NCBI GenBank assembly: GCA_951406725.2
Contig: OX597835.1
Span: forward strand, 13,764,001-13,828,000
DNA: 64,000 bases
Direction of reading: 5' to 3'
Origin: Octopus vulgaris
Lineage: Eukaryota
Position 1 is the stretch's first letter, and each line of letters opens with the position of its first letter. This document shows positions 1-64,000 of this stretch, piece by piece. The notes below the pieces were generated by a model. That model searched no databases, was not told where the DNA came from, and saw only the letters and a list, made by a program, of their open reading frames with translations. Made by a program: the position numbers and the translations under genes.

Positions 1-930
1 CATACAGTCTGCCTTTTACTCTGAGCGAGAGGCCTTTTGTCACCAGCAGGGGTAAGAGCTCTCTAAACTTTGCCCAGGCTATTCTTACTCTAGCAGTTAC
101 ACTTATATATATATATATATATATACATATATATATAGAGAGAGAAAGAGAGAGAGGGTGAAAGGATTAATCTGAAGGTCTCTCATTGTGATGCACAATG
201 TCACTATACCAAAGGCCAAAGTATGCAGACTTTGAATGAGAAATATTTAAACAGCTGGTCACTGTCCAAGCAATTGCTTGTGAGATGCAGTTGCACAAGA
301 ATCACCTCTCCTTCCCTTTCTTTTTCTCTCTCTCCTTCACTTTCTCCTTCTCTCTCTACAGTCATTTTAAAAATCTGCTTTCCCCTCCCCTGTCCCTTTC
401 ACATATCACACAAGGTCGCATGTACTAATAGAAGGGAAAGGTCACACCAGTGCATATTTCCATTGTAACAAGTGTCGTATTGGACATGGTAGTCGGAGAG
501 AAGTTGTGGGTTATTCATATTCTCATGACCTACCTATCACACACACACACACGCACGCACGCACACACACACACACACATACAGGATCAGGTATTTCTAT
601 TTGTATCATTTCAACGACCACGTCTTCAGTCCCGACGAGAAGGCCAGCAACCTGGTCATTAAGCTGGGTTAGAACAGATTTCACAACCTTGCCTCTCGCA
701 GTCAAACAAAGAGACAAGAGACAGGTGAGTGTGAGCCTCACACTTCCACACGGATAATTAATATGAAACTAATTACTTTCTCGGAACACTGTGAAATTAG
801 TTTTACAAATATATATTACTTTGCATGCATACGCTTACATTAACATCATCATCATCGTCGTCATCATCATCGTCGTCGTCATCGTCATCGTCGTCATTGT
901 CACTGTTAGTAGCAATAACACTGCTGCTGT

Positions 931-1210
931 CATCATTATCAAGAAAAATCATCATTATCAAGAAAAATCATCATTATCAAGAAAAATCATCATTATCAAG
1001 AAAAATCATCATTATCAAGAAAAATCATCATTATCAAGAAAAATCATCATTATCAAGAAAAATCATCATTATCAAGAAAATCATCATTATCAAGAAAAAT
1101 CATCATTATCAAGAAAAATCATCATTATCAAGAAAAATCATCATTATCAAGAAAATCATCATTATCAAGAAAAATCATCATTATCTGTCATCATTATCAA
1201 GAAAAATCAT
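931..1210. repeat. 19-bp minisatellite (CATCATTATCAAGAAAAAT)n, ~14 copies
   Basis: Direct reading; a few 18-bp variants; embedded in (CAT)n. Confidence 0.95.
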
Positions 1211-1611
1211 CATCATCATCATCACCATTATCATCCTCATCATAAAACAGAATTGCAAAGTACAAATCTCAATCAACATCATCATCATCATCATCATCGT
1301 TTAGCGTCCGCTTTCCATGCTAGCATGGGTTGGACGGTTCGACCGGGGATCTGGGATGCCAGAAGGCTGCACCAGGCCCAGTCTGATCTGGCAATGTTTC
1401 TACGGCTGGATGCCCTTCCTAACGCCAACCACTCCATGAGTGTAGTGGGTGCTTTTTACGTACCACCGGCACAGGTGCCAGGCGAGGCTGGCAAACGGCC
1501 ACAATCGAATGGTGCTTTTTATGTGCCACCGGCACGGAGGCCAGGCAAGGCTGGCAAATGGCCATGATCGGATGGTGCATTTTACGTGCCACCGGCACGG
1601 AAGCCAGCCTG

Positions 1612-2010
1612 GTTTCTTATTTCTTTATTGCCCACAAGGGGCTACACACAGAGGGAACAAACAAGGTCAGACAAAGGGATTAAGTTGATTAGATTGACCC
1701 CAGTATGTAACTGGTACTTAATTTATCAATCCTGAAAGGATGAAAAGCAAAGTCGATCTCGGCGGGATTTGAACTCAGAACGTAAAGACAGACAAAATAC
1801 CTATTTCTTTTCTACCCACAAGGGGCTACACACAGAGAGGACAAACAAGGACAGACAAACGGATTAAGTCAATTATATCGACTCCAGTGCGTAACTGGTA
1901 CTTCCTTTATTGACCCCGATAAGATGAAAGGCAAAGTCGACCTCGGCGGAATTTGAACTCAGAATGTAACGACAGACAAAATACCTATTTCTTTACAACC
2001 CACAAGAGGC
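1612..2010 (-). mobile_element. SINE family B multimer
   Basis: Units joined at aaatac|ctatttc at 1800 and 1984. Confidence 0.8.
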
Positions 2011-3635
2011 TTACACCCTCCCAACAAATTTCAGGCCTTATGCCAATAGTAGAAATGATGATGATTATTATTATTATTATTATTATTATTATTGTTGTTG
2101 TTGTTGTTGTTGTGATAAGCTGGCAGAATTGAGAAAAGGACATAGCAGCATTTCCTCTATCTTTACATTCAGGGTTCAAATTCAAATGAGGTCAACTTTG
2201 CCTGTCATTCTTTTTCTTTCGGCGGGGGGGGGGGGGGTTCAATAAAATAAGTACTGGTTGAACACTGGGGTCAGTGTAATCAACTAGCTCCCTCCACACC
2301 CCAAAAAATCAGGCCTTGTGCCTATAGGAGAAAATAGTAGTAGTAATGGTGGTGGTAGTAGTGGTGGTGGCAGTGGTAGTGGTGTTGGTAGTAGTAGTAG
2401 TAGTAGTAGTAGTCATTGCCCTCATCTTCATCCTGTTAGTAGTAGTCATTCTTTAAAACAAATAGCAGTCACAAAGTTAAAACACAAACTTCTTAAGCCA
2501 ACACACACGCACACACACCAACCACACACACACACACCAACCACACACACACACACCAACCGCACCCCCACCTCCCCCTCCTCAATGTCTCAGAAGCAAC
2601 AGAAATCTGATTGCTCAAAGGTGTGTTTACAACAAGAGAGACGTTCTCTTTTTTCAAGATTAGAACTGCGCACATCCTGGATGTTGGTGCCACAAACAAG
2701 ACTACCAAAAGAACACACACACACCACATCCTACACATGCACACACACCACACCACACTCACACCCTCACATGACAATCCACATAAAAAAAAAAACAAGA
2801 AAAAAAAACAAAAAAAGAGCAAAACCAGACTGTCTCTGGTGTTTGTTGAGCAGATCAGAACTTCGTTTCCCAAGTCGTGAGTAAATAGAATAATTAGTAA
2901 AACAATATGGTTTTGTGCGGTTGTTGTCGTCTTCCTCTCAGAAACTGGAAGGTAACCAAGAATGCAACACAAAGCATACTTGATGCTCTCAAGTACACAC
3001 GCACACACACAAAGCTGTTGGCCAGATGCCCATTTATTAAACAAGATGAAACAAAACAAATATAGTTCTGGCTTACAATTTTGTGACATATTAACCCGTT
3101 TCTTGCCACATTTCTGCGAAAATACACTGCATAGGTTTCAATTCATTTTGAAACTAAGGAAAAATTTATAAAATGACTTTGTCGTTCGTTATTAACCCGG
3201 TGTTCGTTATAAGGTTTCAATTTACATATTTTAAACCCTTTTGTTACCATATTTCTGGTAAGATGCACTGACTTTGTTTCAATTAATTTTTAAAATAAAG
3301 AATTTACTAAAATATTGTTGTATTTAGGAATGGTCATTTTGCCAGTTTAGCCAATAAAAACACATGCACTATATATTTGGTGTTACTTTGCTTCAGCGTT
3401 ATTTTATTTTTTTTTACATTAATCTTATTCTGTTTCAACAAACGATTTCACATCAAAAATCTTGCAAAACAAATATATTTACTAAAATAACTTTAGTCGT
3501 TATTAAGCTGGTGTTTGTTATAAGGTTTCAATTTACATTATTTAAACCCTTTTGTTACCTTATTTCTGTAAAGATACACTGACTTTCAATTAATTTCTAA
3601 AATAAAGAATTTACCAAAATAACTTTCATTATTAA

Positions 3636-3856
3636 CCCTTTAGTGTTCAGATTTCTCTGTTAAATATAATATTTTTTTTATTCAAATTGTTTTGAATTAA
3701 TCAAGCATTATCTTATAGCTTTGAGGTTTCAATGATGTGATTGTTTATTTTTAGAATGGCATTGTAGGTTAGGTGTGAAAGGCTAGATATTGCCAGTTTG
3801 AATATACAACATTTAGAATATTTGGGCCGGATTTGGCCGGTTTAAACACTAAAGGG
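3636..3856. mobile_element. piggyBac-type MITE (TTAA target)
   Basis: TTAA|CCCTTTAGTGTT ... AACACTAAAGGG|TTAA. Confidence 0.8.
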
Positions 3857-4280
3857 TTAAGCTGGTTGGTGTTGGTTAAGGTAAAAAGACTCCCTTCAGT
3901 TATGAATGTCCGTGGGATGCACCTAGAAAGTTCCCCTCCAAGGCACAAGTCCAGGCAAGGTTGTTTATGGAAGACCAGCAGTCGCCCATATGTACCAGCC
4001 TCTCTTCTCCATGCTACCGATGTTGTCCAAGGGAAAGGCAAAGGGGCTGATACAGCTTGGCACCAACGACATCACAACTCATTTCTACAGCTGAGTGAAC
4101 TGGAACAACATGAAATAAAGCGTCTTGCTCGAGAACACAACACGCAACCCAGTCCAGGAATTGAACTCACTATCTCGTGATTGTGAGCGCAATGCTCACT
4201 GAGCCATGCACCTGGTAAGGTTTGAATTTACATTATTTAAACCCTTTTGTTAGCATATTTCTGTCAAGATACACTGCCAT

Positions 4281-4699
4281 CTCTCTCTCTTTTTACTCTC
4301 TTTTACTTGTTTCAGTCATTTGACTGCGGCCATGCTGGAGCACCGCCTTTAATCGAGCAACTCGACCCCGGGACTTATTCTTTTGTAAGCCCAGTACTTA
4401 TTCTATTGGTCTCTTTTACCGAACCGCTAAGTGACGGGGACATAAACACACCAGCATCGGTTGTCAAGCAATGCTAGGAAGACAAACACAGACACAAACA
4501 CACACACGCATATATATATATATATATACATATATACGACGGGCTTCTTTCAGTTTCCGTCTACCAAATCCACTCACAAGGCTTTGGTCGGCCTGAGGCT
4601 ATAGTAGAAGACACTTGCCCAAGGTGCCACGCAGTGGGACTGAACCCGGAACCATGTGGTTGGTAAACAAACTACCTACCACACAGCCACTCCTGCGCC
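4281..4699 (-). mobile_element. tRNA-derived SINE family A (CORE-like domain, internal TA/TG microsatellite, AAAAGAGT tail)
   Basis: Head GGCGCAGGAGTGGCTGTGTGGT...GGTTCAGTCCC (A/B boxes), then ACCTTGGGCAAGTG; at least 14 copies in the window. Confidence 0.85.
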
Positions 4700-4939
4700 T
4701 ATTTTCAATTAATTTTGAAAATAATAAAAAATTCACCAAAATAACTTAGTCATTACTTAGCTAGTGATTAGAACATAAATTAACATGAAAAGATTTTCAT
4801 AAAAAGATTTAAGTGAAATCACTTTAAAACAAGGAATTTGTGCCATAGAATGCAAAGCAGGGTCGGCCAAGGTTGGTATTAAACAGGTTAAACAAATTTC
4901 ACCACTAAATCCACAAGTTTTTTCTTTTTTTTAATTCTC

Positions 4940-5353
4940 TCTCTCTTTATTTTCTCTTACTCTCTTTACTCTTTTACTTGTTTCAGTCATTTGACTGTGA
5001 ACATGCTGGAGCACTGCCTTTAGTCAAGCAAATCGACCCCAGGACTTATTCTTTGTAAGCCTAGTACTTATTCTATTGGTCTCTTTCGCTGAACCGCTAA
5101 GTTATGGGGACGTAAACATACCAGCATCAGTTATCAAGTGATGTTGGGGGAACAAACACAAACACACACACACACACACATACATATATATGATGGGCTT
5201 CTTTCAGTTTCCATCTACCAAATCCACTCACAAGGCTTTGGTCGGCCCGAGGCTATAGTAGAAGACACTTGCCCAAAGTGCCACGCAGTGGGACTGAACC
5301 CGGAACCATGTGGTTGGTAAGCAAGCTCCTTACCACACAGCCTCTCCTGCACC
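4940..5353 (-). mobile_element. SINE family A
   Basis: Collinear with 4281-4699. Confidence 0.85.
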
Positions 5354-5360
5354 TATTACT

Positions 5361-5482
5361 TTCTGTTGAAGAGCATAGACTCAAAACGTAAAAGTCTTTC
5401 TCACATTCCCGAGCACCAAACTAATACACTTGCTTGTTGTTCATACACCTGTCGTCATCTTTTGTTTCTCTATAAATTTCAA
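5361..5482 (+). mobile_element. Penelope-like element terminal-repeat fragment with minimal hammerhead-like motif
   Basis: CTGTTGAAGAGCATAGACTCAAAACG; homologous to the minus-strand copy at 56580-56775. Confidence 0.5.
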
Positions 5483-6079
5483 CTTAAACAAATTTACTCA
5501 GGCTTGAAAATTAATAAAAATGGAAAAACCGAAAAATAAATCAAGAAGAACAGATGTCTTTATCTATTTGAATGGTGCCATTATAAAAGCAAACAGGAAT
5601 TTTGAATTGTTGTGTTGCCATTTTCTTTCTTTCTTTCAGTTCTTCCATTCTTACTAAAGGTGGAACACCTCCACAGCCGCCATCATCATCATACACCCAT
5701 CCTCTGGCAAGAACCATGTGAGTGGTGGCAAGGAGTGGGGTGTAACAGAAGGCAAATATATAATCTATGACTTGTTTAGATTCTTGAAATATTTCTCTAT
5801 TTGGCGATTGTGAGATTGTTTTTCACCAGGAATATAGAAAGATATCAAGGTTTGGTATTTTGTCTGCCATTGCGTTCAGAGTTCAAATTCCCCCAAGGTT
5901 GACTTTGCCTTTCATCCTTTTGGGGTCAATAAATTAAGTACCAGTTACACACTGGGGTCGATCTAATCGACTTAATCCCTTTGTCTATCCTTGTTTGTCC
6001 CCTCTATGTTTAGCCCCTTGTGGACAATAAAGAAATAAGAAAGGGAGGCAGCTGTATGAGAGGGGTTGAGGGACCAATG

Positions 6080-6476
6080 ACTTGGCAGACACCCATAAAA
6101 TTATCAACCATCTTACAAACAATAACTCTGAACACCTTTTCAAACTCCACCCGTCTAACACCCGTGGACATATTTACAAAGTCAGAAAACAGCACAGCTC
6201 CCATGACTTTAGGAAACATTTCTTCACGCTGAGAGTTGCTGAAGCATGGAACAAACTGCCGGCATCAGTTGTTAGTTGTCGGAGCATTGCATCCTTCAAA
6301 ACTTCCATGCTTTCTGAGATTCGCCAACACTACACCTCATTTCCTCCCCTCCATACACACACAAGCATGTATCTGACTCATACATTGTTCACTTTCCAGA
6401 CTTTATACGCACTTTCTGACAAGTTGTGGTGCACCTGAGCACTGTATACAATAATTTCATTATTATTATTATTATT
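6080..6476 (+). mobile_element. CR1-clade LINE 3' fragment (ORF2 C-terminus, 3'UTR, (ATT)n tail)
   Basis: NTRGHIYKVRKQHSSHDFRKHFFTLRVAEAWNKLPASVV...SIASFK is the typical CR1 ORF2 end; (ATT)n tail at ~6458-6476. Confidence 0.85.
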
Positions 6477-7405
6477 TATATGACTGTTAAGAATTTTCCA
6501 GTGGCAGTGACATAAAAGGGTGGAAGTATCTCATTATCTCACAGAGTTGAGTGTAAGTCTACATGTAGGGTGAGCAGCCAGCGAACAACTCTTTCTATCC
6601 AGGGGAACATTCCTCTCGCATCCCATTAATAACACAGAAACTATGAAACTAGAGGAAAGCTTACAGGCTCACTGGATTATTTAAAACAAGCGGGGGAGGT
6701 ATGAGACCCAGGATAGACTTTAATATAGTGCAGTCAATATAACCGACTACACCACTTCCTCTGATGGAAAACAAAAGAAAAACACAAATTAAAGTTTGAA
6801 ACTAGTTAAAAGAAAATCAATATTACTCTCTCCTTTCTCTCTCTCTCTTCTTCTTCTCTCCCCATCTCTCTCTCTCTTCTTCTTCTCTCCCCATCTCTCT
6901 CTCTCTCTCTTTCTCTCTCTCTACACTTCTCTCTCTAAAGCTTAAGTTTATAAAGTATTTAGAAAATAGCACCAACAGAATTGGTTTCTTAACTAAAGTA
7001 CCAAGCTGAACTTCCAACAACAATAACAAATTCAATGTGCAACACAAGATAGTAGCCACAACATCAATTAAAATAATATAAACACACACACACACACAAA
7101 CACACACGAAAAAGAACAACTAAATAATATCATTTTCTTCCTTCCATTCTCTCCATAAAACAAATAAAATTACGGCTGATGAAGATCAAACAGAAATGGT
7201 TTAATCAAGCCAGTCATAATAAATATACATATTACAACGGTGGTAGTGGTGGTGGTGGTGGTAGTGGTGGTGGTTGCGGTAGTAGTAATAACAGCAGCAG
7301 CAGCAGCAGATGTAACAACAACAAAGAGGCTGACTACAGTTATTCAACACACCACTCGTCACTCCTTATCCTGAAGTGTTATATATATGTTTGTGTGTTT
7401 GTGTG

Positions 7406-8080
<675 letters not shown>

Positions 8081-8254
8081 ATCTTACACAAACACTAAAT
8101 TAGTCACCTTAACAAATCATTTATACATAATGGTGATATGTATACACCATATGACCACAATATAATATAAATTGGTGTTTGCTATACACACATGCAATTA
8201 GGACATAATATCGATTTTTTTTTTCCTGATGCTCTAACGATTCTGCTAATCCAC

Positions 8255-8291
<37 letters not shown>

Positions 8292-8565
8292 TCTACTAAA
8301 AGAACAAGGATTGAAATTCTGGGGGAGGGGACTAGTTGATTGCATCGACCCCAGTACTCAACTGGTACTTTATTTATCAACACCAAAAGGACGAAAGGCA
8401 AAGGTGACCTCAGAGGAATTTGAACTCAGAATGTAAAAACAGATGAAATACTGAAGCATTTTCCATTCAGTGTGCTAACAATTATCATGAAAGCTTTACG
8501 ATAATAATAATAATAATAATTATAATGATGATGATGATCATAATAATAATAATAATAATAATAAT

Positions 8566-8890
8566 AGAAATGGAGAAACTTCCAAAATACAAAGTCCTTG
8601 AAATAGAGGTAACTCGAATGTGAAGTCTAAAAACAGAAACAATTCCTATCATAGTAGACGCATTAGGTATGATAAAGAAATATTCAGACAAATACATAAC
8701 AAAAACACCTGGACTTACAAACACATATAACATACAGAAAATTGCACTACCGGGCACTGCACCCATCCTACGCAAAACACTTTCAATACAGTAACCATAA
8801 GAGCATCACAGCATCACAGCACATACCCAAGGCACACAGAGCTGTGCTCGGTAGTGAAGTGAAAGCACACTATAAAAATAAAACTACTGA
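8566..8890 (+). mobile_element. R4/Dong-like RLE non-LTR retrotransposon 3' fragment within (TAA)n
   Basis: EKLPKYKVLEIEVTRM*SLKTETIPIIVDALGMIKK...IQKIALPGTAPILRKTL; (TAA)n on both sides. Confidence 0.75.
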
Positions 8891-9675
8891 ATAATAATAA
8901 TAATAATAATAATCCTTTCTACTACAGGCACAAAGCCTGAAATTTTGGGGGAGGAGATAAGTTGATTACATTGACCCAAGTGTATCACTGGTACTTATTT
9001 CATCAACTCCAGAAGGATGAAAGACAAAGTCAACCTCTGCAGAATTTGAACTTAGAACCCGAAGACAGGTGAAATGCCATTATGCATTTTGCCTGAGGTG
9101 CTAACGATTCTGCCAGCTCCCTACCTTAATAATAACAATAGCAATAACAAAGATAAAAATTATTCTAATTCTTTCTACTACAAGCAGAAGGCCTGAAATT
9201 TGTGGGGAAGGGACTAGTTGATTACATTGACCCCAGTGTTTCACTGGTACTTAATTTATCGACTCCCAAAAAGATGAATGGCAAAGTTGACCTCGGCGGA
9301 ATTTGAACTCAGAACATAGCAGCAGACAAAATGCCACTAAGCAGTTCACCCAGCGTGCTAACAATTCTGCCAGCCCACCGCCTTAATAATAATTATTTCA
9401 AATGTTTACCACAAACCTTATTCAGGGACCTTTTGAGCAGGATAGGCTACTCGACCTGAAGAAAATTTTAACTGGGCCCCATCTGCAAGGCCATGTGCTG
9501 TTTATTTTGACATGAAGTCACCATGTCATGCACATATGGTTGTGATGCATGTGCCTGGTGGACCCTTATTAGACGGGTAGTCATGATGGGTATATTGTAC
9601 CCCAGTGTCCCTTTGGTGGTATGTGCTAACAGTTCTGAGATAAGGGGATTAGTCAATACTGCCAAACCTGGTATG

Positions 9676-10087
9676 AGATTGGCAGAAACGTTAGCACGCC
9701 GAGCAAAATGCTTAGCAGTATTTCGTCTGCCGCTACGTTCTGAGTTCAAATTCCGCCGAGGTCGACTTTGCCTTTCATCCTTTCGGGGTCGATTAAATAA
9801 GTACCAGTTACACACTGGGGTCGATATAATCGACTTAATCCGTTTGTCTGTCCTTGTTTGTCCTCTCTGTGTTTAGCCCCTTGTGGGTAGTAAAGAAATA
9901 GGTATTTCATCTGCCGCTACGTTCTGAGTTCAAATTCCGTCGAGGTCGACTTTGCCTTTCATCCTTTCAGGGTCGATTAAATAAGTACCGGTTACGCACT
10001 GGGGTCGATGTAATCGACTTAATCCGTTTGTCTGTCCTTGTTTGTCCTCTGTGTGTTTAGCCTCTTGTGGGTAGTAAAGAAATAGGT
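9676..10087 (+). mobile_element. SINE family B dimer
   Basis: Two units joined at AAAGAAATAG|GTATTTC (~9901). Confidence 0.85.
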
Positions 10088-11642
10088 ATGAGATTGGTAC
10101 TTCATTTTATAGACTCTGGAAAGATGAAAGGCAAACAGGTTTGAACTCAGAAGGTTAGAAAACCAGAACAAATACCACAAGGCACTTTCTCAATGATTCT
10201 AACGATTCTGGCGTTTCACAAGCTTCTGATCTACCTGTACGTCCGATAATGTAAAAGCATAAAGTCAGTTAAGTAGACAGGTAGATTGTCTGTAATATTA
10301 TAATGCAGTGCAAAATGCAACATGTCTGTCTAGATTGAGTGAAACAAAAGGAAACATCAAAGGCAGACACCCGGGTTATTAAAACTGGTTCAATACTAAA
10401 TATAGAATGAACAGAGTGAAAAAAAAGAAAAACAAAAAAAAAAAAACTTCCATTCATTCATCTTTGACAAATAAAGTACAAATTATGCCAGAATCTATTG
10501 AAAATTTGCAACTCATGATTTGTTGTTGTTGATGTTGTTGTTTTTGAAATGGTAGGCTATTTACCTGTATAGGTTAGTGTCTGTTTGGGTATTGATAAAG
10601 AGGTCAGATAATGATTTTCAGAAACCAACAAAAAAAATAAAATAATAAAAACATTTAAAAGACAAACATGCATAAATAAATAGTTTCGTACGGGAGAAGT
10701 TTAGGAGAAATCTGAGTCAATAAGAAATTCAATGATGAATCTGAGTTTTGGAGCGAGGGGTCTTTCTTTCTTTTTTTTTTTTTTTTTTTTTAAGCATTTG
10801 GCATTCTGCTTATTTTTTTTGTTTTTTGAAAAAAAAAACCCCAAAAAAAAACCACATATTGTTTTTTTCTTCTCTGATTTATTGAGACAGAGAAAAGAAA
10901 ACCAAAAACAGTACTAACAAATTAGTAGACTTAGAAGAGATTGCATGGTTTTGTTTGTTCGTTTGTTGCTGTTCTGTTCTTTCACCGGAAGAACAAATAA
11001 ACTTGAGCCAAATTATACAAGTTCTGAGTAAGATCAACTTATTGATCTTGTTTTCCTTTCTTTGGTGTGTGTGTGGGGGGAGGAAGGGGTGGAGAGGAGT
11101 TAGGGTTTTAAAAACAGTAAGCATTAGTCACGGAAAAAAAAAACAAAAAAAACTAAAGCAACTAAAGCAAGCCCCTCTCGATGATTCACCTGTAAAGGTG
11201 TGACATCATTGAAATATTCTGCATTATGACTGTCGGTAAATGAATACCAATAATGAGGAAGGTGATGGAAATGGCATGGGTGGAAACAGGGTATGAGGTG
11301 TACCTACTCCTCAGTTTCCGGGTTGTTCTGTACATTCAATGTCTTTGAATGCTAATGTTTATTATTAGACAATTCCTGTCAATGTTTCTATCAATAAACT
11401 AAATATTTCTCTCTTATCTTGTACTTGTTTCAGTCATTTGACTGCAGCCATGCTGGAGCACCATTTTTAGTCACAGGCATGGCTGTGTGGTAAGAAGCTT
11501 GCTTCCCAACCATATGGTTCTGGGTTCAGTCCCACTGCATGCCACCTTGGGCAAGCATCTACTATAGGCTCAGGCCAACCAAAGCCTTGTGAGAGAAACT
11601 GGTAGGTAGAAACTGAAATAAGCCTGTTGTATATATACATAC

Positions 11643-11675
<33 letters not shown>

Positions 11676-12679
11676 TGTATGCATGCATGTATATATCTAT
11701 GTGTGTGTGTGTGTATGTCTTTGTATCTGTATTTGACCCCATCACTGCTTGACTAGTGCTGGTGTGTTTATGTCCCCATAACTTAGCGGTTCAGCAAAAG
11801 AGAGCAACTGAATAAGTACTAGGCTTAAAAGGAAAAATGATAAACACACACACATACATACACACATATGTAGATATAAATGACAGGCTTCTTTCAGTTT
11901 CCACCTACCAAATCCACTCACAAGGCTTTGGTTGGCCTGAGGCTAAAGTGAAAGACACTTGCCCAAGATACTATATGCAGTGGGACTGAACCTGGAACCA
12001 TGTGGTTGGAAAGTAAACTTCTTACCACACAGCCACACCTGCTCCTATTCAGAAACATTTAGAATAATTATTCGATTTTAATTGTACATGGTACAGGTAT
12101 AGCTGCGTGGTTAAGTAGTTTGTTTTGCAATCAGGTATTTTCAGGTTCAATTCTAATGCAATGCCCCTTGGGCAAATGTCTGTTTATTTCTCTAACCAAG
12201 GATGACCAACACCAAGTGAGTGATTTTGGTTGATGGAAACTGAAAAGAAGCCAGCTTTTTGTTGTGTGTGTGTACATGCATGTGTGTGTGCATGTGTATG
12301 TGCATGTGTGTGTATGTGTACATGTGTGTGCATGTGTGTGTGTAGGTTTGAGGCCTTATCTTGGACATCTCATGCTATTACTTATAAATGAGATTGACCG
12401 TCACGTGTGAGCTGTGATGCTTCTTTACAAAACACCTGTCTGGAAATATGTCTGTACTTGAAGAAAATATAACAATGCTTGAAAACAAGCGAGGGTTAAT
12501 GACCTGAAGGGCATCCACCCATAAAAAAAAAAAAAATCAGCCGCAAGAATTCTTGTCCAACCCAGACAGACATATGAAAAAATTATACATTATAACAATG
12601 ACGATGATGATGATGTTTGCATATTTTATTCAGGTCTTGCAAGCAAAACAGATATTATAGATTAATTTCTATTCTTTTA

Positions 12680-13072
12680 TTCTCTTATTCTCTTATTTGT
12701 TTGTCATTTGACTGTGCCCATGCTGGAGCACCGCCTTTAGTTGAGCAAATCGACCCCCAGGACTTATTCTTTGTAAGCCTAGTACTTATTCTATCAGTCT
12801 CTCTTGCCGAACCGCTAAGTGACGGGGACGTAAACACACCAGCATCGGTTGTCAAGCGATGTTGGAGGGATAAACACAGACACACAAACACACACACACA
12901 CACACACATATATACGACGGGCTTCTTTCAGTTTCCATCTACCAAGTTCACTCACAAGGCTTTGGTTGGCCCGAGGCTATAGTAGAAGACACTTGCCCAA
13001 GGTGCCACGCAGTGAGACTGAACCCGGAACCCATGTGGTTGGTAAGCAAGCTACTTACCACACAGCCACTCC
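12680..13072 (-). mobile_element. SINE family A
   Basis: Collinear with the other family A copies. Confidence 0.85.
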
Positions 13073-13802
13073 TTCTAGGATACTTATGCTGCAAAAGTGG
13101 TGGGGTATTCTGGTTGGACCACTAGAAAATTAGTGGGCGGCAGTGATTATTAGATGGCTTTGTGAAACCTGCTGAAAAGGCTGAGCATGGCTGCGTTCCT
13201 GGCTTGTGGCTCCCGTACTCCCATTCATTGGGAAGAAAGGAAAGGAAGGCATGTTATTTCTATTCATTGTTATCGTAACATAAAATGGCTTCGCAAGTAC
13301 TTGGCATAATTCGGTGTTGGATATTCAAATACCAAATTTGCTGTTTAGTAAATAGCTGCATGCGTTTGATTACGGGTCAATGCCAAAAAGAGCATAAATT
13401 AATATTAAAGAATTAATTACAATAGTGCTAGAACAACCAGGTCAAAACCTTGCCAAAACTTGATGCATGCATCAATGAGTTTAATGGGCAGAACAGTAGT
13501 CATGAGGCTGGCATTGCTTCGATGTTCAGCACCTTTTTTTTTTTTCAACCTTCATGCCTTAATCTAAAAGTTGTTATCCCGTATATCTTCCTTAAAATTA
13601 CAGTGACATCACTGACTCAGAGTTCTCCTCGCAATCAAATCATTTCCATCCTAGAAATTCTGCATCATCACTTTACATTGTGAAAGAGACAGAGCGCTGA
13701 GTTGGGGAAGGTTTGCACAAACTGGTTGTTAAATCTTATTTTCATATAAAAACCTGGTTTCCTTCAACAGCAAAAAAACATGCTATCATTGCCATCCTTT
13801 AA

Positions 13803-14022
13803 CTCTTTAGCATTTAAACCAGCTATATCCAGCCAAAATATGCCTCCTGTTTTTATGTTCAAACTGGCCTGATCTAACCTCTCACATCAACCCTACAGTG
13901 CCATTCTAAAAATAGACAATACCATCATCAAAATCTCAAAACTATGAGCAATGCATGATTAATTCAAAACAACATGAATAAATAGGCTTTAGATTTGGCA
14001 GAGTAATTTGAATGCTAAAGGG
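13803..14022. mobile_element. piggyBac-type MITE, same family, opposite orientation
   Basis: TTAA|CTCTTTAGCATT ... AATGCTAAAGGG|TTAA; interior is the reverse complement of 3636-3856. Confidence 0.75.
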
Positions 14023-15496
14023 TTAATCTCTGTTTTCCATGCTGGCATGGGTTGGATGGCTTGACCAGAGTTGGCAGCACTTGACCAGAGCTGCAGCACT
14101 TTCCAGCCTGATTGGGCTTGATTTTTACAGCTGGCTGTCATCCTAAAGTCAACTACTTTACGTTGTGTGCCAGGTGCTTTTACCATGGCACCAGCATGAG
14201 TGCTTTTACATGGCACTGGTGTGAGTGCTTTTCACATGGTACCAGCACAGGATTCTTACAAGACAATCCTCTTCACCAGGGAACATGGCCTTGACACTTC
14301 CATTATGTGGGACAGGTCTCTTTGAGCACAGCAAGGCACCAGGTATCTTAGTCCTTTGTCATCTCGTCCAAAAGGTTCAGTGTTCCGAGGTTGTCCTTCA
14401 GTACTTTGTCCCACGTCTTCCTGGGTCTACCTCTTCCATGAAGTTCCATCCACTTTGAGTGAAAAGCACTACCATTATCAAGAAAATATCATTACACCCC
14501 CTTCCACTTAATCCTCAACACCACTCATCCCAATCCCTCAAAATCGCTCTGGTTCCTGGATCTCACTATCTCTGAGGATCTCTGCTGGCGAAAACATATC
14601 ATTAACATAGCTAAGATGCATCCCAACAACTGACCCTTCTATTCAAAGACAGAACATACTGTAGAAATGAGTTGCAACGTCACTGGTACCAAGCTGTGTT
14701 GGCCTTTGCCTTTCCCTTGGATAACATCAGTGGGTGACTGTTGACCTTCCATAAACAACCTTGCCCAGACTTGTGCCTCGGAGAGTAACTTTCTGGGCGC
14801 AATCCCATGGTCACTCATGACCAAAGGGGGTCTCCTCCTCATATATGATAGGCTTCTTTCAGTTTCCATCTACCAAACCCACTCACAAGGTTTTGGTCAA
14901 GCCAAGGCTACAGTAGAAGACACTTGCCCAGGGTGTCGTCATGCAGTGGGTCTGAACCCGGAACCACATGGTTGAGAAGCAAACCTCTTACCACAGACAT
15001 ATATATGGTGTACTGAGTACATTCTTTTCCAGTCTGAATTTCCTTACGTGATTGAAAATTCTTCCTCAGTTCCTCCCTTCACTAAAATTCCTCCTCTTAA
15101 ATTTCAAATTCCTCTCCCGTTAATCAAGTACCACCCATCTGAGAAACTCTGCTCCAGACAAAATAAATAAATAAATAAGAAATAAAATCTATCCGAAAAT
15201 GTTGTGAAACTATTGTAAGTAATCCAGTATTTGAGAAACGCGTCTACAGCACAACAGTCCATAGAAACTTCCACATTCGATAGTATTCCAGCGTAATTAT
15301 TGGAATTATGATAATGGCGATAGTGAGCCGTTATCTTGTTGGAAACATTGATTGTTCTTCTTCAGTTCCAACATTAAACAAATGGTAGATGATATAATCA
15401 GACATTCTCAATTAACAATTCAAGGACAACAATTATTATTTTCTGAAAACCTACAAAACACCCAAACACCTAATACTCTAGTCAATAGTATAATAT

Positions 15497-15914
15497 ACTC
15501 TTACTCTTTTACTTGTTTCAGTCATTTGACTGTGGCCATGCTGGAGCACCGCCTTTAATCGAGCAACTCGACCCCGGGACTTATTCTTTTTGTAAGCCCA
15601 GTACTTATTCTATCGGTCTCTTTTGCCGAACCGCTAAGTAACGGGGACATAAACACACCAGCATCGGTTGTCAAGCAATGCTAGGGGGACAAACACAGAC
15701 ACACAAACACACACACGCACACATATATATATATATATACATATATACGACGGGCTTCTTTCAGTTTCCGTCTACCAAATCCACTCACAAGGTTTCGGTT
15801 GGCCCGAGGCTATAGTAGAAGACACTTACTTGCCCAAGGTGCCACGCAGTGGGACTGAACCCGGAACCATGTGGTTGGTAAACAAGCTACTTACCACACA
15901 GCCACTCCTACGCC
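15497..15914 (-). mobile_element. SINE family A
   Basis: Full-length copy. Confidence 0.85.
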
Positions 15915-16409
15915 TATATATATATATATATATATAATAATAAATATTAGGGAATAAATCCAAATTTACAGGGAAAAAAAAAAAAATCAGATTTAGGATT
16001 AAATCCAATTTTATAGTAAAATATTATAAAATATTATTAGAGACAAAACCACTATTTTGCAAAACAAACAAGGAAAGACTTAATCAATACATAAAATTTT
16101 AATAAATAGTCAAAAAATAGTCTCTAATAATATTTTATATATATATATATGGAGATATTCTTTAAAGTTCTTCATTTGTTAGGCGTTAGCAACACTGAAT
16201 CTAATGAAAATTAATTCATATCACTGTAAAATTAATGTTATCACCCCATTGTTAATTGCTTGTATTATAGGCTCAAAAATAACTATGTATAACCATGTTT
16301 GTTAGGCAACCATATAGTAGCACTAGTGACTGCTACTGCTGCTGCTGCTGCTACTTCTTCTTCTTCCAATCAGGACTCACGCTATTAGCCACAAAGAATA
16401 ATCTCTAAT

Positions 16410-16838
16410 TCGAGCCTACTCTAAGCTACTAAGAATGCATGTAACAACTTGAAGGTCCACCCACCACACGCGATAGACTGGCGGTTGCACGGGCGCGAAA
16501 GCCACGTTGCTATCCTCATTCCGTAAACGGTGGCTTTTAACGGGTGGAGAGCTGAACCATCCTGGGGGTACACAGAATTCGCAATCTAGACTAGGGTCTG
16601 AAAGTTTACCACACCATAGTGGGTTACACCATGGTTCCTCTGCTTTGTGGCAGAAGTAGGAAGAAAGAGTGAGAGAAAGTTGTGGTGAAAGAGTACAGCG
16701 GGGGTTCACCACTATCCCCGCCAGAGCTTCATGGAGCTCAGGTGTTTATGCTCAATAAACACTCACAATGCCCAGTCTGGGAATCGAAACTGCGTTCTTA
16801 TGACCGCAAGTCTGCTGCCCAAACCACTGGGCCATTGC
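16410..16838 (-). mobile_element. tRNA-derived SINE, third family
   Basis: Minus-strand head with A-box TGGCCCAGTGG and B-box GTTTCGATTCC; 3' boundary approximate. Confidence 0.6.
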
Positions 16839-17331
16839 TGCTGCTGCTCTCCCTCTTCACCTCCTCCTCTCCGTCCTGCCCTCCTTTTTCCTCACTTCCC
16901 GCTCACCCTCCTGATCCTCTTCTCCTCCCATGATCAAACCAAGGAATCTATATTTCCATTGGTTTTCCAAACTGTTGATCCTTTCTGTCAATCACAACTC
17001 CCAATCATCGTTCATCATCATCATCCTCATCATTTAATGTCCGTTGCCCATGCTGGCATGGGTTGGATGGCTTGACCAGAGCTGGCAAGTTGGGGAGCTG
17101 CTCCAGGCTCCAGCCTGATTTGGTATGGTTCCTACAGCCGGATGCCATTCCTAACGCCAACCACTTTACAGAGTGTGCTGGGTGTTTTTGCGTGACACCA
17201 CACGGTCGCTTTTACATGGCACCGCACAGGCACTCTTATGTGGCACCACAGGGGCACTTAAGGAGAAATCTGAGCCAGTGGAGTCACCATAATTTTAAGG
17301 AAAATATACAAAATAATACAAACAGCCTTAA

Positions 17332-17551
17332 CCCTTTAGTGTTCAGATTAATTTGTCAAAAGTAATCCTTATTTATTCACATTTAAAAAAATTTATCTAA
17401 TATTATTTTGTACCTTCAAGATAGGAAAGATGTAATTGCTTATTTTTGGAGTGACATTGCAGGGTAGGTGTGAGATGCATGTTCTGACCAGTTTGAGCAT
17501 AAAATGTGTAGAATATTTGGGCCGGATACAGCCGGTTTAAACACTAAAGGG
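17332..17551. mobile_element. piggyBac-type MITE, same family
   Basis: TTAA|CCCTTTAGTGTT ... AACACTAAAGGG|TTAA. Confidence 0.8.
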
Positions 17552-18035
17552 TTAAGGTTAAGGCATCTTGAGCAAGTGTTTTCACAACAGCTTCAAGGTG
17601 ACCCATCCTTTGGGAGATGAATTTGCTCAGATTCAAACAGGAGTCAAATAAAAACTAAAATACTACCAATTCTTCAAACGATGACCCTTACAGAAAAATA
17701 CAAGAACATCATTGTTATAATCCTTTATTCTTCAACAGTTTCCTAATGCCGGATTAGGATTAGATAATCTAACAATAACAACATGAATTAAAATTATCAA
17801 AATTAATGTAGTGTTTATCTTGTGTTGACCTTCACAAATTTAGTTTTATAAGTGACCTACTTAATAACATGTAAATAGTAATTATCAATGAAAGCTAAGG
17901 TAATTTGGTATAAGCATTTTATGGAATTTAATTAATTTTCTAAATAGTAATTTTAGATTAGAAGTTTATTCAAAACCCTAGCAGCTAAGCTCAGTTTCAC
18001 CTGGTCAGTTTGGATGATGTGGTTGTAAAACCTGC

Positions 18036-18442
18036 TCTACTCTTTTACTTGTTTCAGACATTTGACTGCGGCCATGCTGGAGCACTGCCTTTAGTCGAGC
18101 AAATCGACCCCAGGACTTATTCTTTGTAAGCCCAGTATTTATTCTATCGGTCTCTTTTGCCGAACCGCTAAGTGACGGGGACGTAAAGACACACCAGCAT
18201 CAGTTGTCAAGCAATGCTAGGGGGACAAACACAGACACACAAACACATGCATATATATATATATATATATACATATATACGACAGGCTTCTTTCAGTTTC
18301 CGTCTACCAAATCCACTCACAAGGCACTGGTCGGCCCGGGGCTATAGCAGAAGACACTTGCCCAAGATGCCACGCAGTGGGATTGAACCCAGAACCATGT
18401 GGTTGGTTAGCAAGCTACTTACTACACAGCCACTCTTGCGCC
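18036..18442 (-). mobile_element. SINE family A
   Basis: Full-length copy. Confidence 0.85.
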
Positions 18443-18869
18443 TGTGTAAGCATTCAACTTGTTTGGGTATGCTTACATTAAAAAAACAATTTTAGAATGA
18501 CTTTTTCCTGTCAAACCGCTAAAAATAACTGACCAACAAAAAAAAAAAAAAAACAAAGATTCAACCAAATCAAAAAATAAACCATCCCACTTCAAAGATG
18601 AACCATCCCATTTCAAGAACTGAAACTCCAAGAACTGAAACCAAAGAACCCCTCACAGATCAGGATTATCAAAATGTTAAAAGCTGTTACGTTTACTAAG
18701 ATAAACTGCATTATTTTTATTACAGTAGTTTTTAATTTGTTTCATTAGTTTTTTGGAGGCTTTTTTTTTGCGGGGGGGGGGGGGGGCCACAACAAATGCA
18801 GAGAAACAGACATAACAGTAGTATTAAAAAAAACATAAATAAATAAATACAGACACATAGAGGGATTTT

Positions 18870-19228
18870 GTGGCCGATGCCAGTGCTGCCTCAACTGGCT
18901 TCCGTGTCGGTGGCACGTAAAAAGCACCATCCGAACCGTGGCCGATGCCAGTGCTGCCTCGACTGGCTTCCGTGCTGGTGGCACGTAAAATGCACCAATC
19001 TGACCGTGGCCGTTGCCAGCCTCACCTGGCACCTGTGCAGGTGGCACGTAAAAGCACCCACTACACTCACGGAGTGGTTGGCGTTAGGAAGGGCATCCAG
19101 CTGTAGAAACATTGCCAGATCAGACTGGAGCCTGGTGCAGCCTTCTGGCTTCCCAGATCCCCAGTCGAACCGTCCAACCCATGCCAGCATGGAAAGCGGA
19201 CACTAAACGATGATGATGATGATGATGA
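18870..19228 (+). mobile_element. (GAT)n-tailed non-autonomous retroelement family C with ~60-bp internal subunits
   Basis: GTGCCGGTGGCACGTAAAAAGCACC subunits, then GGTTGGCGTTAGGAAGGGCATCCAGC...CATGGAAAGCGGAC-TAAAC(GAT)n; other copies at ~1280-1610, 34122-34410, 39075-39262, 40735-41105, 43222-43405, 44533-45203, 46778-47045, 51270-51590, 56806-57012. Confidence 0.8.
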
Positions 19229-19509
19229 ATTGAAGAAATAAAATACTGGTTTCAAATTTTGGTAGAGGGCCAGCAACTTTTGAGGGGAAGTGGGCAAGTT
19301 ACATCGACTCCACCCCCAGCCCACCGCAGTACTCAACTGGTACTTACTTCATCGACCCCAAAAGGATGAAAAGGCAAAATCAACATGGGCAGAATTTGAG
19401 CTCAGAAATTAAAAAAAAAAAAAAAAGACAAAATACCACTAAGCATTTTGTCTGGTGTCCTAATGGTTCTGCCAGCTCACCACCTTAATAATAATAATAA
19501 TAATAATAG

Positions 19510-19790
19510 ATACCAGCAAACCTGAAAATGGCAGAAATTCAAAAGATAGTGCTCATGGGAACTGCCCATATCCTAAGCAAAATACTTTCTATGTAATCTC
19601 AAAGTTTTAAAACAAACACATAATTTTCTTATGGTTTCTTAAACATTCTCTAGAACAACACTATGTACAAAACCAAATATATGGCACCCTAGGCATAGCA
19701 CCAACATGAACTTCCAATTTGTTGTCTCTTGAGGTCTCTGGGTGTGACTTGGAGCCAACTTGTACAAATGTAAAGCAAAAGTCAAACATA

Positions 19791-19792
<2 letters not shown>
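19510..19792 (+). mobile_element. R4/Dong-like retrotransposon 3' fragment within (TAA)n
   Basis: EIQKIVLMGTAHILSKILSM* followed by a 3'UTR; (TAA)n flanks. Confidence 0.7.
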
Positions 19793-19826
<34 letters not shown>

Positions 19827-20054
19827 TAAAAATAATCCTTTCTACTATAGGTACAAGGCCTAAAATTTGGGGGATAGGGGCCAGTCGATTACATCGACCC
19901 TAGTACTTGACTGGTACTTATTTCATCGACCCCAAAAGGATGAAAGGCAACATCAACCTCAGTGGAATTTGAACTCAGAACGTAACGAAAGATTAAATAC
20001 AGCCAAGCATTTCACCAAGAATGCTAAGCATTTTGTCCAGCATACTAACGATTC

Positions 20055-20272
20055 TTATTTCTTTATTGCCCAGAAGGGGCTAAACACGGAGGGGACAAAC
20101 AAGGACAGGCAAGGGGATTAAGTCGATTACATCGACCCCAGTGTGTAACCGGTACTTAATTTATCAACTCTGAAAGGATGAAAGGCAAAGTCGACCTCGG
20201 CGGAATTTGAACTCAGAACATAGCACTAAGCATTTCACCAAGTGTGCTAACAATTCTGCCAGCTCACCGCCT
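20055..20272 (-). mobile_element. SINE family B monomer
   Basis: Reverse-complement copy. Confidence 0.8.
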
Positions 20273-21435
20273 TAACAAACTCAGAACATAGCAGCACCAG
20301 CTTGCCTCATTAAAGAAATAAAATATAAAAACTTATTAGCAATGTATTTTTCAAGGGTATTGTCAACTGAAGAGTGTTGCCTTTTCTTATCTTTTCTTAA
20401 ACAAAAAAAAAAAAGGGTCTTTTATAACTGAGACACTCTTCTAAACCCCAATCACTAGGTATGAATAGAATCATGAAATGTCTGCTTTCCATGCTGGCAT
20501 GGGTTGGATGGTTTGACTGAGGACTAGCAACCCAGGAGGCTACACCAGGCTCCAAGGTTTCTACAGCTTGATGCCCTTCTTAACGCCAACCACTCTGAGA
20601 GTGTAGTGGGTGCTTTTTACATGTCACTGGTATGGGGGCCAATCAGGCGACACTGGCATCAACCACACTCAAATGGTGCATTTTACGTGTATAAATTAGA
20701 GGCTTTCAGCTGAGTTCAACAGTTTTATGGCAATTATTAAATGCTCTAAGGTGGTGAACTGGCAGAGTTGTTAGAATGTTAGATATTTTGTCTTGCAGTA
20801 TTTGTTTTGATTCTCTACAATCTGAGTTCAAATCATGCCATGGTCAAATTTTCCCTTTTATCTTTTCTGAAATGGTACAAAAATAAGTAACAGCCCAGGA
20901 ATAGGGGTGAACTGAAGGATTGACAGAAAGGAATTGTTAGAGCATTGAACAGGATGTCTGGTGCCTTGTGGTGTCTGTTCTAGATTTGTATGATTTTTTT
21001 GTTTAAATTCTGTTCCTGTCAGCTCAAAAATGGTGTCATTACTGTCAGGAATTGTGATTGACAGATTGAATCAACAATTTGGTAAACCAATGTAAAAATA
21101 GTTTCCTTGGTTTGATCAGGGGAGGAGAGGGGGATGAGAGTGGAAAAGGAGGGTAGGAGGGAGAAGAGAGAGGAAGGAGGAGGAGAAAAAGGCAAGGAGG
21201 ATGGAGAGCAGCAGCAGATTCCACTGCCACCACCTCCAGCGCCTTTATTAAATGTCCTGGCATACACTCAAACACAAAACACATCTCGAAAATAGAATTT
21301 CTGGTAATAACTCTCGGTGTTTATCTGCCCAAATTACTATCTTTAGTTATGAATGCATGTAGCTAAGTGGTGAGTGTATGCAGCTCATGATCGTAAAGTT
21401 GTGAGTTCAATTCCTGGTGGCATGTTCTTTCCTTC

Positions 21436-21890
21436 ATCATCATCATTGTTTAACGTCCGCCTTCCATGTTAGCATAGGTTGGACGATTTGACAGGTCTGG
21501 CGAACCAGATGGCTGCACCAGGTTCCAATCTGATCTGGCAGAGTTTCTACAGCTGGATGCCCTTCCTAATGCCAACCACTCCGAGAGTGCAGTGGGTGTT
21601 TTTAAGTGCCACCAGCACGAGGGGCAGTGAGGCGGTACTGGCAACGACCACACTCAAATAATGTTTTTTACATGCCACCTGCACAGGAGCCAGTCCAGCA
21701 GCACTGGCAACGACCTCACTTGAATGTTTTTTCAAGTGCCAGTAAGGCAACGCTGGTAATGATCACGCTTGAATGGTGCTTTTTACATGCCAGCAGCATG
21801 GAAGCCAGTTAGCTGCTCTGGCAACGATCATGCTCGGATGGTGCTCTTGGCGCTCCACTAGCACGGATGCCAGTCATTGAATTTGATTTC
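21436..21890 (-). mobile_element. Family C retroelement, long copy, nested in a tRNA-SINE
   Basis: (CAT)n at left, five subunits, GAAATC-like 5' end at right. Confidence 0.8.
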
Positions 21891-21920
21891 TATTCTTTGA
21901 ACAAGACATTTTATTTCACA

Positions 21921-22312
21921 CTAGCAGTATCGCCCGGCGTTGCTCGGGTTTGTAAGGGAAATAACTATATAAGCATTTTTAGAGATGTAAAGTATAATAG
22001 CCATCTCAATATGACTAACCACAAAGGGGTGTTACTGTAGCTTTTTACATTCTGAGATTTAATAATAAATTTTTAGAGAGTTACTTCCCTAATATATGCC
22101 AAAAATGCATTGAAAATGGGAAAAATTGATGGTAAATTTTTTTTAAATCATAGACTCATCGTAGACGCGTGCTAATACCCAGAAGGGCTCAATATGAATC
22201 ACGACTATAAGATACCCGGTTTTGGCTAAACTGCACCGCAAAATGTGGGAGTAGTTAGGAATCTAAATCGTAGGAGACAGACATCACACAACCTCACTTT
22301 TATATATAAAGA
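21921..22312 (-). mobile_element. Non-autonomous Helitron, copy 1
   Basis: Minus strand starts TC(TTTATATATAAAAG) and ends with hairpin CCCGAGCAACGCCGGG, 8 nt, then CTAG; inserted between A and T with no TSD; removing it restores SINE sequence tttatttcaca|ttgctc. Confidence 0.88.
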
Positions 22313-22719
22313 TTGCTCTTGTGAACTCAGCTGGCAAAAAAATGAGTCGTACCTGTACTTCAAAGCGCCAGCCTTGCCACATTCCATGTCAAGCTGAATC
22401 TCTGAGAACCGAGTTAAGCACACGCACGTCTGTGGAACGCTCAACCATTTTACATGTTAATTCCATGAGCAGACTGTTCCACTGATTGGACCAACTAGAA
22501 CCCTCAGTAACTCTTGGAGTACCAGTTATTAACCATCTTTGGTAATTATTTGAACCACACAATGACACAGAGGTGTTTGAGAATTTCATAAACATCCATA
22601 ATGATTGACAAATAACCAAGATATAATCAAACATCGAATTTCAATTTTTGAATAAAAAATACCATCAAAAAAACAAGTACAGACAATACAAAAATACAAG
22701 ATATACATATATATATATA

Positions 22720-23279
22720 TTGGGTTGTCCGGAAAGTTTGTGCCGAGTTTCAAAGGAAAGAAAAAGGTCAATAAATACTTGCCATTACATTTTTAATCAA
22801 CCAAATATGAACCATTTTGTTGCACAATGTGTCTCCATCTTTCCTCTAATTTGAAAATACCCTCATCCCGGAATTGAGGTGGTTTCATGGCAAAGAATTC
22901 ATCAAGGTATCTTTTTACGTCATCCAAGGAATTGAAATTTTTACCATTAAGACTATTCTGCAGAGACCTGAATAAGTGGAAATCCAAAGGAACAATATCT
23001 GGTGAATATGGAGAGTGGAGTAACACATCCCAGCCGAGCCGCAGCAATTTTTGTCTAGTTCCCAAACATCAAGTGCCGAAAATGAACTTTCTTCCATTTT
23101 AAAGGGTAACAGAATTAACACAGGTTATAGGAACATAAACCTTCTTCCACGAAAAGATAGCTTAGACTGTACTCTAAATGGAGGTGTAGTCAAATCCTAT
23201 TTTCTGGACTCAACCATGTTCTAAAATAAGTCGAATGGTAAGCTGCTATAAATTGGCACAAACTTTCCGGACAACCCAA
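22720..23279 (-). mobile_element. Internally deleted mariner (Tc1/mariner) element with transposase remnant
   Basis: TIRs TTGGGTTGTCCGGAAAGTTTGTGCC / GGCACAAACTTTCCGGACAACCCAA with TA on both sides. C-terminal remnant LGWDVLLHSPYSPDIVPLDFHLFRSLQNSL...GIFKLEERW (YSPDLAP-D motif) at 23065-22793; frameshifted N-terminus MEE/VHFRHLM from ATG at 23097. Confidence 0.93.
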
Positions 23280-23319
23280 TATACATATATATATATATAT
23301 ATAGATGAGAAATACTTAC

Positions 23320-23798
23320 CACTAGGCAAGGCAAACGTAGCATACTCAGTGAAAAAATAACATTGGAACTCTCCTTTCCGTTGTCTTAGATATGTTGAGA
23401 TTTCTCTACGAATATCTGCTGCTAGATCGGGGCTTGAGTGTGATGGAAGACGTTTTACTACTTTCGATGCCATGTCAGTAGCTGTCAGTAAGACCGCAAG
23501 CATGTCTTCCCGTTGAAACCGAATTGCTAAATGCACCAAAGTATAGCCTACCTCAAATGCACTCGGTCTGTTCAAAAACGTGACCTCATCTTGATTTAAC
23601 TGCCGAGCAGGGTTACCACCAGAAGCTAGATATGTTTCAACAGTGTCCGAGTCCCCGTCAACAACACCTATACATGCATTTAACCAGGACCAGTCTTTGT
23701 CTCGTAAGCGTGTGCGGAGAAGACGTAAACGCCTTTCTTCACTCCATTTGTCAGGTTCGTTGGAAGCATAAGGTAATGCTGCAGTTGCCCCCACCTGT

Positions 23799-23836
<38 letters not shown>

Positions 23837-24625
23837 TTGCTGCTGTTGTTGTTGTTGTTGTTGTTGCTGCAGTTGCTGCTCATGAGAGTCACTTTTATGT
23901 ATATAAATGGACGAATGGTTTGCTTTTATTTGTAATGAATCTGACATTTCTACAGGTGAACAACTGTTCAGATTACACGAAGAACTCGGCTCTGAAGTAG
24001 TTTTGCTAGCTCCACAGATAACACACTTCAGAGACTTGGGCCAATTATCAAAAGTACAAGATTTACAGGTCCATTTACCAAGAGAGCGTGTAAGGGCTGA
24101 AGATACTGACCGATTTTTGTCATTGTAAAAATCTTTAGTAGTATCAGGAGAATTTGGTGAGTTACGGTTTGCCATGTTGTTACCAGACGATGGTTCCATA
24201 TTTATCGATAGGACTTGACCTGGGCTTTTAGAGGGGTTAGTCTTATTGACGTATGTAGTGGATGGTGACTGTTTCCGTAGCATTAAACACTGTGTACACT
24301 TTATGGCGCGGGGCCAATTCAGGTAGGTACAAAGATGACACGCCCACTTCTCAGTCCAAGGAGCCACGATGGAAGGGCTTTTTTTGCAAGTGATGTCATT
24401 TTGTGTTGGGCTTGTGGGGATTAGATTTGTGGAGCTACTGTTGCTTGAAGCCGAATTCATCATTGATGCCATCTTATAAATGTCTTGCTCGTTATTTAAA
24501 GCATCATCTGTAATGAGCTGCGGTGTTCGAGATGCACAGCATAAAGTGCACTTTTTAGCAGCAGGGAAGTTTTCGTATGTACAGTAGTCACAAGCCCATT
24601 TCTCTAACTCGTTCATTTTCCTCAT
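23320..24625 (-). CDS. ZRANB1: TRABID/ZRANB1 OTU deubiquitinase, first coding exon (exon 24639-23320; ATG at 24625 or 24616): 3 NZF zinc fingers, polyQ, ankyrin UBD, start of OTU region; gene continues beyond the window start
   Basis: Translation has KWACDYCTYENFPAAKKCTLC, KWACHLCTYLNWPRAIKCTQC and KWTCKSCTFDNWPKSLKCVIC (three RanBP2/NZF fingers), then WLNACIGVVDGD...GGNPARQL...LNRPSAFEVGYTLVHLAIRFQREDMLAVLL...LRQRKGEFQCYF...TFALP, matching TRABID. Acceptor tcttttctttttgtattttag|T at 24640/24639; donor AGTG|gtaagt at 23320/23319 (phase 1). Confidence 0.95.
23795..23869 (-). repeat. Coding CAG/CAA repeat, 25 consecutive Gln, between NZF3 and AnkUBD
   Basis: 75 nt of mixed ctg/ttg on the + strand, in frame; preceded by EQQL. 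Confidence 0.95.
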
Positions 24626-24765
24626 GTGGTCAAAATGTACTAAAATACAAAAAGAAAAGAGACACATGAGAACAAGCTGGCAATTACTGATAGAAGCAAA
24701 TCTGTGAGAAATAACAACAAGGCTGTCTAATAAGAAAAATGAAGTGTGCATGTAGGTATGATATA

Positions 24766-25147
24766 CTAGCAGTATCGCCCGGCGTTGCTCGGGTTTGTAA
24801 GGGAAATAACTATATAAGCATTTTTAGAGAGTTATAGCCAAAAAATAGCAAAAAATGCATTAAAAATGGGTAAATTTTTTTTTAAATCGTTGACTCATCG
24901 TAGACATTTTTAGAGAGTTACTTCCCTTATATAATAGCGAAAAATGCATTAAAATGGAAAAAAAATGATGGTAAATTTTGTTTTTAATCGTAGACTCATC
25001 GTAGACGCACGCTAATACCCTGAAGGGCTCGATATGAATCACGACTATAAGATACCCGGTTAAACTGCACCACAAAATGTGGGAGTAGTTAGGAATTTAA
25101 ATCGTAGGAGACAGACACTCACACAACTTCACTTTTATATATAAAGA
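24766..25147 (-). mobile_element. Non-autonomous Helitron, copy 2 (same family and orientation)
   Basis: Same TC 5' end, same hairpin and CTAG 3' end, A|T insertion; largely collinear with 21921-22312. Confidence 0.88.
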
Positions 25148-25150
25148 TAT

Positions 25151-25358
25151 CAGTGGTTTTCAACCAGGGTTTCGCAGAACCTTAGGGTTCTGCCAGTACA
25201 GTCCAGGGGTTCCGCAAGAAGTTACAAAACTGCTAAAATCAGCAGTAATTTTTAATTCTCCTGCGCAGATATTTGTGCATAAGACTATTAAATTATTGCA
25301 CAGGGTTTCCTCAAGCCAGTGGAATGTTTCCTTGGGGTTCCAAAAAGGTTGAAAAGCA

Positions 25359-25361
<3 letters not shown>
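25151..25361. mobile_element. hAT (Charlie-like) MITE
   Basis: TIRs CAGTGGTTTTCAACC / GGTTGAAAAGCACTG; 8-bp ATATATAT TSD restored if the adjacent Helitron is removed. Confidence 0.75.
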
Positions 25362-25403
<42 letters not shown>

Positions 25404-25875
25404 ATCCCTCGTCATATCACGGTTTATTATTTAAGCTTACATCAATTCCTCCGTAGTGTTGTTTTGCATTTATAATAAAATAAATATATACAAATTATAA
25501 AAATAATTTTAAAAAATTTACAATACAGTACTGTTTCTACTTTGTAGATTTTCACCCAATGCAGTGGGGTTTGGAACATAACAACCACGACAGTTGGTGT
25601 GTTGATGTCCTCATAACTTAGCAGTTTGGCTAAAAGAGACCAACAGAATAAGTACTAGGCTTACAAATAGTAAGTCTCAGGGTCGATTTGTTCAACTAAA
25701 ACATTTCAAGGTGGTGCTCCAGCAGAGCCACAGTCAAAATGACTGAAACAAGTAAAAAAGTAAAAGGGAAAAAATAATAACAAACACAAGGAAAGAGATG
25801 GGCCCAGGATGGTGTACTAAGAATGGGCACGAACCCTTTAGCATTCAGGTTAGTCTGTCGGATATAACACTTATA

Positions 25876-26112
25876 AGGCAGCGAGCTGGCAGAATCGTTA
25901 GCACGCCAGGCGAAATGCTTAGCGGTATTTCGTCTGCTGCTACGTTCTGAGTTCAAATTCCGCCGAGGTTGACTTTGCCTTTCATCCTTTCGGGGTCGAT
26001 TAAATAAGTACCAGTTACGCACTGGGATCAGTATAATCGACTTAATCCATTTGTCTGTCCTTGTTTGTCCTCTCTGTGTTTAGCCCCTTGTGGGTAGCAG
26101 TAAAGAAATAGG
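25876..26112 (+). mobile_element. SINE family B monomer
   Basis: Head AGGCAGCGAGCTGGCAGAATCG through tail AAAGAAATAG. Confidence 0.85.
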
Positions 26113-26305
26113 ATATAATACTTATTTATTCACAGTGCTTTGAATTAATCACACATCGCTTCATGATTTCACAGGTGTAATTGTTTATTTTTAGAAGGAC
26201 ATTGTAGGGTAGGTGTGAGTGGCTGGATCTGGCTCATTTGAACATAAAACAGGTAAAACATTTGGTGTGGACACTCATAACATTGGTAGTAATAAAAAAA
26301 AAAAG

Positions 26306-26712
26306 AGGCGCAGGAGTGGCTGTGTGGTAAGTAGCTTGCTAACCAACCACATGGTTCCGGATTCAGTCCCACTGCGTGGCATTTGGGCAAGTGTCTTCTG
26401 CTATAGCCCCGGGCTGACCAAAGCCTTGTGAGTGGATTTGGTAGACGGAAACTGAAAGAAGCCTGTCGTATGTATGTATATACATATAAGTGTGTGTGTA
26501 TATGTTTGTGTGTCTGTGTTTGTCCCCCCAGCATCGCTTGACAACCGATGCTGGTGTGTTTACATCCCCGTCACTTAGCGGTTCGGCAAAAGAGACCGAT
26601 AGAATAAGTACTGGGTTTACAAAGAATAAGTCCCGGGGTCGATTTGCTCGACTAAAGGCGGTGCTCCAGCATGGCCGCAGTCAAATGACTGAAAGAAGTA
26701 AAAGAGTAAAAA
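26306..26712 (+). mobile_element. SINE family A
   Basis: Full-length copy, head at 26306. Confidence 0.85.
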
Positions 26713-26920
26713 GTGACTAACTAAAAATAAATGAAATAATTATGTGGCGAACAAAAAAATGTAATGTTAGAGTCAATAACCGTGTTCCAATTGTAAACAA
26801 ATGACTGACACTCCACTGGTTACCATGACAAGGTTTCCAGTCGATCCAACCAACAGAACAGCCTGCTCGTGAAATTAATCGGCAAGTGGCTGAGCACTCC
26901 ACAGACACATGTATCCTTAA

Positions 26921-27141
26921 CCCTTTCGTTACTGTATTTATTTTGAGATGGTCTGTGTTTCTTTCAATTATTTTCAGTATAACAAAGAATTTAGTAAGAT
27001 TACTTAGTTATCATTAAGCAAGTGTTAGGAACATAAATTGTGACAAAGGTTTGGTGGAAGATTTTAATTCAAAACTTATGTAAACAAGACATTTGTACGA
27101 CAGAGCCAGAGCCGATTTCAGCCGGGTTGGTAACGAAAGGG
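26921..27141. mobile_element. piggyBac-type MITE, second family, inserted in a SINE
   Basis: TTAA|CCCTTTCGTTAC ... GTAACGAAAGGG|TTAA; related partial units at 3095-3630 and 4237-4886. Confidence 0.8.
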
Positions 27142-27529
27142 TTAATGTAGTCCTCAGGGAGTGAGTATCAGCGTGCCACAGAATGTGACAAGGCCAGTCC
27201 CTTTCAATTACGGGTACAACACATTTTTGCCAGATGAGTGGACTGCAGCAACATGAAATAAAGTATCTTACTGAAGGACAAGAATGAAATTCATGACCTT
27301 CTGGTTACGAGCAGAACACCCTACCCACTTAGCCATGCACCTTCAGTTCGTATAAACAGTATAACACATAGGGCAGGGAGCTGGCAAAATCATTAGCAAA
27401 CCGGGCGAAATGCCTAGCAGTATTTCGTCTGCCATTATATTCTGAGTTCAAATTCCATCAAGGTCGACTTTGCCTTTCATCCTTTCAGGATTGATTAAAT
27501 AAGTACCAGTTACACACTGGGGTTGATGC

Positions 27530-28025
27530 CATCATCATCATCATCAACATCATCATCATTGTTTAATGTCCGCTTTCCATGCTTGCATGGGTTGGACGAT
27601 TTGACTGAGGTCTGGCGAACCAGATGGCTGCACCAGGCTCCAATCTGATCTGGCAGAGTTTCTACAGCTTGATGCTGTTCCTAATGTCAACCACTCCGAG
27701 AGTGTAGTGGGTGCTTTTACGTGCCACCGGCAAGAGGGCCAGTCAGGCGGTACTGGCAACAGCCATGCTCAAATGTTGCTTTTTATGTGCCACCTGCATA
27801 GGAGCCAGTCCAATGGCACTGGCAACAACCTCGCTTGAATGTTTTTTCCACATGCCACCAGCACAAGTGCCAGTAAGGCGACGTAGGTAATGATCATACT
27901 CGAATGGTGCTTTTTACGTGCCACCGGCACGGAAGCCAGTTTGTTGCTCTGGCAACGATCACACTTGGATGGTACTCTTAGCGCTCCAGTAGCATGGATG
28001 CCAGTCATCGAATTTGATTTCGATT
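27530..28025 (-). mobile_element. Family C retroelement, long copy, nested in a family B SINE
   Basis: Collinear with 21436-21890. Confidence 0.8.
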
Positions 28026-28131
28026 TCGGTGTAATCAAATTAATCCCTTTGTATGTCCCTGTTTGTCCCCTCTATGTTTAGCTCCCTGTGGGCAATAAAG
28101 AAATAAATATAAACAGTATAAATATAAACAT

Positions 28132-28295
28132 AGGCGCAGGAGTGGCTGTATGGTAAGTAGCTTGCTTACCAACCACATGGTTCCGGGTTCAGTCCCACTG
28201 CGTGGCACCTTGGGCAAGTGTCTTCTGCTATAGCCTCGGGCCGACCAAAGTCTTGTGAGTGGATTTGGTAGACGGAAACTGAAAGAAGCCTGTCG

Positions 28296-28352
<57 letters not shown>

Positions 28353-28542
28353 TTGTGTCTGTGTTTGTCCCTCCAACATCGCTTGACAACCGATGCTGGT
28401 GTGTTTACGTCCCCGTAACTTAGCGATAGAATAAGTACTAGGCTTACAAAGAATAAGTTCTGGGGTCGATGTGCTCGACTAAAAGGCGGTGCTCCAGCAT
28501 GGCCTCAGTCAAATGACTGAAACAAGTAAAAGAGTAAAAGAG
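28132..28542 (+). mobile_element. SINE family A
   Basis: Near full-length copy, tail-to-tail with the next copy. Confidence 0.85.
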
Positions 28543-28637
28543 AGAGTATAACACAAGAAGCAGGACAACAAGCATAAAAGAGATTGGAATGGAGCAGTGG
28601 ATTGCTATATATTCTAACAGACACAAAATCAATTCTA

Positions 28638-29060
28638 TACTCTTTTTCTCTTTTTACTTGTTTCAGTCATTTGACTGCGGCCATGCTGGAGCACTGCCTT
28701 TAGTCGAGCAACTCGACCCCGGGACTTATTCTTTGTAAGCCCAGTACTTATTCTATCGGTTTCCTTTTGCCGAACCGCTAAGTGACGGGGACGTAAACAC
28801 ACCAGCATCGGTTGTCAAGCAATGCTAGGGGGAACAAACACAGACACACAAACATATTCACACACACTTATATATATATATATATATATATATATACGAC
28901 AGGCTTCTTTTCAGTTTCCGTCTACCAAATCCACTCACAAGGCATTGGTCGGCCCGGGGCTATAGCAGAAGACACTTGCCCAAGATGCCACGCGGTGGGA
29001 CTGAACCCGGAACCATGTGGTTGGTTAGCAAGCTACTTACCAAACAGCTACTCCTACGCC
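28638..29060 (-). mobile_element. SINE family A
   Basis: Full-length copy. Confidence 0.85.
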
Positions 29061-31410
29061 TATAATGCGTTTTTTTTTTTTTTTCTCTCTTTCACTTCTA
29101 AACGAAGACATAAAATCCAGTCTGAAGACAGGAAAACATGAGTGACTTTATAGAAGGTTATTTCTTTTATAGGTTGTTGGTAAATGGAGCAGAAGAAAGA
29201 TATGAAAAAATTATGGAACGAAGGTGAAAGATGAGAAGTGAATAATAGTTAATCAAGGGCGAAGGTAATTAATTGCTTGTGTTTGAGTGTTTATAATCTG
29301 TGCAAGTGCAATGAGAAGGTCATAAGAACAGAAAAACGGGGGATAGCTCACTGATGACATCATCAAATGCTAAAAGGGGGGAAAAAAAAAAAAAAAAGCC
29401 CATAAGAAAACAGAAAAATATTAATTAGCCTTGAAAATATTAATTAGTGAAGCAGTCGTTAAATTGTTTATTATGTTGGGTCACTGTTAAAACTGAGCGG
29501 AAAGTGTTCCAATTGAAGTATTATGAATTCTAGCAGTGGAATAAGGTCAGAGATTTGGAGAGAAAGAAGAGAGGAAGGAAGAAAGGAAAGAAAAGAATGA
29601 AAGAGAGAAAAAAGAAAGGAAGGAAGGAAGGGAATGATGGAGGAAGATAATCAATAAAATGGTATTTTATTTTATTGTCCCCTGAAGAACAAAATAAAAG
29701 CATTTTTTTTTCTCTATAAAAAGTGTATTTGCTTCAGGATTTATTTTTAGGTGTAAGATAGGGCAAACATGGCTGTAAGGTTAAGAAGCTTGCTTCCCAA
29801 CCACGTGGTCTTGGGTTCAGTCCCACTGTGCAGCGCTTTGGACAAGTGTCTTCTACTATATAACCCTGGGCTGACCAAAGCCTTGTGAGCGGACTTGGTA
29901 GATGGAAACTGAAAGAAGCCTGTTGGTTGTATGTGTGTGCCTGTATATATGAGTGTGTGTGTGTGTGTGGTTTGTGTGTATTCTTGTTTTGACATCACAT
30001 GATGGTCGTAAACAAGCATCACCATCATAGAAGCAGTGTTGTTCATTTCAAGTCTTCTGTGAAATGCATGTCAGGTCATGGGGAAATATTATCTTGCTTA
30101 CAAACAAGTGAGGGTTGGCGACAGAAAGGGTATCCAGTCGCAGAAAATCTGCCCCAACAAATTCCATCTGACCCATGCAAGCACAGATATTAAGTGATAA
30201 TGATGATGATGATGATGATGATCAAACTGGCTCCTGGTATTTGACTGATACATTATTTTAATGACCCTGGAAAGATGAAAGGATAAAAATTAACCTTGGC
30301 CATCTTAGAACTCAGAATACAAAGGGCTGCTGCTCTGCTCATTCTGCCAAACTATCGGACCATTCTAAGTATTACTAATAAACAATTTTGATCTAATTAT
30401 TCATTGTAGTTAGTAAATAACATTTGTGATTGTGCATATCTAGAACACAATCATCTGATGTCCTTCCCTTTTCTCAAGACAGTCGTGTAATTTCAGGAAT
30501 ATTTAGCTGCTGTTTCTAGACAGTTGAGAAACAACAAATAAAAAAAGATGCCTTCAGTGGAACTGAACCTGAGACCGTGCAGTTGAGAAACAAACTTCTT
30601 AACCATACATCCACACTGTTTTAATGCTTATTGTTTCTTGCTTGCATGAGTCAGACCAAATTCATTGAGGCAGATTTTCTACGTCTGGATGCTCTTCCCA
30701 TTGTCAACCCTCTACTCTTCCAAACCAATGTGCTTTCACAGGAGACTGCTAGCAAACAGTACCATGATGGTGACCACCATCATCATCATCATTTAACATC
30801 CATTGTCCATGCATGCATGGGTAGGACAGTTGGCAGGAGCTGGCCAGGCAGAAAACCTACCCAAGGCTACTGTGTCTGTTTCGCCGGGATTTTACGGCTG
30901 GATGCCCTTCATAGCACCAACTACTCTACAGAGTGGACACGGTGCTTTTTATGTAGCACTAGCACAGGCAAGGTTAGTTTAGGCCTGACTTTTACAGCTG
31001 GATGCCCTTCCAAACGCCAACCACATTACAGTGTGGACTGGATGCTGTTAACATGGCACCAGCACTGGCAGGGTAACTAAGTAACTCACAAGACAAGGAA
31101 TTATGGAGAGGGGCAGGGATATTTGAGGAGGGGATCTTGTGTCAGAGGATGAAAGGTTAGAGTGTGACAAGGAGACAGAGAGGAGATATTTGTTTACAAT
31201 TAGTATAAAATATCAAGACAAGGACACATACACCTAACAGGCTTCTTTTCAGTTTCCATCAACCAAATTCCGTCATTGGTTAGCCAGAGACTACAGTTAC
31301 AGTAGAAAACACTTGGCCAAGGTGCTGCATAGTGAAATTGAACCTAAAACCTCACAGTCTCAAAGCAAACTTCTTAAACACACACCAATGCCTGCAACTT
31401 ATATATATAT

Positions 31411-31640
31411 ATTTCTTTACTACCCACAAGGGGCTAAACGCAGAGGGGACAAACGAGGACAGACAAACGGATTAAGTCGATTACATCGACCCCAGTACGT
31501 AACTGGTACTTAATTTATCGACCCCGAAAGGATGAAAGGCAAAGTCGACCTCGGCGGAATTTGAACCCAGAATGTAACGGCAGACGAAATACGGCTGCGC
31601 ATTTCGTCCGGCGTGCTAACGTTTCTGCCAGCTCGCCGCC
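31411..31640 (-). mobile_element. SINE family B monomer
   Basis: Full-length reverse-complement copy. Confidence 0.85.
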
Positions 31641-32179
31641 TTGTAACTTATATGTGTGTGTGTGTGTGTGTGTGTCTTTCAGTGAGTAAAGCGAGATCTT
31701 TCTGTGTCCTGGTTGCAGTTACATATTAAACAAAAAAGCATAATATGGCCGCCCTATCTTTAACAGACATTCATTAACTAAATGTGTACACACTTTGTTG
31801 TTACTTCTACATATAGCATTTGAGAAAGCGACATTAGAATAAAAACCAACAACGAGAGTGAGACAGATATCAAATTATGAATGAACTGTCAATGAACTCG
31901 TTCTCTCTCTCTCTCTCTCTCTCAATTAAGGTTTTTATGATATCTGCAACTATTCAATTCTCTGGTTATTCTACTCCGAGATTCTGGTTTTAGGTCGACT
32001 AGTCGTGTTGATGTAAATACAAATATGATACCAGAGTTAGGCTATCCAATGTCGGTGTAGTTGCCGTTATTATTGTAGTTGGCGATGCTCTCAAAGAATA
32101 AGATAAACAGGAAGGCAGCCGGAATGGATTTCTGAGATTGGTAGAAGAACTTTAAAGCGTTAAAATAACAGTCATTTTT

Positions 32180-32415
32180 TTCTATTGTAGGAAGGACAAA
32201 GCCTGAAATTTGTGGGAGGGAGTGGTTAGGCAATTACGTCAAACCCAGTGACATAGCTGGTACTTATTTTATTGACCGCCAAAAGGGTGAAAGGTAAAGT
32301 CAACTCCATTGGAATTTGTATTCAGAAATGTAAAGCTGGGAAAATGCTGTTCAGAATTATAACTGGGATGCATATGATTCTAACAGCTCACCACTTTATT
32401 ATTATTATTATTATT

Positions 32416-32451
<36 letters not shown>

Positions 32452-32661
32452 GTGATGATGGTGGTGATGGTGATGACTCTTTCTACTGGAAGCACAAGGC
32501 CTAGAATTTTGGGGAAGGGTTTAAGTCGATTACATCAACCCCAGTGCGTAACTGGTACTTGTTTAACCGGCCCCAAAAGGATGAAAGGCAAAGTCGACTT
32601 CGGCAGAATTTGAAGTCAGAATGTGAAGACGGATGAAGTACCACAAAGCATTTTGCCCGGC

Positions 32662-32701
<40 letters not shown>

Positions 32702-32917
32702 TGATGATGATCTTTTCTACTGGAAGCACAAGGCCTCAAATTTTGGTGGGAAGGGATTAAGTCAATTACATCGATCCCCAGTACTCAATTGGTACTGGTA
32801 CTTATTTTTTTGACCCGAAAATCATGAAAGGCGGAATTTGAACTCAGAATGTAGCAGCAGATGAAATACCACTAAGCATTTCACCCGGCACACTAATGAT
32901 TCTGCCAACTCGTCGCT

Positions 32918-32961
<44 letters not shown>

Positions 32962-33165
32962 CCTTTCTATTATAGGCACAAGGCCACAAATTTGTGGGGA
33001 GGGGGATTAGTTGATTACATCAACCCCAGTGTTTCGTTGGTACTTAATTGATCGACCCCCAAAAGGATGAAAGGCAAAGTCGGCCTCGGCAGAATTTGAA
33101 CTCAAAACGTAGTGACAAGCTTTTCGCCCGGTGTGCTAACAATTCTGCCAACTCGTTACTTTAAT
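32180..33165 (-). mobile_element. Cluster of four same-orientation family-B-related SINEs separated by (TAA)n/(GAT)n
   Basis: Repeated ttctac...aggcc...aattt...gattacatc...ggtactt...gaaaggc...gaatttgaa units; a similar cluster lies at 8290-9385. Confidence 0.75.
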
Positions 33166-35884
33166 AATAATAATGATAATGATAATAATAAGAGAAAAAA
33201 TCCATGGAGTTTTGTGCTGGAATAGCTTTCCCTTGAAATTCCAGGGAAGGAAAAGGGGACAGGAATATAAAAGTAGTGGGAAAAACAAAACTAAAACTTT
33301 GAAAACAAAAAGAAAAGAAAATGGAGATATTTTTAGAATTGTAATTTCCATTTGTCTTTTTCCTTCCCCGTGTGGTATGGAACTTCGAAGGACACCAGTA
33401 TGAAAAAAAAAACACCAAAAAAAAGAAGGAAAAAAAAAAACATTGCGCTCGTTAACAATAAAGAGAGCAGAGGAAATGTGATTTGCTATGTTTCACTCTT
33501 TCCGCAACTGAAAATCCCAGACACCAGGTTATAAAGATGGAGAGATGATTTGTAAAAGAAAATGATTGGAAGAGAAGGAAGGAAAGAAACAAACACACAA
33601 ACACAAAGAAAAACAACAACAAACAAACAACATTGATGCTCTGGTACATGAGCACTAATAATAAATGTTCTACTCTACTAGTTGTCGATATAGACTAGCC
33701 AGTGATAAATATATATTTCTTCTTAACACAATTAGAATGCAATTTTTTTTTCCTTTTAGCTTTTTTAAATATTTTTTTAAAAAATTTTTGATGAACAGAA
33801 GATGCTGTGGTTTGTGTGGTTAACAAGTTTCATTACTAGCCATGTTGCCCATGTTGCTGCAGGTTCAGTCCCACTGTGTAGCACTTTGGGGCAAGGGTTT
33901 TCGACTAGAGCCCCCGGAATCAATCAAACAAAGCATTGTGAATGGACTTAGTAGATGGAAACTGAAAGAATCCCATCACGTGTGCATGTGCGTATGCACG
34001 CACGTGAGCATGTATATGGGCATGGCTGTGTGGTAAGAAGTTTGCTTCTCAACGAGAGGTAGTCATTATGGGTTGCTCAGCTTGCTAGAAATTGCAACCA
34101 AATCTCCCTGCAAATCAAGCTTCATCATCATCGTTTAACATCCACTTTCCATGCTAGCATGGGTTGGACGGTTCAGCTGGGGTCTGGGAAGCCAGAAGGC
34201 TGCACCAGGCCCAGTCTGACCTGGCAATGTTTCTACGGCTGGATGCCCTTCCTAACGCCAACAACTCTGTGAGTGTAGTGGGTGCTTTTTATGTGCCAGA
34301 TGAAGCTGGCAAACGGCCACGATCGGATGGTGCTTTTTACGTGTCATCGGCACAGGTGCCAGGCGAGGCTGGCAACGGCCACAATCGGATTGGTGCTTTT
34401 TACGTGCCAAAACAAAAACAAAACAAAAAGGCCATGGAATAATGTACCTAAAACAACCACCAAAACATTGAAAGTCTTTGTTTATTGGTCTGCTCATTTG
34501 GTTAACTCGGGGTTAAGCAACAACAACAACAACAACAGACATACATAAAGATAGTAGACAGTGGAGAAATGTATGACAGACTCAGATTGCTACACAGCCA
34601 CCACAGGGTGCACCCCTTGTGGCAGTGTGGTGTCCTGTGTGCCTCAGTGACTCTCAAAGCTTTGCCAGTGGATTGCAAGCTCTTGTTAGGGCCTTCCATG
34701 CTGGACAGGTCAAAGGAGAGGGGCCAAACTAATATGGTCTCCCTCTTCCCAGAGGTAAAAATGGGTTTGTGTACAGCCAACACCTCTATCCAAAAAATAA
34801 GCAAAATTACAGAAGCATCAATGACAACCGAAAACCAACAGGACGTAGGAGAGGAAGGCCCTTACCTCAAGGAAACGTATGATGTGGTACATCAAAATCC
34901 AAAAGGAAGCTTAAGAAGCAAGGATCCCGCTGGAGAGATGCAGGAAACACAACACAAAAGGGAGAACAATCGTCGATGGCCAATGCTTCACAGGGAGTGG
35001 GATGGGGCTTAAATAGGGCATAGCTGTGTGGTAAGAAGCTTGCTTCTCAACCACATGGTTCTAGGTTCAGTCCCGCTGTGTGGCACTTAGGGCAAGTGTT
35101 TTCTCAGGTCAACCAAAGTCTTGTGAATTGATTTGGTAGACAACTGAAAGAAGCCTTTCATGTATATTATATGCATGCATGCATGTAAGTATGTATGTAT
35201 ATGCATGTATGTATGTACGTATGTATATGCATGCATGTATGTATATGCATGTATGTATGTATGTATGTATATGCATGCATGTATGTATGTATATGCATGC
35301 ATGTATGTATGTATATGCATGCATGTATGTATGTATGTATGTATATGCATGCATGTATGTATGTATGTATATGCATGCATGTATGTATGTATATGTATAT
35401 AATTATGTATGTGTGCCTTTGTACCTGTGTCTGGCCCCCATCACCATTTCACAACCGGTGGTGGTGTGTTTACATCTCCATAACTTAGCGGGTCAGCAGA
35501 AGCGACCCTAACAATAAGTACTAGACTTAAAAAGTAAGTCCTGGGGGCAATTTGGTCGACTAAAAAACCCTTCGAGGCTGTGCTCCAGCATGGCCACAAT
35601 CAAATGCCTGAAACAAGTAGAAGATCAAAAGAGAACTGGTACACTGCATTACAAGCAAATAGGCCCCCAAAAATGTTTAATAGACAGAAGTATGGCACAG
35701 ATGGGGGTGTGAGTCTACGGGTCTAGGGGTCATACCTGGTCATTTGACTGACCACCTACGTGTTGTAGGCCTGTTCGAGCAGAGCTACTGTCTCAGAGAC
35801 ACATCAACCTGTTGTACCCCTAATTTTACTGCAGTTTGTATTCCTAATGTCAAATACTTTACAGTGTACTGGGTGCTTCTTATG

Positions 35885-36320
35885 TGGGAGATAGGGTGGA
35901 TGTAAGTGGTGGGTGTGAAGCAGCTGTGACAGCAAATGCGAGACTCGGCTGGGTGAAGTTCAGGGAATGTGGAGCATTGTTATATGGGGGGGGTGGGGAA
36001 GGTTCTCATTGAAGATGAAAGGAAGGGTCTATAAGAGTTGTGCGAGAGCTGCAATGCAGTATGGGAGTGAGACATGGTGCCTGAGAGAGAGAGAGATGGT
36101 AATTTTGAGAAGGACTGAGAGAGCAATGGTGAGAGAAATGCGTGGGGGTGAAGCCGTTTGATAAGAGGAGGACTGAGGACTTGATGGGGATGCTGGGGTT
36201 GGAGGAATCGGTGGAATGGTTGTCAAGGGTGAATGGAGTGAAGCCGTATGGGCATGTGTTGAGGAGGGATGAAGAGCATGCTCTGAGAAGGGTGATTGCA
36301 TTTGAGGTGAGAGAACGGTG
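35885..36320 (+). mobile_element. RTE-clade LINE ORF fragment, frameshifted
   Basis: GGCEAAVTANARLGWVKFREC.../RFSLKMKGRVYKSCARAAMQYGSETWCL...LRRTERAMVR. Confidence 0.85.
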
Positions 36321-36668
36321 AGAGAACAACAAGAAGAATTCGATATACTCACCTCACTTAATAGAAGACACAAACAGCACCAATGTCTAAGAAGCCCAAT
36401 TTGATCAGGCAACTTCTATAACACTTTTTATTTCTAAAATCACTTCCACAGCATCTTTCCTACTTTCTCCTGTTTTACATTGTGTAGCAGTTACCGACAC
36501 TTCCCAACAGCCATCTGAAAGAAAAAAGAGAAAAAAAGACCCTTTAAGGCAGTGCTCCAGCATGGCTGCAGTCAAATGACTGAAACATGTAAAAGAAAAA
36601 AAAAGAATAATGATATATATTTGTTGTGCAAGATTTTTTATGTGAAGTCGTGTGTTGAAACAGATATT

Positions 36669-36768
36669 NNNNNNNNNNNNNNNNNNNNNNNNNNNNNNNN
36701 NNNNNNNNNNNNNNNNNNNNNNNNNNNNNNNNNNNNNNNNNNNNNNNNNNNNNNNNNNNNNNNNNNNN
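36669..36768. other. Assembly gap (100 N)
   Basis: Run of N; the flanks are SINE A tail and head pieces. Confidence 1.
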
Positions 36769-37185
36769 TATATAGGCATAGACATTGCTGTGTGGTAAGA
36801 AGCTTGCTTCCCGAACCACACAGTTCCTTGTTCAGTCCCACTGCATTGCCCCTTGAGTATGTGTCTTCTACTATAGTGCTGAGCCAACCAAAGCCTTGTG
36901 AGTGCATTTGGTAGGTGGAAACTGAAAGAAGCCCTGTTGAGTGTGTGTGTGTGTGTGTGAGTGTACTCAAATATGAAAGCTGAGTCAATGAAATCACTAA
37001 GTAGTTTAAATGCACACTGATATCTAAGTCTCTAAAAAGTATTAGAAGAAGGGTACCCAGGGCTCATGACCTGGATGTGGTCCTCGCCTCCTTAGAGCGT
37101 AGGAAGTTAAGGACCAAAGCACTTGCCAGAAGTGGGTTTCTTTGAAAATCTTCTACTTTTCAGCTCTCTCAAGAACTTCTTACCA

Positions 37186-37776
<591 letters not shown>

Positions 37777-37852
37777 AAAAATGAGTTCAAAAATAAACAA
37801 TTCAAACTTTTTGTTTATAGTATATTTTTATACCTATAACGAAACTCCTCAA

Positions 37853-37893
<41 letters not shown>

Positions 37894-38372
37894 TATCAAT
37901 TAGCATATCCAGCCTAACCAGGATGTCATGTTTATAGTGCCATAGGCTGTGGTGAATGTCCAAAAAAAAACTATTTCTTGCAAACAACAAATGCTAAAAA
38001 AAGCATCAAAGTTTAGTCAACTGGTATATAATTTCAACACGTTTTACATTTGTTGTGTACGTGAAATGATTTTTTGAGACGTTCACCACAGTCTCCTCCT
38101 GCCTCAGAAACAACACATCCAAGTTGGGTTGGATGAGCTAATTAGCATTTGTTACTAAGGCTGCTTATGTTACTAATAGCTAATTTGTGTGTATGTGTCG
38201 TACATGTTCAAATATACAAATATAAACATATATATATATATATATATGTTTATATTTGCATACATCTATGTGTGTATATAAGTGTTTGTGTGTATATATA
38301 TATATATTATTTTATATAATAGGGTTCAGCAAAAAAAAAAGGATGTTGGGTGGGGGGGGGGGACAAACACAG

Positions 38373-38423
<51 letters not shown>

Positions 38424-39331
38424 TGACAGGCTTCTTTCAGTTTCCGTCTACCAAATCCACTCACAAGGCTTTGGTCAGCCCGAGGATATAGTAGAAGACA
38501 CTTGCCTAAGGTGTCACGTAGTGGGACTGAACCCGGAATCATGTGGTTGGTAAGCAAGCTACTTACCACACAGCCACTCCTGCGCCTATAAAAAACATCC
38601 TCATTAACGTTTTATACGTCAGACCTTAAACCTCGATATCTGAGCATTTCCTCCACATCCACATGATAGAAAGTTTAAATATTTTTGTCTTTGTATAGAG
38701 TCTGACGAGCTGTTCAGAAGGCTTTGGCCTTCATGGATAAGAAACGTTTGGTAACTCTATGACTGGAATTTAAACTTTTGTTTTATATATATATATATGC
38801 ACATGGCCTGGTGATTAGAGCAGCAGATTCGTGGTCGAGGCAAGGTTGTTTATGGATGACCACCAATCACCCATGCATACCAGCCTCTCCTCTCCACACC
38901 ACCAAAGTTACCCAAGGGAAAGGCAAAGGCCGATATGCAGCTGAGTGAACTGGAGCAACATGAAATAAAGTGTCTTGCTCAAGAACACAACATACAGCCC
39001 GGCCCAGGAATTGAACTCACTACCTCATGATTGTGAGCCCAACACTCTAACCACTGAGCCATGTGCCTTCATATATCATCATCATTATTTTGCGTCCGCT
39101 TTCCATGCTAGCATGGGTTGGACAGTTCAACTGGGGTCTGGGAAGCCAGAAGGCTGCATCAGGCCCATTCTGATCTGGCAGTGTTTCTACGGCTGGATGC
39201 CCTTCCTAACACCAACCACTCCCTGAGTGTAGTGGGTGCTTTTTACGTGCCACCAGCACGGGTGTAAATATATATATATACATACACGCATACACAATTA
39301 TACGCACAAATATAAACCCATACTTAAATAC

Positions 39332-39364
<33 letters not shown>

Positions 39365-40627
39365 TGCAGATATATGTACACACATATATTCATATATATA
39401 TATATATATATATGCACATATACACATGCATGTATGTACATACACACACACACACACGCATGCATGCATGCACACACCCCACGCGCATTTATTTGGTCTA
39501 TCGCAATGTTGTTTACATTAGGAGATCCGTCCCTTGGGGTCTAAACACTCAAGGAGAGAGGAAGGACACTACAGTTGCCCACACAGTCCTCATTGTTAAA
39601 CAGCCACATGGAGGCGATGGCAGAGGGATGGGTGCGTGGGGGGGGGGGGGCGAGATCAGAAGGGGTCACACAAAAAACTGCTGCATAAGAAAGCAAAGTG
39701 GCCAACACAAGAGCTGCTTCGACTGATTTCAGGTGTTTATATTTTAGTGGAAGTGCTTTTACATTCTGATATGTTTTCAATGATTAGAAAGCAGAGTGAT
39801 TGAGTGAGAAGGTGGGGAAACAAAGAATGCTATTATTAGGTTCCTATAGCATATTTATAGAAACAATTCATTAAATGTGGGGCATATTTGCGCATGTCTT
39901 ATCAGTTTGTTTTTACTGTGAACTTTGGAACCTGTAAATAAGATGTGACCAACAAGATGATTTATTACTTTGCCACTTGAAAGCTGTAAACAAAAACAAA
40001 AAAAGAGAGAGAGAGAAGAGAAGAAAAGAAAAAGCATCTCAAAGGAGAGGTAAATAGTACAAGTTTGATTTGAAGAAAGAATAATAATAATAATAATGAC
40101 GATGATGATGATGATAATAATAATAAAAGATTGGCTGTATATGCAAGCGTAAGCAATGATTTATGAGCCGAGATGGGACAGAGTGATTTATATAGCACGG
40201 GACATGAGAAAAGAGAACAACAGTTGATGAGAAAGAAGAAGAAGAAGAGAGGAAATATATAGGACAGAGAGTGAGAGAGGGAGGGAGGTGGGACAAACAG
40301 ACAGACAGAGAAGAAATCAATATTACTGATGTTTGTCTGGCTAATGTTGCACATGACTTGGTTAAAGGATTTCTCAAGGAGATGGACAGTTTTTATCTCT
40401 TGTCTATTACGAAAAAACCAAAAAAGAACTTTGGTTGTGAAGAAGCGGCACCAGAATCAAGCACGAAATAGTATTTCTATTAAACAACAAATCTATTATG
40501 GTAAATGGAATCGTGCAAAAAAGAGAGAGAGAGAGAGAGAGAGAAAAGGATGAGGTAACTTGTATCAGCTTTGTTTCAGAATTGTATTTGGGAAGTGAAA
40601 GAAGTTTATTCATTCATTCATCAAAAC

Positions 40628-41533
40628 CAGGGGTTCTCAACCAGAGTTCAGACGGTCCTGGAGGGTCCATATGTTTTTTGGGGGTTTTTTTGGAGGGAGG
40701 GGGCACGCAATAATATTGCAAATTGAAGAAAAAAATCAAAATCAAAATCGATCAACATCAATGGAAATTGTAGCTGTGATACCAGTGCCGGTGGCACATA
40801 AGAGAACCATCCGAACGTGGCCGTTGCCAGCGCTGCCCTGACTGGCTTCCATGCCGGTGGCACGTAAAAAGCACCATCCGATTGTGGCATTGCCAGTACC
40901 GCCTGACTGGCCCCCGTGTCGGTGGCACGTAAAAAGCACCCACAACACTCTCGGAGTGGTTGGCATTAGGAAAGGCATCCAGCTGTAGAAACATTGCCAG
41001 ATCAGACTGGGCCTGGTGCAGCCTTCTGGCTTCCCAGACCCCAGTTGAACCGTCCAACCCATGCCAGCATGGAAAACGGGCGTTAAACGATGATGATGAT
41101 GATGAAGATTCACCGTAGCATTTTAAGGGACCCTGAAACAATTTTGCTCTAGATGTATGTATTGGTATGCATTGCAAGACACAGGTTTCTTTCTCTAACA
41201 TTTTACATAGATCGACCTCCACAAGTTAATGTGCGAAAAACAAAATAGTGATTTTGAAAGACATTTCTATAAAACTAGTTTACAAACATCAAGTGGCTAT
41301 AAGGATCCACCAGAATGAAATAGTAATCAAAAGGGTCTACAGATAAAAAAAACGGTCAAGAACCATGTTTTACTTAGTTCAGCCTACACAAGGGAGTGTG
41401 TGAGAAACAAAATAGGGATTTTGAAAGAAGTTTCTTTAAGACTAATTTTTAAAAATTGAATGGCTAAGAGGGTTCACAAGGATAAAATATTAATCAAAGG
41501 GGTTCGTAGGTAAAGAATGGTTGGGAACCCCTG
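40628..41533. mobile_element. hAT (Charlie-like) MITE with a nested (GAT)n-tailed retroelement at ~40735-41105
   Basis: TIRs CAGGGGTTCTCAACCA / TGGTTGGGAACCCCTG; degenerate 8-bp TSD atcaaaac / atttaaac. Confidence 0.75.
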
Positions 41534-42928
41534 ATTTAAACAGTCCGTTCTCATCATGCCAACAGAAGATGGACAAAGACAGTTCTGACAGCACCGCATT
41601 TTTTTTTTCTTTTAGTAGAATGTTCTTCCTATTACAACCTTTGGCTGTTTTGCAAGGAAGGCATTTTTATTCCACTTAACTTTTGAAAGAACCAAAAAAT
41701 ACCAAGTGCTAAGCTAAAGGTTGATTTCTTAACAGGGAATTTATCAATGCATTTGTTTAAGGAATTTCATGAAGAAGATGTCACACAATGTAAATATACA
41801 CTCGTATACATGCACTCACACACACATAATTCAATCAAGATGATCACTGAATTTGGAAACGTCGGTGTAAACTTCCCCAGTAGCTATGAGAAAAATAGGG
41901 TTAAAATACATGCAAGGGCTAGAAGCCTTTGACAGTAGCAAATACAAAAATGGTACAAAATATATGAAAAAAAAAAATTTGTATTACAGGAGTCGAAAGA
42001 GAAAAGGCAAAATATTAGTCTCTCTAGGACTGTGTCTCGGTTAATTGCACACTAAAGAAGGATGAGTAGGAAGTAGAAGAGGAAGGGGTGGAGGAGGAAG
42101 AAGAACAAGAGGAAGAAGAAAAGAAGCTTTAAGATCCGATAGAGTAATACAAGAGTTCCCCAAGAGGGGTCAAAATAACACATGGTCTCAACACCAAACC
42201 ATAATGGAGATTTATGGACACATCCCACCCATTTCTACTATTGGTGTCCAATGAAGAGATGCTCTGGGAGTTAAACAACAACAAATCAAAACATTACCGT
42301 CCACCCACCCTCCCTACTTCTTGAATTAATTGTAAATAATTATTGTTATTATCTTCTTCTACTAGTTTCAGTCACTAGACTGCAGCCATGCTGGAGCACA
42401 CCTTCAATTTTAAGTCGAATGAATCAACCCCAGCTCTGTTTTCTTTTTCAAGTCTGGTACTTGTTCCATTGATCTCTATTGCCAAACCACTAAGTTATAG
42501 GGACAGAAACACACCAGCACTGGTTGTCAAGCGATGGTGGCAGATGAACACAGACACAAAGACACACACATACAAAAATACATATATATATATATATATA
42601 TAAATACATATATATATATATAGACATGTATATATATATGTAATATATATACATGTATATATATATGTACATATATATATATATATATAAAATACAAAAT
42701 GGGACAAGAACACAAAACATCCGTGCAACAGCTATATTCCTCTCTGTGCCTGTGAAATCTTGTATCCCTACCGTAAGGCTTTACTTCCACATACGCCAGC
42801 TTAATTTAATTCGTCCTTAGTCGAAAGACACCTGTTGTTATGTCCTGTTATTTCTATTTGTGTAACATTCTCCGTTATATCCATGAGTGTGTGTGTGTGT
42901 GGAGAGAGGCATATATATATATATATAT

Positions 42929-43110
42929 ATATAATTCGAGACAAAACCACTATTTTAAAACCAAACAAGGAAAGACTTAATCAATACATAAAATTTTAAT
43001 ATAAATTAAATAATATTTATTTATTTTATTTAATTTATATTAAAATTTTATGTATTGATTAAGTCTTTCCTTGTTTGGTTTTAAAATAGTGGTTTTGTCT
43101 CGAATTATAT
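42929..43110. repeat. Perfect inverted repeat, 85-bp arms, 12-bp spacer
   Basis: 42929-43013 is the reverse complement of 43026-43110. Confidence 0.92.
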
Positions 43111-43447
43111 TATATAATATTTTACTATAAAATTGGATTTAACCCTAAATCTGATTTTTCCCTGTAATTTTGGATTCATTCCCTAATATTTATTATTATT
43201 TATATATATATATATATATATTATCATCATCATTTAGCGTCCGTTTTCCATGCTAGCATGGGTTGGACGGTTCAACTGGGGTCTGTGAAGCCGGAAGGCT
43301 TCATCAGGCCCAGTCAGATCTGGCAGTGTTTCTACGGCTGGATGCCCTTCCTAACACCAACCACTCCGTGAGTGTAGTGGGTGCTTTTTACGTGTCACCC
43401 GCACATTATATATATATATATATATTTATTATATAGAAGGAGCTTCA

Positions 43448-43601
43448 GTTGATTCGGGGTTAACCACAGTAAATAAGGTACTCAATACATAGCAGAGTAA
43501 AATTAATTTATTATATAGAAGGAGCTCCTTCTATATAATAAATTAATTTTACTCTGCTATGTATTGAGTACCTTACTTACTGTGGTTAACCCCGAATCAA
43601 C
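43448..43601. repeat. 154-bp palindrome with no spacer and one mismatch
   Basis: Centre GAAGGAG|CTCCTTC at 43524/43525. Confidence 0.92.
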
Positions 43602-43609
43602 CCGGGACC

Positions 43610-43693
<84 letters not shown>

Positions 43694-43887
43694 CACATAT
43701 GCACACATAAATAGCTTATTTATAAACTTATACACACACATACATATATACACACACCTACCCATATGTAAATATATACATATACATATATATATATACA
43801 CACACACACATAAATATATATATATACACATAAATATATACATATATATACATAAATAAATATATACATATATATATACATAAATAA

Positions 43888-43918
<31 letters not shown>

Positions 43919-43941
43919 TATATATATATATATATACATAA

Positions 43942-43979
<38 letters not shown>

Positions 43980-44460
43980 TAACTGGTAGAAAGTTGCCAA
44001 ACTGACTCAGAGGCTAAGAGTTTTGTGACACTTAGCAAAATACTCATATACACAAACACAGAAAGTGAGTGAGCAATAAAGAAAAAGACGGACAACAACA
44101 GAGAGAGAAACCAACACGTAGGAGGAAAAAGAGAGAGAGAATGAAATATTTAAATACACACCACGTAAAATATTAATGTGTGTGCGTGTGTGTGTGGGTG
44201 TGTGTGTTTGTTTACATTAGCATCTACTTTCATTGAGGTGTTTTATATTCTGAGGAAACTAAGTTTTTTTTTTTTTTTCAAATAAATACTGACAGCTGCT
44301 AACCTTCAGCAGTCAAATATGAACGAGAATTTTAATAACCATTGTCTTGTTGGAGGCAGTTCTTTGACTGAAATACACTCACACATACGCATATATATAT
44401 CTCCATATGTATGTATCTATATCCATGTGTGTGTGTATGTGTGCATATATGTGTATGTAT

Positions 44461-44496
<36 letters not shown>

Positions 44497-45488
44497 TGAT
44501 ATGTATGTATCATATATGTGTATGTATGTATGTCATCATCATCGTTTAACGTCCGCTTCCCATGCTAGCATGGGTTGGACACTGAGGGCTGGCAACCAGA
44601 TGGCTGCACCAGGCTCGTCTTGAATGCCCTTCCTTTACGTGCCACCTGCACGGGGGCCAGTCAGGCGGTACTGGCACCTCGTCGAATCCACGTGCCACCG
44701 ACACAGGTGCCAGTGAAGTGACGTTGGTAACGATCACGCTCGAATGGTGCCCTTTTACATGCCACAGGTACGGAAGCCAGTTGGCTGCTCTGGTAACGAT
44801 CACAACGATCATGCTCGGATGGTGTTCTTGATAAAAGCGAGGGAGAGTCCGAGAGAAAAGAAAAGTAAGAGAGTGGGAAAGTGAGAGAGAAACAAAGAGG
44901 GAGAATCATCATCGTTTAACGTCCGTTTTCCGTGCTAGCACGGGTTGGACAGTTTGACCGGGGTCTGGGAAGCCAGGAGGCTGCACCAGGCTCCAGTCTG
45001 ATCTGGCAGTGTTTCTACAGGTGGATGACCTTCCTAACGCCAACCACTCTGTGAGAGTAGTGGGTGCTTTTTTCGTGCCGCTGGCACAGGTGCCAGGGGG
45101 GCTCGCAGCGGCAACGATCAGTTGATGCTTTTTACGTGCCACCGGCACAGAAGCCAGTCAAGGCGGCGCTGCAATCGGCCACGTTCGGATGGCGCTTTTT
45201 ACGAGCTGAAAGGAAGCAACTGAAAGTAACAACCACACTCTTACCCGCGCGTAGAGTGGGTCACCTTCAGCTAGTATATATATATTAGTAGGCAATATAA
45301 TTCCAAAACTTAAAGGGAAAAATTCAATTTAACAATTTTAAATCAAATTTCACAATATATAATATTGTATTTTATTGATTTTTAAAATAAGGTTTTTTTA
45401 TAGTATATGTTTTCTATATGGTGTGAATAACATATTTCTTTATTGAATTGTTTAATAGAGGTTTTTCTCTAAATTATATAATACATAT

Positions 45489-45875
45489 AGGTGCAGGAGT
45501 GGCTGTGTGGTAAGTAGCTTGCTTACAACAAAAATGGTTCCGGGTTCAGTCTCACTGCGTGGCACCTTGGGCAAGTGTCTTCTACTATAGCCTCGGGCCA
45601 ACCAAAGCTGTGTGAGTGGATTTGGTAGGTGGAAACTGAAAGAAGCCCGTTGTATATATGTATACATATGCGTCTGTGTTTGTCCCTCCAACATCGCTTG
45701 ACAACCGATGCTGGTGTGTTTATGTCCACGTAACTTAGTGGTTCAGCAAAAGAGACTGATAGAATAAGTACTAGGCTTACAAAGAATAAGTCCTGGGGGT
45801 CGATTTCCTCGACTAAAGGCAGTGCTCCAGCATGGCCACAGTGAAATGACTGAAACAAGTAAAAGAGTAAAAGAG
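45489..45875 (+). mobile_element. SINE family A
   Basis: Full-length copy. Confidence 0.85.
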
Positions 45876-46238
45876 TATACACACACACACACTTTCTCTC
45901 CTCTACTGGTTTCAGCCAAACATTGGGACCATGCTGGAGCGCCACCTCTCAGTGTGTTTCTGTTTCATTTCTATACTGTTTTTGGTAAAGTAGCTAATCA
46001 AACAGAGCCGCACTTCCTTGTACCTCCTACCTCTGTGTGGATTCATCTGGTATTTCAGAAAAAAATTTGTCCAAGCACTCCTTGAAGACCTTCACATCTA
46101 CACCTTACAAATCTCTGAGCTTGTTTGACGGAATGTTGAATAGTTGTGGATCTCCAGAACCCAGGTTGTTACAGCACTGGGTGCTTATTCAAGATGGCAA
46201 AGACAAGATCTTTGTGTGTGTATATATATATATATATA

Positions 46239-46542
46239 CTAGCTTAAGGTGACCACTCATATTGATGATGAAAAGTGGAGGGAAGGAAGGAAAGAGAGAG
46301 ATCGAGGAAAACAGGGTGATATCCGAAAATGAGAAACAACAAACACTTGTCAAAGTCTGGGTTTTGTTGTCCTAGTAACCACAGCTTTTGAGATAGGCAT
46401 GTCTAACCTAATCCTGTTGCTTCCTCGCCTCTCTTTACATGTCCCTGTAAATTTTGGAGCCGATCCAACCCCATCTACCGCCCCTTAAATCGTTCCCCTC
46501 CCAAAACGAGACAAATTTTTCGCGTTTCAGCTTTATAGATAT

Positions 46543-46545
<3 letters not shown>
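46239..46545 (-). mobile_element. Possible second-family non-autonomous Helitron
   Basis: Minus strand begins A|TCAATATCTATAAAGCTGAA and ends CTAG|T within (TA)n; the subterminal hairpin is weak. Confidence 0.45.
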
Positions 46546-46585
<40 letters not shown>

Positions 46586-47055
46586 ATTTATTTATTACCA
46601 AACTAACATGGCAGCCCAGAGAAATAAGACAAATGCTGCTGTTGATTAGCTCCAAGAGGCTATTGCCTCTAGCTAGCTATATGACGCACGAACCTGCGTC
46701 CATAAACCTTTGCTGCTGTATCTCTCCTTCCGAGAGAAATTAGAAATTATATCATTTCTATTTATATATATATATATCATCATCATCATCATCATCATCA
46801 TCGTTTAACGTCCGTTTTCCGCGCTAGCACGGGTTGGACGGTTTGACCGGGGTCTAGGAAGCCAGAGGCCTGCTCCAGGCTCCAGTCTGATCTGGCAGAG
46901 TTTCTACGGCTGGATGCCCTTCCTAACGCCAACCACTCCGCGAGTGGATTGGGTGCTTTTTACGTGCCACCTGCACAGGGGCCGGAGGGTCCGGCATCGG
47001 TCACGATCGGATTCGAGCATTTTAACGTGTCAGCGGCACGGGGGCAACGAGGTCC

Positions 47056-47147
47056 GGGGTACTTTGGGGATTGGGGTATTTTGGGGATCCAGGGTACTTT
47101 GGGGATCCGGGGTACTTTGGGGATCCGGGGTACTTTGGGGATCCGGG
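47056..47147 (+). repeat. 18-bp G-rich minisatellite (GGGGTACTTTGGGGATCC)x~5
   Basis: Direct reading. Confidence 0.9.
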
Positions 47148-47606
47148 ATATACATATATATATATTTATACATACACACACGAGTGCACGTGCGTGTGTG
47201 CACACATACACACACATACACACACATATGTATATATATCTACACCCACACATATACAGCCCACTTTCTGTTCTGGTTTGAACCCATTATCATTCAATGA
47301 TGCTACTGTTATCTTTCAAGAAAGCATGAATGAATTACAACAGCAGTAGTAGTAGTAGTAGTAGCACCACTCAGCTGAACCAGTCTTGTGACTAGTTTTT
47401 GCTGGTTACGTTCTGACTTCAATAGTACTGGTGCCCTGTCAAAAAAAAGAAGCAAAAAACAAAGCAAAAACCCCCACTTAATACACTCTGTATAGTAGTT
47501 AGCATTAAGCAGGACATCCAGCCGTAGAAACCATGGCAAAGCAGACACTGGAGTCTGGCACCTTTCTCCAACCTAATTGGGGGCTGTCAAACCATTTGAC
47601 CCATAC

Positions 47607-48242
47607 CTATTTCTTTATTACCCACAAGGGGCTAAACACAGAGATGACAAACAAGGACAGACATAGGTATTAAGTCGATTACATCGACCCCAGTGCGTAA
47701 CTGGGACTTAATTTATTGACCCTGAAAGGATGAAAGGCAAAGTCGACCTCAGCGGAATTTGAACTCAGAACGTAACGGCAGACGAAATACCTATTTCTTT
47801 ATTACCCACAAGGGGCTAAACACAGAGGGGACAAACAAGGACAGACATAGGTATTAAGTCGATTACATCGACCCCAGTGCGTAACTGGGACTTAATTTAT
47901 TGACCCTGAAAGGATGAAAGACAAAGTCGACCTCGGCGGAATTTGAACTCAGAACGTAACGGCAGACGAAATACGGCTACGCATTTCGCCCGGCGTGCTA
48001 ACGTTTCTGCCGACCCATACCTATTTCTTTATTACCCACAAGGGGCTAAACACAGAGAGGACAAACAAGGACAGACATAAGTTATTAAGTCGATTACATC
48101 GACCCCAGTGCGTAACTGGTACTTAATTTATCAAACCCGAAAGGATGAAAGGCAAAGTCAACCTCGGCGGAATTTGAACTCAGAACGTAACGGCAGATGA
48201 AATACGGCTACGCATTTCGCCCGGCATGCTAACGTTTCTGCT
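47607..48242 (-). mobile_element. SINE family B dimer plus monomer with triplicated target sequence
   Basis: GACCCATAC at 47598, 48012 and 48243; unit junction at 47790. Confidence 0.85.
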
Positions 48243-50714
48243 GACCCATACCAGCATGGAAGACAGATGTCTGATGATGATGATGATGATGATGTATTTC
48301 CTGAGTAATGATTAGAAAAAAAATTTATTCTTTTTTTTAAAAATTAGATAGTTTTACTGCAACTATAAAGAACAGGAAGAATGAAAAAAGAAACATGTAA
48401 CGTTATATAGCAATTCAAACCTTGCAACTGGCGCCAACAGTCCTGAAATACTTCTGTCACCTGGCACTACAGTCTAATTAATGGGGATATATTATTAATG
48501 AAATAAAGTAACAAACAAAATAAATGTAACAACAACTGTCCCAGAATTGATTCCGTGTCAGGAGTAGTTTTGAGATTTACTGCTGTAACGCTGGAGATTG
48601 ATACTTTGTTTGAATCATCAGTCGTGTTTAAACAAGAATTTAGATTCTCAATTGTACTTTTGGAAATCAGTTACCCTCTCGTGGCTATATTCCTATGCCT
48701 GCATGGAGTCAAGAGATGGGAACTTCTCAGCTGGAGAGACATGTGCCCAAGAGGATGAATGAATGAACACAAGCACCATAATAATAAGGCTTTCAAACTT
48801 TGGCACAGGGCCAGCAGTTTTTGAGGGGAGGGGGAAGTCCATTACATCAACCCCCAGTACTAGACTGGTATTTGTTTTATTAATTCTAAAAGGATGAAAA
48901 GCAGAGTCAACCTTGGCAGAGTTTCGGATGCTTTACATCCAATCATTATTCTTCATTTAGGGATAGCAGTAAACGCAATAGCACAGGGCTTAGTAAATTG
49001 GTTTGGTATCTTAAAGACAAGAATAAGGATTTTAAGTTAGATTGGTTCATCCTGTCCATCTCTTTCCCTTATGACAAGGGCAAAAGATTCTGTAACATTT
49101 GCAACTCTGAACTTTTCCATATTCTCTTCTCTAAGAATCACCTTGTTAACACACTTATTGAGTGATCTTACAAATGGAAAACTGGCAGAAACATACCTTT
49201 AGCTCATATAAGTGATTTATACCAGTCTGTATAGTTTGAACATTTAGTTCACCTTGCACTTTACTTCAATAGAGAAATCTACTTCCAACCCGTTGAACAT
49301 TTTTTCAACCAACATATCCCTCTATATTTCTCCTTATCATTTCTTTACCCCTTCTCTTTCTATGATCTACTGTTGACGTCAGATCTACTAACGGTTATTT
49401 TTTAAAATACTTAATAGCGTTCTGTTTATCATTTATGCAGTCATCAAAATTGTTATAATGTCTTGTTGTTGAGATGGGTTCCTTTTCTTTCCTGATGAGA
49501 AGATTACATTATTTTACATTGTTTATTCCTTTGGAATAAAACCAATGTTGTCTTCAAAACATATGCCGAAAGTAAAAGAATTTGAATAACATCTGCGTTC
49601 AACTCCATTTATTTACTTATATATAATATATATATATTTTTTCTCAACATATGGCCCTTAAACACCCTTCCAGCAGCCCCTGACAGTCTTCCCACTATAT
49701 ATAATATAATAATTTTTTCCTTGATTAACAGGAGTCTTGCTTTTTTGGTGCAGCCCCATAAAAAAATTCAGGTTCCGAATCAACCCCGAATATTAAAAAC
49801 TGAGAATCATCGGAATGGACTTTTCTAAAAGCACCATTGATACCAAAATATTGGTTTCTAAAATAGGCAACAGGCCAGGAATTTGACAGGCAAAAGAAAG
49901 TACTTGACTGGTACTTTATGTTATCGATCATAAAAGGACGAAGGGGCAAAGTTCACCTTGGCAAGATTTGAAATCTGAATGTTAAAAAGTCAGGCTGAAT
50001 ACCAAGAGGCACATTATCCAACATTCTTAACTTATTAGCAACGAAATATTTATTTCTGTCATTTGGTACAAGGCCAAAACTAGGGGGGGGGGGGGGCGAG
50101 AGGGCAGGTGACAGATTAGTTGATCATAACCCAAGTACGTAACTGGTACTTATTTAATCCCAATAAAAAATTACCATCACAACAAAAATATTCTCATGTC
50201 AGAAGTCATCATTATCATTAGTTCTTAACAACAAAAACAAAATCTGACTGGCTTCACTATCATCTCAATAACTATTAATATCATCATTATTATTATTATT
50301 ATTATTATCATCATCACTGACAACAGACACCAACTGTTTACTATCATCATTTATTATCATTTCAGTCAGTACTATATATCATACATTGTAATCATCTCTG
50401 ACACTTCGCAATAAGCTTTATCTCCTTCATCATCATTATCATCATCATGACAATAATTATCTTCACAATTATAGCCATGACTACCATCATCATCATCATC
50501 ATCATTTATCATCATGACTAGAATTCTCATTACTATCATCACTGTCATCACCACCACAATAATTGTCATCATTGACCACAAACCAATGTGTTTAGAGCAT
50601 TGAAGCAGCCAGATACTACAAGGATACAAGAGTATTTTATGGGGATGGCACAGGATAGCTACAGCAAGGAAGTGGGGAGAGCGTCAGAATGGCAATGGGA
50701 AGAGCAACAATAAA

Positions 50715-51266
50715 TTAATGGGGACAGCAACTGAAAGTTAATGGGGACAGCCACTGAAAGTTAATGGGGACAGCAACTGGAATTTAATGGGGACAGCCAC
50801 TGAAAGTTAATGGGGACAGCCACTGAAAGTTATTGGGGACAGCCACTGAAAGTTAATGGGGACAGCTACTGAAAGTTAATGGGGACAGCTACTGAACGTT
50901 AATGGGGACAACCACTGAACGTTAATGGGGACAGCCACTGAAAGTTAATGGGGACAGCCACTGAAAGTTAATGGGGACAGCCACTGAAAGTTAATGGGGA
51001 CAGCAACTGAAAGTTAATGGGTACAGCCACTGAAAGTTAATGGAGACAGCAACTGAAAGTTAATGGGGACAGTAAGAGAATGTTCTGAGTTCACATTCTA
51101 GTGAGGTCAACTTTGTCTTTCATCCTTTTGGGGTTGATAAAATAAGTACCAGTTGAGTATTGGTGTCAATGTAATCGACGAGTTCCCTCCCCCAAAATTC
51201 CAGGCCTTGCGCTTATAGTTAATGGGAACAGCAACTGAAAGTCAATGAGGATAGCAACTGAAAGTT
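50715..51266. repeat. 23-bp minisatellite (TTAATGGGGACAGCCACTGAAAG)n, ~15 copies plus 2 more after a SINE fragment at ~51080-51217
   Basis: Period 23 (units start at 50715, 50738, 50761, ...). Confidence 0.95.
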
Positions 51267-53183
51267 ATATCATCATCATCATTTAACGTCCGTTTTCCAT
51301 GCTAGCATGCGTTGGACAGTTCGACCGGGGTCTGGGAAGTCAGGAGGCTGCACCAGGATCCAGTCTGATCTGGCAGTGTTTCTACAGTTGGATGCCCTTC
51401 CTAAAGCCAACTACTCTGTGAGTGTAGTGGGTGCTTTTTACATGCCAACTGGCACAGGGGCCAGAGGAGGCTGGCAATGGCCATGATCAGTTGGTGCTTT
51501 TTATGTGCCACAGGCACGGACGCCAGTAAAGGCGGCGCTGGCATCGGCCACGTTCGGATGGTGATTTTTACGTGCCACCGGCATGGGCCATACACACACA
51601 GAAGAGCCTTGGTTTACAAATGGCTCTTATCACAAACAAATCAGTTTATGAACAATTTTCGAGCATGAAATGTCTCAGGTGATGAATAGGGTCTCAAGTA
51701 AGGAAACACACAAGCCAGCAACAAAACTGGAATATCAGTGGGACAACATCAGCTGCTATCTAGCTTTCACTGAGTGCACATCCTGGCTCAAATCCATTGT
51801 ACTTTTTCTTGAATTTTTTGTGGGACAAATAGGTTTTGATTTACAAAAATTTCAATGAATGGGTTTCAAGAATAAATTAAATTTTAAAACTGAGGTTCCA
51901 CTGTATACATAGACAAACATAAGTTCCTTATCTGAAGGCATAAAAAGCCATATTAAACACAGCCTAATTTTAAAAGTGCATATTCAAGAAAAAGGGGGTT
52001 TAGTGCATGTAATATAGGCCAAACTTTGCCTATAGAACTTGGGTCGGTTTTGGAAACATTTTTGGTGAGGAAAAATGTGCATCTTTATATGTCTTCAGAT
52101 ACCGTAGTTTAGTTGATTGAAAAAACTGGAATAATCATCATGCAAACTGGTGGAGATCCTTTTACAATAATAATAATAGGAAGAAAAAAAAACAGTTACT
52201 TCACTTAGTCAATTAAAGTAGAAAAGACAAAAAAAAAAAACTTCATACCTCTTAAGATGATAAGAGAAGAAATCTGATAACGAGACGCACTAATTAGTTT
52301 TAAAAAAAAAAACCAAAAAAAACTCTTACCTGACCTTTGACTTCTGTTATACATAATCTATAAAAGTACATATAGAGAAGTGTGAAACAAACGTCAGTGT
52401 TGCCTTAAAGGGTTACCAGGTCGGGAATCGTCCCAAACAGAAGTAAAATATTAAATTGGGAAACTATTAGATCAGCTTCAGACGTGCTTTGGTTGTTTGT
52501 TATTGCTTTACTATCGATGACATTATTAAATAAACGGACAGACATTATACGCAAAATGACAAGAGAATGGTATTCTGAGAGACTAAATAATGTTTATCGA
52601 AGATTTGGGAAGCAAAGTTGATAAAAGCCGTAATCTTACATAATTACATCTTGTGAAACACTGCTTCGTGTCATCGACTTCTTGTTACGTTTGTGTTTTA
52701 TTGGTTTTTGTGTCTTTGCCATGATCGATAGACCATACACACACACACACACACACAGCATCACCATTGTCATCATCATCATCGTCGTTTAACATCTGTT
52801 TTCCATAGCGTCAAGGGTTGGACAGCTTGGGCCAAAGAACTGCACCTAGCTTTGATGTCTGCTTTGGCATGGTTTCCAAATGCCAGTCACTAGTGCTGGT
52901 ACCACTGACCACAGTGGCACCAGCACTATTGACCAAGTATCTTGCAAAACAAGACCCCAAAACTGGTAGGGAAGAGGAAGGAAGGTGGCTATATGCAAAG
53001 TGATGAGAAAGGAACAACCAGCTTACAGAGTGTTCTGGGTGCTTTTTACCTGGCATTAACATCAGTGAGGTAACCAAGTAACATGCAAGAAAAAGACCCT
53101 TCAAATGGGGTGGGAGCAGTATCAAGGGAAAAAGGCTTTATGCAAGGTGAGGAGAGATAGATACAGAAACACATTTAGTCACA

Positions 53184-53620
53184 AAGGTGACGAGCTGGCA
53201 GAAACGTTAGCATGCCGGGCGAAATGCTTAGCGGTATTTTGTCTGCTGCTACGTTCTGAGTTCAAATTCCACCGAGGTCAACTTTGCCTTTCATCTCTTC
53301 GAAGTCGATTAAATAAGTACCAGTTACACACTGGGGTTGATATAATCGACTTAATCCGGTTGTCCCCTCTGTGTGTAGCCCCTTGTGGGCAGTAAAGAAA
53401 TAAGAAACGTTAGCACGCTGGCCGAAATGCTTAGCAGTATTTCATCTGCTACTACGTTCTGAGTTCAAATTCCACCGAGGTCGACTTTGCCTTTCATCCT
53501 TTCAGGGTCGATTAAATAAGTACCAGTTATGCACTGGGGTAGATATAACCGACTTAATCCGTTTGTCTGTCCTTGTTTGTTCCCTCTGTGTGTAGCCCCT
53601 TGTGGGCAGTAAAGAAATAA
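53184..53620 (+). mobile_element. SINE family B dimer with a different junction
   Basis: Joined at AAAGAAATAA|GAAACGTTAG (~53403). Confidence 0.8.
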
Positions 53621-55789
53621 GAAACACATTAAGCCATTTTACATTGATTTCTCCATGCTAGCATGGGTTTCCACTTACCAAATCTACTCACAACACTGTT
53701 TGGTTGAGGGCATTAGAAGGACACTTGACCAATGTGCTACACAGTGCGAATGAACCTGAAACTAAGTGACATCCTAGGAAAGCATCTTCTACACACATTT
53801 ATATGTGGTCAAGTTATTGGCTGGTATCGATGTGGGAAGACAAATCAAGATCTATGAAGTGATTTTGGCCACCACTCAGTTATTCAATGGAATGGTCTAA
53901 TTAGAGGTTTTGTCTTCTAAGCAGGTACATTTACGAATTTAATTGTTATTTGGGGGATTTATTATAACTTTAATTTGATAAGATCCAAAGGAAAACATTG
54001 GGAAACAACGATATCAATGAATTTATATGTGGCCAAGTTATTGGCTGGTATCGATGAGGAAAGATAAACCAAGAATTAGCACGGCTTTCCTCAATATCAA
54101 TCATTAAATAGCCAACAACATAGACCAAAGGAGGACTGAGAAGGGTCAGAGGTCACAGAAAGTATCTGCAGGAGAGAGAGAGAGGGCAATAGAATGGGAA
54201 GTTCTTTAATATCAACTTGCAGCTGTTAGATTGTGGATTTCATGGATATGTCACCTTGATGTGTAAGGACAATATTGAAAGACCTTAGATGGGAATTAAG
54301 AGTTTCCCAAAAGAAGTTGATGATTTCAAAAGCTAATAACTCTAAAAGGTTTGACTGAGATAAAAAGTTCAGAAAACCACAATTATATGGTCCAATAAAA
54401 GTAAATTCCACCATTTTACCATTTCAGGTGCCACATAAAAAAAAACAAAAAAACACTGCTGCTGGTGTGACATAAAAAGCACGCAGAACACTCTGTAAAG
54501 TGACTGGCATGTTAGGATAGGCATCTAGCAGTAGACACCATGCAAAAACAAACAACAGGGCCTAGTGTGGCCCCGCCAGTCTTACCAGCCCCTATCAAAC
54601 TGTCCAACCCATGCCAGCATGGAAAACGGATATACTAAATGATGGCAACGATGATGATAGATGCATGTGTGGCACAATGAAACTGAGACACAAAAGCCAC
54701 ATCGTTAACAAGGAATAATTAAACTCCAAAGAATTAGAGTTATGGTAAGAGGCGGGGGGGAGAATTTGGGTAACAGGAAGACCAGAGTTCATTTTTATTG
54801 AAAACCATTTAACTCTCTTCATAGCACCCATGCCAGACACCGATCCTGGTTCTATGATACACATTTCCTGCTTTGAAATAATCTAAATTAAATTTGCCAT
54901 CAAAGTTTCACGTTAATTTATGTTCCAAACAATGTTTTAATGGTAACGAAGTTATTTGGCTAAATTTTCAAAATTAATTGAAACAAAGGCAGCGTATTTT
55001 AAAAGTGATGTGAAGGTGCGTGGCTCAGTCGTTAGAGCATCAGGCTCACAATCATGAGATAGTGAGTTCAATTCCCAGCCCAGGCTATGTGTTGTGTTCT
55101 TGAGCAAGACACTCTATACCATGTTGCTCCAGTTCACTCATCTGTAAAAATGAGTTGTGATGTCACTGGTGCCAAATTGTGTCAGCCTCTGCTTTTCCCT
55201 TGGATAACATCAATGGTGAGGGAGAATTCTGATTTTTTATTTAATTTTCATCTGTCTTGCCCGCATTTTCGTTCTGGTGTCCGCTGAATTTTTCCTCTAG
55301 AGAACATTCTTTTCTTTGTAGTTTGATCGTAGGTGATCTACTTCTAGCATACGGCCGACCACATAGTGGCTTGCCCTCCGAATATACACATGTATATATA
55401 TATATATATATATATACAGATACACACATACATATAGATGCATGCATACATACATCATTATTTGATATCTGTTTTCCAAGCTGGCATGGCTGGAGCAGGA
55501 GCTGGTGAAGAACCAGAGGACTGCTCCAAGCTCTATTGTCTGCTTTGGAATGGTTTCTACGGCAGGATGCCCTTCCTAATGCCAACCACCTTGCAAAGTG
55601 CACTGGGTGCTTTTTACGCAGCACCAACTAGGTCACCAAGTAACTTGCAAGACAAAGACCTTTCGGATGAGTGGTGGGGAGAGAGAGAGAGAGAGAGAGA
55701 TGGGGGCGAAAATGTGACAGAGCATACCCTCAAGAGAAACTACTGAAGCATGGAGATGGAAATGGTTGGGTCGAGTTCTTTTTTCTTTT

Positions 55790-56189
55790 TTTCTTTTTCC
55801 TTGTTTCAGTCATTTTGACTGCGGCCATGCTGGAGCACCGCCTTTAATCGAGCAACTCGACCCCGGGACTTATTCTTTTGTAAGCCCAGTACTCATTCTA
55901 TCGGTCTCTTTTGCCGAACCACCAAGTGACGGGGACGTAAACACACCAGCATCGGTTGTCAAACAATGCTAGGGGGACAAACACAGACACACAAACATAC
56001 ACACATATATATATATACATATATACGACGGGCTTCTTTCAGTTTCCGTCTACCAAATCCACTCATAAGGCATTGGTCGGCCAGGGGCTATAGCAGAAGA
56101 CACTTGCCCAAGGTGCCGCGCAGTGGGACTGAACCCGGAACCATGTGGTTGGTAAGAAAGCTACTTACCACACAGCCACTCCTGCGCCT
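55790..56189 (-). mobile_element. SINE family A
   Basis: Full-length copy. Confidence 0.85.
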
Positions 56190-56204
56190 AGTTGGTCGCT
56201 ATAA

Positions 56205-56430
56205 ACCAAACTCAAATGTCAGGATCACTTTGCAATGGGTTCCACAAGGTCAAAGACGACGTGGCTGATCAAAGGAAACTTGGTGGAGAACAATAACGAA
56301 AGATCTAAAAAGCAGAGGGTTAACAATGGAACAAGCTGTCAAGGACGAATTCAGTGTTAGGAAGTGGAATGATCTTGCTGTTGCCTCAAGTGTCACAAGG
56401 CACAATGAGAACAGAATGAATGAATGAATA
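56205..56430 (+). mobile_element. RTE-clade LINE extreme 3' fragment
   Basis: LQWVPQGQRRRG*SKETWWRTITKDLKSRGLT; (AATG)n tail. Confidence 0.6.
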
Positions 56431-56579
56431 CCCTCAAGATACAATGAAGTGAATATAAGCGGAAGAGAAATGGATCCATTTCCTATTACACAAACCTGAA
56501 ATGTATATATTAAATAGTTTCAATATATCGCTATTTGGTTGGACATCATTATGACAACTATATATATATATATATAATG

Positions 56580-56773
56580 GGAAAGTTTACGAAAATAAAC
56601 AAAAGACGAAGGCAGGTGGAGTACAAACAAACAAATGTATTAGTATGGTGCTCAGGAATAGAAATAGAAAAACTGTTTTACATTTCGAGCCTACGCTCTT
56701 CGACAGAAAGATACACAGAAAAAAACAAGTAGAGAAAAAAATGCATGTAGGAGCTAAGGATCTATCATGGCGT

Positions 56774-56775
<2 letters not shown>
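56580..56775 (-). mobile_element. Penelope-like element terminal-repeat fragment in (TA)n
   Basis: Minus strand CTGTCGAAGAGCGTAGGCTCGAAATG at 56706-56681; flanked by (TA)n. Confidence 0.55.
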
Positions 56776-56807
<32 letters not shown>

Positions 56808-57437
56808 CCGCCTGACTGGCCCTTGTGCCGGTGGCACATAAAAGCACCCACTACACTCTTGGAGTGGTTGGCATAAGGAAGAGCATCCAGCTGTAGAAAC
56901 ACTGCCAGATTAAGATTGGAGCCTGGTGCAGCCATCTGGTTCGCCAGTCCTCAGTCAAATCGTCCAACCCATGCTAGCATGGAAAGCGGACGTTAAACGA
57001 TGATGATGATGATATATATATACACACACACATATGTATTATGCGAAGGCACATGGCCTAGTGGTAAGGTGTATTGCACTCGTAATCATTGTTGGTGGTG
57101 GTGGTGATGTTGATGATGGTGGTAGTCTCTCAAAATCCAAGAAAGATGGTTCTGCAGTTCCCAACAGAACAGCCAGCACAAATGATCTGTTTAAAGTGAT
57201 CAAATATGTGTGCCATACATTAAACTCACTCTCCATTCGAATCGACATTGCCTGCACAGGTGCACGAGTGTGCCACGCGTCAGATGTCAAAGTGCTTGCA
57301 AAGCAGCATGAGATTAAGAACAGAATGCATCACCCAGTTCAGGAACTGAAACCATGACCTTGCAATCAAGAGTACAACATCCTAACCACTAGGCCATATA
57401 TCCTACACACACACACACACGGCTGAGTGGTTTCAAC

Positions 57438-57773
57438 CAGTGCCCCCGCAACCATTTTTCACATGCGGTACACTTATGTTCTTTTGAAAAACATAAACCA
57501 AAACATAAAAATAAAAATAATTAATATAACATATAAAATATAAAAATTTAAAAATTTAAATTATTTAAATTTAAATTTAAAATCATTAATTTATATTTGT
57601 AAATTTTTATTTTTATTTATATTTATTATTATTTTTATATATATATATTTTTTAATTAAATATATATAACTATCAAAAAAAGCATGAGCAAAAATAACGG
57701 GAAAAAAATTATATTCAGGTTACACTGGGGCACACCTGGCATCGTCTCATGGCACACTGGTTGCAGAACACTA
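57438..57773. mobile_element. Degenerate hAT-like MITE with AT-rich interior
   Basis: Ends CAGTGCCCCCGCAACCA / TGGTTGCAGAACACTA; TSD not clear. Confidence 0.45.
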
Positions 57774-57778
57774 GTTTA

Positions 57779-58380
57779 GGGCGGCGAACTGGCACAATCG
57801 TTAGCAGGCCGGGCGAACTGCCTAGCGGAATTTCGTCTGCCGTTGCGTTCTGAGTTCAAATTCCGCCGAGGTCGACTTTGCCTTTCATCCTTTCGGGGTC
57901 GATAAATTAAGTACCAGTTACGCGCTGGGGTCGATGTAATCGACTTAATACCTATGTCTGTCCTTGTTTGTCCCCTCTGTGTTTAGCCCCTTGTGGGTAG
58001 TAAAGAAATAGGTATTTCGTCTGCCGTTACGTTGTGAGTTCAAATTCCGCCGAGATCGACTTTGCCTTTCATCCTTTCGGGGTCGATAAATTAAGTACCA
58101 GTTACGCACTGGGGTCGATGTAATCGACTTAATACCTATGTCTGTCCTTGTTTGTCCCCTCTGTGTTTAGCCCCTTGTGGGTAGTAAAGAAATAGGTATT
58201 TCGTCTGCCGTTACGTTGTGAGTTCAAATTCCGCCGAGGTCGACTTTGCCTTTCATCCTTTCGGGGTCGATAAATTAAGTACCAGTTACGCACTGGGGTC
58301 GATGTAATCGACTTAATACCTATGTCTGTCCTTGTTTGTCCCCTCTGTGTTTAGCCCCTAGTGGGTAATAAAGAAATAGG
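57779..58380 (+). mobile_element. tRNA-derived SINE family B, trimer of a ~184-bp unit
   Basis: Head GGCGGCGAACTGGCACAATCGTTAG...GAGTTCAAATTCC; central GACTTTGCCTTTCATCCTTTCGGGGTCGATAAA; new units start at 58012 and 58196. Confidence 0.85.
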
Positions 58381-58869
58381 TTTACACATCCACTTTTCAA
58401 CCATGTGGTTTTAGGTTCAGTTCCACTGCACAGTGCCTCTAATATGAACGTTAATCAAACAAACCATTGAGTGTAGGTGGTCGAATAGACAGCAGCTGAA
58501 AGCTTGCCACGTGCAGGTGTGAGAGTGGAGCATTTGTTTGTGTGCATATATGTGTGTGTGTGTCTGTGTGTGTGCATGGATCCGTGTGTTCATTTGTGAT
58601 TCTGCAAAGCTCACTCCGTCACAAGCCACAATGTTTGTTGTCATTCGCTCTGCCAATGAATCATCTGATGGCTTTGAACTTTCAGAGGTGTGTAAAATAA
58701 CTGATTTGTTTATTTGCGAAACAGTTGAAGGATAGTAAACAGGAAGGGTGTTTGGATGCAAAACACTGCTTCGGTAATATATTCAGTCCATGCTAGCATG
58801 GAAAAACAAATATTAAAGCAAAGAAGGAAAAAGACGTGGGAGCATACAGACGTATGTTTGTGTGTTGTT

Positions 58870-58912
58870 ATATACATACATACGCACACACAATGCATCA
58901 TTAAATATATGC

Positions 58913-58947
<35 letters not shown>

Positions 58948-59156
58948 TATACACATACACAAACAAACATGCATATATAAACATATACATATATATAAAC
59001 ACACACACATACACAAACAATGCATATATAGATATATGCATATATATATATATATATATACATATATATACATATATATGTACACATATACAAATAATGC
59101 ATATATATATATATATATACAAAAACAAACCTAACGCATAAATATATGCATACGTC

Positions 59157-59189
<33 letters not shown>

Positions 59190-59988
59190 TATATGTGTGT
59201 GCATATATATACACATACAAGCATAATGCATATATGTAAATATGTGCATATATATATACATGCACATACACATGCACACACACACATATACACGCACAAT
59301 CATGTATATAAACATATGCACACACACACACGCATACATAAATATATACAAATGCATATATATATATATATATATACATACATACAAAGCTATATATCAT
59401 CATCATCATTGAACATCCGTTTTCCACAGTACTGTGTAGGACAGTTCAACAGGATTCGTCAAACCAGAGGACTGCATCAAACTCCAATGCCCGCTCTGGT
59501 GTGGTCTCCACGGTTGGGTGATCTTCCTGATGCGAACCTCTCTACAGAGTGAACCGGATGCTTTTATCATGGCACCCGCACTATTGAGGTCACCAAATAT
59601 ATTACAAGGCAAGACCCCTCATTCAGTCGAGTGTCAGTGTAAAATACATAAACACACACATACAACACGTGTACATATACACAGGTACAAACACATAGAC
59701 AAAAAAACAGACACACACACACACATTGATAAACACTCACACACACACATATATATATATCATCATCATCATCATCGTGTATATATATATTATATAGACA
59801 CATAAATAGGTAGATGGATATACAGATATACAAACAGATAATTAGATATATATGATGGATGGATGGATAGAAAAATACATCAATAGTCAGATGAATAGAT
59901 ACAGTGAAATGGATAGATATGACCGAGAGATAGGTAGATAGAAATAACATATAGACATCTTGATAGACAGACAGACAAACATAGATAT

Positions 59989-60019
<31 letters not shown>

Positions 60020-60136
60020 TATAGACAAACAGACATGGATGGATGGATAGATAGATAGATAGATGAGGAGATAAAAATAGAGACAGAGAGAGAGAGACAC
60101 TTAGAAAGATAGACAGATAGATAACTAGAGGCAAAC

Positions 60137-60198
<62 letters not shown>

Positions 60199-60335
60199 CT
60201 ATAGAGATAGATAGATAGATAGAGACAAGGAGATAAAAAAATATATATATATATAGAGAGAGAGAGAGACATAGAGAGATAGATAGATAGATAACAATAG
60301 AGAAAGATAGAGAGAGAGCGGATAGAAAGATAGAT
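58870..60335. repeat. Low-complexity block: (TA/CA)n, then (GATA)n/(GA)n, with a degenerate retroelement at ~59400-59630
   Basis: Direct reading. Confidence 0.85.
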
Positions 60336-61474
60336 ATGTGCTGATAAAGTGAAAGAAACAGATGTGTCTGCTAAATCGAACCCAATAAAGAAAGGCAGAA
60401 TCTTACCTTTTTGGTATGAAAATATCCCTCCCAGAACTAGCGATTTTGGTCAAAGGTTAGTGCCAAAACAAACCTAAATCCTAGACAAGGTTCGATCGGA
60501 AAGACACAACGATTACATAAGTGTACATAAATAAATCTTGTAATTAAGAGAGAGTGGCAGGTGAGGCAATGGTGCTCCTCTTCTCTATCATAATTGCTCG
60601 CATCTCCTCCTCTTTCTCTTCAATCATTCTATTTTACTCTCTCTCTCTCTCTCTTTTCCTCCATTCATTTTGCTCTCATTTTACTCCCTGCCACTTACTT
60701 GCAAGTGGTTGCTCCGCCTGCTAAGAATAGCAACCAAATCTTTAAGCCATACTCTCTGCAAGCTTACAAAAAGACGAGCGCACACATCTGATAATGTAGT
60801 CCTAGATATCCTCTAACTATCATCCTCACCACACACACACACACACAAAGAAAGAAAAGAAGAAAATAATAAAGCTAGGATGGTTACGTTAGGAATATGC
60901 TTTACCATAGGCCTGCTCGATCAGCACTGACCTTGGGTTAAACAATAACAGCTCGGAGAATATTTATTCCTTTATTGCCCACAGGGAGGTTAAACATTAC
61001 TCTCTAAAATGCTCGGTTAGGCTAAACATTGAGGGGACAAACAAGGACAGACAAAGGGATTATTAAGTCGATTACATCACCCCCCCCCCACCAGTGCGTA
61101 ACTGGTACTTAATTTAATCGACCCCCGAAAGGATAAAAAGACAAGAGTCGACCTCGGCGGAATTTGAACACTCGGGAGAATATTAATGCAGAGATAGGGG
61201 AGAGGAAGGAATTAAATGGGGAAAAGACGAAGAAATAAATTATTTATTTACTAGTAAACTCTGGACATATGGGTCGGAGTTTGGTACAAACAAGAGTATA
61301 TAAGACAGGGTGTTTATATAACCTTCCTGGGTTCCAGTCGACAATGTAGCACAAACCAAAACCGATGGGGGATAATCATTTTAATTACTGTAATTAAAAT
61401 TGGAATGAATCTTTCGTTCCGTAAGTAGTTTTACTAGGTGCAACAATCGTATTATCTGTCTATCTATTTATATG

Positions 61475-62500
<1,026 letters not shown>

Positions 62501-63579
62501 TATAATGACTTGAGGAATGAGTAGGTAGTGGATAGAAGCGCAGAATGGAAGAAGGCTAAACCCGCAGGAACCATACGGAAGGAGACCAGGATGGATGGTA
62601 AGAATTAATGTTACCATCTGATATATCTAACCATTCCTTGTACTTGGTTTGCGATTTTCAACACCAATACTTCAACCACCAAGCTTAACTGTTACAACAA
62701 TTAAGCAATAATGACAATAATAATGATAATAATTGGCAATAATTGGCCGTGGGGGGTGAGGTTTTGTTTACTCAGGGAGGAGAGAAAAAAAAAACTTTTA
62801 AAAGGAAACGACTAACTGTTGGAATAAAGGATAGGATTATAGCAAAGAAGGAAATTATAAAGGGGAAAATAATGGTAAAGAAAGGGGTATTAGATTTGGT
62901 AAGAGTGTATATAGTGAGGTGTGTAGAGTTGTGTATAGAACAGAGTGTTTATTGTTAAGTTTGGGAGATATAAACATACATTACAGGTAAATAGGTTTAG
63001 TGAGAGAGAGAGAGGGGTGTAAGGAAAGAGTTCAGTGCATCGCGGTCATAAAGTCGGGGATTGGTTTTAGCAAGAGTTTGTATTGCAAACTGATCCCTTA
63101 TTTCGTAACCAGTTGTTACATATATATATATATATATATACTAAACTACATACAAAAAAAAAACCAGGCAAAAATATAAGTCTGGCGATTACGTCGGATA
63201 TCAGTGACCGAAGATGAGGAAATGAGGGAAACGGGAATGAAGAAAACGACGACGAACGCCTGGTAAAGTCTCTTACCTTCAACCACAGACACTGGAACGT
63301 AAAATTTTCTCCAGTGGAAAAGGCCTTAGATCAATTTGCTAAGGACAAAACCAAACATAGTAACAGCCATTACTGTTATTCCATGACGTCACAAACACTT
63401 TGGGAAGAAGACGAAAATAATGAGTTCATAGGAGTTACCTCCCTTCTTTTCTCCTCGCTTTTATTATTTATTTATTTATTTATTTATTTTTTCCTCTCTC
63501 CAACATTTCAACACCTTTCCTTGCTTCCCCACTCCCCCACACTCGACGTCTTCTCCTGATTTCGTTCCCGAATTAATTT

Positions 63580-64000
63580 ACTCTTTTTTACTCTTTTTTA
63601 CTCTTTTTACTTGTTTCAGTCATTTTGACTGCGGCCATGCTGGAGCACCGCCTTTTAGTCGAGCAAATCGACCCCGGGACTTATTCTTTTTTTTGTAAGC
63701 CCAGTACTTATTCTATCGGTCTCTTTTGCCGAACCGCTAAAGTTACGGGGACATAAACACACCAGCATCGGTTGTCAAGCAATGCTAGGGGGGACAAACA
63801 CAGACACACAAACACACACACATATATATACATATATACGACAGGCTTCTTTCAGTTTCCGTCTACCAAATCCACTCACAAGGCATTGGTCGGCCCGGGG
63901 CTATAGCAGAAGACACTTGCCCAAGATGCCACGCAGTGGGACTGAACCCGGAACCATGTGGTTGGTTAGCAAGCTACTTACCAAACAGCCACTCCTGCGC
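63580..64000 (-). mobile_element. SINE family A (head reaches the window end)
   Basis: Collinear with the other family A copies. Confidence 0.85.

What the first reader, a model, noticed from the sequence alone, without database searches (positions are those of the whole stretch)
23320..24639. TRABID exon is exactly 1320 nt and becomes a stop-free endless ORF if back-spliced; flanking inverted SINE pairs favour circRNA
Seen: acceptor at 24639 and donor at 23320 give 1320 nt = 440 codons. The exon starts TA-CAT-TTT-GAC-CAC-ATG and ends AGT-G, so the back-splice junction reads G|TA (Val)-H-F-D-H-M in frame with no stop. Inverted repeat pairs straddle the exon: SINE B 25876-26112(+) / 20055-20272(-), SINE A 26306-26712(+) / 18036-18442(-), family C 27530-28025(-) / 18870-19228(+). 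Established: long ATG-bearing exons with long introns and inverted SINEs are typical circRNA sources, and stop-free circles can undergo rolling-circle translation. I recall a circRNA from the ATG exon of mammalian ZRANB1, which needs verifying. Inference: a circle could encode concatemeric NZF-polyQ-AnkUBD without the catalytic OTU, i.e. a multivalent ubiquitin-chain binder. Caveat: length divisible by 3 has a 1-in-3 chance, and could instead mean an upstream coding exon.
Basis: partly seen in the sequence, partly recalled or inferred. Interest (0 to 1): 0.72.

Follow-up and report, generated by a model that had tools for sequence, protein, structure and literature searches.

The report
Ordinary TRABID start-codon exon
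This is the first coding exon of a cephalopod's TRABID gene (an enzyme that removes ubiquitin chains), and it is spliced into normal linear mRNA; it would read as an endless frame if joined into a circle, but no circle has been shown and the frame is likely a coincidence.

Summary
Spliced contigs in 8 of 8 runs laid stop at 24639 and 23320. The exon is 1320 nt, phase 1 at both ends, and stop-free if circularised. The three inverted repeat pairs exist. The linear mRNA joins it to a 162-nt 5'UTR exon (in-frame TGA just before the junction, so no upstream coding exon) and to a downstream exon 45 kb away, giving an intact 762-aa TRABID. The endless frame depends only on a 14-nt leader (chance about 0.24). 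Cuttlefish-cluster proteins imply the same leader. A vertebrate orthologous exon (851 nt, the span of human circZRANB1) and 22 of 23 loci of another invertebrate clade are predicted to be 3n+2. Inverted pairs are denser here than elsewhere in the gene. But none lies within 3 kb on both sides, direct pairs are nearly as strong, and each pair has a closer competitor inside one intron. Back-splicing could not be tested, because contigs drop rare junctions. A low-level non-coding circle is plausible (about 25%). A functional rolling-circle ubiquitin trap is unlikely (about 3%).

The parts
23320..24639 (-). First coding exon of TRABID/ZRANB1, 1320 nt: 14-nt leader plus 1306 nt of CDS; phase 1 at both ends relative to the ATG frame
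24640..24660 (-). Splice acceptor (pyrimidine tract and AG); upstream intron 11,713 nt
24623..24625 (-). Start codon, 6-9 residues ahead of NZF1 as in orthologues
23314..23319 (-). Splice donor GTAAGT; downstream intron about 45 kb, next exon outside the window (L003, G000:C22 about 13742207-13742278)
24539..24598 (-). NZF1; Thr-Tyr and Asn, Thr kept, Phe in place of human Trp18, Ala for Ser20, Leu for Met26
   Evidence: residue roles from PMC4386031
24287..24346 (-). NZF2
24014..24073 (-). NZF3
23795..23869 (-). 25-Q tract (CAG/CAA); at most 3 Q in the 10 cuttlefish-cluster proteins
23477..23734 (-). AnkUBD (PF18418, profile 5-91 of 97); 47 further residues to the exon end match 3ZRH beyond the AnkUBD
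36353..36514 (-). Upstream 5'UTR exon, 162 nt (acceptor predicted from sequence, donor shown by contigs); in-frame TGA at 36356-36354; three out-of-frame upstream ATGs
26306..26708 (+). SINE A copy in the upstream intron (A-box/B-box-like head, box motifs recalled); inverted to 18038-18443, and to the nearer 28643-29082
18038..18443 (-). SINE A copy in the downstream intron
28643..29082 (-). SINE A copy forming a competing inverted pair inside the upstream intron (90.7%, 440 nt, 1.9 kb from 26306-26708)
25874..26113 (.). Repeat B upstream arm; nearest straddling pair, total distance 4,281 nt; better partner inside the same intron at 31410-31646 (88.8%)
20053..20274 (.). Repeat B downstream arm
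27541..27859 (.). Repeat C upstream arm
18909..19228 (.). Repeat C downstream arm; nearer inverted partners in the same intron at 1.3-2.2 kb

Best explanation
This is the start-codon exon of the animal's intact TRABID/ZRANB1 deubiquitinase gene, spliced linearly between a 5'UTR exon and the OTU-domain exons, and its endless frame on circularisation is likely an accident of a 14-nt leader. Shown: both borders and both linear joins; an in-frame stop in the upstream exon; a 762-aa open frame over seven coding exons. Shown by comparison: the phase-1 donor after F-x-L-P-x is old and shared widely among invertebrates, so the coding part is always 3k+1 nt and exon length mod 3 is set by the leader alone. 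Inferred: the product is a K29/K33-type ubiquitin chain editor like human TRABID; the flanking SINEs are ordinary intronic insertions; any circle is trace-level and untranslated.
For: Contigs of 8 of 8 runs laid align from exactly 23320 and to 24641 (two shared letters) and run on 191-287 nt upstream and 319-1251 nt downstream. In the 4 runs whose loose letters were shown, these map to window 36353 and to the L003 exon. Upstream exon has TGA directly before the junction codon. Downstream exons give 762 aa; 3 of 6 internal coding exons are phase 1-1. Chance of 3n and stop-free about 0.24. Of 194 homologues scanned, 44 read x-G after the motif; 42 of these (this window's own ORF among them) then diverge as expected for read-through of the same phase-1 donor, and 2 are full-length scallop proteins. 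Predicted exon 3n+2 in 22 of 23 loci of one invertebrate clade, in L009 (both candidate acceptors) and in vertebrate-type L039 (851 nt). Human circle span 851. No straddling inverted pair within 3 kb; nearest total distance 4,281 nt, matched or beaten by 44% of 544 positions. Octopus circRNAs are low overall, 296 high-confidence (PMC9699675). AUG circRNAs show no sign of translation or ORF conservation (PMC6487579).
Against: The exon fits the AUG-circRNA profile: large, both introns over 6.5 kb, vertebrate ATG exon circularises. It has the top inverted-pair score within 6 kb of 9 tiles and of the 8 exons tested, with a borderline orientation excess at 11.7 kb (P=0.03 count, 0.07 bits). The 14-nt open leader appears conserved in cuttlefish-cluster proteins. 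Acceptors in other animals are predicted, not RNA-checked, and 11 of the 23 clade loci have a second proximal YAG that would give an open 3n exon. Contig data cannot exclude a circle.
Confidence: 0.7

Rival explanations
1. The exon reproducibly forms a non-coding AUG circRNA, a cephalopod analogue of circZRANB1, driven mainly by its long introns and helped by distal SINE pairs; the circle is not translated to any useful extent.
For: Introns 11.7 kb and about 45 kb; AUG exons with long introns are enriched among abundant circles in mammals and flies, with distal inverted elements; human and mouse ZRANB1 circles exist; highest local inverted-repeat score in the gene.
Against: Only 296 high-confidence circRNAs in octopus, attributed by the authors to ADAR. 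Each named pair has an arm with a closer partner in its own intron. The vertebrate circle is a different, shorter exon.
Confidence: 0.25
2. One reading: the circle is made and translated by rolling circle into a tandem (NZF1-3, polyQ, AnkUBD) polymer without the catalytic OTU, trapping ubiquitin chains.
For: Frame open across the junction, apparently also in cuttlefish and relatives. Rolling-circle translation of endogenous circle sequences is reported from reporters and mass spectra (10.1101/473207). OTU-less or inactive human TRABID traps ubiquitinated species in puncta.
Against: Frame is expected by chance about one time in four and is predicted not to hold outside coleoids. Some rolling-circle products were rapidly degraded by the proteasome. 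A broad survey found no translation of AUG circRNAs. Each repeat would carry 47 residues cut from the region after the AnkUBD, probably poorly folded (inference). Needs three unshown steps: circle, cap-independent initiation, stable product.
Confidence: 0.04
3. The phase 1-1 symmetry reflects an upstream coding exon that adds an N-terminal extension.
For: 4 of 10 cuttlefish-cluster proteins from transcript assemblies carry in-frame extensions of 13 or 27 residues before the shared start (P0002, P0078, P0079, P0080).
Against: In this genome the upstream exon has three in-frame stops, the last directly before the junction, and its ATGs are out of frame; 4 of 4 runs with visible letters use this exon.
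Confidence: 0.01

Closest known systems
TRABID/ZRANB1 (A20-like OTU deubiquitinase; PDB 3ZRH, 5AF6, 4S1Z)
   Same: 3xNZF, AnkUBD, OTU order; E=2e-45 to 3ZRH; 87% to a cluster holding Sepia pharaonis ZRANB1 over the AnkUBD region.
   Different: All NZFs and the whole AnkUBD sit in one 1320-nt exon; 25-Q tract; NZF1 has Phe at human Trp18.
Human circZRANB1 (hsa_circ_0000268, chr10:126631025-126631876; PMC5945597 passage, PMC13759317 passages)
   Same: ATG-bearing exon of the same gene.
   Different: 851 nt (3n+2), ends at the start of the AnkUBD by the matching exon in L039; not an endless frame; shown experimentally, whereas the circle here is not.
AUG circRNAs (PMC6487579; passages and section 9 read)
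   Same: Start-codon exon, long flanking introns, only distal inverted repeats.
   Different: No back-splice evidence here. Infinite ORFs are predicted in 8% of human and mouse AUG circRNAs, so this one would be in a known minority.
Rolling-circle-translated circRNAs such as circPSAP, circPFAS, circABHD12 (10.1101/473207; passages)
   Same: Stop-free 3n circle from coding sequence.
   Different: Those had junction mass spectra and reporter tests; here neither circle nor peptide is shown.

Membership tests
TRABID/ZRANB1 | Three N-terminal NZF domains | tested here: met
TRABID/ZRANB1 | AnkUBD directly before the OTU domain | tested here: met
TRABID/ZRANB1 | Intact OTU domain in frame downstream | tested here: met
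   Six downstream exons, 85-90% to P0002, open to a 762-aa protein with Cys and His motifs (catalytic roles recalled)
TRABID/ZRANB1 | K29/K33 chain specificity | not testable with these tools
   Most NZF1 contact residues kept, Trp18 is Phe
AUG circRNA | Exon holds the start codon and has an upstream exon | tested here: met
AUG circRNA | Flanking introns over 6.5 kb | tested here: met
   11,713 nt and about 45 kb; threshold
AUG circRNA | Back-splice junction reads, RNase R resistance | tested here: inconclusive
   Only assembled contigs were available, which drop rare junctions
Inverted-repeat-dependent circRNA | Inverted element within about 2.3 kb total distance | tested here: not met
   Nearest 4,281 nt; cut-off from human Alu data
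Inverted-repeat-dependent circRNA | Cross-exon pairing favoured over pairing inside one intron | tested here: inconclusive
   Summed cross-exon score exceeds competitors at 4, 6, 8 and 12 kb but not 5 kb; each named pair has a closer competitor
Rolling-circle-translated circRNA | Length 3n and no stop in frame | tested here: met
Rolling-circle-translated circRNA | Frame kept in orthologues | tested here: inconclusive
   Inferred kept in cuttlefish cluster; predicted lost in 22 of 23 clade loci, L009 and L039
Rolling-circle-translated circRNA | Junction footprints or peptide | not testable with these tools
   No ribosome profiling or proteomics tool

The most novel reading that the evidence does not exclude
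Coleoid cephalopods make a conserved in-frame circTRABID from this exon and translate it round and round into a polymer of NZF1-3 plus AnkUBD that traps K29/K33 ubiquitin chains, a built-in antagonist of the gene's own enzyme; octopuses add a polyQ spacer to each repeat.
Probability: 0.03. Interest if true: 0.8.

Novelty: already known. Interest (0 to 1): 0.2.

Why it matters
As it stands it does not: it is a normal exon of a conserved gene. If a circle is found it would show that back-splicing of the ZRANB1 start-codon exon occurs in both vertebrates and cephalopods despite different exon ends and strong ADAR activity. If the circle were also translated, it would be a rare natural, functional rolling-circle protein with an obvious biochemical job, which bears on the open dispute over whether endogenous circRNAs are translated.

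Tried and rejected
1) Back-splice joint in public runs: none listed in 8 of 8 runs laid, but all were Logan contigs, library type not on record, which show presence and not absence; this is not counted as evidence. No holder was on record as RNA; the contigs are spliced. 2) Permuted or concatemeric ORFs in homologues: 0 of 194 AnkUBD-bearing proteins had an NZF after the exon-end motif (21 lacked the motif) and 0 of 111 among 140 new representatives. Weak test: no octopus protein was returned by these searches. 3) Circle-derived pseudogene: the genome search with the exon gave itself, polyQ-type repeats and one 115-bp NZF3 fragment that touches neither exon end. 4) The octopus list of 296 circRNAs: not in the supplement PDF or table archive; the data archive could not be opened past its first file, so it may bear on the claim. 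5) Literature: no paper on a cephalopod or invertebrate TRABID circle or on a translated circZRANB1 in searches (listings only, except papers named as read). 6) Rfam 17000-45000: nothing at gathering score, only simple-repeat noise. 7) m6A-type DRACH motifs in the exon 34 versus 31 expected. 8) One search compared positions with thresholds carried over; redone consistently. 9) In one search, 30 of 35 loci were scored; L034, L038, L041, L042, L043 were dropped (no intron at the site, partial or distant); L010, L011, L017, L024 use another donor and L040 has no clear acceptor, so they are not in the 23. 10) No earlier scan finding near this place.

Full report
Setting. The window lies at G000:C22:13764001-13828000 in a 2.8-Gb animal genome. 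The closest named protein cluster holds Sepia pharaonis ZRANB1 (87% over the AnkUBD region). I infer a coleoid cephalopod, probably an octopus.

Observation. The minus strand shows a pyrimidine tract and AG at 24641-24640, the exon from 24639, ATG at 24625 and a GTAAGT donor after 23320: 1320 nt. The frame encodes three NZF domains, 25 Q and a full AnkUBD, matching 3ZRH at E=2e-45. Circularised in silico, the ATG frame has no stop. The three inverted pairs are present at 80.8%, 92.6% and 80.3% identity.

Splicing shown. I laid 8 of the 19 listed runs (6 coded studies). In all 8 the contigs start exactly at 23320 and end at 24641 (two letters shared with the upstream exon), then continue as other sequence. 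In the 4 runs whose loose letters were shown, they map to a donor at 36353 and to an exon about 45 kb downstream. The upstream exon is 162 nt, has a TGA in frame directly before the junction codon, and only out-of-frame ATGs. Six downstream exons complete a 762-aa protein with an intact OTU region. Contigs cannot show or exclude a rare back-splice, so that question stays open.

Is the endless frame special? The coding part of the exon ends at a phase-1 donor after F-x-L-P-x. This donor is old: genomic ORFs of many other animals break off at the same point and 24 metagenome host loci show it in DNA. Exon length mod 3 is therefore set by the leader alone. A 14-nt leader in the right phase and free of stops has a chance of about 0.24, and 3 of this gene's 6 internal coding exons are phase 1-1. 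But the UTR exon upstream also lines up without gaps between the two by eye, so this looks like low indel rate and one shared inheritance. Against: the shared YAG in 22 of 23 loci of one invertebrate clade gives 3n+2, as do both candidates in L009 and the 37-nt leader in vertebrate-type L039. These acceptors are predictions, the 23 loci are close relatives, and 11 of them have a second proximal YAG that would give an open 3n exon. L039's exon is 851 nt, equal to the span of human hsa_circ_0000268 (0-based start convention recalled), and it ends at the start of the AnkUBD. The known mammalian circle is thus neither the same exon nor an endless frame.

Do the SINEs favour a circle? The window holds 328 inverted and 338 direct matches, and 15 copies of the SINE A motif, 6 on plus and 9 on minus. 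Against: flanks are simply repeat-rich (51% and 64% against 39%), direct pairs reach 1803 bits, and shuffling orientations gives P=0.21 and 0.39 at 6 kb, 0.03 and 0.07 at 11.7 kb, over three distances tried. No pair lies within 3 kb on both sides. The nearest spans 4,281 nt, which 44% of positions match or beat, beyond the 2.3-kb cut-off used for Alu-dependent circles (PMC6487579). The best arm, 26306-26708, has an equally good partner 1.9 kb away in its own intron, against 7.9 kb across the exon; B and C also have closer competitors. That pairing inside one intron opposes circularisation is recalled, not from a call.

Priors from papers. Human circZRANB1 is real (PMC5945597, PMC5798954, PMC13759317, PMC13060158; passages seen). 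AUG exons with long introns are enriched among circles, but their ORFs are not conserved, no translation was found, and 8% have infinite ORFs (PMC6487579; passages and section 9). Another study reports rolling-circle products, some rapidly degraded (10.1101/473207; passages). In octopus, circRNAs are low, with 296 high-confidence cases (PMC9699675; passages of text and supplement PDF); I could not see the list. Human TRABID without OTU activity traps ubiquitin chains through NZF1 and AnkUBD (PMC4386031, PMC7948964; passages), so a concatemer would have a plausible activity if it existed.

Verdict. An ordinary start-codon exon of an intact TRABID gene, linear splicing shown, frame most likely accidental (0.70). 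A reproducible non-coding circle is a fair possibility (0.25) and cheap to test on raw total-RNA reads. Translation of the circle into a concatemer is about 0.04, and a conserved, functional chain trap about 0.03. Interest 0.2.

Noticed in passing
L002:1501-1615 (G000:C2:86377863-86377977): A 115-bp, 85% identical, frameshifted copy of the NZF3 part of this exon sits on another contig; it touches neither exon end, so it says nothing on back-splicing.
   Followed up: partly
L012-L037 subset, L009, L039: Where the predicted exon is 3n+2, the would-be circle frame ends on a TGA overlapping the start codon (ATGA) in 18 of 22 clade loci, L009 and L039, giving exactly one turn. Probably a by-product of ATG followed by A.
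   Followed up: partly
L039 leader; P0023, P0024: The 37-nt vertebrate leader reads as the same 12 residues in L039 and in bird-like proteins with N-terminal extensions, hinting that it is coding in a longer vertebrate isoform.
   Followed up: no
window 23795-23869: 25-Q tract between NZF3 and AnkUBD, absent from the cuttlefish cluster (at most 3 Q); contigs are masked there, so length variation was not seen.
   Followed up: partly
window 36353-36514: The 5'UTR exon carries three out-of-frame upstream ATGs with short uORFs (7, 1 and 4 codons), possible translational control; at least one further exon lies upstream and was not located.
   Followed up: no
window 24572-24574: NZF1 has Phe where human Trp18 contacts the proximal ubiquitin; the cuttlefish protein has it too, so chain specificity may differ.
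   Followed up: no
L044:1355-1582 (G000:C22 about 16082854): An exon of another A20-like OTU gene (46% to the TRABID OTU) 2.3 Mb away on the same contig.
   Followed up: no
window 36669-36768 and 37190-37770: A 100-N assembly gap and a (TA)n tract of about 580 nt lie just upstream of the UTR exon.
   Followed up: no
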